Shown here piece after piece: positions 1-64,000 of a DNA stretch of 64,000 bases (position 1 is its first letter; each line of letters starts with the position of its first letter). Below the pieces are notes generated by a model. It worked only from the letters and a program-made list of their open reading frames with translations, was not told the DNA's origin and ran no database searches. Origin of the DNA: Chiloscyllium plagiosum (lineage: Eukaryota). The translations under genes were made by a program, and so were the position numbers. The stretch lies in assembly GCF_004010195.1 (NCBI RefSeq), contig NC_057739.1:35172664-35236663 (forward strand), written 5' to 3'.

Positions 1-793
1 CTGTACTGGATAAAAATATTATCAGTTATGCTGAACAAAGTTGTTGCTCTTTTAAATTAGCTTTCAACTTTTATATGCAACATTCCATCTTGGGTTATTT
101 TTCAAATCTCTTTCATGTCAAGCTTCATTAGTGGGAAGGAGTATTTTTGAACTTTCACAGGCAGGACCACTGACACGTGTAGGTAGTACTGTGATTGGCA
201 TTAGTAATGTTAATCATATGCCTTTGTATTGTTGAATGTAAAGACTTAGTGTTCTGGTGCCAAGATATTGCATGCAGTTCCAGTACAACAACAGTAGGCG
301 GCAGTGTAGAAAATGTGAATTTCAAATAGGATTGTAATCTGACTCTACAGTAACTTCTAATGCTGTTCCCTTTCAGCTTTTATGATTCACTTTAATGCCT
401 TAAATAACTTACAAATCAATCTTTACTGTGATCTTCAAAATAAAAGCATAAAGCAGCGTATTTAGTATGTAGCACCTAATGTTTAATTGGTGAGAGGCCA
501 GTGCTCTCTGTAAGCAAATTCAAGTCCGTGCCCTTTGAAACTGTAGAATGTAATCCGTCATGGTTTGGTTTTTCTGTATGTACGGTGCCACAGGAGAGAA
601 ACTTGGCTTCAAAAACTGGAACAGTTTCATCCTGTCAATTAGCACGCAATGTGTACACTTTTCTATCATATCACAATCACCCAAAAATGTAATTCAGACT
701 TTAAAAATATCATATTTGGAGGGAGAGGGTTTGAAGAATTGCAGACCAGAATGGAAGTTTTGTACTTCGCCGTAAAATCACAGTTATAACCTC

Positions 794-1105
794 GGGCGCA
801 CGGTGGCACAGTGGTTGGCACGAGTTAGCGCCAGAGGCCTGGGCTCAGTTCCTGCCTCACGCAACTGTCTGTGTGGAGTTTGCACATTCTCCCCATGTCT
901 GCGTGGGTTTCCTCTGGGTGCTCTGGTTTCTTACCACAGTCCAAAGATGTGCAGGTTAGGTGAATTGGCTGTGCTAAATTGCCCGTAGTGTTAGGTGAAG
1001 GGGTGAATGTAGGGGAATGGGTCTGGATGGGTTGCTCTTCAGAGGGTTGGTGTGGACTTGTTGGGCCGAAGGGCCTGTTTCCACACTGCAAGTAATCTAA
1101 TCTAA
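794..1105 (+). mobile_element. HE1-type V-SINE (elasmobranch tRNA-derived SINE)
   Basis: tRNA-like head GGTGGCACAGTGGTTG, V-domain GTGTGGAGTTTGCACATTCTCCCC...CCACAGTCCAAAGATGTGCAGGTTAGG, CR1-type tail GGGCCGAAGGGCCTGTTTCC ending in (TAATC)n. Confidence 0.9.
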
Positions 1106-1839
1106 AGGTAAGGTATCAGACTGTCATACTGTCTTCAGTGTAAAACACACAGGATCATGTGATCTGAGGTCTGTCTGACAGCAATCCTGCATGCTTCAGT
1201 TTTTAAGATTAAAAGGAGCCTGACTTGTTTGGAATTAGAGTTATAGACTAGTGAATTTCTCATCAGTGATAGGGAAACAATGCAGAAAATTCTGAGCAAG
1301 AAAATTTACTTGGAAGAAAGTGAAGGAGTTCATATTTTTGGCTGTTGGCAGCAGATGTCTGCTAACAGTGGATAAACTGATTCTCCAAGTCTTTGCAAAG
1401 TGCTCATAATATCTGCTGTTAATAACTTTGCTTTAAACGGTGTCCTTTTACTTTAGAGGTTTAACGAACAGTTAATCACATTTCTATTTGGATATTAGAT
1501 CCATGTGATTCACACTGCCCTGGAGCTATGCTATGAGAAGGGAAAGACTTCTAAGATAAATTTGAAACTCTCATAGGTTAGTCTGCCAGCCTCAGCAGCA
1601 GCAACTAGAGGCTGAATTTTCTAAGATTCACTGCACAGAATTATAGTAGGGGCTTATGCTTGAATTCAAAAGACCAAACTTGTCAGCAAGTAAACAAGAT
1701 TGGAAGGATCTCTTCAAGTCAAAGATGGGTCTGAGATTGACAGTTCCCAGGCTGAAAAAGAAAAAGGACAGATGTAAATCCTCAGGAGCTAAAAATCACT
1801 TTGGACTGGTTCCAGAGAATTGAATATCTATGTGGTGTG

Positions 1840-2999
1840 GGCAGAGTGGTAGCATGATCTATATGGACTTCAGTAAGGCATTCAACAAGGTTCCTCATGA
1901 TGGACTGGTTAACAAGGTTAGATCATACGGAATAGAATGAGAACTAGCTATTTGGATACAGAACTGGCTCGAAGGTAGAAGACAGAGAGGGTGATGGTGG
2001 AGGGTTGCTTTTCAGACTGGAGGCTGTGACCAGCGGTGTGCCACAAGGATTGGTGCTGGATCCACTGCTTTTCATCACTTTATATATGATTTGGATGTGA
2101 ATATAAGAGGTATGGTTAGTGAGTTTGCAGATGGCATTAAAATTGGTGGTGTAGTAGACCAGGAAGACTGTTACCTCAAAGTACAATGGGATCTTGATCA
2201 GTGGGCCAATGGGCAGAGGAATGGCAGATGGAATTTAATTTTGATAATTGTGAGGTGCTGCACTTTGGAAAGGCAGCTCAGGGCAGGACCTATACACTTA
2301 ATGGTAAGGTCTGAGCGAGTGTTGCTGAACAAAGGCCTTGGAGTGCAGGTTCATAGCTCCTTGAAAGTGGAGTCGCAGGTGGATAGAATAGTAAAGAAGG
2401 TGTTTGGTATGCTTTCCCTTATTGGTCAGTGTATTGAGTATAGGAGTTGGGAGGTCATGTTGCGGCTATACAGGACATTGGTTAGGCCACTGTTGAAATA
2501 CTGTGTGCAGTTCTAGCCTCTCTCCTATCAGAAAGATGTTGTGAAACTTGAAAGGGTTCAGAAAAGATTCACAAGGATGTTGCTGGGGTAGGAGGGTTTG
2601 AGCTATCAGGAGAGGCTGAATAGACTGGGGTTGTTTTCCCTGGAGCTGAGAGGTGACCTTAGAAGTTTATAAAATCATGAGGGGCATGGATAGGGTAAAT
2701 AAGCAAGGTCTTTTCCCCAGGGTGGGGCGTCCAAAACTGGAGGATATTGGTTTAAGGTGAGAAGGGAGAGATTTAAAAGGGTTCTAAGGGACAACGTTTT
2801 CATAGGTTGGTGCATGTATGGAATGAGCTGCCAGAAGTGGTGGTAGCTGGTACAATTGTTACATTTAAAAGGCATCTGGAAGGGTTTAGAAGGATATGGG
2901 CCAAATGCAGGCAAATGGGACTATCGGTTTAGGATATCTGATCAGCATGGGTGAGTTGGACCCAAAGGTCTGTTTCCATGCTGTATATCTCTGACTCTA
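1840..2999 (+). mobile_element. HER1/CR1 LINE, 5'-truncated and frameshifted ORF2 (RT) plus 3' UTR
   Basis: Translates to IYMDFSKAFNKVPH, GVPQGLVL, FADGIKIGG, LYRTLVRPLLKYCVQF; ends CTGTATATCTCTGACTCTA. Confidence 0.92.
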
Positions 3000-5387
3000 C
3001 TAACATCACTAAATACAAAAGCACTGAGAAAGTAAAAGGGAGAAGAGAGGGAGAGTCACACAAAATTCATTACAATGGTAAAGAAATAGGAAGGCAATTG
3101 TGAGACGAACATTCTTGTCAAAAGTTGCACCAAAAAGAGGGAAAGCATTGTTGTCTATGACACTGAGTCTACTTCAAATGACAGTGTTATGAATGCCGGT
3201 AAAGTGTTTCTTGCTAAAATGTGAAAAGTAAAAAGGAGGGAGCTCTTATCTGGCTTAAAGTACACATTATTGACTAAATACTATCTTGGTAAACAATGCT
3301 TATAGTATCTGTGTTTTTAAAACAAAAATGTTGAACTATGTTGTGCTACATTTCATCTAGTAACTGGAATTTAGTTTTAAGATCAGTTTTAAAACAATAA
3401 ATGTTCTCATTTGGAGCAAAAGGAAAAGGGAAACTCTGCACCTATGTTGGCTTAACTTTTTTTTAAACTTTCAGGTCTCTGGCTCAGGTATACTAGCTAT
3501 AATGCTAACTGTGGCACTGGGGTACCAATGTAGTGGTTTCAAATTTCCCACTTTAGATGGGTTAGGATCTAAATAACAGCTTTGTTTTAAATATCACATG
3601 AATGTTACTGGAGTACTTGTTTAAAGAAAAACCAGTGCATGCAGGTATTAGTGACCTACTGAAGCTAATGTATTGGACAGCCTCTACATTACTGAGACTT
3701 TTAGGAACTGACTGGATAGACAGACAGTTACTGAAGAGAAGGGAGTGGGTAAAATGTAATTGATGGGCTGAAATGAAAGGCCATTGTTACTCTTGACTAC
3801 CAGTTTGAGATTTTGTGCTTTTATAGCGACATGAGACCTACAGAGGATATACATGTTCTTCAGTGATTCTGTAAAGTCAAATAGAAAACTAAGAGCAAGC
3901 AGGTCCAGAGCAAAATGTTACTTTCATTTGGGTGTTTAAATTTGATGGTATAATGAATCAACTTTGAAAACAGTGCCAATTTTAAAAAAAGCCCTTTAAT
4001 ACATATGAAACCTTTCTGTTTATAATGCACAGCTTATTGCAAGAAGATAGGCATTTTCAGCTGTTTCTGTGTTATCTGTTTTAAAAGCCTTAATGGCTGC
4101 AAACATTATGCATTGGCCAGTGTCGCAGGTCACCTGTGTTCTTCTCTACTTGTGACCAATACAATGGGAGCAGCCATTTACATACCCTTTAGCTGTTTTT
4201 AGGCACCACCTCATGAAGGAGCTCTCTGCTTCAGAAAATAGGGATTGAAGGTAATTACCTAGACTAGTGAAGGTGAGAGATGGTCTTGTGCATGGATCTG
4301 TGCCGGGACCACTGCTGCTCTGTAAAGTGGGTGGAAACCTGTAACAGGTTGTTGCCTTGGTGGCTGGACAATAACTTCAACCAATTATGACACCTCACTT
4401 TATGCAAAATTGTGTTTGTGTACTGAACTGTTTAATTAGCTGCAGAGCTAAGCTGTATTAGTCCGTGCAAAGGACTTGTGACAGTTCTCTAAACAGGTTT
4501 CAATCAACAATGGCATTTAGTGGCAATTGATCACTGCAACAAATACTTGCTTTATTATGTACCCATATACATTTTTTGAGCTTTAAATGAAATACCCATT
4601 TTAGGCCTTTTAGCTTCTCATTTAAGATATTTGATACTGTCACAGTTTATTCACTGACTCTGATTCAGCTGAGTTAGCAACCAACCATTTGCTGAAAGCT
4701 GATAGTTGTTAATATTCACTTTCTAATTTTATTAAATTGATCTTCACAATAACCTTGTTTCCAGGTCAGATGCTTGCTTCTTTTGATATGTATTCATTTG
4801 TGTTGATGTCTGAAAGCACTTTGCACAGCAATGTCTTTAATTTTTAATTTCTAGCCCAGCACGCTTGCTTGATATATATTTGATGAGTTGGGATAAGGGC
4901 ATTTCCCCCTCTCTGATTGTTCACATGTTAGTGAACACATGAGTAAATGCATGAGCTTTGCTCAGAAATTATTCATGCGTGGTCTAAAGCTTCCTGTTCT
5001 TGAGCAGTGAAATCGAGTTTATTGACTCAGCCAAGAAGGGGACATTTCAAGGGCGCAAGTATAATTTGGCTGTACTTACTCCCATTGAAACAAAGTACAG
5101 CTCTTCAAAAGAAATTTTACAGTCTTTCTACATGAGCCATTTATCTGAGAAAGACCCTCTGTTTGTGTGCCTGGTGTATGTGATAGTTATGTGATATGGG
5201 GAGGGAACCTTGTATCTTTTGAAATAAACTAAAAGTTTGTATTTCCCATGAAATCTTCTTTATTCATGGTATTACTTTGTTTGTAATCCACTTGTATAAG
5301 AATATGGTATTTGTTTATTGCAGTAGGCTGGGGTTGCTCGATTATTCTTTCAACAGAGATCTACCTTGTCTCATTTTCAGCTGACTG

Positions 5388-5530
5388 TAATGTAGCCAGA
5401 TTTGCAGATAACACAAAACTATGGAGTAAAGCAACTTGAGCGTATAAAGACGCGGAAGAGATGTAGATAGGTTGAGTGAATGGGCAATAAATTGGCAGAT
5501 GGAGTATAATGCGGGAAACTGGGGCTGTCT
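5388..5530 (+). mobile_element. Old CR1 RT fragment
   Basis: RFADNTK and SEWAINWQMEYNAG motifs of the CR1 RT. Confidence 0.65.
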
Positions 5531-6261
5531 GTTTTTGCAGTTGTTATGAGCAGGAGAAAACACGTGATCGGACATGGTGTCTGGAAGCTAATACTCCATG
5601 CACACTTGCACTGTGTCCATAAGGGACTTCATCCAGAATTTTCATTTTGGTTGGCTTTTTGATTAAGGCTGAAATGGGGCAAACATTATGTTACCAGAAA
5701 GACGGATTATGTTTTGTTTTTGAAGGGCTCAATAGTTTTCAAATTCATATTTTGTATTTATATTTTTGAAGACGTAAAAGTGCTCAAAGAATCATGAATA
5801 AATTGCATGGAAATCTTTAAAAATCTATTGATTTTTAGGGGCTGACAGAATAGCAGAGCAGTACTGTTTAAATTATATGTGTAGTTGTATATGCTATGTC
5901 CTACCCATTGTGGAATCAGTTGAATAAAAGATAATTTTGTAAGACAGTTCCTATCATCCCATTGAGGTGTTTGATCCTTGCGCTGCTCAGAAAGTAGAGA
6001 TTGTGTTAGTTAGCCTTTTATGCGTGAGGAGAAAAAGCAAACCCAGCTATTTTCCATTTTACTTGGTCCTGTCAATTTTCCAAGCATCTTGTAGTTAGTG
6101 CAGCCACTTTGAAATTGAGATTGCAAGAGGTAAGAAAATACCGCACAAAAATATTCATTCATAGTTCTGAATCATCAAAGAGCTATGTTAGTGTGTGGAA
6201 ATTGATCTCTTTTTCCATAGCTAATGAGTTAAAACCAGAATGGTATGGCTGCTAGAAATAT

Positions 6262-6345
6262 GAAATAAATACCGAAAAATGCAAGAAATAGTAGGCCTGG
6301 CAGTATCTATAACAAGAGAGAATTAGAGTTAATGGTCTGAAATTG
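6262..6345 (-). mobile_element. Decayed PLE-terminus-derived arm (family B)
   Basis: Similar to 16440-16510 and 28810-28900 (GCAGTATCT...GAGAGAA..AGAGTTAATG). Confidence 0.45.
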
Positions 6346-6365
6346 TTGAGCTCACTGTTGCTTCT

Positions 6366-6695
6366 GGGGCGACATTGTGGCTCAATGGTCAGCACTGCTG
6401 CCCTACAGCACGAGGGACCTGGGTTCATTTCCAGCCTTGGGCAACTGTCTGTGTGGAGTCTGCACATTCTCTGGTATTTTTCCCAATGTCAAAAGATGTG
6501 CAAGTGAGGTGGATTGGTCACTCTAAATTGGCCAGTAATGTCCAGGGTTGTGCAGGCTAGGTGGAATAGCCATGGTAAATGCAAGGTTACGGGGAAGGAT
6601 CAGGGCCAACGTCTGGGTGGAATGCTCTTTGGAGAGTTGGTGCAGATGTGATGGCCAAATGTCATATTTCTGCACTGTAGGGACTCTGATTCTCT
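6366..6695 (+). mobile_element. HE1-type V-SINE
   Basis: A box GTGGCTCAATGGTCAG, B box GGTTCATTTCC, V-domain TGTGTGGAGTCTGCACATTCTC, CR1-like tail. Confidence 0.88.
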
Positions 6696-6951
6696 GATCT
6701 GGAATATTATGAATGTAGTGTGAGGAGCTGTTTGCCAAGTTTGTACTGAACATCATTGGAGCAATGCAGCAGGCACATATTGACGTGAGAGCAAGGTGGA
6801 GAGTTAAAATGATTAGTCACTTGATGCTCTGGGTCACACTTGTTATGTGGCCTAATGGGTTTCTGCTGGAATTGATGCTGCACATTGGTGTCCTCCCACT
6901 TTTGGATTTTTTTCACATTCTAAACCAGAATCTCCTAAATTGTGATAGTCA

Positions 6952-6974
6952 CCCCCCCCCCCCCCCCCCCCCCC
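6952..6974. repeat. Poly-C homopolymer (23 nt)
   Basis: Direct read. Confidence 0.95.
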
Positions 6975-7015
6975 AGCTGAAACTTCGCAGTCATGAACTT
7001 TAAGCAGCATTTCCG

Positions 7016-7338
7016 TTTTATTCATTCACGGGATATGGACAGCATTTATTGCTCATCCTCAACTGCCTAGAGGGCAGTTTAACAATCAACCATTTTGCTG
7101 TGGGTATAGAGTCACATGTAGGCAAGACCAGGTAAGTTAGTCAAATTTTCTTACCTATTAGTGAACCAGGTGGGTTTTTCCTGACAATCATCAGTGGTTT
7201 AATGGTCATCATTAAACTCTTATTTCCACATTATTGTTGAATTCAAATTCCACCCTCCACCATAGCAGGATTCAAACCCAGGTCCCCAGAGTGTTACCTA
7301 GGTCTGAGTTAATAATAGCAATAACACCACAAGGCCAG
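7016..7338 (-). mobile_element. tRNA-headed SINE with CR1/L2-group LINE tail (possibly MetaSINE/SlmI-like)
   Basis: Minus strand has B box GGGTTTGAATCC, body AAAAACCCACCTGGTTCACTAAT, and tail GGATGAGCAATAAATGCTG...CCCGTGAATGAATAA shared with the LINE end at 16845. Confidence 0.75.
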
Positions 7339-7508
7339 GGACTACCCGTTGGCTGTGATGGAGCTCTGACCAAATGCTTACAGCTGCACGGTGCCTTTAT
7401 CCTTCTGCTTTTTTAAACAGTGACCGTAAGTGGCCGATCCGTCTTTTGAGACCTCCAAATGGGTCATGATGGGAGGAAGGTTTGGAAGTTTTCAAGATAT
7501 TTGTTGAC

Positions 7509-7732
7509 CAACCTGATCAGAGGTGTTTATTATACACCTCTGGAGCAGGCGAGACATCAACCCTGGTGGTCTCCTGGCCCAGAGGTAAGAACACAATACT
7601 GTCACAATAGCCCCAAAGATATTTTACAATCAACCTGTTCAGAGATATTATGGCACAAATCTGGAACAGGTGGGACTTGAATCCATATCTTCTGGTGCAG
7701 AGGTAAGAAGACTCCCACCGAGCAGCAAGGCC
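7509..7732 (-). repeat. Tandem dimer (~122 bp unit) of a short tRNA-derived repeat
   Basis: Two units start CAACCTG.TCAGAG at 7509 and 7631; B-box-like GGATTCAAGTCC on minus strand; related copy at 21884-21955. Confidence 0.6.
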
Positions 7733-8086
7733 TTACAACCATACGGCCTTAACATAGAATTCACTAGCTTCCAAGTCTCCCCACCCCCCACATCATCCCA
7801 GGTCCAGCCCTCACTCTCCACCCTGCCCCTTGATTTGATCTAACCTGTGTATTTTCATTCCCTCATATCCGCTCCATGCTTCCTAGTGACCAATCGTAAT
7901 TGCCATCTACCTGCATCCACTTGTCACCATCCCACCTGCCTTTCCCCAAGCCCACCTCCCCCATTTATTTCTCAGCCCTCAGCCCCATTCCCCCTTCCCC
8001 TTCCCCTCCCCAGTCCTGATGAAAGGTCCCAACCTGAAACATTGCCTCCTCTGCTGCTTGACCTGCTGTCCTTTTTCCAGCTCCAT
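7730..8086 (+). mobile_element. Penelope-like element 3' end (GIY-YIG C-terminus, pyrimidine-rich UTR, hammerhead terminus; family A)
   Basis: LQPYGLNIEFTSF matches the PLE C-terminus also seen at 17721-17954; followed by CTGATGA-AAGGTCCCAACCT-GAAAC. Confidence 0.75.
8012..8045 (+). ncRNA. Hammerhead ribozyme-like core (decayed)
   Basis: CTGATGA at 8016-8022, AGG/CCT stem II, GAAAC at 8036-8040. Confidence 0.55.
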
Positions 8087-9331
8087 GCTGCCTGTGGAAG
8101 TTCTCCACATCCTCTGGGAAAAGAGGTTTCATCTGAGTGCTCTGATGGATTTTAGTGAATATCTTTTACTTATGGGTTGCTATTTCCTCTGCAGCCTTTA
8201 GGATCTTCACCACCTATTCTGTCATCAAGTCAACAACCAGAGAGAACCCCTACCCCTTTCCTTTTTCAGTATTTTCTGATAGTTACAACAAAACCAGAAC
8301 CGAGGAGTTGTATTACGTTTCTTGAACACCTTTTTACAGTACTATCTAACCCTTTCATAATATCCATGTTTTTGTGTATCCAATCCTAGGTTTTATTTTG
8401 TTACTTTACTGGTTTTGATTATTTAATTTTGGTTGTCTTTGACTTGCAAACCAGTTTCAACTTCGCTAATCTTTATTTTCCCTTTGCCATCCTCTGCTCC
8501 ATAATTTATGTCCTCCGTATATTTATGTTTTATTTGTCTATATTGTAGTATTTTTATTAGGGTATACTTCTTAGATTTTATTCCCTGTTTTATATGTTTC
8601 CCACTATTGTTCTATTTCTTTCAAAAAAGTCTATTCCGTTGAGGGCCAAATATGGAGCCATATTCCTCAAAGACCAGGAGCAGTTGTTGGATAAGGCTGT
8701 AGATAATAGGAACTGATAAGAGGCTTTACAATAGGATGTCATGTAAATTGAATACACTGAGTCAGTCAGGTCTGCAAAGAGTTAAAACTGAAGGAAATCA
8801 GTAACTGCTGATCCTACCAAATAAGGCATGTATTTAACCGAAACATTCAGGATTGGTCATGTGCATGAATAATTCCAAATAAGGTATATACTTGACGCAG
8901 AGTCTTGTGTATAAAGATCCTGAATCCTTTGTTCAGCAACACTTCGAAGATTCACATTCTGAGAAGGTATCCTATGTCAGGAGGCATGGTGAAAACGTCA
9001 AGCAGAGTTTCAGCCTGACCAGCTGCCAACTGTTCTGGATAATAACTTTTGGGTTTAGTTACAGAAATCAGGGTAGTGAAAGACATTGATTGAGACATCT
9101 TTAGCAATTAAAAATGTCTGTTACCAACTTAAGTACTTAATTAATTGCATTTCTCAGAGCACTGTGTCTCCACTGTATCCTCGTCTATGTATGTACTGTT
9201 ATCACTCAGAGATGGGCAACAGAGTTAACACCTGCTGGACAGAGCTCTTCAAGGACTTCCTCAACCAAGATGCAGCCTTCAATGCAAGTGCTCTCAACAC
9301 CATCTTGCAATGTACTATCTGTCACCATCTC

Positions 9332-9524
9332 TAATGTGGAGGTGTCAGTGTTGGACTGGGGTGGACAAAGTTAAAAATCACACAACACCAGGTTACAGTC
9401 CAACAGGTTTATTTGGAAGTACTAGCTTTCGAATGAAGCTACCCGATGAAGGAGCAGCAGTTTGAAAGCTCGTACTTCCAAATAAACCTGTTGGACTATA
9501 ACTTGGTGTTGTGATTTTTAATTT
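9332..9524. mobile_element. Fold-back mini-element derived from a PLE terminus (family C), 12-bp TSD
   Basis: Arms of about 65 bp in inverted orientation; TGTCACCATCTC at 9320-9331 and 9525-9536; right arm matches 34490-34575. Confidence 0.85.
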
Positions 9525-9791
9525 TGTCACCATCTCAGTACACCTGCAACCTACTATGAGATTGATAAAGCCATCAAACAGCTGCAAAACAACAAAGCCC
9601 TTGGTGTGGATGGAATCCCCACAGAAGTACTAAAATACAGCAGAGAGGCACTCTTGACACATTTATAATTTAATTGCCCTCCTCTGGAATGAGGAGAGCA
9701 CGACTGAAGATCTCGGACGCTGTAATTGTGATCATCTTCAAGAAAGGAGACAGGTCTGAGTGTGGAAATTACAGAAGAATTTCCCTATTGT

Positions 9792-11548
9792 CCAGGTAGT
9801 AAGGACAAGCCACGTCACTATAGACCAGTGAGCCTGACGTCGGTGGTGGGCAAATTGTTGGAGAGAATCCCGAGGGACGGGATGTACATGAATTTGGAAA
9901 GGCAAGGACTGATTAGGAATAGTCAACATGGCTTTGTGCGTGGGAAATCATGTCACACAAACTTGATTGATTTTTTTGAAGAAATAGCAAAGAGGATTGA
10001 TGAGGGCAGAGCGGTAGATGTGATCTATATGGACTTCAGTCAGGCGTTTAACAAGGTTGCCCATGGGAAACTGATCAGCAAGGTTAGACCTCACAGAATA
10101 CAGGGAGAACTAGCCACTTGGATGCAGAACTGGCTCAAAGGTAGAAGACAGAGGGTGATGGTGAAGGGTTGTTTTTCAGACTGGAGGCCTGTGACCAATA
10201 GAGTGCCACAAGGATCGGTGCTGGGATTTCTACTTTTTGTCATTTACATAAATGATTTCGATGTGAGCATAAGAGGTACATTTAGTTAGTTTGCAGATGA
10301 CACCAAAATTGGAGGGGTAATGGACAGTGAAGAAGGTTACCTCGGATTGCAACAGGATCTTGATCAGATGGGTCAGTGGGCCGAGAAGTGGCAGATGGAG
10401 TTTAATTCAGACAAAATGGGAGATGCTGCATTTTGGGAAACCAAATCTTAGCAGGACTTATACACTTAATGGTAAGGTCCTAGGGAGTCTTGCTGAACAA
10501 AGAGACTTTGGAGTGCAGGTTCATAGCTCCTTGAAAGTGGAGTCGCAAGTAGATAGGATAGTGAAGAAGGCATTTGGTATGCTTTCCTCTATTGGTCAGA
10601 GTATTGAGTACAGGAGTGGGACATGTTGAAGCTGTACAGGACATTGGTAAGGCCACTGTTGGAATATTGTGTGCAATTCTGGTCTTCCTATCAGAAAGAT
10701 GTTGTGAAACTTGAAAGGGTTCAGAAAAGATTTACAAGGATGTTGCCAGGGTTGGAGGATTTGAGCTACGGGGAGAGGCTGGGGCTGTTTCCCTGGAGTG
10801 TCAGAGGCGGAGGGATGACCTTTATAGAGGTTTACAAAATTGAGGGGCATAGATAGGGAAAAGACTTTGCCTATTTATCCTGGGATGGGGGAGTCCAGAA
10901 ATACAGGACATAGGTTTAGGGTGAGAGGGGAAAGATATAAAAGGGACCTAAGGGGCAACTTTTTCACGCAGGAAGTGGTGGAGGCTGGTACAATTCCAAC
11001 ATTTAAAAGGCATCTGGATGGATATATGAATAGGAAGGGTTTGGAGTCATAGAGATGTACAGCATGTAAACAGTCCCTTCGGTCCAACCCGTCCATGCCG
11101 ACCAGATATCCCAACCCAATCTAATCCCACCTGCCAGCACCCGGCCCATATCCCTCCCAACCCTTCCTATTCATATACCCATCCAGCTGCCTTTTAAATG
11201 TTGCAATTGTACCAGCCTCCATCACATCCTCTGACAGCTCATTCCATACACGTACCACCCTCTGAAAAAGTTGCCCCTTAGGTCTCTTTTATATCTTTCC
11301 CCTCTCACCCTAAACCTATGCCCTCTAGTTGTGGACTCCCCGATCCCAGGGAAAAGACTTTGTCTATTTATCCTATCCATGCCCCTCATAATTTTGTAAA
11401 CCTCTATAAGGTCACCCCTCAGCCTCCGATGCTCCAGGGAAAAAAGGGCTGGGTGTTGGCAGGTGGGACTAGATTGGGTTGGGATATCTTGTCGGCATGG
11501 ACAGGTTGGACCAAAGGGTCTGTTTCCATGCTGTACATCTCTGATTCT
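9792..11548 (+). mobile_element. HER1/CR1 LINE, 5'-truncated, inserted in the RTE element
   Basis: ORF 9762-10289 has YRPVSLTSVVGK, QHGF, IYMDFSQAFNKV, VPQGSVLG; 3' tail CTGTACATCTCTGATTCT. Confidence 0.93.
11044..11446 (-). mobile_element. HER1 3' fragment nested antisense in the 3' UTR of the host HER1
   Basis: GAGTCATAGAGATGTACAGC tail; minus ORF LFSLEHRRLRGDLIEVYKIMRG. Confidence 0.9.
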
Positions 11549-13473
11549 GTAACAGGAAAGGTCGTCATGTGAATTCTCCTTATCCACCTCCTTCCAGTGT
11601 CTGAAGAATGCTTCCCTGAATCTCTGTAGCTGCCACTTGTCAAAAAGGCAGAATGGATATTATTTTCAGTGTGTGACAAATCTGAGATGGAATGGTAGCA
11701 ACCTCCATATGTGGCCTTTTTTGATTTTGTAAAGGCCTTTGACTGTGTTAACCGTGTGTGATTGTTGAATGCCCTCTGCAAATTGAGCTGCCTGCAGAAA
11801 TTCATCACCATTCTCTATCTACTTCATGATATGTGAGCTCTCATACTCACCAACAGATTTACCACACACCCAATATGGCTGCATCTCTACACAAGTGCTC
11901 TTCTCAATCTCCCTCATCACAACGCTCCATCCCCCGAGACTCCCTGCTAGAGTGGAGCTGATCTACAGGATCAGTGGGAAACTGTTCAACCTTTGCCTCC
12001 AGGCCAGAACCAAGACCACCCCAACATCAGTTACTGAGCTGCAGTATGCTGGCAGCACCTGCAAGTCTGCATACTCAGGCTGAGCTGCAGACTATCAACG
12101 ATGCATTTCCCAAGGTGTCTAAGAGACAGGTGGAGCATTCGGAAATCAAAGGTTCTTTCTCAGCCCTCTCCGCCACACAACACTGCTCCCTAACCATCAA
12201 AATCCACAGTGCGCCCCTAGACAAGTGGAGCATCTCCCTTATCTTGGGAACCTCCTCCCAGTCTGATGGTGAAATTTAGTGTCAACTACAATCCGCCAGT
12301 GCAGTCCCCTGACTTGAGAATGTCAGAGATCTCCAGCCCAATATCAAGCTCATGGTCTGCAGAGCAGCGGTGATCCCTATTCTCTTATATGTATCAGAAA
12401 TATGGGTCATGTACAGCAGACACCTCAGATCCCTGGAGTTATTACCAGTGCTGCCTGCACAAAATTCTGCAAAGCCTCTGGCAAGATAAGTGTACTGTGA
12501 GCATCCTCTCCTAGACCTATATCCCCAGTATTGAGGCACAAGTCATGCATCACCAGCTGGGAAGGGTGGGCCACATTGTTCAAATGTCTGTCACAAGTCT
12601 CCCTAAGCAAATGCTGTACTCTGCTCCACAGCGGTTAGTGATCATGAAAGGAAACCTGCTACCAGGTAGGGGAAACCTTCAAGAACATCCTAAAAGCCCC
12701 TCTCAACAAACAACATCCCCATTGACACATAGCAATTGCTTTCCATAGAGTGCATAAACTAGAGAAGAAGCATCTGCGAAGATCCCAACCACTTTGTGAG
12801 TGGCACTGAGTGGAGCATGTGGAGATCAAGTGCAAGCAGGAGAAAGAGCATGCAGAATCCACTGTGTCTAATCCATTTACCCCCTCAAACACCACCAGTC
12901 CCACATATCTGAGTCTGCAGCTTCAGGCTTGGACTATTCAGCTACTGCACCATTGGAGTGGAAGTGAGTTACCCTTAACTCGGAGGGACTGCCAAGACAG
13001 ACAAAATACACACATTTCTTCCAATAAATTGACCTAGTTTGCTCTCATTTGTTCAATCAGCTTTTTTCAATTAATTACTTTGGTCTTTTGTCTGATTTTA
13101 TATTTATTTGTCTTTGACATAAATCTTATGTTTTGATTGCTATTGTCAAATGTTCCCCAATGCTTGTCTTGTGTTCCAGTTCATTTTCCTGTATTACATT
13201 CAGTCATGTTCACCTTTCGTCAAAGAGAATGGAGGTGAGCAGTCCTTGCAAAAAATTGTACTCTGTACCCCATTCAGTATTTTCTTTTGCCAATTACTCT
13301 TTGTCTTTAATTCAGTTCATATTTGTTTTTATATTTTTCCCTACAGTTCATTTATTTGGAGGACTGTCGTATTTCCTTTGCCTTCTCTGTTTTATTTCCA
13401 GCTATATAGATTCTATTTGTAACTTCCTTTCACTGATGTACCTTCTTTATTGTTATCACTGTCTCTAATATTT

Positions 13474-13801
13474 GGATTAGATTAGATTCCCTAAGTATGG
13501 AAAAAGGCCCTTCGGCCCAACAAGTCCACACCGACCCTCCGAAGAGTTACCCACCTAGATCCACTCCCGTACCCTACCCTATATTTACCCCTGACTAATG
13601 CACTAACACTATGGGCAATTTAGCGTGGCCAGTTCATCTGACTAGCACATCTTTGGATTGTGGGAGGGAACTGGAGCACCTGGAGGAAATCCACGCAGAC
13701 ACCAGGAGAATATGCAAACTCCACAGACAACCGCCCTAGATGGGAATCGAACTCTAGTCTCTGGCGCTGTGAGGTAGCAGTTCTAATCACTGAGCCACCG
13801 T
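13474..13801 (-). mobile_element. HE1-type V-SINE
   Basis: Reverse complement of the 794-1105 type; A box CGGTGGCTCAGTG, B box GTTCGATTCC, (TCTAA)n tail. Confidence 0.92.
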
Positions 13802-13889
13802 ATAGAGCTACTCCTGCCCTTTTTCCCACCTTTCTGATTTATGCTGCATGAGCATGTGTTCCTGTAACCTTGCATATTCAATGACCATA

Positions 13890-14072
13890 TAAACGCAAAT
13901 ACTGCAGATCCTGGAAATCTGAAAAAAAAAGAGAGAATGCTGGAGAAACCATTTGTGGAGTGGGGAACAGGGTGAATATTTTGAGTGCAGCATGACTCTG
14001 AAAAACGTATGGTAGCATCTCTCTCCATAGATGCTACCATACGTGCTGATTTCTTCCGTAATCTCTGCATTT
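13890..14072. mobile_element. Decayed PLE-derived fold-back element (family B)
   Basis: AAATACTGCAGATCCTGGAAATCTGAAA...GAATGCTGGAG left arm and TCTCTCCATAGATGCT right arm. Confidence 0.6.
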
Positions 14073-14229
14073 AATTATCAGTCTTATTCATCACCGATCA
14101 TCACTGCTGGAGAAACCATTTGTGGAGTGGGGAACAGGGTGAATATTTTGAGTGCAGCATGACTCTGAAAAACGTATGGTAGCATCTCTCTGCATTTAAT
14201 TATCAGTCTTATTCATCACCGATCATCAC
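13938..14229. repeat. Tandem duplication (167 bp + 125 bp copy lacking 42 bp)
   Basis: 13938-14104 is repeated identically at 14105-14229 apart from one deletion. Confidence 0.95.
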
Positions 14230-16419
14230 TTCTTGGTTACAGAAGCAATCCAGGTTTTATTGGAAAGAAAGTGCAGGACTTTGCACCTGTAAGCAATAGC
14301 TAGATCCTTTAATTTGCTGTGGGGTAACCTGTTAGTCTATATATCTCATTGGGAAGTCTTAGGAAGTTATGTAAATTATCTCTCAAACTGTCAACATAAT
14401 TTCAGAATAGAATATAATTGGGGCGCTAGAGACTAGCTATTTAGCATTACTAACTGGGTACAAGACCTATATGATGCATGATACCATGAAGACGAGCTTT
14501 CAGGGGGTCTGGGCCTATAGCAAGACATGAACACCTTATTCACTTTGTCCACCTTGTTCCACACACTCCATGCAGAAGTATCTCCTACGCAGTTAGACTG
14601 AGGTGATAATAATTCACGAAGTTCTGTATTGTTGTGGAAATCACTCCAACCCATTTGTTCGGATGCATTTACCCAAATAGATTTGGATCAAGGTCTCTCC
14701 ACTACCTGTTTCACTGTTTTGAGACCTATAAAATACTCCCTATAATTGTGATCGTGCCTTTCTTGTTTCTGAATTCTAATGGACTGGATTCTTTCTTGTT
14801 CTCTTCCTCCAAAGACACTTGCTCTTTCGAACAGTACAATGTCTTCCTAATTTTTTCATGTGCTGTCTTTCTTTCTCTTGTGAGAAATTTTCTCCATTCC
14901 AATTGGGTGGCATAGATGCATCTGTGTGAACTGACTGAGCATGTAAATTGATATCAAATCTGACTTTGAGCATTTCCAGAAATTATGGGAAATAAATAAA
15001 GAGCTTTTGTGTAAGTTTCAGAAAAGGAAATCATTGGATTTTCACTTGGATCCTGCACTTGAAACACTTCTGTATTTCCAGTGAGACAAGTGATTATTGG
15101 CATGTCTCATAGTAAAGTGTGTGGCCTTCTGCACAAAATCAATCTGCTATACTTTGCCCTTTTGATCATAAAAATGTCAAAATTTGAAATTATCTTCATT
15201 TGGGGATTGCCTTGGCTTTGGAATGATTCCTGGGAAAAATATATTCATCAAAAATTTGAAGTCGCAATCCCTTGGAGATATAAATCCCAAGTTTATTCAT
15301 GGAACAATTGATGTCTGTCTTTGATAGATATTTTCCTGTGTGCTGAATGTGTGAGATAACTTTGCTGTAATTTACTGTCTGAAGTAGCATCAAGCCTGAA
15401 GAAGCTCCCCGGAGCCAACTGTTATCTATTTAATGATCATCAGACTCATTGCTTAGCTTTAGCTTTGTTCCTTTTCTTAATTACTAAATTAGAAAGCACA
15501 AATGGAGAATCACACTTTTTAAGATGCTTCTTAGTAAGCTTTTCTCTTGCACTGGAAATGCACTGGAAGTGAGCTTTTGAAAGATTGCTGGAGTAATGCT
15601 TTCTCTCTGACATACATTTTGAAAGCTGTGATCGATTACAATCGTATGGCAAGTGTTCATTTGAAAATGTTTCTTTCCTCTATTTCCTGCCATTGGGATG
15701 TAATATCCGTGTAAAGTTCATCAGGGTCAAGCTACAGTCTCATTTTAACATTCCAGTAATTTGCAGCTGTAAAAACTGAGACACAAAAAGCTCTCATCCG
15801 TTTTGGTCAATGGCAGCTTTTAGAATGCCCCAAGAATTGTACAATGACATCAGTTCTATTAGTACTTGTTGCTATGGGGTACCTCTATGACAATACCTTG
15901 TGCAGTTTTGTTAAATGTATTTTCAAAAAAGGAGGGTGTCCTCTGTGAGGTTAAACATTGATATTGACTTTCTGTTTGGCACCAAACCACTTGAAGCGAT
16001 CTTATTGCATGTTATTCAAGGATAAGTAAGTGAAACATTTGATCCAAACTCAGCTGTCCTCTAGCTATGCTAAATGTCTGACGTTGTGAAAGATTGACTG
16101 AGTGCTAGATTTCGGTCTGCCACAAATGTGGTGAATTTCCAGCATTTATACAGCTGAAGAGCTGAGCAAATTGCAAATCCTGAAAGGAAAGATCAGAAAA
16201 TTCTGAAAATACTCTGCAGGTCAGACAGCATTTGTGGAAGGAGAGATGGGGTAATACTTCATGTTGCTGTCCATTTAATTTAAAAAAAAAAGCATGATAG
16301 ACAAAGTCCTCATTGATGCAAGCAAGTCTTCTTAAGCAGTACCTTATGATCATAAGTTGACTTGTTTGCTCTGCGTTTGATGGGTTCTGAGATTGCTTAC
16401 AAGTCTTGTATACGATTAA

Positions 16420-16835
16420 AACCTGAAACAACTGTGGATCCTGTAAATCAGAAACAAAACCAGAAATTGCTGGAAAAGCTGTGTGGAGAGAAAGCAGTGT
16501 TAATGTTTCAGGTCGAGTGACCCTTCTTCAGAACTGATGGTAGCTATTAAAATGTTTGAGAGTTTGTACTGCAGTAGATAGGGTAGATATGTGTGGATAG
16601 AGCCCAAAGAGAGAAGAACAGTTAGAATGACAAGGGCGTGGATAATGATTTGGCTAGGAGAGTGAATATCTGTTAGTGGGGACTGTTAGTGGCTAACAAT
16701 GGCTTGTTTGTAATAGTAGACTGTGATAACAAGGCCTGGTGTGTGGGGATTGGGTTAAGGACATGGGAGAGTTCAAGCTCTAAAGTTGTTGAACTTGATG
16801 TGGAGTCCAGAAGTCTGCATAATCCCCAAGTGAAG
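16420..16835 (-). mobile_element. Penelope-like element 3' end with hammerhead terminus (family B)
   Basis: Minus strand LGIMQTSGLHIKFNNF C-terminus (16780-16830), UTR, then CTGAAGA-AGGGTCACTCGACCT-GAAAC. Confidence 0.75.
16500..16535 (-). ncRNA. Hammerhead ribozyme-like core
   Basis: Minus: GTT-CTGAAGA-AGGGTCACTCGACCT-GAAA-CATT-AAC; stem I GTT/AAC. Confidence 0.6.
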
Positions 16836-17555
16836 TGCTGTATGATTATTCACTCATGAGACATGGTGTCACTAGCCAGTCGGCATTTATTGCCCATCCC
16901 TAGTTGCCCTTGAGTAGGTGTTGGTGAGCTGCCTACTTGAATTATTAAGGTCCACATGCTGTAGGTCAACCCACAATGCTATTAAGGAGGGAATTCCAGG
17001 TTTCTGACCCAGCCACCGTGAATAAACCATAATATATTTCCAAGTCAGGATGGTGATTGGCTTGGAAGGGAACTTGCAGGTGGTGATGTTCCCATGTATC
17101 TGCTGTCCTTGTCCTTCGGGATAGAAATGGTCATGGTTTGGGAGGTGTTGTCTTTGGTGAATTTCTGTAGTGCGTCTTTATAGACAGTACACACAGCTGT
17201 TTCTGAGTTGATGGAGGGAGTGGATGCTTGTGGATGTGGTGCAAGTCAAGCTGACTGCTCTGCCCTAGATGGTGTCAAGCTTCTTTAGTGTTGTTTGAGC
17301 TGCAGTCTGCCAGTGGGGAGTATTCCATCAAGCTTTTGACCTGTGTCTTGTAAATGGTGAACATGTTTGGGGAATTGTAAGATGTGCTACCTGCTGCAGT
17401 ATTCCTAGCTTCTAACTGCACTTGTAGCTACTGTGTTTATGTAGTGAGTCCATTTGAGTTTCTGGTCCATGGTGACTCCCCAAGGATGTTGATAGTGGAG
17501 GATTCAATAATGATAACACCTTGAATGTCAAGGGATGGTGATTAGATTGTCTCTT

Positions 17556-17746
17556 AGAGTCATAGAGATGTATAGCACAGAAAATTCTGGTCTCCTTCCT
17601 ATCGGAAAGATGTTGGAAACTTGACAGGGTTCAGAAAAGATTTACAAGGATGTTGCCAGGGTTGAAGGATTTGAGCTATAGGGAGAGGCTGAACAGGCTG
17701 GGTCTGTTTTCTCTGGAGTGTCAGAGGCTGAGGGATGACCTTATAG
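17556..17746. mobile_element. Rearranged HER1 fragment (minus-strand tail joined to plus-strand ORF2 piece)
   Basis: AGAGTCATAGAGATGTATAGCACAGAAA followed by plus-strand MLPGLKDLSYRERLNRLGLFSLE. Confidence 0.85.
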
Positions 17747-17990
17747 GTGGGAAGGAAAATGGACAGGTCAAGAGGGCAGTTTTGAGTTGGAGGGTTGGAC
17801 CTGGGATGGGGTGGGGGGGGGTGGTGGAGATTTGGAAACGAGTGAAGTCGAAGTTGATGCTGTGTGGTTGAAGGGTCCCTAGGCAAAAGATGAGGCATTC
17901 TTTCTCCAGTTGTTGGGTGACTTTTGATTTGTCGGTGGAAGGGGGCCAGGACATGCTTGTCCTTGGGGAGTGGGAGGGGGAGTTGAAGTG
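17747..17990 (-). mobile_element. Penelope-like GIY-YIG C-terminal fragment
   Basis: ORF 17721-17954 QLEKECLIFCLGTLQPHSINFDFTRF. Confidence 0.8.
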
Positions 17991-18097
17991 GTACTTGCCA
18001 CTTGTTGGCCAAGCCTGGATATTGTCCAGATCTTACTGCATTTGAATATGGATTGTCAGGAATGGTACTGAAAGTTGTGTAGTCATTGAACATCCCA

Positions 18098-18200
18098 GTT
18101 CTGAGGAACGGTCATTGGACCTGAAACTTTAACTGATTTTTTATTTCTCTACATGTGCTGCCAGGTTTGCTGAGCTTTTCCAGAAATTTAAACTTTTGTT
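18098..18200 (+). mobile_element. Single-arm hammerhead-bearing PLE terminus (family B)
   Basis: GTT-CTGAGGA-ACGGTCATTGGACCT-GAAA-CTTT-AAC followed by TCTCTACATGTGCTGCCAG..TGCTGAGCTTTTCCAG. Confidence 0.65.
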
Positions 18201-20975
18201 ATCCTCACTTCTGACCTTTTTTAAAATAATTTTTCACGATGGAGGGAAGGTCATTGATCAAGCAGCTGAAAATGTTTGGTCCTAGGAAAGTTCCCTGAGG
18301 AGCCTCTACTGAGATAACTGACCTCAACAACTGCAAACATCCTCCTACGTGCTGGTATGACTCCAACCGCTGAAGGGTTTGCCCCTGATATCCATTGATT
18401 CAGTTTTGCTTGGGCTCCTTGAATCCTGTAAAATGTGGCCTGGATGTTAAGGGCAGTCGCTCTCACCTCAGCTCTGGAATTCAGCTGTTTTGTCCAACCA
18501 AAGCTCAGATGGGGTCAGGAGCTGAGCAGCCCTGGGCACACTGAGCAGATTATTGCTGAGCAGGTGCTGCTTGGAAGCACTGTTGATGACACCTCCATCA
18601 CTTTACTGATGATCAAGAGTAAACTGGTGGGGTGGTAATGGGCCAGGTTGATTTATCTTGCTTTTAGTGTACAGGACATACCTGGGTAATATTCTACATT
18701 GTCGGCTAGATATCAGCATTGTAATTGTACTGGAAGAGTTTGGTTGGGGAAAGGCAAATTCTGGAGCACAAGCTTTCAGTACTATTGCCAGAATGTTGTC
18801 AGGGCACACCTGCGATGCTGGGGACCACTGCAGGAGGCTGAGATGGGTCATCCACTCGGTACTTCTGGCTGAAGATTGCTGCGAATGCTTCAGCCTTATC
18901 TGTTGCAGTGATGTATTGGGCTATTCCATCATTGAGGGTGGGGATATTTGTTGAAACACTTCCTCCAGTGAGTTGTTTTGCAGACTCTGCTGTCTGCAGA
19001 GCAAGTGAAGCTTTGAAGGTAGAATGGATACGTTGTTTCCAGGTTTGTGCAATTTTTCTGCCTTAACTTAAACTTCGCATGTTTGAAAGGAAGTAACTTG
19101 ATGTTTGTTTCACATTGCCCTTAAGGTTCCTTCAGAAAGAGAAAGGTTGGAGGTATTGCTTTGATTTGTCTCTTCCTCCTTTCTTACTGTGTCTAGGAAT
19201 TGGTTAGTATCTTGAGAGTGGGTAAGATCTCCTCCATTGTTAAATTTTTAAAGCAATCTAGGAACTGGTAATAAGGTTAATAAAGTACAAAAGAAACAAG
19301 TAACTGAGTAAGTTATTTAAGTAGTTGATTAAAATACATTAAAGGATAGCAGGGCGGGTTATGAACCATGGCAACAGCACCTGGGTGCGCCTGGATGCTA
19401 GTGTGACCTAAGGTTAACATGTCTGTGATAATTGTTTACAACTCAAGCAGCTTTGGCTCAGTTTAAGCTGGAGGCCAAACTACAGACACTGCAGGACATC
19501 AGGGAGTGTGAAATGTACCTGGTCTTCTGATTATGGAAAGGAGGTTGTGACTGCGAGTGAGGCAGGTAAGGGGACCCAGAGGACAGGAGTGCAGGAGCCT
19601 TGGGCTTTGCAATTGTCTAACAGTTTGATTCTTTTTTCTGCTTGTGTGGATCAGTCAGGGCTGCTGGGTAGATAACGTAAATAACAATGGTATGGTGGTA
19701 AAGGAAGCCATTCAATTGAGGATCTGGAAAGAATGTTGTAATAATAGGGGGCAGTGCAGTGAGTGATATTGACACTGTTCTCAGAAGCAAAGACTCTCTT
19801 GCCTGCTAGGTATTGGGGTTTGGGATATTTGCTTAGGGTGGGAGAGGAACTTGCAGATGTAGAGGGAGGATCTGTTATTGTGACCTATGTAAGGTATCAA
19901 TGAGGTGGGCAGGACAAGGAAAGAGCCTTTAAGTAGGAAATTTATTAACTGATCCATGTGGAAATTAGCATAAGGCAAATGAGATATGTGGAATGAATGT
20001 GTGGTTTCAACGCTGGCATGGGAAAATGGGCACTAGCACCAGTACTGGGAAAGGGTTGACTGTACCATTGGGATGGTCTCCATTGGGAACCATGCTGGCA
20101 ATAAGGTTCTTGCACATTGTATAGCAAGGGAGGTGGGAGCCTTTTAAACTATATACTGGAGTCACGGGATCAAATTTGGAAAGATTTAGTTTGGATTATG
20201 GTTGGCATGGCCTGGTTGGACTGAAGGGTCTGCGTCTATGCTATATAATTCTATATGGTGCATCCATATTGACTATTTTCAGTTACTTCATTAATGACTT
20301 TCATTCCATCTCTAGGTCAGAAGTGAGGATGTTCATCAATGATTACACAATGTTTAGCACGTTTCATGGTTGCTCGGATACTGAAGCGGTTCATTAGAGA
20401 AGTGGAGGGATTGCTTAATTGAAATCGTCGCTGCAGTAATAAGGGAGGATGTCCTAGCAGGGTCTCTGAATGAGACCATCTGACTTGCACCATAAGGTAC
20501 AGGAGCAGAATTAGATCATTCACCCTATTTAATCTGTTTCACCATTCGACCATGGCTGATGTGTTTCTTGACCCCCTTCTCCTGGCTTCTCCCTGTCAGC
20601 TTTGATCCTCTTACAAAAGACAATCTGGGTAGAGCTTAGAAATTATAAAAAGTGGACAATTTACCTTGCTGGGATTATACTACAGTCTTCTCCATAGTGA
20701 GAGGTGAGATATTTAGGCAAATCAAAGAAAGGCATGAAAGATAGAGAGTTACAGTTGCAGGAAACATCACCTTTGGAACATTAACTGGGATTGCCTTAAT
20801 GTGAAAGGATTAGACAAGATGGACTCATGAAAAGCTTCCCTGGATGTACTTTTAAAGCCAGTGTGTAGATACACCTACTAGAGATGGAGTAGTGCTCGAC
20901 CTGATCCTGGGGAATGAAGCAAGTTTCAGTGGGTGAGTGGTTTGGGGATACTGCATGTAACCCTAAGTTTGAGTC

Positions 20976-21078
20976 CATAGAATACAATCCCTACAGTGTG
21001 GAACAGGTTCTTTGATCCAACAAGTCCACACCGACCCTCCGAAGCGTAACCCACCCAGACCCATTCCCCTACTACATT
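20976..21078 (-). mobile_element. HE1 SINE 3' fragment
   Basis: CAACAAGTCCACACCGACCCTCCGAAG matches 13518-13545. Confidence 0.85.
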
Positions 21079-21989
21079 ATAGAAAGGAATAAAGGATAGT
21101 GCCTTTCCTTTCTCTCGAACTTGAATATCTTGTGAAGGCATCAGTGATGGTCCTTCTCCAGCATTGGAGAGCCCTCGGTAGGTTGCCCATGTCTGAAGCA
21201 AGTGCAGTTGAGGGGGAGATTTCTAGAATCTATTAAGGATGTGTAATGGGGTGCTTTGCCAAGTCCTAGTGATTTTTCACACTCTTAAGGTTAAGTCAAA
21301 TGCAGATTGGATTTTCAGTAGGTATTTGATAAGGTGAATGCAAGAATGATTACGCAAGGTGATAGTGCATAAATTGGGGATAGTATAAATTGAAGATCAA
21401 TAAATGGACAGAAAGACTGAGTAGGAATAAAGAAATCTTTGTGAAGCCAGCATTGTGTTATGAATGGAGTGCTTTAAGCAGTAGTCCTGGGGCTATTTGT
21501 TATTTGCAATCTATTATCTATTATCACAATCTATTATGAGGGGACTGAGTGTCAAATTTTGTTGACTATATAAAGCCTGGTGGGAAAATAAAAGCAGAAG
21601 AGGGCATAAAAAAGGCTTCCAAGAGACATCGACTGTTATCAGTGGCCTAGAATGTGGCTGATAGAGGATGATATGGAGAAATGTTAATTTATCCACTTTG
21701 GTGTGAAGAATATTTGGTATTGGTTATAGGTTAGCAAATGTTGGTATTTGGATATCCTTAAACCAAGTAGAAATTAATTTGCAGTTTCAGAAAGCAACTA
21801 GGAAGTCAAGTAGTATGTTGGCCTTATTAAAAGAGCTTAGGATATAAGATAAGAAGGTCTTTCTGCAAGTATATCGGGCTTTGAGGGTCTCTTGTGCTTG
21901 TAATGGTAATGTCCCTACCTCTGAACCAGAGGTCTCAACACATCTGAACAAATTGTTTAAAAATTTTTTTAGGTCTTTGATGCAATCGC

Positions 21990-22300
21990 TTCGGGAGTAC
22001 AGTTTATCTTCCACTCCTGTCAGCTTTCCACAATCCCTTAATTCCCTGAGACCAAAATCTTTCTCGGAGCCTTAGAAGTATTCAATGATGGAACGTCTAC
22101 AACTCTCTGGAGTAGAGCGTTCCCAAGATTCTCAACCCTTTGAATGAAATCATTTCCTCTTCTCTCCATCCTAAATGATCGGTCCCTTTATCCTGAGACT
22201 GTGCATCTGGGTCTTTGTTTTCTCTGATCAAGGAATCCATCTCCTGTGTCTATCCTATTCAATTTCTTTTTAATCTTTATATGTCTTAATAAGGCTGCTT
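21990..22300 (-). mobile_element. Old CR1 3' fragment
   Basis: CTCTCTGGAGTAGAGCGTTCCCAAGATTCTCAACCCTTTGA, the reverse complement of the typical CR1 RVxNLWNSLP end. Confidence 0.6.
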
Positions 22301-23244
22301 CTTGAGCACTAAAGGTGTCAAGGTAAACGGGGATCAGGTGGAATGTGGAATTAGTCTCAATGTTTGTTCATGATTTTGTTGAATGATGGAGCAGGTTCAA
22401 GGAGGCATATGAACCCATGTGCCTTTTTAAAAAATGTTTGAGTCTGATTTTAAAAACAAGTGAAGGGATGCTATTACAAGTGCATAGGGGGAAAGAAAAC
22501 TTTCCCACAATAAATTGTACTGAATGAATTGCTTATGTCTTTCATGTTGTATCGGTAATGTTCTAAAATTGCCACTTATCACAGCCAGGTGCAGTTTGAT
22601 ATACAGGTGAAGAATTTTATCGTTTGATATTCTCTATTTGTGAGCACGTTTTAAAAAATAATTATCTCCTTATGTTACCTTAGTTTCTGATTTTATAAAA
22701 ATAATTGTCAATTGTATGTGATTTTGAAATTATTTGCCTGCATTTTATACATTGCATCATAGTTTGTGTTTACGGGATTCGTGCTTGTCAGGCTGAATTA
22801 GACAGTAATTGCAAGTGTATCAGGGGAGTTCTGATTCTGTACTAACCCTTTTGGAAGCAATCAGACAGTCCACTTTGCTCCTTTCACATGCTCCCAACAG
22901 GAACAGGAAGCTTTATAATAGGAGGCAGCAACAAGGGACTTAACAGAAATGTTTGTTTCTGTGTGGGTGGTGAGGCACTTTGGAAAGTGGCAAAATCAAC
23001 AGAATTAGAATTAATTTTGTTGTCTCATGTATTCATGTAAAACAAAGTTAAAAGTTCAACATTCTTTCTCAAGTGCTTAGCCATGTTAAGCTCGTACTCC
23101 CTACAAGGGTTTGATCTCCTCCACTTTGACCTGCTCTCCGGGAGACCTTGTGCTGTCTACTCTTTCCACTGCTGCAGATGTTGGGGGACATTCCTCACCG
23201 TCGCATTGGGCTTACTTTTTCCACATTGGGTTTAATTTCCAACC

Positions 23245-23336
23245 TGAAAATGTGTTGCTGAAAAAGCGCAGCAGGTCAGGCAGCATCCAAGGAGCAGGAG
23301 AATCGACGTTTCGGGCATGAGCCCTTCTTCAGGAAT
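23245..23336 (-). mobile_element. Single-arm hammerhead mini-element (family A), 11-bp TSD
   Basis: AATTTCCAACC at 23234-23244 and 23334-23344. Confidence 0.85.
23300..23336 (-). ncRNA. Minimal hammerhead ribozyme with intact core
   Basis: Minus: CTGAAGA-A-GGGC-TCAT-GCCC-GAAA-CGTC (GUC triplet, ACGT palindromic stem III); stem I weak. Confidence 0.7.
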
Positions 23337-24949
23337 TTCCAACCATCAACATCCCAATCCAGGGCCCCAGCAGCTGCCATGCACTAGACCCAGCTAAGCT
23401 GCAATGCTGTTGCCGCCGCTGTCTTCACAACTGAGCGCACTCCTGAATTTCCTGCTGATGTTGCATTCCCATATGACCTTGACAAATTTTTGTCACTTAC
23501 CCTTGAGCGACTGGAGTATGCAGTTCAAAGCAATTACCAAGCTTTCATTGACGCCCTTTGTGAAAGATTTCTGATCATTTGCTTTTCCCTTCTGACATGC
23601 AGTACTGGCATTGAGTTCAGGTGCAATATTTAACTGTTAAAAATTTTTTTGTGGAGCAGCAAAACTGAATCAATGGTCACTTGGGGCTAAGTAACAAACT
23701 ACAAAGTACTTGAAGCTTGGTCTACTCTGTAGTATTGATCAGGGCAAAATATTAGTTTAGCAGCAATAAAATGCCATTAAATGCCAAACATAATAGCTGT
23801 GCAATGCTGTTAAGGTAGGTTTTGATTGCTTTGATGCAATTTTTCTGTCAATTTATTTAGGATTGATGTTGAGTGCTGGGAAAAAGATAATTGTATTTCA
23901 TGCTTTGTATATGAGCTGGGCAAAGGTACAGGCAAAGGAAATGGTCTTGAATCAGTCTCTGATATATTTCCCCTTCTAGATCCCGCCTCCCTTGTTTGAA
24001 TGAACAAGTTGATTTGCAGGTGTCATTATGAGTTTATACCAAAACACTGCACTCCAATGATGATTTGTGAAATGCTTGATGAAAGTATTCTCACCCAACC
24101 TTGCCCTCTCCCAGAAAGAACATGTTTTGTTTACGGCTACTTCTGTATAATTTTATTTTCATTCTTAGATTTCCATTGCTGACAGACACTTGCAGTTTCA
24201 GCATGCTAGTTACTTTCTTGTTTTGGGAGAATATTAGACATCTTGAGGATTGGACTGATCAAAATTGTATTTAATTCATTTGTTTTTGCTGCAATGCTGC
24301 TGTCAGTAAGTATTCCATGTCTGCGAAGTGAAGCATCAGCTGAGTAATTCCACTCCGATTTGTCTTTTCACACGATATCATTTAAAGATTCACTGCTTCC
24401 TTTTGTGATTTCTTTTAATTGCTTCAGGGTGCTTTTGTGCAGCTTAATGCCTTGCATCTTGCAGGTACAGGTAGTAGCCAATACCTGGATTCTTCATGTT
24501 CCTATCTTAAGTATGCAATCTTGCTAAAAGGGACTAAAGCCCTTATTGGCTGTCTTAGATGGCATAGCATAATTATTGCCTATGCCATTTGTATTGTAAC
24601 TTCTGTCTTGATTAAATCAGTAGTTTCAATTGAATTTACTCAGACTTGTGTCCTTAATTTACTTTTCTGACCTGAATTATTTTTAAAAAACTTTTTTGTG
24701 TAATTTAGTTGAAGCCACTTTCCAAAAATCCTCACTGCTCATTACTGATGTGAAAGATGTAGCAAACAATGCCATTCCAGTATAAAAAGAAACTAATCCA
24801 TTAGTACTGACCACATGAAACTGGGATCCTTTTGTTTCAAGATGACTACTTGTTTTTGGAAACAAGGACATCTAAGGTAGGTGAGGAGCAGTTGAGCAAA
24901 TTGATAAAAGTTGAGAGATAAAAGTTTGAAAGTGAAGTTCAGAAAAAAA

Positions 24950-25185
24950 ATTAAACTCTGGAATGAAGAGTCTAATGATGACCATGAATCTATTGTTGAT
25001 TGTCAGGAAAACCTATCTGCTCAAAAATGTCCTTTAGGGAAGGAAATTGTCATTCTTACCTGGGTGAGCCTAAATGTGACTATAACCTGAGCAATGTGAT
25101 TGGCTCTTAAACTGCCCTCTGGGTAGTTAAGGATGGGCAATAAATGCTGGCTTAGCCAACAATACCCCATCCTGTGAATGAATGA
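24950..25185 (+). mobile_element. 7016-type SINE, 3' part
   Basis: GATGACCATGAATCTATTGTTGATTGTCAGGAAAACC...CCTTTAGGGAAGGAAA...GGATGGGCAATAAATGCTGG. Confidence 0.8.
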
Positions 25186-26006
25186 AGTTTAAAAAAATTT
25201 AGTGAATAAAAAATCAATGTTTGGGCGCTTGAAAGGCAGTAATGAATCGTGGACAGTATCCCTTAGGATGTACGCAGGAAATGTAGTTAGAAAAAGGCAT
25301 GACTGTTGGAAGAATTCAGAGGGGTGCCTGAAAGGATTCTATTGATTTAAGAAAAAAGAGAATTTGGGAATAAACAAGTGTGGATGATTAGAAGGTCCAA
25401 TGGGTGAATATGAGCAACAGAGACTTGGGAATATTAGGAGGACTTAGAGAACCAGAAATGCTGAAGTAGAAATTGATATTGGTGAGGATGAGAGTTTAGT
25501 GTGGAAGCTGAAGGAGGGTGGTTGGAGAGGATTGTAGACATTGAGGACTTGCAAGGGAGGTGAGGAAGGCGGAACAAGACCAGGTGCTTTGAAGACTGTA
25601 TTAGAACCATGATGATTTGTGCAGAGCAGCTGATTTGGGTAGAAGATGTATTATTATCCAAGCTGAGTTATTCTAAGTTCTCCATGATAAACACCAACCA
25701 TTTTCATCTTCATTATGTTGCATTTCCTTGTTCCTGTATGCAATACAAAACTTGATGGCCCATCACCTGGCTGCCAAGGAAATTTTAGAAAATTTGGTGG
25801 TGCTAAATTGGGTAAAGTTCTAGTTAATCTATTTCTGGATTCTGACAGCCTAATTTACATTGATAAATCTAGGTTCTGATTTCTAGGGAAATGATGTGTC
25901 ATGTATAAACCTGTAAGGTTGCATACATTCCAAAACCATTACTATCCAAGATGACCTGGTCAGACACCAAAGGTTGATTACTTCCCCACCTAACAGCTAT
26001 GTTTGG

Positions 26007-26310
26007 TAGTCATAGAATTGTACAGCATGGAAACCATCATTTGGTCCAATCAGTTCATAATACCAAGCTAAATTAGTCCCACCTGCCTGATCCTGGCCAA
26101 TATATCTCCAAACCTTTCCTGTTCATGCATTTATACAAATATATTTTAAATGTTATAACTGTGTCCGCATCCTCCACTTCCTCAAAGTTCATTCCACATG
26201 TGAACCACTATGTTTTAAAAAAAATCCCCCATGTCCTTTTAAAATTTCTCTCCTCTCACCTTAAAAAATGTGCCCCCTAGTCTTGAGGTTCCCCATCCTG
26301 TGGCAAAGAC
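26007..26310 (-). mobile_element. HER1-like CR1 3' fragment
   Basis: AGTCATAGAATTGTACAGCATGGAAAC tail and 3' UTR. Confidence 0.85.
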
Positions 26311-26331
26311 CCGCACCAAAGACATCCATAC

Positions 26332-26952
26332 CTGTTGTGGTTCTGTTCGCCGAGCTGGAAGTTTTTGTTGCAAACGTTTCGTCCCCTGGCTAGGCGACAT
26401 CATCAGTACTTGGGAGCCTCCTGCGAAGCGCTTCTTTGATGTTTCCTCCGGTGTTTATAATGGTCTGTCCCTGCCGCTTCCGGTTGTCAGTTTCAGCTGT
26501 CCGTAGTGGTTGGTATATTGGGTCCAGGTTGATGTGTTTGTTGATGGAGTTTGTGGATGAATGCCATGCCTCTAGGAATTCCCTGGCTGTTCTCTGTCTG
26601 GCTTGCCCTATGATAGTAGTGTTGTCCCAGTCGAATTCATGTTGCTTGTTGTCTGCATGTGTGGCTACTAAGGATAGCTGGTCGTGTCGTTTTGTGGCTA
26701 GTTGATGTTCATGTATGCGGATTGTTAGCTGTCTTCCTGTTTGTCCTATATAGTGTTTAGTGCAGTCCTTGCATGGTATTTTGTACACTACATTCGTCTT
26801 GCTCATGTTGGGTATCCGGTCCTTCGCTCTGGTGAGTTGTTGTCTGAGCGTGGCTGTTGGTTTGTGTGCCGTTATGAGTCCTAGGGGTCGTAGTAGTCTG
26901 GCAGTCAGTTCCGAGATGCTCCTGATGTATGGTAGTGTGGCTAGTCCTTTTT
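26332..26952 (-). mobile_element. Penelope (Poseidon-type) 3' fragment with open GIY-YIG domain and hammerhead pLTR
   Basis: ORF 26390-26806 NVVYKIPCKDCTKHYIGQTGRQLTIRIHEH...AREFLEAWHS. Confidence 0.93.
26368..26410 (-). ncRNA. Minimal hammerhead ribozyme
   Basis: Minus: GTA-CTGATGA-T-GTCGCCT-AGCC-AGGGGAC-GAAA-CGTT-TGC; all core nucleotides present, stem I GTA/TGC. Confidence 0.8.
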
Positions 26953-27890
26953 AACCACTCTGTAGTCTTGTGTTTTCTCTCCTAACACTACTGCAGTTGA
27001 GTTTCTTGTCTCAGTGGCCAGATTTAATTGACATCGGCTTGAAAACATGTTAATGACTGGGTCCAACTAAATATTTCTTTTAAAAGTATATTCGGAGTGT
27101 TTATTTTTGAATTAAGATGAAACTTCTGTTGAAGCTAAATGATTGTTAATACAAACAGCATCTGATGTCAACTGTTAAAATATATATTTTAGAAAATGTA
27201 ATTGTGTACTGTGGTAACATTACAGGGAAATGAAATTGATGTTCTTTTGACTATTCAGGACCCTGCAATTGTGTTAATTTCCAGTAACAAATATGAGCAA
27301 TATAGCACCAACATTAAAAGTCTAGTAAAAGGCTAAAAGCTTAAATAGTAACTATTGTTGTTTGTGCTGTTGCTTATTGAAAGTGAACTTCAATGCTGAA
27401 AGTACTCTGACGATAGTCTTCTGTTATCCTATTGAAGAACACTATTTCACATTGTGAAACATCTTTTGTGCCCTTTCTGATTTAAGAAATATTGTTTAAC
27501 TTTTTCTCTAATGTACTCTGTTTTACCCATATTCATAGTCTCTCGACTGAAGATATTGTTCATTGCCTATTGGTACAACATCCATATGATATCATAAAGT
27601 GTGAACCAAAACAAGTGAATGGGTACAGACCACCTGATTTGCAGAAATCATCTCCGTTGAATCTGATCATTTTTGCATACTATTAACACTTGTCTACCTT
27701 CATCAAAGGCCATAAAATGATCAGAAACGCTGATGATTTCCATTCCCCCAGTCTTTATTGGGATCAAATTGTTGAACCCACTTTCAACACTAGTACTGCT
27801 TTTACTAGATTCAGCATGAAACCTAGCTCAGCTAATTACTACTTCGGATGTCAGGAAGAACCAAGAAACATTTTAGTGCACTTATTTTAT

Positions 27891-28114
27891 TCTGGAAGAA
27901 AGTGAGGACTGCAGGTGCTGGAGATCAGAATCGAGAGTTTGGTGCTGGAAAAAGCACAGCAGGTCAGACAGCAGCCGAGGTGCAGGAGAAATCATGTTTT
28001 GGGCATAAATTCTTCATCAAGAATCCCTGATGAAGGGCTTATGCCTGAATCGTCAATTCTCCTGCTCCTTGGATGCTGCCTGACCTGCTGTGCTTTTCCA
28101 GCACCCCCTACACA
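27891..28114. mobile_element. Fold-back mini-element (family A) with back-to-back hammerhead remnants, imperfect 13-bp TSD
   Basis: Arms 27941-28020 and 28027-28105 are inverted; GCACTTATTTTAT 27878-27890 vs GCAGTTATTTTAT 28115-28127. Confidence 0.85.
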
Positions 28115-28794
28115 GCAGTTATTTTATCATGCCTCCCTTTGCTAAAACTGCTTTGTTGGCCCTGTAAATACAGCTTGTTGCCTGTAGCCAGAGAATAATG
28201 GCAGCAGCCTTCTCAATCTTAAGATAGAACCATGCCTCTGGCAATTTTGGTCTGGGGAATGAAGAGGAGGTATTATGTGCCAAGAAGAGCGATTGATGCT
28301 ATCTCACTTACAGTATTGCTGCTGGCAATGGAAGCAGTATACTGTTGAGTTGTCTTAAATTCCATTTAGTTATCTACTTTTGGTTAAGGTAAATACGCTT
28401 AGCTTTCAAAACCATAAATTCTTTAAATTTTTATTCAGGAAAAATTTGGTTGTCTCCCTTTCAATATTCTACTGATCAAACTAGAACTGAGAAACACTAA
28501 TTTGGACAAAGATGTTTTGATAAGGTTGAAACATAATGAGAAAGTATGATATTTTTAATAGTGTCCAGCTGAAGAATATAAACAATGTTTCTATCATTTT
28601 TAATGTGTATGTTGACTATCCTGTTCCATTAAAGTGGCAATGTTTCAATGGTTGTTTTAATGCTCTTTCAAATATTGATTTACTAAATGTCTTAAAACAG
28701 AAATGTTGGAGACAGTCCATAGGTTAGTCAGCATCATTGAAAATAAAAGAGAACATTTCTTCAACTCAAATGTAAGCTATGAATGCTGTCATGA

Positions 28795-29010
28795 ATAAAA
28801 ACAAAATGCTGTAGATGCTGGAAAGCTGAAACAGAGAATGCTGAAGGAACTCAGCAGTTCTGGTAATGTCAGTAGAGAGGGAAACCGTTAACATTTCAAG
28901 TCTGGCATGACGACTTCTGAAGAGTTATACTGGACTCAAGATTTTAACTCTTTCTCTATCCACAGGTGCTGTCACACTGCGCATTTTTCTCCACCATTCT
29001 GTGTTTGTTA
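28795..29010. mobile_element. Older fold-back mini-element (family B)
   Basis: ACAGAGAATGCTGAAGGAACTCAGCAG left arm vs CTGCGCATTTTTCTCCACCATTCTGTGT right arm; central CTGAAGA remnant. Confidence 0.65.
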
Positions 29011-30062
29011 CAGAGTCATGACATATCTATCTTAATGGATGTTGATGGACTTGCAATATGTTTATTTCTATGCTTGCTGTTTTTGCTACATTTTAAAATA
29101 AGCTTCACATTTGCCTTAAAAGGTTTCACTTAGACATGGAATAGTTTTCAGCCAGTCAGAACAATAAGCGACCAATGTCTTATTGGAATAGAAAAGGCAA
29201 AACCAATTGTTAATCATGATGTTTTTGTGATGTTTTCAATGAAAACATCATGAAGATATAGTGGACCTGTGCCTCACTACCCACTTCACCTTCAACAACA
29301 TAATCTACAAACAAACCAACGGCACACCCATGGGATCTCCGCTATCAGGATTCTTAGCAGAAGCGGTAATGCAAAGACTAGAACAAACAGCCCTACCAAC
29401 CATCAAACCAAACATCTGGGTCCACTATGTAGATGACCCCTTTGTCATCACAAAACAAAACAAGATAGAAGAGACATTTAACATCATCAACAACACCCTC
29501 ACAGGCATAAAGTTCACCAAGGAGAAAGAAACCGACAACAAACTCGCACTTCTGGACGTCACAGTCGAAAGAAAGGACAACGGAGAACTACAAAACTGAG
29601 TATACAGAAAACCGACAAACACTGACCAAATACTTTAACTACACCAGCAACCATCCCAACACACACAAACGAAGCTGTATCAGAACACTATTCCAATGAG
29701 CCACGGACACACTGCAGCACAGATGAACTTCGGAAAACAGAGGAGAACCACCTATACAACGTATTCAAGAAGAACGGATACTCAAAAAATACAGTGTGCA
29801 GATTCCTCAGGAACAAACCACGACAAGCAGACCAAACATAGCCAGAAACCCTAACCACCTTACCATACATCAAAGAAGTTTCAGAAATGACAGCCAGACT
29901 ACTAAGACCCCTCGGAATCCTAGTAGCACACAAACCCACCAACACTCTCAAACAAAAACTAACAAACTTAAAAGACCCAGTACATCTCATGGACAAAACC
30001 AACGTCATCTAGAAAATTCCATGCAAGGACTGCCACAAACACTACGTAGGACAAACAGGAAG

Positions 30063-30450
30063 NNNNNNNNNNNNNNNNNNNNNNNNNNNNNNNNNNNNNN
30101 NNNNNNNNNNNNNNNNNNNNNNNNNNNNNNNNNNNNNNNNNNNNNNNNNNNNNNNNNNNNNNNNNNNNNNNNNNNNNNNNNNNNNNNNNNNNNNNNNNNN
30201 NNNNNNNNNNNNNNNNNNNNNNNNNNNNNNNNNNNNNNNNNNNNNNNNNNNNNNNNNNNNNNNNNNNNNNNNNNNNNNNNNNNNNNNNNNNNNNNNNNNN
30301 NNNNNNNNNNNNNNNNNNNNNNNNNNNNNNNNNNNNNNNNNNNNNNNNNNNNNNNNNNNNNNNNNNNNNNNNNNNNNNNNNNNNNNNNNNNNNNNNNNNN
30401 NNNNNNNNNNNNNNNNNNNNNNNNNNNNNNNNNNNNNNNNNNNNNNNNNN
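30063..30450. other. Assembly gap (388 N)
   Basis: Run of n. Confidence 0.99.
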
Positions 30451-30696
30451 ACACACAGATGAAAAACAAAACACCATTTCGACTGGGACAGGCTAAGCAA
30501 AGACATGCCAGAGAATTTCTAGAGGCCTGGCACTCCAACCACAACGCCATAAACAAACACACAGATCTAGATACCAACTATCAACCCCTCCGAAAACGAA
30601 CAGGAATTGACATCACCACAAACCCCAGGAACCCCATCCAGGAGAAAGATATAAATAGAAAGCAGGAGACAACAGCTTCGCTTCACTTGGAGGTCG

Positions 30697-30736
30697 CCAC
30701 TGATGATGTTACCTAGCTAGGCAATGAAGCGTCTGG
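30697..30736 (+). ncRNA. Minimal hammerhead ribozyme (GAAA mutated to GAAG)
   Basis: CCA-CTGATGA-T-GTTACCTAG-CTAGGCAAT-GAAG-CGTC-TGG; stem I CCA/TGG. Confidence 0.7.
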
Positions 30737-31064
30737 ATATCAAACCTATAGCTCAGCGAGCAAACCTACACCCTAACCCCAACCTGAGCTACAAACCTTC
30801 ACAAATCTTGCAGTAAAATTTATGGTGGAGGAAAGATTATTTACCTGAAATGTGTGCAATGAAAATGATCTATACTCTAACATTTTAATGTAAATCATTT
30901 ACATGTTCTATAGTTTTGCTCTCTGATGCTAGATAATTGATTCTCTAACTGAACCAAAACAAGCACTCCTGACCATCGAGATCCTAGTTTCAATCACTTT
31001 CTATTGTTAACTAATGTCACCAGGCGCTGTATATGAGCATTACAATTTGGCTGTGTTCTAATAA

Positions 31065-31630
31065 TGTTTTTGATCACTTACTTGTGGAAGGATGTAATGG
31101 CATTGGAGGCAGTTCAGAGAAGGTTCTCTAGATTGATTCCAGAGATGATGGGTTTATGTTATGAAAAGAGATTAGGCATGTTAGGCCTTTACTAGGTGGA
31201 GTTTAGAAGAATGAGGGGCAATCTAATTGAGGTATATAAATGCAAAAGTGGATTGACAGAAGTAGATGCAAAGAGGATGTTTCCTCTTGTGGAGCAATCT
31301 AAGATGAGAGGTCATAGATTTAGGATAAAGAATAGCAGATTTATAACAGATAAAATAGAATTATTTCCCTCCAAAGGGTCATGAATTTATAGAATTCACT
31401 ACCCCAGGTGGACGCTGAGGCATTATGCATCTCCTCTTCAAAGTTTTCCTAAATTTTTCTTTAAAGTTTTTCAAACTTTTTAATTAGGGTTGAAGGGTTA
31501 TAGGGAGTGGGTGGGGAAGTGGAATTTAGGCTGAGATGAGATCAGCCATAATTGTGTTAAATGGTGGATCATGCTCAAGGGGCTGAATTGCCTGCTCACG
31601 TTCGTAGTTCTTATGTTTTATGTTATGATC
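31065..31630 (+). mobile_element. CR1 3' fragment
   Basis: ALEAVQRRFSRLIP, EFRRMRGNLIEVYK; tail GTTCTTATG. Confidence 0.85.
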
Positions 31631-33679
31631 CTATGCTCTAAACTGTGGAAACATCAGTCGAAATGTATGCTTTGATCATTACGTTGTGAACTCTTTAAAA
31701 AGTAGACTTGAAGGTTGTTATGATGCCCCTTCAGCTGAATATCTCAGTCCAGGGTTTGTGGTGGTAATGTGGCTAGATTCAAAATCCAAAGAGCTCGGTT
31801 GGTGATTTGGGCATAGGTTGAAATCCCACTGTGGTTTTTAAAAAAATTTTTGTTTCAGTACTTAGCTGGTTTGATATTTCTTTTTGCCTGTTGGCTTCCA
31901 CAGACAGTATTTAACTGAATGTAAAATTGTTGGGTTTTGTTATGACCTGCATCAATAGTGCAATTTTCCCTAGGTTTCAAGTTCAGCTGCCTAGCACACA
32001 GATGAGTATGGCTTTTAGATTAAGAACTCCCCCTACTGATGTCTTGGCAAATTAATTTCATTGCGTGTTTCATGGTGCAATTACACAATAAATTTTCAAG
32101 AAAATGTTGCACTTTATGTAAATTGTTATAGAAGATTTAAGTGCTAATAGCAGCTATATATTAATTATACAGCTGGCCAAATATGGTTTGCGTGACTTAA
32201 CATGTACAACTATGTTGGACAAGCATATTGTCAGTTTTCCATGGGTATCCTCAACTTATTTGAAATATATTTCTCATAATGAGACACACAAGTCCCAATT
32301 TATGTATTAGAGAGTGACACCCATGGTTATTCTTGTGAAAATCTGGGCACTGATAAAGTGATGTGATGCTGCAGTAACCTTTATCCAGCCCTCATGTACT
32401 GACAGGCTCAGCTAGTGATTATCTGTTAACTGGAGTTGTAGAGTTTGCAAAGTTAAATTGAACAGTGATCAAACCTGAAATTGCAGTTGAAAAATAAGAC
32501 CTTCATTCACTTTGTTTCTTCTGTTTCATCTGTCCTTTGTTCATGTTATTAATGTTTTCATAAAGCAGTAGTGTAGTTCAGACTTAATAATGGAGAGGAT
32601 TAATTTCAAATGTGCCAGAATTGGGTAACAAATGCCACTCTAGTTATCACTGTAAGGCAATTGCGTGAAGGAATTTTTCTGACTCTTTCACCAGCTGTAG
32701 ACATTTTGAAGTTTTCCTGGATTTTTTTTCCCACAGTCAGAAAGTGTGGTTCACAGTCACTGGAGGATTAAGCTAGATTAGCAAAGCTCTCTACTGCCTG
32801 AGTATACTTTTGTAAGTATTGATGTTGTCCTTTCAAATAAATGCAAGCTGCTGACCCTTGCATATTGTATGACCGTGCTGTCCGTGTGCATAAAGTCAAT
32901 TGTTTGAATTTCAAATGTTGTATATTTATACAGAGAATGAGAAGTGCCTCTGGTTCTGTGTCCTTGCTAAAGGTTAGCACAATGCATTCTGAAATAGAGA
33001 GCTCACTTTCTATAAATCGTTTTACCAAGGTTGTTTTGTATACTTTTGTGTAGACCTTGTAAAGAATAACATCCTAGTGCTCTGTACAATGAATGGACAG
33101 AGACCTGCTATTTTTAACTCACTTAAACATAAAATTATTAAGAATTGGTTTAAATACTTACCTTTCCCAAAAAGAAGAAATGTAGGAAAGAAGATTTGCA
33201 TTTTGTCTCCGTATTACCTGCTTCTTGCATTATGATCAATTATTGGACCTATTCTGTGGCGAAGTTGAATTAATGTTGTTGGTAATAGTCTTCAGTTCCT
33301 TAATGGGCGCCACCTTGGCAAAAAAAACTGCGTGTTTGTGCTGAATGTTGTGGATTTATCTATTTGGCTACTCTTTGCATAAAGATTTTTTTTTAACTGT
33401 AAGTATGTGACAAAATTACTCTCTCCATCATTTTGCAGAAAATAAAGTTGCAAGAGATGCAACAAATATTATAACTATTGTTGAGGAATATATTGTCTCT
33501 ATATGATTATAAATAATGCTGGTAAAGATTGCCACACCAATTGTGGTGTTCTGTCAAGTTATCTTCTCTGAAAAGTTGATGATGTTACTCTCTTCTTGGA
33601 TGCTGCTTTACCTGCTGAATGCTTCAAACAAGTTTTTAAAATTTCAGATCTCCAATATCTCTGCTGTCTTGCTTTGAGT

Positions 33680-33935
33680 GTATAGGTCTGTAGGAGTGTG
33701 TGTGTAGTGCAGTGGAGTCACCTGTAGTGTCCCGGTTGAGGCCATCCCCATGAATACTGAGCTTGGCTATCAGCCTCTGCTCGGCCACTTTGCATTGTTG
33801 TCTGTCCCAAAGGTTGCCTTGGAGGATGGTCACCTGAAGGTCCGAGGTCCAGTGTCCCAGACGGCTGAAGTGTTCCCCAACTGGGAGGAACACTCCTGTC
33901 TGTTGATTGTTGTGCGGGGTCCATTCATCTGTTGC
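33680..33935 (-). mobile_element. Penelope-like (Neptune-type) GIY-YIG C-terminus, inverted copy
   Basis: Minus ORF PVGEHFS...DLQVTILQG...AEQRLIAKL...DGLNRD. Confidence 0.85.
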
Positions 33936-33950
33936 AGTGACAATGGAAAT

Positions 33951-34600
33951 GGATGAATGGACACCGCAAAACAAACAATAGACAGGAGTGTTCCCTCCTA
34001 GTTTGGGAACACTTCAGTGATCCAGGACATTTGACCTCAGACCTTCGGGTGACCTACCTCCAAGATGGACTTCAGGACAAACAACACAAAGTGGCCAAGC
34101 AGAGGCTGATAGCCAAGTTCAGTATTCATGGGGATGGCCTCACCTGGGACCTTGGGTTTTATTTTGCTCAAACTGCATGAATCAATGTACGATTCTCTAA
34201 ATCTCTTTTTTAGATTAGAATCAGTCTGAACATTGGGTCACAGCCTCACAGGGAACCTCGCACCTTTAATGCATTATCTGGGCCAACATGGCACCAATGT
34301 TAAACTTCACTTGAGAACGTAACTTTAAGAAAGTTCTGGAATTTATGTGAGTGAACTGAAACCAACATACCCATTCTAAAAGATGAGAAACTTAACAAAC
34401 AATCCAGGTCTTTTTCAATATATAATTTCAATTACATCACACTGTAAACTTTTGCTATAAATTTTGTCCTACGATCTATAAATTTTGTCCTGATGAAGGA
34501 GCAGCACTTTGAAAGCTCGTGCTTTCAAATAAACCTGTTGGACTATAACCTGGTGTTGTGTGATTTTTAACTTTGTGCCAACACTGGCACCTGCAAATCA
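33951..34600 (+). mobile_element. Penelope-like (Neptune-type) 3' end with hammerhead terminus (family C)
   Basis: MNGHR...VWEHFS...DLRVTYLQ...KQRLIAKF...DGLTWDLGF, UTR, then CTGATGAAGGAGCAGCACTTTGAAAGCTC. Confidence 0.85.
34488..34522 (+). ncRNA. Minimal hammerhead ribozyme core
   Basis: CTGATGA(34490)-A-GGAG-CAGCA-CTTT-GAAA-GCTC-GTG; AGCT palindromic stem III; the upstream stem I position is occupied by a CTATAAATTTTGTCCT duplication. Confidence 0.65.
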
Positions 34601-34759
34601 AATAGAATTGATAGCCTTGAAGTAGGTAGCATCATCTTTTAGATTGGCACAACTGCCACTACCAGCCAGTTCCCTATCAGGTGAAAATAGTTCAATACAT
34701 GTTAATTACTGCAGTAGGAAGCTAAACTAGCTAGTGATTCAAGAGACACTCTATATAAG

Positions 34760-35125
34760 TGTCGAGTATGGTGCTGGAAAAGCACAGCAGGTCAGGCAGC
34801 ATCTGAGGAGTAGGAGAGTCGATGTTTTGGGCAAAAGCCCTTCATCAGCAATGGGGCTGTGAGACAAGGGGTGGTGAGATAAATGGGAGGAGCGGTGGGT
34901 AAGGTATCAGTGTGTGTTAGGTAGGTGGAAGTGGGGGGTAATGGTGATAGGTCAGAGAGGAGGGTGGAGCAGTTAGGTGGAAAGATGGACCTGTAGGACT
35001 GGTCCCTGAGGGCGGTACCAAGTTTAAAGGTTAGATCTGGGATCAGAAGGGGGGATGGGAAATGAAGAAACTGATGAAATCCACATTGATGCCATGGGGT
35101 TAGAGGGTCCTGAAGTGGAAGGGCA
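34760..35125 (-). mobile_element. Penelope-like 3' end with hammerhead terminus (family A)
   Basis: Minus CTGATGA-AGGGCTTTTGCCC-AAAACATC at 34820-34848; UTR homologous to 7760-8010; C-terminal remnant HGINVDFISF. Confidence 0.8.
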
Positions 35126-35599
35126 GAGTTTTCAAACTGCCTGAGCAAGGCTAGATCAGGTGACTACATCCACTAGAAATGTAGACTGAGTGAATAGCGA
35201 CTTAGATTTGTGTGGCATTCCGTGCACAATATGGTTTATTGCAGATGTGTAAAATATAGTCTGATTTCAGGTCTAGTAAACTTATCGCCAGTTGTAAGGT
35301 TTATAAAATGAAGGCCAAGTATAAATATTATCATAAATGTTTGTAGAATTAAATTCAGGTAGGGCATTCGGAAGTGAGGAATGTATAACCTGTAGTACCT
35401 ATAGTATGTCTGAAGTCACAGATGTTCGTATTCTTGAATTTCTGTGAGGCTGAGTGTTTCTTGGGTAGTAAGTTCAGAGAGGTAGTCATGTGGAGGCAGG
35501 AAGGATACGTAACTGATTGGAATGCAGGAGGCCCGTGAGGTCCTGCTCACGGACTGGGTTTCTGTTTTGCTTACTGGTGACAGCTTAGATTTCTCTGCC

Positions 35600-36830
35600 T
35601 TGTTTATGGGGGACGTTGTACAAAGGAGGGGAAGAAAAGTATAAAAGCAGTTGTGATAGAAGACTAGTTCGGAGTTTCTGTCGATGGAGCCATGTCTACA
35701 TAATAGCATATTGCCTCCCTAGTGTCAGAGTCAAGGATGTCATGGAATTGCAGTGGGTGGGTGAACAGCCAGAAGTTGTGATCGATTTCTGTACAAATTA
35801 TTTGGGAAAGGGGAATAAGGTCCTGAAAGCATATTTTGAGAGCTAGAAATGGGATTCAAAAGCAGGATCTCGAAATGTCCTAGTGCATGAGTCGCAGAAA
35901 ACTAGTATACAGGTACAGCAGATAGTAAGGAAACAAATGGAATTTTGGTATTTGTTGCTAAAAGGAGTATAAAAGTAGAGAAGTGTTGCTGCAATTGCAC
36001 AAGGCGTTTGTGAGTTTGCACCTGGAATACTGCAGAGAATTTTGGTCCCTTTGCTTGAGGAGGGGTGAAGTTGCATTGGAGGCAGTTCAGAGGAGGTTCA
36101 CAAGATTGATTCCCATGATGAGGGCATTGCCTTTATAAAAGTGAGCAGTTTTGGTGTACACGCACTGGTTTTTAAGAGAATGAGATCTAATTGAAGTGCA
36201 GAAGATGCTAAAGAGGATTGACAAAATAGATGTAAAGCAATTGTTTCCTTGTGGGGTAGTCTCGAATGAGAGGGGTAGCAGATTTAAACCAGGGATGAGA
36301 AATTACTTCAGTCATTCATTACTCTAGTGTGGTGGTTGCTGGGGTATTGAGTAAATTTGAGGAGGCGGTATACTTTTAATTAGTAATGGGTTGAAGGGTT
36401 GTGGACTTGAGGCTAAGATGAGATCAGATTAGTTGTAGGGCCGTACAACATGAAAGTTAACCCTTCGGTCCAACTAATCCATGCTGACCGAATTGCCCAT
36501 TGAAACTAGTTCCATTGGTTGCATTTGGCCTATACCTCTCTCAACCTGTTCAAATGTCATTTAAATGCTGTTACTACTATTGCTTTGGCAGCTTATTCCA
36601 TGTATGCACCACTCTCTGCATGAAAACATTGCCTCTTGGGTCCTTTAAATTCTTTCGCCCCTCACCTTAAACCTTGCTCTCATTTTATGTTCCCCCACCT
36701 TAGGAAAAAGACCTTGACTATTCACCTTATCTATGCCCCTTGTGATTTTATAAGCACCTATAAGTTCATCAAGGCACAGCACGCTCAAGGGACTGAATTG
36801 CCGCCTACTGCTTTTTGTTCTTATGTTCTA
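35600..36830 (+). mobile_element. Internally deleted CR1 (ORF1 esterase joined to ORF2 C-terminus), with HER1 nested at 36430-36765
   Basis: YCLPSVRVKDV..GEQPEVVIDFCTN then LVHESQK, ALEAVQRRFTRLIP; tail TTCTTATGTTCTA. Confidence 0.7.
36430..36765 (-). mobile_element. HER1-like 3' fragment
   Basis: CCCTTCGGTCCAAC...CTATTCACCTTATCTATGCCCC. Confidence 0.8.
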
Positions 36831-37130
36831 AAGCATAAATTTTGGATGGCTTCCAATCCCACATGTCAGTAGAAACAGAAAGAAGAGAATTCTGAGATTG
36901 AAATGAAATGGGCCCAAAGGTTAACCAAATCAAGAAGTAGATATCCAAGGATATTTGAGATTTGTGAGGGAAAGGAAAATGAAATTGGTAGTACTTCAAT
37001 GAAAGTTCAAGATCAGGACCTTTTATGAGAAAAGGATCTTGGGTCAAAGGAGCAAGATGTAGAATCCATTTAGGCAGAGCTAGGAAACAATAAAGGAGTT
37101 GTTCATAAGCTATCAAACTGTAGTGGTAAC

Positions 37131-38060
37131 AAGTGTTGAAGATTTGTAGCTCAGGCTGAAGTTAGAGTCATAGAGATGTACAGCATGGAAACAGACTCTT
37201 TGGTCCAACTCGTCCATGCCGACCAGATATCCCAACCTAACGTAGTCCCACCTGCCAGCACCCAGCCTATATCCCTCTCAACCCTTCCTATTCATACACC
37301 CATACAGATGCCTTTTAAATGCTGCAATTATATCAGCCTCCATCACTTCCTCTCGCAGCTCATTCCATACACGCACCATCCTCTGCCTGTGCTTGGCCAT
37401 TACAAATTCTTTCATCCTAATCGTGTCTGAAGAGGCTGCTTGTCTCTCACATGGATGTGACTTAACCAGATCCAATACTTCAAATGACATTACAGCAGTA
37501 ATTTTAACAGTCTAACTCAAAATACACTTACAATGGTATTTCATCTATGCCACCTTTTGTATCTCTAAGTCCTTTTCATCCTCTCCCTTCCTTTACTTCT
37601 CATCTAACTTCCACAGTGGGATTGGAGGGAGCTGCTCTGTTGATAGTTCGGTTCTGTCGGAGGACTTCGGGGTCCTTCCTGGGGTATTTGGACTTAGAAC
37701 GCCCAGTCCTACTCAGATATGTCCTGCCCAAATGCAGGGTCACCCCTCACAGCTTGAACTGCTGCTGTTTGGGAATCACAGGAGGTGGAGAGGTGGAAGG
37801 GAAGGACACTGCTGGACTGTTCTGAAGGGAAGTTTCTGGGGTTTTGAATGTGTCTCCTCCTCTGTGTTACTGCTGGTACCATCCTGTCTCCAAGTGAAAG
37901 GATGACCTGTAGTGAGGTCAAAGTCCCTCGTCTCTTTGTTGGCATTAATGCTGGTTCTGGATGTAAGTTTGCTCGCTGAGTTGGGAGGTTTGTTTTTAGA
38001 TGTTTCATCACCATACTAGGTAACATCTTCAGTGAGCCTCCAAGTGAAGCACTGGTGATG
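37131..38060 (-). mobile_element. Solo Penelope pLTR split into 37131-37164 and 37953-38060 by a 788-bp insertion
   Basis: Both pieces are colinear with the reverse complement of 30680-30810; hammerhead remnant CTGAAGA-TGTTACCTAGTATGGTGAT-GAAACATC at 37999-38032. Confidence 0.8.
37165..37385 (-). mobile_element. HER1 3' fragment
   Basis: AGAGTCATAGAGATGTACAGCATGGAAACAG tail; VRVWNEL...FKRHL. Confidence 0.92.
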
Positions 38061-38099
38061 TAGTGATAAATGTTGGACTCAATATAAATCAGGAAATTA

Positions 38100-39225
38100 A
38101 ATATTCTTATAATGTGGGTATGGCAGCAATGTAAGACTAAAATGTGCCATACTGACTTAACCGAAGCACCACTAATGCTATAAAGTATGAATTCCTTGCC
38201 AATGTACAGATGGAATTCTAGAGCAGTATGTTGAAGGACTACCTCAGGATTGGGCTATTTTTGGTATGGTATATGAGGGTTAATTAATAATCATGCTGTA
38301 AAGTTGCTTTTGTGAACTCAAGATCATGAAATTATAGAAGTTTGCATTAAATTTGAATTAAATCTAAAACTAGAGTCTTGAATCTGAAAAAAAGATATTA
38401 TGAAGGTATGAGGAGCAAATTGGCTCTGGATTTAATAGTACACTGACAATGGCTAGTATTTAAAGCAATACTAGAAGGTTGACCGCATTGTCTTCTAAAT
38501 GCGATTTTATGATTTTTAAAAAATTTAACTTAGCTTATAAAATAGAGGTATATGGATTTTTTGCTTTCCAGATGTGTGAAGGTTACTTCTTTCTTGTGTT
38601 AGAAACTCAGTTTTAGCAGTGGCTCAAAACAATATTTCCCAGGAAATTTATAAGAGAATTTCTGAAATGTTTACTAAGTTGAACTTTTATGATCTAGAAG
38701 CAAAATTGGTTCAGAAGAAGAGATCTATGTTAGCAGAGGTGCTATTTAGTGGCCTCAAAGTAGTCAACGGTAGTGGAAAGAGGTTTTTTTTCTTAGAGTT
38801 CAGTGATAAACGTCAGCAACTTATCCTGTATCTCTTTATCTTACAAAGCTGGAGAAAATTACATCTGATAAGTGAGCAGAAGTCTGCAAGATGATATCAT
38901 CACTTGAATAAAAAGTTAGAGTGAAGACATGAATGATACTTCCCTGAGTTTGAGTGGTTGCAAAGGATATCGCTTGGTAAAAGGGTTGAATTTTTCTTTC
39001 TACTGTTTATGACAAGGTCTTTTCAAATTGCCTTAGCTTTTTGTTTTTCTTTTCTTTTGTTAAATTTATATTCTTCTGTTAAAAGTACATTGACAGCCTT
39101 AGGTTAAGCGATTGGCCACTATAATAAACAAATTGCAAGATTAAAATATACAGCCTGTTTAACCACGTTTTTTTTCTCTCAAGGATCTGAATTATCCAGT
39201 ATTATCATTAGCTGGGATTATAACA
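38100..39225 (+). mobile_element. Possible old solo LTR
   Basis: Ends AATAAA...AGCTGGGATTATAACA directly before CR1 sequence; 5' TG end and TSD not resolved. Confidence 0.3.
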
Positions 39226-39927
39226 TGGCACAAACACCCAAAGGAAAGATAGTTAATGAATGAAGTTTAAAAATTGCATTAGAACAAAGGGAGTGGCTTA
39301 TTGTGCTGCCAGACAAAAAGATGATAAGCCTCATTGGAAGCAATTTCAACCCCACAAAGGAAGACCAAGAAACTAATTAAGAATGGAAAAAGACAATATG
39401 AAATTGAATCGTTGAAGAACATAAACGTACACTTCAATAGATATGCAAACCAGAAAACATCAACTAGGGTAAGTGTGTGGCCCATTACAGATAGGGACAG
39501 ATATTATAGTGGAGAATAGGGTAATTGTGAAAAAACTAAAGTTACTTTACATCTGTCTTCGTCGAAGAAGATACAGAAAGTCTCCCAGAAATACTGAGAG
39601 ATCAATGGAATTCTGAAACTGAGGAACTGAAAGAAATTGGCATCAGTAAAGGTAGGATTTGAAGATAATAAAGTGCACTACTAGAAATATTAGCTGGGTT
39701 GAAGAATGGTGAATCCCCTGTACCAGCTGAGTTTTATCCCAAAGTGCTGAAGCAGCTGGCTAGAGCGATTTAGTAGTTACATTGGTGGTTATATTCTAAA
39801 ATTCTATTATATCTGGGGGTGGGTGGGGTTGTAAATGCCTTTATAGAAAGGCGGAAGAGGGGTGGAATGGAGAACTACTGACCTGTTGGTTTGACCGTGG
39901 TAGGGAAAGCGCTGGAATCTATTATAA

Positions 39928-40057
39928 TGCGAAAGTGAGGACTGCAGATGCTGGAGATAGAGTCAAGATTAGAATGGTGCTAGAAATGCACAGCAGGTTA
40001 GGCAGCATCCGAGGAGCAGGAAATCAACATTTTTGGCAGGAGGCCTTCATCAGGAAT
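39928..40057 (-). mobile_element. Single-arm hammerhead mini-element (family A), 14-bp TSD
   Basis: GGAATCTATTATAA at 39914-39927 and 40053-40066; ends CTTCATCAGGAAT. Confidence 0.85.
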
Positions 40058-40475
40058 CTATTATAAGTCTATTATATGTGATAACTTGACATTTTAGTAA
40101 AGCGTGGCGAAATTGAGCAGTCAAATTAGATTTTGAGCAGCAAGTCATATTTGACAAACTTGGAGTTTTTGAGAATATTGTCGCTTTGATAGAGGACTGC
40201 CAGTGGATGAGGTGTATTTGGATTTTTAGAAAGCTTTTGATAGGGTCATAAGCAGGAGTTTAGTAAATAGTATTGGAGCATAAGGGATTGTGGGAAATAG
40301 TGTTATGAATTGAGAATTGGTCAACAGAATAGGAATAATAGATGATTCTCAGGACGGCAAGTTGTTACTAGTGGGGTACTGCAAGGATCGTGGCTGTCCG
40401 TGATCCATACAAATGTTTTGGATGTGGGCAAGTTGTACTACTCCAAAACTAGGTTGGAATGCAAATTGTGAAGAT

Positions 40476-40782
40476 GGTTTAAAGAGGCTTTGAGAAGATT
40501 TGGACAGGTTAAGTGAGTGGGATAGCAAATGGAAGATGGAATATAATGTAAATAAATGTGAAGTTATTCACTTTTAATATAAAATAGGCAACATTTTTCT
40601 CAAATGATGAGAGCTTGGGATCTGTTGGGGTTTAAAGAGGCTTTGAGAAGATTTGGACAGGTTAAGTGAGTGGGATAGCAAATGGAAGATGGAATATAAT
40701 GTAAATAAATGTGAAGTTATTCACTTTTAATATAAAAATAGGCAACATTTTTCTCAAATGGTGAGAGCTTGGGATCTGTTGG
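40476..40782. repeat. Tandem duplication of about 153 bp inside CR1
   Basis: 40476-40628 vs 40629-40782, two visible differences. Confidence 0.95.
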
Positions 40783-41904
40783 GGTGGGTATCTCAGTTCA
40801 AGTCAACAGTTAGCTTGGATTTGCAGCAAGCAAGTAGGAAGGTAAATGATATATTGGCCTTCATTGCAAAGGGATTTGAATACATAAGATGTCTTGCTGC
40901 ACTTGTATAAAGCCTTGGTGAGACTTCATCTGAAGTATTGTGCACTGTGTTTGGTCTCCTTTTCTAATAAAACATCTATTTGACATGCAGGAAGTGCAAG
41001 CAGTTCACCAGATTAATCCCTGAGAATATTGGGATTATTTTATCTGGGATCAGGGAGACCGAATCTGCGTTTCCTCCAGTTCAAAGGAATGAGAGATAAA
41101 TGCCTTTTAAATTTATCAAATTCTTACAGGGTGTGAGATGGATGGATGTAGATAATATTTCTCCTGATTTTTGCATCTAAAACCAGGACAAGAGGTAGAT
41201 CATTTTAAGCTGAGAAGGAATTTCTACAGAGGGGTGTGAATCTTTGGAATCTGAATGCTGTGGAAACTTGATTGTTGAACATGTTCAAGACAGAAATTAA
41301 TAGATTCTTGGAGGCTAATAACAGCAAGGGTATGGAGATGGTGATGTAATTGAGTGACGACAGGCTCAACAGCAAGTTCCTAAAAACCAGGACTGGTATT
41401 AGAAGCTTGATTGTTTTGTTGTTTTTTCTTGTACTTGCAAGTTTCTGAAAAGTCAACATTTTTGTAAAGTAGAATGGCATGTTACTATCGTTTCTTGTCT
41501 TATGACAAAATGTAACCATGAGTTTCAGTAAATTGGGGCCAGCTTGATTAACTGTATTAAGCCTATTGCTGTTTGCCTTTTATCAGAAAAGCAGACCGCT
41601 ATCACGTACAATATTAAAACTTCTCTTCTGGTTTCCTGTCACAAGTGCTTCTTGGAATATGTTGAAACCAGCTGTACTGGTTGTCTGTCTTTAGGATTTC
41701 TGTCCATTTGAAATGCCTTTCCTGTGTTGACTCCAGCTGACTGGATCTGTGATTACAAAGTGGAATGTTTTTATTCTGCACCTTTTTGCAATCTCTTCCC
41801 TTCGAGAAGTAATGGGTTTTAAAAAATGTTTCTTGGTCAAGTTTGCTTCCGTTTGATCACTCGCTTCTTTTTTAAAAGCTGCCTGTAGTCCAGTCTGGCA
41901 TTTA

Positions 41905-42265
41905 TAGAGTCAGAGTTATATAGCATGGAAGTTCCTTTGGTCCAACTAGTCCATGTTCTCAAACTAATTAGACCCACGTACCGGCATGGGGACCATATTC
42001 CTCCAAACTTTTCCTATTCATGTACTTATCCAAATGTCTTTTAAATGTTGTAATTGTACCTGTATCCACTACTTCCTCTGGCAGCTAATTGCACACATGA
42101 ACCACTGCGGGTTTTTTTTAAATGCGTTGCCCCTCATGTCCTTTTTAAATCATTTTTCCTCTTACATTAGTTCCCTAGTTTTGAATTCCCTCACCCAAGG
42201 GAAAAGATCCTTGCTATTCGCCTTATCTATGTCCCTGAAGTCTCTATAAGGTCACCCCTCAACCT
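41905..42265 (-). mobile_element. HER1-like 3' fragment
   Basis: TAGAGTCAGAGTTATATAGCATGGAA tail through TCTATAAGGTCACCCCTCAACCTC. Confidence 0.85.
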
Positions 42266-42343
42266 CATCTTGTACTATGAAATTGCAACTCCCAAGGTGC
42301 TCACTCCATTCAACTCATTTATCTGATCTAGTTAATTACATAA

Positions 42344-42482
42344 CCAAGATTAGAATAGTGCTGGAAAAGCACAGCAGGTTTTGCCCGAACCGTTGATTTT
42401 TTCCCTCCTCGGATGCTGCCTGACCTGCTGTGCTTTTCCAGCACTACTCTAATCTCCAGTATCTGCAGTACCCACTTTTGCC
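42344..42482. mobile_element. Asymmetric fold-back mini-element (family A), 11-bp TSD
   Basis: AGATTAGAATAGTGCTGGAAAAGCACAGCAGGT vs ACCTGCTGTGCTTTTCCAGCACTACTCTAATCT; TAATTACATAA at 42333-42343 and 42483-42493. Confidence 0.88.
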
Positions 42483-42896
42483 TAATTACATAATTAGACC
42501 TAACAAAATCTCAACCCTTTTTTTAATGTCCTGCTTTCATAAATCACTGAGAGGTTTCAGGCTTTATTCCAGTTTCCACTTTAATCTATCAGATTAAATA
42601 GCTGCATAGATATTATTTCAAAAGTAGTACTTCTGTTATCTGGCTTCCTTTGCGTCTGGGCTGAAAACCTGTTTTGAGAGGTATGTTTCATGCCTTAGAA
42701 ATAGGGGTGCCCTCAACTCTATTTTGGGAATACTTCAACATGTAATAGAATAAAAACATTTATGAAAGCTCAGGGTCCTTCTGAACTGAGAGAATTAGAA
42801 CGTTTCTCACTATCCTCAGTATAACTCAAAAATAAATAATTAAGATGGACTTTCATAGTTAGCAGTGCTTGTGGGCACTGATCTGGATGATGATAT

Positions 42897-44035
42897 ATTC
42901 AGCATACAAGGGATGAGAAAAACATTCACATCAGGTTTCCCAATTGAAATTCTGCATCCTTTCACTAGGGTTCAACACCCTTGCAATTTTAATAAGTGAT
43001 GAGGAATATTTAGGATTCTGGAAAGGTGGGTATGGCAAATGTCTTTTACCCCCTAATGTCATGGCTTAAGAATGGCACTATTAGAATTATGTGGCTCAGA
43101 ATGACTTCCTGAGGGAAACCATTTATATTATGAGAAATATCTACCTTCCATATTTATTTTAGAAGGAAGTGAATGGTGATAGGGAAAACATTTTAGGTTC
43201 CTGCTGTAAAATTGCATAAGCGCTTTATTGCCAACATAGTTTAAAAAATGAGGTGTAAGTTTATATGTGATGGCGAGAAAACATTTATTTTCCCCCATGT
43301 CTAGTTCTGAAGAGAGAAGGCATAGTAGTGGCCTTGACATTTGCTGTATTAGCATCATTGACAGAGCTAGGTGAAATGTTTGATCCTGCCACTCTGAACA
43401 GAAACTGCAGAGTGTTTCATAAATAATGTACTACTGATTTTTTTAAAAACTATGGCTTTTGTGATCAGATCAGAGTGGTTGCCTCTCCTCTGCAATTTTA
43501 TGATTGCACCTGAGTTTCTTTACGCCTGAAGCATGTGCTGTATGCCTGGAGTGACCAACTCCTTTTTTTAAGCCCACCATCAGCAGTAAATCTCTCTTTT
43601 TGAGATAATTAACCATTGTAACTTGTCACCGCATCGAATCTGGATATCACAAAATGCTTTTCTCTCTTTTTGATGATGTGATAATTATTTTCTAAAAAAT
43701 CCTTGCGATTGCCCTTTGATGGCCAAGTGGGAGTGCTTGTTTCCTGACCCCAACGCTGCAGGTTCATATCGCACAAATGACTTCTGTGACAAACTGTTGA
43801 CCTCTTCTCACTCTTGCCACCCTACTGTAGTTTGTCAGATTTAATCAATTGTGACCAGATTATTATCCAGCCCAGTGCCAGCAAACAATGCATTCAACCT
43901 ACAAAAGACAAAAGAATTAACACCAGATTTCTCCAACTGAAATTATGCACCCTTTCAGCTGGTAAGTCCTATATCATTGTAATTTTGATACATGACGCGG
44001 AATATTTAGGATTCTGAAAGGGTAGGATTGGCAAA
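42897..44035. repeat. Diverged ~145-bp direct repeat pair (42897-43039 and 43892-44035)
   Basis: Identical 18-mer GGAATATTTAGGATTCTG at 43003 and 43999 with colinear flanks. Confidence 0.8.
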
Positions 44036-44267
44036 AATCAGAATGGAGCTGGATTTTGTGATAAGTAAATTGCTGTAATATGCATCACCTTGTGCCCAAT
44101 ATTAAGGAAATGATACCCAAATCTTCTATTTGCCACTGCTTCAATAAAGTGGGTTTTTTTTTGAGCCCTATTAAGGGGTTTTGACTGAAATTCTAAAATA
44201 AAATAAATCAGTTCAGCTAATTTGTCATGGAGGTAACAAAGGTATGTTTTACATTCTGTATTAAGAC

Positions 44268-45440
44268 CATAAAACATCAAAGCAGAAGTAGGCCATTTGG
44301 CCCATCAGGGCTACTGTTCCATTCACAATGTTCTTGCCTTTTCCCCATAACCTTTGATTCCCTAACTGATTAAAAATCAGTCTGTCTCAGCTGTGAGTAT
44401 ACGTAATGACCTGAGTACACTTAACAACCTTGACAACCTCTGCAGTTTAAAAATAAATCATAGATTCACTGCTGTCAGAAGAAGTTCCTCCTTAACTCTG
44501 TTCTTTTTAATTTTCTTTTGGATAAGGATCTTAAGATCTGAGCATTTTTTTTGTTTTTTTTCTTTTGGCTCTGGTTCTTTTATTTCTCTTTTTAAGAAAA
44601 TTCTGGTTTTGTATTTTAAGATGGTGTTGTACAGTGGTGGCTTTGTACACTTTTCACTGTATTCCTGTACTTGAGTATATGTGACAAAAAATCTAATTCT
44701 AATTCTAACTGGGTAACCCCTTACACTTGCCATCATGTCCTCTGGTCTTAGACTCTTCCACAAGAGGAAACCACCTTTCCACATTTACTCTTTCAAGCTC
44801 CCTAAGAACCTTGTATGCTTCATTAAGGTTTGCTCTTATTCTTCATAACTCCAATGAATTTAGGCCAAATCTATTCAACTTCTCCTTTTATAAGAAAATT
44901 CTTCTGTTCCTAGCATCTACCTCATGGATCTTCTCTGGCTGACTCCAATGCCAGTATATCTTTCCTTAAATAAAGGAACCAACACTGTTCACAGTATTCC
45001 AGATTTGATCTAATGAGTGACTTGATTACACCTAGCAAGATGTTCTTATATTATACACCATTCCCTTTGATATAAAGGCCAACATTCTATTTGCCTTTCC
45101 TATTACCTGCTGATATTAGGCATGATCTTTTTGTGAATTTTGCCCTTGACTCCCAAATCCTGTGCCATTACTGTGTTTAAATAAAATTCGGCATTTAATT
45201 CTTACTGACAAAGTCTATAACCTCACATTTCCCCACACTACATTCTTCCATCTGCCAAGTCTTGCTCACTCATTTAACTACTTGCCTTCCCATCTTTTTG
45301 TCACCTGCAAACTTGGTAATAGTATTTCCCTCATCCAAGTCATTAATATATATTGTGGCTCCAGCATTGATCCCTATGGTGCTCCTAGTTTTAACCATCC
45401 TGTAAAGGTCCCCTTATTCCAACTCTGTCTTCGGTCAACA
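44268..45440 (-). mobile_element. CR1 3' portion (RT C-terminus and UTR)
   Basis: CCATAAAACATCAAAGCAGAAGTAGGCCATT tail; minus-strand LEYCEQCWFLYLRKDILALE. Confidence 0.8.
44505..44706 (+). mobile_element. Unclassified retroposon with (AATTCT)n tail inserted in CR1
   Basis: TGTACACTTTTCACTGTATTCCTGTACTTGAGTATATGTGACAAAAAATCTAATTCTAATTCT; reverse match to 62860-63120. Confidence 0.75.
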
Positions 45441-45444
45441 AACA

Positions 45445-45610
45445 AGCACAAATTGCTGAAGAAACTCTAGCTGGTCTGGCAGCAGCTGTGGAGAGAAAAC
45501 AGGGCAAATGTTTCAATTCAGTGACCTTCAGAGCTAGAATTAGCTAAGAAAAGGTGGTAATTATGCTGATAGGGGTTTGGCGAAAGAGAATGCATATGGG
45601 TGGAGACAGA
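45445..45610 (-). mobile_element. PLE terminus fragment (family B)
   Basis: Colinear with 16460-16610. Confidence 0.6.
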
Positions 45611-45619
45611 TCACTTACT

Positions 45620-45860
45620 ATCAACATCAGCATCCTTGAAGCAACCAAACATTGAGGCCCCAATCATCCAAAACCAATTCTACTGACCTGGCCATGTGCT
45701 TGAGATGCCTCTGTTCTGACTGCCAAAGCAAATCATCTTCACCCAGCTGAAGGGAGGCACTCAAAGAAGAGGACAAGGAAAATGTTTCAAAAACACCTTG
45801 AAGGCTTCTCTTAAGAAATGCAACATGGATGTCAATACATAATTTATGACTCAGAAAATA
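45620..45860 (+). mobile_element. RTE LINE C-terminal fragment
   Basis: GHVLEMP...LPKQIIFTQLKGG...GKCFKNTLKASLKKCN. Confidence 0.75.
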
Positions 45861-45879
45861 AGATTGGCTAGCTAGCAGA

Positions 45880-46240
45880 AAACTAGGTAAGCCTAAATGG
45901 GTCATTTTTAAGTTAACATCAAATTGAAAGAAAATACAATTTGGCAAAAATTAGTGGTGAGCTATAGGATTGGGAAAAATATTTTCTAAACATCAACAGA
46001 AGATGACAAAAAAGGGGAAGAAATAAACTTTTGAGGGTAAAGTTGCAAGTGATATCAATACAAGGCAGCACAATCTTTTAAAAAAAAATATATATATAAA
46101 TAGAGAGGCCAAAGTAAACAAATCTTCTAGAGAACATGGCTGAGATATAATAATGGGGAATCAGGAAATAGCAGAGAAGTTGAATAATTACTTCACATTC
46201 TTCTTCACAAAAGAATACACTAACAGCATTCCAAAGATGT
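45880..46240 (+). mobile_element. CR1 ORF2 linker fragment
   Basis: IIMGNQEIAEKLNNYFTFFFTKE. Confidence 0.65.
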
Positions 46241-46364
46241 TATTTATATGCTATAGTAGTTTGAGTTTATTTACTTTACTACCCTGACTGTAGGAACAAT
46301 CTGAAAAGCCTGTTGCTCTGCAACAGCTTCAGCAATGTAAATGGTGATTCTGTAAATGAAAGAC

Positions 46365-46480
46365 CACGGTGGATCATCACAATTGTTGCAATTAGCAACA
46401 CACCCCTTGCAATTTGTTGACCATTGTATTGCAAATTAATTTGCAAATTATATTTGCATTAGAAATGCTAATTTTTCTAT
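46365..46480. promoter_or_regulatory. Candidate Sox/POU motif cluster (putative enhancer)
   Basis: CATTGTATTGCAAAT 46422-46436, palindrome TTGCAAATTAATTTGCAA 46429-46446, octamer ATTTGCAT 46452-46459, ATGCTAAT just downstream. Confidence 0.4.
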
Positions 46481-47359
46481 ATTCTGTGTCTTATTGCTGT
46501 TGACATTTTAGGGATGGAGAAATATTTTTATATTGCCTGTGTAATGGGTGAGGCACTGCTGTTATTTGTCTAATCTGACAGTTAAAAGAGTGGTATTGCT
46601 AATGAGGAAATTCACAGTTGTTGATGTGTATATTTAGGGATTATGATATTAATGATCAATTTTGCATTTTACTATTGCTCTGTGTTTTCTGGATATAATT
46701 GTAGAGTCACAGCTCAAGGCTTGGTGCCTCGAGGTTGTTTCAGCTGCCTGAAGCTGCTAGCAGGGAGCTTGTTGGCTGTGTAGTTTCGACTAAAGAAGGT
46801 TAATTACCATAATGATATGTTATTTATATCTCTTCCAAATCAGTTTTTCAGCTTAGAAATGAAATCATTCTTGAATTAAATGCAAAACTGTCATTTTTAA
46901 GTAACAAAGTGTATTAATTGTTCCTTTTCGGTCAAAGACCAGCAAGCCTACAATCGCATTTGACTGCATTCTTTGTGGCTGTTTCAGATTTTGGCATTCA
47001 TTTGGCTTAATATGCATGAGAGTTTGCTCAAACTGAACCATTTGGGAATTTCTTGCAACTCAGTGTAAATTATAAGCTTGGATCCCATTGTTTGATTTTC
47101 ATAAAAATGAAAAAAAGTCCATTTCATCCCATTGAAATTGGCCTTGAAATGGTTCCCTACTTTATTGATCCTTCTTTAAAAAGAACACTCACCATTCTCC
47201 TTCTGTTCCCTCAAACAATGATAGACCAGCTCCTTTCCCTCGGCAGTCCTTTAAGCGTTTTGTTACTTCCCAAATTTCTAACCATGTTTCCTGCAACTAT
47301 CCTTGCTATAGGTGAGGCTGTCGCATAAAATTAATATCTCTAGATTAATAAAGCAGTGA

Positions 47360-48460
47360 CTAAAGTTAATGCTGTGGGAGACATTGGTTAAAATCCCACT
47401 ATGGCAGCCTGTGAAATTTGAACTCAATTCATAATTCTGGAATTTAAAGCTAGTCTAATGACAACAATGTACATATTGTCGATTGTCATAAAATCTGGTT
47501 CACTAACCTCTATAGGGAAAGAAATTTGTCATTTTTATATGGTCTGTCCTGTGTGTGATGCTTTCTTAGCTGTCTTCTGAAATGGCTTAGAGCAATGGTT
47601 CCAACTTTTTTAGTATCAAGGCACAATTCAATGAGACAAACAATTCCACCACACACTCACCTTTCTCAGCTGAAGGTTTGCTCATAAATATCACATTTAC
47701 TTGCATTTAATATGGTTATGTCCTTATGGGAGAAATTCACAACATAGTGCATACAACATGCTAAAAGCATTAATGTTTTAAATCCATCAGAAAAAATACA
47801 GATTGCGAGCACAGATAAAATCTGCTGAACTCAACTGTTTTCCAACTTCTCTCTGCAGATGAAACATTCAGATAAGGGCAAGCAGCATCTCCTGTCCGTG
47901 AAAATCCAAAGGCTAGATAGCTCTCATTATGCTGTCTCTGAACAATTCTTGCTTTTCTTCCCTTGGGTTCAGGTGTTTCATCAACTGAATTAGCAAAGGA
48001 ATTGCCTGTTGTTTGATGAGAAACTTATTCATTTCTTTTTAGAATTTATTCTAAGACTTTGATCAGTGGCTGAACTTAACAAAAAAAAATCCCAAAATAC
48101 TCACCTTAAAATCTGTGCTAATGTGGAAACATGTCCAGGCAGCAGGCCTGTTCAGCAATTGCGTGCCTCTTTGCTGTGCATATGTGGTTTCATCCCATCC
48201 TTGATCATTGCATATACTCAGACTGAATGGTTAGGCATGCTCAAGTAGGTTGCATAACAAGTGATTTTCCCATCTGCCACACATTTGCGCTATCAAAGTT
48301 CTGCTCAAAACAGCCACACTTTCTGAGAGTTCTGTGACACATTCTTACCTTGCCATGGAGCACCGGTTGAAATTTTCTGGCTTGGAGTCAATCAATTCAA
48401 GTGAAATTAGAGATGGCCAAGAAATGTTGGCTTTGCTAGTGATGCTTGCATCCATAAAAG
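47360..48460 (+). mobile_element. 7016-type SINE split by a hAT insertion
   Basis: Head and body 47360-47592 end CTGAAATGGCTTAG; tail resumes 48388-48460 with ATTAGAGATGGCCAAGAAATGTTGGC. Confidence 0.7.
47593..48379. mobile_element. Non-autonomous hAT (Charlie-like) DNA transposon
   Basis: Ends CAATGGTTCCAAC / GTTGAAATTTTCTG; 8-bp TSD GCTTAGAG vs GCTTGGAG; subterminal GCACCGGTTG. Confidence 0.75.
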
Positions 48461-48559
48461 TGTAAAAGCTTAATCTGTATGATCAGGTTTATATCCTGTC
48501 ATGACATTGAAATGGTAATCAATCACATGATATTCTATGATCCACAATTCCCCTCTTGC

Positions 48560-49600
48560 CAGTCTAAAGTTCTCTCTCTTTGATACATTATTGAGACCAC
48601 CTCATCCAATCATGGCTCAGGTTGCTCTGGCTATGCTTGTGTCTACCCCAGAGTCTCCCAAGGTACTATCCTTGGTCATCTGCTCTTCCTCATTTATATG
48701 CACCTGATATGTTACCCATAATTTGTTTTCTGACTGCTTGATTGATGTCCTGACCAATAAAAGCTCCATTTTCCTTTAGTGAAGTACTGGGAACACTGGA
48801 AGTATCATCTTCTGTCCCCACCACAAACTCCTTACCTATGCTACTGATTCCATTTTTATTGTCACTGATTGAACTTGACTGTTAAGGGTCTTGATGACCT
48901 TCTGACCTTTCATCCTCTCCATCGCTCTGGCCATGTCTTTTCGCTCTCTTTTATATTGCCTGTATTTTGTCCTCCATAAACTTCAATGCATTGAAAATTC
49001 CACATATGTCTTTTTCTGCTGGCCTAGCTTGCCCCAGCCTTGCTTTCCTGCATGGGTTCTAATCACTTAATTTGTTAGTTTAAATTTTGATTGTTATGTT
49101 TATTTCTCTATAACACTTCTCCTTCCTTGCCTCTTAAACTCAACTAGCCCTGCAATCTTCTTAGAACACTGCATTCCTCTGATTCTTGCCTCGTGATTTC
49201 CTTGGTCACCTGCTCTTCCTCATTTAAATGCACTGATATGTTACCCATAATTTGTTTTCATACTGTTTGATTAATGTCCTGACCAGCAAAAGCTCCATTT
49301 TCCTTCAGTGAAGTATTGGGAACACTCGAAATATCTTCTGTCCTCACCACAAACTCCTTAACTGTGCTACTGATTCCATTTTTTTTTCCCTGATCACTCG
49401 TGACTGGTTTATGGTCTGGAATTCCCTTTTTAGATCTAATCATCAACTTTCACTTAAGATCTTTTGTAAAACTCACCTCTTCAACTGTACTATGACACCC
49501 CACCCCTAAAGCCCTTCCAATGGCTTAGAATCAATTTGTCATGTTTAATCTTCTATGAAATAACTATTTTTCAATGTTAAAGGTGTTGCATAAATGAAAA
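48560..49600 (+). mobile_element. Ancient L2-like LINE remnant with internal ~190-bp duplication
   Basis: PQGTILGHLLFLIYM; 3' end TGTTAAAGGTGTTGCATAAATG; 48670-48856 repeated at 49200-49385. Confidence 0.6.
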
Positions 49601-52600
49601 TTGCCAGGCTGAGATATTGTTCCATGAATTCTAGAATGCCTTTGGCATCTCCCCAAAGTGACTTTTAATAAGTGACTATTTGTATTGAATAGATTTGGAT
49701 CCTGGCCCAAGTTATAATATTTCATCAGTACCTGACCACAGGTATCAGCAAGATCAGTGGATAGCGAGCTGCATTTGGAATCTTGGCCATTCTCGCCATC
49801 AGCTCACGGGTGCTGAAACAAATTGCAGCAAACTCCCAGTTCTAGCTGAGTTGAATTAATTCAGCAAACTAAGGTATCCATGATCTGTATGGCTCAAATA
49901 CTCACTGATTTAAGCTGTCCTTTGTTTGAGATCCCTTGTGGCATTGAGGCACTAAATCGAACTACTGAAATACATTACAGTATGCATGTGCTGCACCTGG
50001 AAGAGTTTCCAATTCAATCAAAGTTGAAACGAGACTGCCTTTAAACAATATTTCTGACAATGTGAGCTGTCCATGGTGCTGAAATGTAGTACTGTTTTCA
50101 TTCCAAAGCCTGATTGATATGTGCTGCCAGCAATGATTGCAATACTGTCATGCCTTTTTTGCAATAAATGTTGATGTGGTCAGTACTTGATAGTAGAGAT
50201 AAGCAGATACTTAGCTAAGGTGTTGTTATGAGTGCTTGGGCGTGAAAAAGAACTGTTAATGGAATTGTTTTCTTACACTAAATGAACTTGTGGGGTTGAC
50301 TTGACATGAGGATAAACTCGAGTAAATAATCATGGTTTAGTAGTTTAAGTTAAGATAACAATTCTATTGATGAGGTAGGTAAAAGATTAATTATTCCTGA
50401 ATTGGTAGTGAACTCCAAAGCCTATGTACAGAGATTTAGGAAAGTTTGTATTGAAATATGAAAATACCAGACACCCGTGTAACACAGCAATTTTTGTTTT
50501 CTACTTTATACATTTTTTGCATTGCTGTTTGAGTCTTTGCTCACCAGACGACACATGAATCATCATGGTCAAACCATTAATTTCAATTCCAAATGTTCTG
50601 TCATAACTCATTTTGGTGTTCAGTTTTTTTTCTTATTTTCCTAGGTTGCAACATGAAAATAATTCATTGACATAATTCATAATACATCTCAAAGTGCTTA
50701 GAGATGTAAAGAGGTGCTCTCTAAATACAAATCCTTGTGCTTGTAGATCTACTAGTGATGGGAAACACTAGACTTGTGAAGGGAAACGTCTTAGAATAAA
50801 GTTGTTTTTGTTAAAAATGCATGAGTGATTCATAAGTGCCATCATGAAATCCTCTTGAGTTATACAAGTACAGTGCAAGATAATTTGCTTAAATATGGAG
50901 CTCTGGTTATAATTCTACACACTTGCAGCTGTATAGCAATTAATAATAATGTTGAAGGGTATCCTTTTACAGAGGTGTAACATTCAGCTGTACAGTGAGC
51001 TTGAACTTTATTAAACTATCACTCTGCTGTCACTTTTCCTTGTTTTGGCACTCTATCATTGTGTACAGAGCTTATTTGTACCCAAACTACTTTTCTTTGC
51101 AGAGTTCGTTAGCCCTTGTTTGTTTTTCTTGGCCCTGATTTATAGAACTCTATTTCATAAAATACCAGAGCATGACACAGCTGGTGACTACAAACAATTA
51201 ATTAACCCCTATCTGCTCCATACCTACCCAGTAATCAGGGCTGTAGTGTACCAATCGGATGTTTGTACATCTTATATTGGTGTTAAAGTATATTTCTAAA
51301 GTGTGGTTTCATTTGCTTAGTAATACCACTGTGATTTATGACTGATGTGCTGATTTAGAAGTGAGCACTGAATTATAGAGAAGCCATTGCAATCCTCCTC
51401 TGCTTTTGTCTGGATTTTCAAAAAAAAACAAGCCTCATAAATCACAAAATAAGCTGCTTTCATTTAAAACTGGATACCCTTTCGTAAATTCTGTGTCCTC
51501 AACACAAGTTACTGTGTAGTTTGATAGTTTCTACTGATTGTAACAAAGGAAAAAGTTTTCTTTTTCAATTACAGAGGGTGATAAATTATCCCCTGCAAAA
51601 CAAGCGATGGTGTGAAAATAGAAGGTGAAATGGGAAAAGATGGAAAAAAAAGGCAGATTTATGTTTCCTTAATAAAAAAAGTTAGACTTGTACTGTGATC
51701 CATAACAAAATAATTAATCTGCAAATTGCACTGAGCTTCACATAATACCTCCTCTGATTATATGCTATTTTGCTGCTTTCTAAGGTGCAACCTTGAATTA
51801 GGGTTTCCTCTAAAAACCTCTACTTATCGCTCAACTTTGAAGACGGCAGTCATTAAATAAGAATTTTTTTAAAGTGGTTTTCTTCAGATTCTGAAGTAGG
51901 ACATCCATTTGTATCCAATCTATTATTTCTGGAAGGCTACTATTTTAATATTAAATCTGTGCAACTCGCCTGTAATCTGGATCTAGACATGATTGGGTCA
52001 AATGGCCAGTGTGTCTCTTCATTTCTGAAGTTTTACTAGCTTGTATCTGTGAAATTGTGCCAAAATCATGTTTCAATTATGGACAAGGAAACCTTCTGAA
52101 TACCAATAATTGCCCTCCCTCAGCTGATGAATCCGCATCCATCCAGGTAATACTGGTGGGAAGAAACACTTATAAAAACTGTATTATTTTTATTTTTTCT
52201 GTATTTTTAATTGTGGGCCATAATGGTAAATGGTCTATAGTTTTAAACAAGGGATTGCTGCATGTTTTGAAAGCAAGTAACCTGACATAGTTGAAGTGGG
52301 GTTTGCAGATTAGCTGGAACCAAATTGTTTTGAACAAATTGAGCTTTGGCAACAATTAGTTGATTCAAATATTGCAGGAATTCCTCAGTATAGTATCCTA
52401 GATTCAGCCATCTTGGCTGTTTTAACAATGACCTTCCCTTCACCATTAAGATCTGAAGTGGGGATGTTCGCAGAAGATTGAATCATTTGCAACTTATACT
52501 GAAGTAGTCTGAGATGAGAGACAAGTGAGTGATAACAAAGTCCTTCTGTCTAACAACAATATGTGGTTGGCCTCAGATTGCTGAACAGCTTGGGGCTGTG

Positions 52601-53160
52601 AACAAAATACAGAGAAGTTATCATATCTCTACCAGCTCTGCAGCAAAATCCACTTTAAACTTGAAAAACAGACTTTAAAAGTGGAACCAATGTGCAATAG
52701 ACACAACCAAGTGATCCTACAACCAGTGGACCAGATCAAAGTTCTGCCTTGTCACCTAGAATGATGAATGTTAGTGGACAGTTAAACAGCCAACTGGAGA
52801 AGGATCACAAGTATTCTCACTCTCATTGATGGTGACAAGACACAGCTGAGTCATTTGCAACCATCTTCAGCCCGAAACTGCCAACTCACTGATCTATCTC
52901 CACCTTCTCCTAAGATTTTCAGCATCATATGTCAGTCTTAAATCAATTCAGTTCATTGCATGTGGTCAAAAAATGACTGGATTCAATAAAGGCAGTGGCC
53001 TCTTGTCAACTACCTGACTGCAATGCTGAAGCTTTGTACTGTAGAACTAGCCATGTTTTTAGGGAGCTGTTCAAATACTGCTAAACGCTATATCAGTTAT
53101 AACCTGCTATACTGCTATTCAGTTTGGGTTTTGCTAGGACCACTCAATTGTAAATCTCAA

Positions 53161-54686
53161 TACAGCATCTCATGGTTTCGTCAAGGGTAGGTCATGTCTC
53201 ACAAACCTCATTGAGTTTTTTGAGAAGGTGACCGAGCATGTTGATGAGGGTAGGGCAGTTGACATAGTATACATGGACTTCAGTAAAGCCTTTGATAAGG
53301 TTCCACATGGTAGGCTGTTGGAGAAATTGCAGAGGCATGGAATTGAGGGTGATTGAGCAGTTTGGATTAAAAACTGACTTTCTGAAAGAAGGCAGCGAGT
53401 GATGGTTGATGGAAAATATTCAGCCTGGAGTCCGGTTACTAATGGTGTGCCACAAGGATCTGTTTTGGGACCACTGCTGTTTGTCATTTTTATAAATGAC
53501 TTACATGCAGGCATTGGTGGATGGCATCGTAAATTTGCAGATGACACTAAAGTCAGTGAAGTAGTGGATAGTTTGGAAGAATGTTACAGGTTGCAGGGGG
53601 ACTTGGATAAACTGCAGAATTGTGCTGAGAGGTGGCAAATGGAGTTCAATGCAGCTAAATGTGAGGTGATGCACTTTGGGAAGAATAACAAGAAAGCAGA
53701 ATACTGGGTCAATGGAACGGTTCTTGATAGTGTGGATGTGCGGAGGGATCTTGAAGTCCATGTACATAGATCCCTGAAAGTTGCCACCCAGGTGGATAGT
53801 GCTGTTAAGGCATACAGTGTGTTAGGTTTCATTGGTAGAGGGATTGAGTTCCGGAGTCGCAATATCATGCTGCAAATATACAAAACACTGGTGCGGCCAC
53901 ACCTGCAATATTGTGTACAGTTCTGGTCTCCATATTTCGGGAAGGATGTGGAAGCATTGGAAAAGGTGCAGAGATTTACCAGGAGATTTACCTGGTTTGG
54001 AAGGAAGGTCTTATGAGGAAAGGCTGAGAGACTTGGGTCTGTTCTCATTGGAAAGAAGAAGGCAAAGAGGGGATTTAATAGAGGCATACAAGATGTTCAG
54101 AGGATTAGGTAGGGTAGACAGAGAAAGTCTTTTTCCTAGGATGATGATGTCAGCTTGTACAAGGGGGCATAACTACAAATTGAGGGGTGATAGATTTAAG
54201 ACAGATGTCAGAGGCAGGTTCTTTACGCAGAGTGGTAAGGGTGTGAAATGCCCTACCTGCTAATGTAGTCAACTCAGCCACATTAGGGAGATTTAAACAA
54301 TCCTTAGATAAGCACATGGATGATTTTGGGATAGTGTAGGGGGACGAGTTGAGAATAGTTCACAGGTTGGCGTAACATCGAGGGCCTATCTTCAATCATG
54401 TCATCGTATTACAGTTGATCGGACTTTTCTTGTAATTAAGAAACCTTTCCCAGGAAATATCATTGGATTAACTTACTGTAAATTGTGTCACCTTATATGA
54501 TTGGTCTTTCTTGTAATTAAGGTTGTACTATTTCTTAAACATATAAATAATATGTAATTTTCAAATGTAATTGCGCAACTTCACCATGGAACACAGAAGC
54601 TTCAACCTCTGTTGCTGGATAGAATTGTGTCAAAGTACCTTATTTCAATAAACTAATACCCACCGTTGTATTGTTCTATGTTCTAT
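53161..54686 (+). mobile_element. CR1 LINE (subfamily distinct from the HER1 copies), 5'-truncated, 7-bp TSD
   Basis: ORF 53399-54016 GVPQGSVLGPLLFVIFINDL...FADDTK...YKTLVRPHLQYCVQFWSP; tail TTCTATGTTCTAT; ATCTCAA at 53154-53160 and 54685-54691. Confidence 0.93.
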
Positions 54687-54691
54687 CTCAA

Positions 54692-54822
54692 GCAAAATAC
54701 TGCAGATTATGGAACTCTGAAATAAAAGTAGAAAATACTGGTAATACTCTGCAGGAAAGGTAGTATCTGTGAGGAGAGAAACTGAACTAATATTCCAGGT
54801 CTTTGATCCTTTTGATTAGAAC
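54692..54822 (-). mobile_element. Decayed PLE-terminus arm (family B)
   Basis: GCAAAATACTGCAGATTATGGAACTCTGAAATAAAA...GAGAGAAACTGAACTAAT. Confidence 0.55.
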
Positions 54823-56049
54823 TTGAGATAGCTGTTGAATATGAACAAAGGAGCTGAACTTAAATGATGTAAAGATGAATTCCTTAAAATTAGATAGCAT
54901 TTGATTGAGTAAGGCATCAATATGCTCTTGCAAAATCATGACCAGTGGGAATTGGGGAAAATACTCCCTTGGCTGAAGTCATACCAAAAACATATACTAT
55001 AAGGCTAAGATGGTAACCAGGTATCTCGGCCTCAGGACATTGTTGCAGGAGTTCTTCAGAGTAGTATGCTAGGCTCAGCCATCATGACTGTTTCATCAAT
55101 GACCTTCCCTCACCATAAGATCAGAAGTGGGGACGTTCGCGGAAGATTGAACCATTTGCAATTTATTTTGAAATAGTCTGAGCCTTCTGGAAATCAATTG
55201 GGCTTGGGCTGATGCGGGGCAGGTTACACCAGTGTGAATAAGTTCCATGTAATTCCACCTCCAACAAGAGAATTCAATAACGGTATTGTCACTAGACTTG
55301 TAATCCAGAGACTTAGGCTGATTGAACATTATGTATCAGATCAGAGTTGTCATTAGCAGAGTCCAGAGCTTCGTTGACACATTGTGTGATGATGTAGCCT
55401 AGATTTTATTTTAAATTAGAGTGTTTACACTTTGAAATCTGTAATTTATTCTACATTAATTTTCAAACATTTCTGGAGTTTAGACGTAAAATTAATTTTT
55501 TAAATGCAGCTGAGTGTGAGTGTGTTGTAGGCTAAGTGCTAGTTTGTATAGATGTCCTAAGATTTATTCTATAAATGGTGGAACACAAGAATGCAGAGGA
55601 AAAGCTTTTGATGGAGTTTCATTAATTACTGCACTCTTTGAAGAAAAACGCTGGTTCTCATAGGTGTCCAAGACCCAATGTTTGTGTAGATCTCTGCTGT
55701 TCACAAGCAGTTAGCAGAGGTCATTTTTCTTTTAAATTCCTTGAAGCAATCACACATACAAGCTATTGGAATCATGTTCCTTTTAACCTGCATGTTTTAC
55801 TCTAACTGGGAGTCTGTCTCTTCCATTCTATTTGATCTTGAATATAATTATTTTCCTGTATCCGTTGTCAGTTGCTAGCTTACACTGACATCTCAGATGT
55901 ACTGCATGCCCTTCTTTTTAATCTAGCGCTTGCTGAGTAACAAGGTTGTGCTGTCACAATTCGTTTCTACCATTTTAAATTCATATTTATTAGAGTTGAA
56001 ACTGTTTCTAGCTTTTCTCTTCTGTAGTAGGTGCCCTCAAGCACTAAGC

Positions 56050-56330
56050 AACAACAGTGCTAATCAATGGCATTGATTACCGGCAGGAGGTCCTGCGGCA
56101 CAGTCTGCACAGGAGCAGAGAGGGAACTGAGGCTGCAGCCTGTTGCTAATTAAAACTGTACTTACAGCACCAAATGTGAAGTCAGACAGGCAATGAAGAG
56201 TGAATGCTAACTTAAGAGAATTTCAGAAAAAAGATGGTAGAGAACAAAGTAGACTATTTGAAGGTCCTAATGAAATTGCAGCCAAGAGCAACTCTGGTTT
56301 AATGAAGTTTCAGTCAGAAGCCTTGTTTCT
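56050..56330. promoter_or_regulatory. Candidate conserved non-coding element
   Basis: No recognisable repeat; hairpin TAATCAATG-G-CATTGATTA, CTAATTAA, TAATGAAATTGC, TTTAATGA. Confidence 0.3.
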
Positions 56331-57046
56331 TTAACCCTTTCATTGTCTACTGTATTTTGAAATGTTTGCTTTATGTTCACTGTCACTATTATGACACTGT
56401 CTAATATGAGAGAGAAACAAAGTAACTGTAGACCTGATGGTTAAATGTTGGTTTGAGAAGACTGTAAGATGTCTGCATTGATAGTGACTCAATATTTAAA
56501 AAACTATGAAATCTTGAGTGAGCTGGCATGAATATTATTGGTATGCAGCCACATGCTTAAGATTTTAGACAAAATGGTTATTTTAAAACCTGTTTGGTGA
56601 GAACAAGCTTTTACCAATCCCCATAAAGTGAGGTGTCCAACCTTTGGATCCTTGTCGAAATTTAGCCTGCTTCCTAATTTCTCTCACTCTCTTGATTATA
56701 GTAGCCTTTGCCTTTGAGATAATCCTTGACAGTCTCCGTACATCTGACTTGAGTAGTGTGAATGAAAAGTGTTCACTTCCTGCAGAAACTGGGAGCCAAT
56801 TCTTGCTTTGTTCCCACAGACCCAGAGATTTACAGAACTTTCTCTTTATGTCCCAGAATATAAATTTGATTGACACATCCTATTCTCTCAAACCCTATAT
56901 GTAGTAATCATTGAAGCAGATTAGAGAAGGTTCCTGTTTACATGAACTCCTGTTTTCTTATTAGGTGCCCCCAGGCTTCCTCCAACACATTATAATCAGT
57001 GGAGAAGTGAAAACAAAGGGAGAGTTGTAGCCAAAAAAAGTAAGAA

Positions 57047-58555
57047 TTAGAGTCATAGAGATGTACAGCACGGAAATAGACCCTTTGGTCCAACTTGTCC
57101 ATGCTGACCAGATATCCCAACCCAATCTAGTCCCACCTGCCAGCACCTGGCCCATATCCCTCCAAACCCTTCCTATTCATATACCCATCCTGATGCCTTT
57201 TAAGTGTTGCAATTGTACCAGCCTCCTCCACTTCTCACCCCATCTATATATCCTGTCCATGCCCCTCATGATCTTATAAACCTCTAGAAGGTCAACCCTC
57301 AGCCTCCGACACTCCAGGGAAAACAGCACTAGCCTATTCAGCCTCTCCCTATAGCTCAAATCCTGCAACCCTGGCAACATCCTTGTAAATCTTTTCTGAA
57401 CCCTTTCAAGTTTCACAACATCTTTCCAATAGGAATGAGACCAGAATTGCACACAATATTCCAACAGTGGCCTAACCAATGTCCTGTACCACCACAACAT
57501 GACTTCCCAACTCCTACACTCAGTACTCTGACCAATAAAGGAAAGCATACCAAACGCCTTCTTCACCATCCTATCCACCTGCAACTCCACTTTCAAGAAG
57601 CAGTGAACCTGCACTCCAAGGTCTCTTTGTTCAGCAATACTCCTGAAGACCTTACCATTAAGTGTATAAGTCCTCCTAAGATTTGCTTTCCCAAAATGCA
57701 GCACCTCACATTTATCTAAATTAAACTCCATCTGCCACTCCTCAGCCCATTGGCCCATCTGATCAAGATCCCACTGTAATCTGAGGTAACCTTCTTTGCT
57801 GTCCACTACACCTCCCATTTTGGTGTCATCTCCAAACTTACAAACTATACCTCTTATGTTCACATCCAAATCATTTTTAATATAAATGATGAAAAGCAGT
57901 GGACCCAGCACTGATCCTTCTGGCACTCCACTGGTCACAGGCCTCCAATACTCAACCATCACCCTCTGTCTCCTACCTTTTGAGCCAGTTCTGTATCCAA
58001 ATGGCGAGTTCTCCCTGTGTTCTGAGATCTAACCTTGCTCACCAGTCTCCCATGCGGTACCTTGTCGAATGCCTTACTGAAGTCCATATAGATCACATCC
58101 ACCGCTCTGACTTCATCAATCCTCTTTGTTACTTCTTCAAAAAACTCAACCAAGTTTGTGAGACATGATTTCTCATACAACAAGCCATGTTGACTATCCC
58201 TAGTCAGTGCTTGCCGTTCCACATACATGTGCCTCCTGTCCCTCAGGATTTCCTCCAACAACTTGCCCACCACCAACGTCAGGCTTACTGGTCTATCGTT
58301 CCCTGGCTTGTCCTTACCACCTTTCTTAAACAGTGGCACCATGTTAGCCAACGTCCAGTCTTTCAGCATCTCACCAGTGACTATCAATGATACAAATATC
58401 TCAGCAAGAGGCTCAGCAATCACTTCCCATGTTTCCCACAGAGTTTGATGGTACACCTGATCAGGTCTTGGGGGTTTATCTACTTTTATGCGTTTCAAGA
58501 CATCCAGCACTTCTCCCTCTGTAATATGAACATTTTTCAAGATGTCACCATCTAT
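57047..58555 (-). mobile_element. HER1/CR1 LINE, 5'-truncated
   Basis: Minus ORFs 57959-58540 and 57177-57962 cover the RT (PLFKKG, QHG, DFSKAFDKV, GVPEGSVLGP, FGDDTK). Confidence 0.95.
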
Positions 58556-58689
58556 TAAGGGGAGACGACAGAGATGGAAGTGAAAAAGGTGAACATGTTC
58601 TTATGCAAGTATTCTAAGTTTGTGACGAGACATGGACATCTTCCCCACATGAGCAACTATGTGGCCCCTTCATTAACAACTTAAAAATC

Positions 58690-59600
58690 ATTCACTAGAT
58701 GTATGAAGAGCTGACTAGTCTAGTCTAGCATTGACTGTCTATCTCTCAAAGGCCTTGAGAAATGTGGCAACAAGGCATCTTCTTGAAATGCTGTGATCCA
58801 TATGTACGTGCACCCAAGGTACTGTTAAGGAAGGAGCTCTCAGATTTTGACATTGAAATGACGGATTGGTGACATGGTTCAGAGACAGATGTGTGGCTTG
58901 GAGGGGAACTTGCAGGTGGTGCTGTTCCCATGATCTCAGCCCTCCTCTGTCTCAGTGATAGAGGCCATAAGTTGGGAAGGGGTGACTGAAGAAGCCTTGT
59001 TGAGTTGATGCAGTACATCTCATAGATATTAAATAATGTGGTGGTGTTGGGAGTAAATGTTACAGGTCATGGATAGGGTGTGAATAGAATTATAGAATCC
59101 CTAACTGTGGAAGTAGATCACTCAGTCCAGACCTACCCCCTACCCTGTCCCTGTAACCCTGCATTTCCCATGATTAATCCACTTACCCTGTACATCCCTA
59201 GCCGCTACGGACAATTTAGCATGAGCAATCTTCATAATCTTTGTCCCCGTGTCTGCATGGGTTTCCTCCCACAGTCCAGATGGAAACCCCACATGCCCAA
59301 GGGTGGAATTGAACCTGTGTTCCTGGTGCTGTGAGGCAGCAGCATTAACCACTGAGTCACTTTGCTGCCTGACAAAGAAAGAGCTATATTTTAAGAATAA
59401 AATGGGTTGCTTTTTTTCAGCTTTTAGTGTCATTGGAACTGCACTCATCCAGGAGGCTGATAGCATTCCATCATACTCCTGCCTTCTGTGCTGTAAAGTG
59501 TCCATAAGCTTTGGACAGATGTGTGTTGAGCTATTTGTTGCAGAATTATTGGTTCTGATCTACTTTTGTAGCCCCAGTATTTGTATGGCTAGTCAGTTCA
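58690..59600 (-). mobile_element. CR1/L2-group LINE 3' fragment interrupted by HE1
   Basis: GGCTTGGAGGGGAACTTGCAGGTGGT is shared with 17058-17085. Confidence 0.7.
59083..59360 (-). mobile_element. HE1-type V-SINE (rearranged centre)
   Basis: Minus head CTCAGTGGTTAATGCTGCTGCCTCACAGCACCAGG..GGTTCAATTCC; V-domain segment locally inverted at about 59244-59278. Confidence 0.8.
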
Positions 59601-60509
59601 ATTATGTTTACGTCCAAATTTAAAACACACTTCAAAGTTTGGACATTATTCTAAATTAAAACCATTAAAAGGAGTGGGTGTAAGTAAAGATCTTTAAGTA
59701 TATTCAATACCTGCATGTTACAAATGATGGATGCAATCAATTAGAAAATATGTTGGGTTTTTTTTGAGCTTTGATTATAAACAAAAACAACCAAGTCTAG
59801 TCGAGGCCTTTAAAAGAGGAGTTGGTTAATTTCTGAAGAGAAACCATTTGTCAAGTTGCCCTTGCAGAGATCTGGCATGGGCATACTGGACCAAATAGCC
59901 TCCTTTTTTGGGGGCTGTGACCATTTTATGATTCAGTAATCTTTTTGGAATGCTTCAAAATATAAAAATCTTTCCAAAGTCATTCCAGCCAAAGTACAAT
60001 GCAAGGCATTGAATGTCTCCTCAGCTGCATCAATGTTTGGCTCTTAATTAATTAACTGACTGTGTTCAACAGTAACTTGCTAATATTTTAAGTTTGTTTC
60101 CAAAAGGACAGGAAAAATGAATTTATTTGTTGACATTGTTATTGGTGTTTCATACAAAGACCATCAAAGTTCCAAGTCTTTGAGTTCTGGCTTACTTGTG
60201 GGTTTTCTATTCCATTCCACAGAGACTAGGAAGGAGGCATGGCCTGAAAGCAACATGCCATGTTCAGTTTTGTTATCCATCAGAATATTTCTGAAAGTTG
60301 TAAATACAAATGCTATAAATTAGTGTGTAGCCCGCTAGCTCACTTAACTCCTTCTATAAACAGTGGGTTCAAGAACTTGAAGATTGAACCTCAAATTCAT
60401 TTAAGTCACAGACCTTGGATTGAAAGTGTATTTACACATAGCCATTTTTATAACTGTCTATAACATTTTGAAATAATGTTTTTAATTATGTTAACAGCCT
60501 TATTTACCA

Positions 60510-60745
60510 CCATCTGCAAATGCCTCACCAAGCCACTCACCAATTTGATTTGGAAATATATTGCCTTTCCTTCATTTTCACTGGGTCAGAATCCTGGAAC
60601 TTTGTCCCTAACAAAACTGTAAGTGCACCTACACCAAATGGACTGCAGTGGTTCAAGGAGGTAGATCACCACAATCTTCTCTGGGGCATTTAGGGATGGG
60701 TAATAATTGCTGGCCCATTAACCAAGCCCATACATAAAAGTAAGA
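60510..60745 (+). mobile_element. CR1/L2-group LINE 3' end
   Basis: GGACTGCAGTGGTTCAAGGAGG...TTTAGGGATGGGTAATAATTGCTGGCC. Confidence 0.75.
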
Positions 60746-60837
60746 TAGAATTTTTCCAAAACCCACATTTGGAGTAAGTGTGATTTAAGTGCCCCACCCT
60801 GTAATCAGCATATATACTCCTTTTTCCTAGCTACTAT

Positions 60838-60970
60838 TAGTTCTGAAAAAAGGTCACTGGATCGGAAACTTTAACTCTTGCTGTCTCTCGAAGGATGCCG
60901 TCAGACCGACCTGAGTTTCTCCAGAAATGTCTGTTTTGTGTTTGATTTCCAGTAACTACAGTTCTTTTAT
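60838..60970 (+). mobile_element. Single-arm hammerhead-remnant element (family B)
   Basis: GTT-CTGAAAA-AAGGTCACTGGATCG-GAAA-CTTT-AAC followed by the family B arm. Confidence 0.6.
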
Positions 60971-62169
60971 TGACAGATTGGCACTGAATGGATAAATTCA
61001 TTTTAAGGTGCAAATTGTGGTTGGTGAACAAACTTAACTATATTTTAAGGCAGTATAATGTATATTATAGTTTCTTACAGAAGAGTGATAGAAAAATTGC
61101 ACGTTCTCTCAACTGGGATTAGCTGTAAGTTGGTGGTGAGTGGCCAAAGTGGAAAATGGTTTCATTTTCTCGCATAACTCTCATTGCGTGATAGTTTGCT
61201 TAAAATTGTGAAATTGAATAACTACTTTGGTTTTGAAGAGTAATTGGATTTTGACATGTTAATTTCGTCCCACCTGCTTGAGGTTTACAGTGCATTAACT
61301 GCAATCATCTACACAATTTGATTGGAGCAGGACCTGGGAGTAATGGAGGTGATTGGGAATTGATTTTGATCTACTTGATTTTGTTGCTGTCATCAGAATT
61401 TTACTGGACTAGGCGTTTATTTTGAGTTAAATATATTTTAAAATGTCACAACTAAGTACTAATTTGTCAAACTAGTTAAATCTTACTGAGCAATTTCAAA
61501 ATTACCCACTAAGACATATTATCAATACAATGTATATTGTGGTAAAATTACCACTCATCCATCACTTCTATCATTGTGGGTCAGGCAGACTTAATATTTT
61601 AATGTCGTGCCACCTCCCTAACCTTTTTCATTGGTGTAAACTTCAAATATCTTATTTGGAGTTGCTGCAACAGGTTTTTTTTGGGGAAAGGGTTCCAAAT
61701 TTCTTTCTGTTAAGAAATACTTCATTATATTATCCCTGAATGATTTAATCTAATGCCATATTCCTGTCTACCCTGATGAGCTTTAACTCCCTCATTAGTC
61801 AAGGATCTAGCCTTTTAAAAAAAATCAATAATTCTGTTTCTGTTGGTCTCTGAAGAAAAGTTCCAAAGCTCATGACCCTCTCACAGTGAAAGATTGTCCT
61901 AATATCTGTTCTAAATGGGGTCCCCTTATTTTTAAGATGTGTTCTCTAATTCTAGTCTGTTCCACAAAGAAAAGTCCATTCAGTTCATTTTTGTCCAAGT
62001 GCTCAATTGTTTATCTCTATTAATAGACTATAGTTTCTTCCCTATCTTCGAGGTTAAGCTCTAAAATGTCCTAGTTTCTGCCTGCCATTGACATCAAGAC
62101 CGTATTTGGCTGGGTGTGACATCAATGAGTCTTAGCAAAACTAGGGTAAGAAAAGACGGAAAACTCTCT

Positions 62170-63475
62170 GCTATTTGGAATCATTGCTCAAAAAGGAAGA
62201 TTGCTGTAGTTGTAGGAGGTCTGTTGTCTCAGCTCGCAACATTCTTCTGGGTAGTATCCTAGGCCCAACCATTTCAGCTGCTGGATTTTCTCTCCATCAT
62301 AAGGTCAAAAGTGGAAATGTTTGCTGCTGATTGCACAGTGTTCAGCGCTTTCACATTTCTTCAAACATGAAGTAGACTGTGTTCAAATGCACAATCTGGA
62401 AATGTAGAGTTCGAGGCTGACAAGTGCAAAGTGCCATGTTATGCCGCTCAAGTGCCAGGCAATTATGTTCTCCAGCAAATAAGAATCTAACTATTGCTCC
62501 ATGCCATTCAATGACGTTACCATAATTGAATCACTGATTATCAATATCCTGGGATTGCCATCGATCAGAAACTGAACTGCATTAGCCATGTAAATTAGCT
62601 GGTAACAAAAGCAGGTTACAGGCTAGGAATCCTGCAACTTGTAATGTATCTCTAGACTCCCCAAAGCCTATTCACCATCTATAAGGCCAAAAGTCAGGAG
62701 TCTATTGGAATACTCTAAAATTGCTTGGATAAGTGCGCATCCAACAACATTTGAGGAGTTTAACATCATCCAAGACAAAACAGCCTGCTTGATTGACACC
62801 GTCTCTGCATACTTGAGTTACCTTCATTGATGTTCAATAATGGCAATGTACTGTCTTCTAGAATGAGAATTAGGATTAAGGTAGGTTTTATTGTCACTTT
62901 TACTCAAATATAGGGATACAGGAGTACAGTGAAAAGTGTACAAAGTTGCCATTCTCTGGTGCCATTCTTGGGTACAAAAAGAACAAAACTAACAGAAACA
63001 ACCATCTTGGATACAAAACCGAAAAAACCATCTTGGGTACGTAAAACAGGATTTTTTAAAAAAGCAGAAATATAAGAAACAGAGCCAAAAAGAGAGGGAA
63101 GCTTCCATATCTTGGGCTTATCTCTGTAAAGAAATTGGGCCTCCATCCCTAAAGCCATGAGTCAGTGCTAATTCTTGAGGTGCAGGTGCAGTGCAAAGAT
63201 TCACCAAGTCTCCTTAGACAGCGCCTTCCAAACCCATGACACAGCCTCCTAGAAAGATGGGAGCATCAGCACTAAAATTTCTCCTCCAAGCCACTCACCA
63301 TCCTGATGTGGAAATATATCACTGCTCCTTAAATATCACTAGGTCAAAATCTTGGAACTCCCACCCTAACAGCTTTTGAGGATATCTGCATCAAATGGAC
63401 TGCAGTGGTTGAAGAAAGCAATGCACCACCATCTTAAAAAGCCAGTGATGCCCAGATCCCAATGAATGTATTTAA
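62170..63475 (+). mobile_element. CR1/L2-group LINE 3' half with nested insertion at 62860-63183
   Basis: GSILGP, KVEMFAADC, LFTIYKAK; ends at the poly-A 63474-63488. Confidence 0.75.
62860..63183 (-). mobile_element. Unclassified retroposon with (AATTCT)-like tail
   Basis: Reverse-complement match to 44505-44706; internal CCATCTTGG(G/A)TAC repeats. Confidence 0.7.
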
Positions 63476-63852
63476 AAAAAAAAAAAAATTGTTGGCACAT
63501 GGATTAATATAAAAAAAGAGTTTTTGTTATTTATCTTCTGTTTTCTCTAGCTTTCAGTTCCATAATAGGCAGTGAGAGATTATTATAACGTCTACGTTAA
63601 CTGATTATCATTAGAGAAAAATGTACTAAATACATCAGCAAGTGTTGACTTCTCTTTCTATGGGATCACGTACCTTCTTATTCTGGCATTTTCCCAATGC
63701 TCTCTGCGAAGATTGTAAAATCAACATGTGTCTGCTGCACTCTGGCATATTGGTTGAGCAAAAAAAAAGTAACTTTAAGGGCATTATTGCACTTGACTTT
63801 TCAAATATCATTTATTCAGCTGAGTCTTAAATAGTTACGACTTATAAAGTTG

Positions 63853-64000
63853 TAGAGTCATACAGCATAGAAACATTCCCTTGGGCCCACCATTTCAATA
63901 CCGAAGAAAAAAACACCCAACTAACTAATCCCATTATCTGGACTTGGTCCATAGCTTACTATGGCCTGGCATTTTAAGTCTCATCTCGATGATTTTTAAA
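63853..64000 (-). mobile_element. CR1/HER1-like 3' tail (runs off the window)
   Basis: TAGAGTCATACAGCATAGAAACATTCCCTTGGGCCCACC. Confidence 0.7.

What the first reader, a model, noticed from the sequence alone, without database searches (positions are those of the whole stretch)
27891..28114. TSD-flanked ~220-bp fold-back element with back-to-back hammerhead cores: candidate non-autonomous ribozyme-hairpin retroposon
Seen: two ~80-bp inverted arms meet at CATCAA-GAATCC-CTGATG, so each strand reads (C/T)TGATGA-stem II-GAAA-like away from the centre. There is no ORF, and a near-perfect 13-bp TSD flanks it. The arm is the same sequence that terminates the coding PLE fragments at 7730-8086 and 34760-35125. 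Established: PLE pseudo-LTRs carry minimal hammerheads whose palindromic stem III favours dimeric folding, and PLE insertions often have an inverted terminal segment. Inference: this is a short unit mobilised by PLE RT/GIY-YIG whose transcript from either strand would be a long hairpin with a ribozyme core, a MITE-looking but retrotransposed, retrozyme-like class. I do not know of it being described as a system in sharks. Both cores in this copy carry substitutions.
Basis: partly seen in the sequence, partly recalled or inferred. Interest (0 to 1): 0.75.

Follow-up and report, generated by a model that had tools for sequence, protein, structure and literature searches.

The report
Head-to-head Penelope ends, dead ribozymes
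This 224-base hairpin-shaped insert is two end pieces of a common Penelope-like jumping gene joined head to head, a layout already described for these elements and likely produced during insertion; both of its hammerhead ribozyme motifs are mutated and are predicted to be buried in the hairpin, so it is ordinary rather than a new kind of mobile RNA.

Summary
The structure is real. Inverted arms are 81% complementary, the TSD matches 12 of 13 bases (1 of 1,487 controls scored as well), and the arm is the 3' terminal, hammerhead-bearing module of a shark RT + GIY-YIG Penelope-like element (PLE).

It is not a symmetric unit: one arm has a ~50-nt 'tail' that the other lacks. This matches the published PLE insertion layout: head-to-head inverted pLTR, palindromic junction, one-sided tail, variable TSD.

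The same arm occurs in this window as solo copies, as an off-centre fold-back and on ORF-bearing fragments. Two fold-backs of another PLE family pivot elsewhere, one inside coding sequence. Genome-wide, the symmetric centre recurs in two species but at only about 3.5-5.5% of neighbouring arm depth.

Both cores here are broken. Any transcript through the element carries one sense core, predicted to be sequestered in the hairpin (P(open) 1e-8 or less). The insertion is old and shared by two species.

What remains of interest: many copies start at the same ATT just upstream of the hammerhead. This scan noted the same pattern earlier on other pieces of this genome.

The parts
27878..27890 (+). Left target-site duplication (13 bp, AT-rich)
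   Evidence: 12 of 13 match to right copy; 1 of 1,487 controls as good
27891..27940 (-). PLE 'tail': 3' extension present on this arm only; the element's 3' end is at about 27891-27897
   Evidence: shared with 39929 and 42379 copies; loose ends pile at 27897 (845/492/928 contigs, 763 reads)
27941..28023 (-). Left arm: PLE terminal module (pLTR), hammerhead end facing the centre
27993..28020 (-). Left minimal hammerhead, dead: C3->U, G12->A, helix II broken, G at the cleavage position
   Evidence: fails the descriptor
28020..28027 (.). Palindromic junction; axis between 28023 and 28024, the two arms overlap by the dinucleotide AT; family letters G28020 and T28025 make it perfect
   Evidence: table 3
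28024..28105 (+). Right arm: inverted, tail-less copy of the same terminal module
28027..28054 (+). Right minimal hammerhead: CUGAUGA and helix II kept, A15.1->U, helix I broken next to the core
   Evidence: family reads show A at 28050 (98%), G at 28055 (71%), C at 28046 (62%) in run X1
28106..28114 (+). 9 nt between arm homology and TSD: decayed arm end or filler
   Evidence: origin not settled
28115..28127 (+). Right target-site duplication
23245..23336 (-). Sister insertion: solo tail-less arm with an intact minimal hammerhead, 11-bp perfect TSD whose first three bases overlap the arm's ATT start
39929..40057 (-). Sister insertion: solo arm with tail, 14-16-bp TSD overlapping the ATT start
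42344..42482 (.). Sister insertion: off-centre fold-back of the same arm (short tail-less arm plus long tailed arm), CUGAUGA box absent, 11-bp perfect TSD
34760..35135 (-). 5'-truncated PLE: endonuclease C-terminus, pyrimidine-rich UTR, same arm without tail
7730..8086 (+). 5'-truncated PLE of a related subfamily: endonuclease C-terminus, UTR, variant arm
   Evidence: E 4.9e-7 to P0005

Best explanation
The insert is two copies of the hammerhead-bearing 3' end module of a shark Penelope-like retroelement (RT + C-terminal GIY-YIG, likely Neptune clade) joined head to head, and it was likely laid down in one retrotransposition event as the shortest form of the normal PLE insertion, not copied from a palindromic master. 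Shown here: anatomy, TSD, link of the arm to the RT-EN ORF, variable pivots, dead cores, age. Inferred from the lizard PLE biochemistry (PMC11167929): the endonuclease would nick both strands of an AT-rich site 13 nt apart; each 3'-OH would prime reverse transcription at one of two internal start sites about 40-50 nt apart, giving one tailed and one tail-less arm; both cDNAs would end just upstream of the hammerhead at the ATT and be joined through a 2-nt AT overlap; repair then gives the TSD. The hammerheads are passengers: they are not predicted to fold in the hairpin transcript and have since decayed.
For: Arm tied to a PLE ORF: window fragment 17826-17993 hits P0003 (E 1.2e-4), whose relatives are shark proteins P0005 and P0008; P0005 hits RVT_1 and GIY-YIG, P0008 GIY-YIG only. 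They hit the window fragments at 7730, 17826 and 35037-35135, and P0008's read-through C-terminus lines up by eye with the arm's translation. One-sided tail, head-to-head orientation, junction palindrome and 8-10-bp TSDs are described in PMC3846280 and PMC8557442. Two RT start sites, both-strand cleavage and extension, ATT preference and use of uncleaved RNA are described in PMC11167929. In this window the 6 insertions of this arm that I analysed are 1 symmetric fold-back, 1 off-centre fold-back, 2 solos and 2 ORF-bearing fragments; TSDs of 13, 11, 11 and 14-16 bp were found for the 4 short ones and none for the 2 long ones. A second PLE family makes the same shape at 9332-9522 (14-bp TSD with 1 mismatch) and at about 33729-34600 with the pivot in endonuclease-coding sequence. 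In three DNA runs, depth across the symmetric centre is 3.5-5.5% of depth at 28031, and other pivots appear (27929->28026, 28026->28060, and 27922/27939/27944/27973->28026-7). P(core unpaired) is 1.9e-11 and 5.1e-9 for this copy and 2.7e-20 for an idealised palindrome, against 3.3e-3 for the same arm alone.
Against: 5' ends are not random: 3 of 6 insertions (4 of 7 arms that reach the hammerhead region) start at the same ATT, which plain random truncation does not predict. The symmetric centre recurs in both species (87-111 contigs counted at 28020, cap 128). The mechanism is borrowed from a Poseidon-clade element in vitro, and this family looks Neptune-like. Depth sums of Logan contigs are not copy numbers, and 393 joints were not shown.
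Confidence: 0.75

Rival explanations
1. Variant of the joining step within the best explanation: one cDNA is made from the tail to the ATT, folds back and self-primes, and the copied arm is resolved by the endonuclease at the tail-less site (self-priming model of Arkhipova et al. 2013). The confidence is for this step, given a PLE by-product.
For: Perfect junction palindrome in the family reads. PMC3846280 Discussion reads junction palindromes as self-priming. The two arms of the 42344 copy are 97% complementary over 33 nt.
Against: PAc extends both strands from the same internal start sites in vitro, which gives tail and tail-less ends without further steps. Fold-backs with extra letters at the pivot (9434-9460, 33930-33951) fit end-joining better.
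Confidence: 0.35
2. The ~90-130-nt module is its own short RNA that starts just upstream of the hammerhead and is mobilised in trans as a SINE-like or retrozyme-like parasite of the PLE; fold-backs are still made anew at insertion.
For: Shared ATT start in 3 of 6 insertions. Loose ends before 28026 have AT-rich, low-agreement (0.35-0.37) upstream letters in three DNA runs. Joints 27898->28026, which I read as head-to-tail dimers of the module, occur in 14, 5 and 6 contigs. Li et al. (bioRxiv 10.64898/2026.07.22.740005) derive non-LTR retrozymes from pLTRs and find them in the one chondrichthyan sampled.
Against: Any non-palindromic copy is clipped at 28026 on this reference, so that pile-up is partly built in. 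The loose letters keep a C-rich trace for several bases, as expected if ends spread into the UTR. In both solos the TSD overlaps the ATT, so microhomology or endonuclease preference for ATT can fix the boundary without a short RNA. The boundary is about 31 nt upstream of the predicted cleavage site, so it is not a ribozyme product.
Confidence: 0.15
3. One reading: the whole ~220-bp palindrome is a non-autonomous master that is transcribed and re-inserted as a unit, with a working ribozyme on either strand.
For: The symmetric centre recurs in two species. A joint 28102->27897 (12, 0 and 13 contigs; shorter side only 20-35 nt) could be a tandem of the whole unit.
Against: Minority class (3.5-5.5% of adjacent depth). 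Variable pivots. The tail on one arm only is explained by PLE priming. One sense core per strand, so no intramolecular dimer, and the core is predicted to be buried even in a transcript prefix ending 8 nt past the cleavage site (2.7e-20).
Confidence: 0.07
4. A MITE moved by a DNA transposase that recognises the inverted arms.
For: Short, non-coding, inverted arms, TSD.
Against: The inverted repeats are not terminal: 50 nt of tail on one side and 9 nt on the other lie outside them. TSD length varies 11-16 bp. The arm is the 3' end of an RT-GIY-YIG element. Solo arms have their own TSDs.
Confidence: 0.02

Closest known systems
Insertion unit of EN+ Penelope-like elements: pLTR, adjacent inverted 5'-truncated copy, one-sided 30-40-bp tail (Arkhipova et al. 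2013, PMC3846280; Craig et al. 2021, PMC8557442)
   Same: Head-to-head inverted terminal module, palindrome at the junction, tail on one arm only, variable TSD, C-terminal GIY-YIG parent.
   Different: Here no ORF lies between the arms (shortest possible form); the tail is about 45-50 nt; the junction sits at the upstream edge of the hammerhead.
Poseidon element PAc of Anolis (Frangieh et al. 2024, PMC11167929)
   Same: Two 3' end classes that fit two internal RT start sites, AT-rich target, ATT at the junction, hammerhead retained uncleaved in the inserts.
   Different: PAc is Penelope/Poseidon clade. The shark parent has a Cys-rich RT-EN linker (seen by eye in P0005), a mark of Neptune/Nematis per PMC8557442; no tree was built.
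[quoted passage not shown]
   Same: Type I core, extra nucleotide before helix II, palindromic minimal helix III, mostly single motifs on truncated PLEs; pairs on opposite strands 100-700 bp apart already reported.
   Different: Here the two cores abut (6 nt apart); helix II is 4 bp; helix I of this family is weak (2 pairs next to the core).
Non-LTR retrozymes (Cervera and de la Pena 2020, PMC7229834; Li, Clavereau, Pollet 2026, bioRxiv 10.64898/2026.07.22.740005)
   Same: Short, non-coding, type I hammerhead, derived from PLE pLTRs.
   Different: Retrozymes are head-to-tail tandems with two sense cores that release a monomer; this insert is head-to-head with one buried sense core per strand.

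Membership tests
EN+ Penelope-like element insertion | Sequence is the terminal repeat of an element encoding RT plus GIY-YIG endonuclease | tested here: met
   the arm follows the GIY-YIG C-terminus and UTR in window fragments and in shark protein P0008; P0005 has RVT_1 (below the curated cut-off) and GIY-YIG
EN+ Penelope-like element insertion | Inverted 5'-truncated copy adjacent head to head, palindrome at junction | tested here: met
EN+ Penelope-like element insertion | 30-40-bp tail on one end only | tested here: met
   about 45-50 nt on the left arm only, slightly longer than published
EN+ Penelope-like element insertion | Variable-length TSD in AT-rich DNA | tested here: met
   13, 11, 11, 14-16 bp for 4 short insertions; none found for 3 longer fragments
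EN+ Penelope-like element insertion | Hammerhead motif in the pLTR | tested here: met
   family majority and solo 23245 copy keep the core; descriptor finds 5 motifs in the window vs mean 0.13, max 2 in 100 shuffles
Neptune clade | Zn-finger-like linker between RT and EN, and RT phylogeny | tested here: inconclusive
   Cys-rich linker seen by eye in P0005/P0008; no reference set or tree
Non-LTR retrozyme | Head-to-tail tandem with two complete hammerheads on one strand | tested here: not met
   arms are inverted; neither core passes the descriptor
Non-LTR retrozyme | Self-cleavage and circular monomer RNA | not testable with these tools
   needs bench assay and small or circular RNA data; the polyA single-cell run cannot show it
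MITE (TIR DNA transposon) | Terminal inverted repeats and fixed TSD | tested here: not met
Rfam hammerhead families | Covariance-model match | tested here: not met
   no hammerhead family among 9 hits at E<=10 on 27000-29000 or 5 hits at E<=5 on the whole window; the intact solo copy is missed too, so this test is insensitive to minimal motifs
Dfam/Repbase shark PLE families | Match to a curated consensus | not testable with these tools

The most novel reading that the evidence does not exclude
The hammerhead-headed end module of this shark PLE has become its own short mobile RNA that starts at a fixed point just upstream of the ribozyme, and a subset of the perfectly symmetric fold-backs (and rare head-to-tail dimers) re-transpose as units: a palindromic, MITE-looking, PLE-dependent retroposon lineage shared by at least two shark species.
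Probability: 0.1. Interest if true: 0.55.

Novelty: new member of a known kind. Interest (0 to 1): 0.2.

Why it matters
As a single locus it matters little: it is an old, decayed insertion. As a class, these stubs are a natural record of PLE integration, whose later steps are still untested (PMC11167929). A census of young copies could decide between two-ended priming and self-priming, and could explain why so many 5' ends stop just upstream of the hammerhead. They are also easy to mis-annotate as MITEs, and they seed the genome with long potential dsRNA hairpins. If the novel case held, it would be a palindromic retroposon class parasitic on PLEs.

Tried and rejected
No whole genome is held for this window, so the genome-wide BLAST census could not be run.

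Rfam: no hammerhead match; uninformative for minimal motifs.

Collection scans: 0 hits for a 34-nt arm pattern in metagenome contigs; 14 hits for a 21-nt pattern, all limited to 17-32 nt of similarity and treated as chance; 0 in viral contigs.

The search for homologous proteins on the decayed 56-aa fragment found nothing. Pfam did not recognise the three short endonuclease tails. P0002 and P0004 are repetitive proteins and were dropped as spurious.

No RNA holder was listed for the stretch, which is no evidence either way. In the polyA single-cell run X21 (about 2 in 100 of the run read) 3,713 of 12,955,460 records were laid, 40 of them at 99% likeness or more, with no depth over the unique flanks and no start or end pile-up. 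That library cannot show cleavage ends or small RNAs.

No empty site was seen among the 15 joints shown (393 not shown).

Rejected: reading the pile-up of loose ends at 28026 as proof of a fixed unit (partly built into the reference); reading summed contig depth as copy number; hammerhead cleavage as the source of the 5' boundary (the site is about 31 nt downstream).

Seven weaker nhmmer hits (18095, 16202, 45450, 16493, 14013, 28838, 54737) and the 33568-33678 copy were left out of the boundary count as older, partial or from other subfamilies.

Host-gene context was not determined.

Full report
OBSERVATION. The repeat finder gives arms 27950-28019 / 28028-28097 (70 nt, 81%) and a 13-nt direct repeat 27878-27890 / 28115-28127 with one mismatch. 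Either strand folds into one long hairpin (z -12.3 and -11.1; 0 of 200 shuffles as good). The same TSD search on 1,487 random intervals reached that score once. The element is not symmetric: the left arm (minus strand) continues about 50 nt beyond the mirrored part, to 27891, and this extension is shared with copies at 39929 and 42379. Both arms point outward with their 3' ends and meet at their hammerhead ends.

WHAT THE ARM IS. A decayed 56-codon fragment at 17826-17993 found P0003 (E 1.2e-4; the 2 other hits were repetitive and were dropped). P0003 found 15 relatives among 50 candidates, two of them named as whale shark and zebra shark proteins. P0005 hits RVT_1 (E 9e-5, below the curated cut-off) and GIY-YIG (E 9e-5, above it); P0008 hits GIY-YIG only. 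These proteins align to the window at 7730-7828, 17826-17990 and 35037-35135. P0008 reads through its 3' UTR and ends in residues that line up by eye with the arm's translation. So the arm is the 3' terminal module (pLTR) of an RT + C-terminal GIY-YIG Penelope-like element of a shark-type genome. A Cys-rich RT-EN linker in P0005 suggests the Neptune clade (criterion from PMC8557442); I built no tree.

SISTER COPIES. Six insertions of this arm were analysed: the symmetric fold-back; a solo tail-less arm at 23245 (11-bp TSD); a solo tailed arm at 39929 (14-16-bp TSD); an off-centre fold-back at 42344-42482 without the CUGAUGA box (11-bp TSD); and two fragments that run on into UTR and endonuclease codons (7730, 34760; no TSD found). 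A whole-window search gave 13 inverted pairs. They include a fold-back of a second PLE family at about 9332-9522 with a one-sided extension and a 14-bp TSD, and a large one at about 33729-34600 that pivots inside endonuclease-coding sequence. Fold-backs are therefore a habit of PLE insertion here, at many pivots. Against a purely random picture, 3 of the 6 insertions (4 of 7 arms reaching the hammerhead region) begin at the same ATT four bases upstream of the core; in both solos that ATT overlaps the TSD.

GENOME-WIDE SIGNAL. No assembly was available, so I laid 4 of 24 listed runs on 27700-28300 at 80% likeness. The three contig runs laid 88,916, 60,711 and 78,075 records, so the family is very abundant; the tool warns that depth is no copy number and that some events were not counted. 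Family letters at the centre are G at 28020 (88-90%) and T at 28025 (90-91%), making a perfect palindrome with its axis between 28023 and 28024. The symmetric centre thus recurs, in organism A and in organism B. Depth at 28020 is only 4.8, 3.5 and 5.5% of depth at 28031, and part of it may be solo arms laid on the left side. Other pivots are seen (27929->28026, 28026->28060; with extra letters 27922, 27939, 27944 and 27973 to 28026-7). Joints 27898->28026 (14, 5, 6 contigs), which I read as head-to-tail dimers, and 28102->27897 (12, 0, 13 contigs) are rare. 393 joints were not shown. In organism B two contigs run from each flank into the element (27700-27919 and 28086-28300; 14 substitutions in 435 bases, 3.2%), so the insertion predates the split of A and B; no single piece spans it. 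The arms differ at 16 of 83 columns, 10 of them transitions, as expected for neutral decay of an old copy.

RIBOZYME. The family majority restores a minimal type I hammerhead (A at 28050 98%, G at 28055 71%, C at 28046 62% in X1), and the solo at 23245 is intact. My descriptor finds 5 motifs in the window against a mean of 0.13 in 100 shuffles; neither arm of this element is among them. The left core has C3->U, G12->A, a broken helix II and G at the cleavage position. The right has A15.1->U and a broken helix I. The nucleotide numbering and the roles of these positions are from my own knowledge. Because the cores are on opposite strands, any transcript has one sense core, downstream of its own antisense copy. 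The predicted chance that the core is unpaired is 1.9e-11 and 5.1e-9 for this copy, and 2.7e-20 for an idealised palindrome, even in a prefix ending 8 nt past the cleavage site, against 3.3e-3 for the same arm alone. These are equilibrium predictions, not assays. The intramolecular dimer that minimal hammerheads need (PMC4209133) is not available in this geometry. Rfam matched no hammerhead family, even on the intact solo. The RNA run showed family copies on both strands, no reads on the unique flanks and no pile-up of ends, but it is a polyA single-cell library read at 2% and cannot test cleavage.

MECHANISM. Most likely a single PLE integration primed from both nicks. In vitro the lizard element PAc cuts and extends both strands, prefers ATT, starts reverse transcription at two internal sites whose distance is the tail, and uses uncleaved RNA (PMC11167929). 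That accounts for two outward-facing 3' ends, a tail on one arm, retained hammerheads and a 13-bp TSD. The two cDNAs would stop near the ATT and join through a 2-nt overlap. Self-priming at the palindrome (PMC3846280) is the alternative for the joining step and is not excluded. Why ends cluster at the ATT is open: an RNA start, endonuclease preference or microhomology with AT-rich targets. It is not the ribozyme cut, which lies about 31 nt downstream.

COMPARISON AND NOVELTY. PMC3846280 describes inverted pLTRs, palindromes at the inverted junction, an optional 31-bp tail on one of them, 8-10-bp TSDs and solo pLTRs. PMC8557442 generalises this to EN+ PLEs. PMC4209133 reports dual minimal hammerheads 100-700 bp apart on opposite strands. 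The Li et al. preprint derives tandem retrozymes from pLTRs and includes one chondrichthyan. Seven literature searches returned no paper whose listing describes this shark family or a palindromic PLE-dependent retroposon class. The library lacks most subscription papers, and Dfam/Repbase could not be searched.

PAPERS SEEN. bioRxiv 10.64898/2026.07.22.740005, parts 1-3 of 5. PMC11167929, parts 1-2 of 4. PMC4209133, parts 1-2 of 4. PMC3846280, passages and Discussion. Passages only of PMC8557442, PMC8969392, PMC7229834, PMC6155905 and PMC12910113. No supplements were read; those of PMC4209133 and the preprint may list shark motifs.

EARLIER NOTES. The scan's notes on other pieces of this genome reached the same reading. 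My reading was stated before seeing them, and they are not counted as support.

VERDICT. A real, well-spotted structure, but an instance of the known PLE insertion layout, with dead passenger ribozymes. Interest 0.2. The most novel reading not excluded has probability about 0.1 and would merit about 0.55.

Noticed in passing
window 9318-9536: Fold-back of a second hammerhead-bearing PLE family: arms 9352-9433 / 9461-9542, one-sided extension, extra letters at the pivot, 14-bp TSD with 1 mismatch.
   Followed up: partly
window 33680-34600: Large fold-back whose pivot (33929/33952) lies in GIY-YIG-coding sequence; the right arm runs on to a hammerhead motif at 34490 that passes the descriptor; no TSD found.
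   Followed up: partly
window 26310-26950 (-): 3' fragment of a third PLE family: open 186-codon GIY-YIG stretch (Pfam E 0.036) followed by a hammerhead-like motif near 26370-26410 seen by eye, about 1 kb from the finding. An RT fragment similar to PLE proteins lies at 29258-29796, next to the N gap 30063-30450.
   Followed up: partly
window 10650-11545: Nested inverted repeats at 86-92% (10788-11147 vs 11149-11542) made of what looks like a LINE 3' end (family label CR1-like is recalled, not from a call); no convincing TSD.
   Followed up: no
window 23245-23336 (-): The only arm of this subfamily in the window with an intact core and helix II; helix I has just 2 pairs next to the core, so the family's ribozyme may be weak even when intact.
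   Followed up: partly
joints 27898->28026 and 28102->27897: Rare junctions that look like head-to-tail dimers of the ~130-nt module (retrozyme-like) and tail-to-tail or tandem whole units; the shorter sides are only 20-46 nt.
   Followed up: no
run X21, joints 27929->28103 and 27929->28105: Strong strand bias in polyA RNA (184 vs 7 and 124 vs 2 reads) for linear copies of the arm, suggesting one or a few well-expressed transcripts carry them.
   Followed up: no
window 16200-16540, 18095-18186, 28838-28917, 45450-45515, 33568-33678: Older or different-subfamily copies of related PLE terminal modules; one at 16531 (-) passes the hammerhead descriptor.
   Followed up: no
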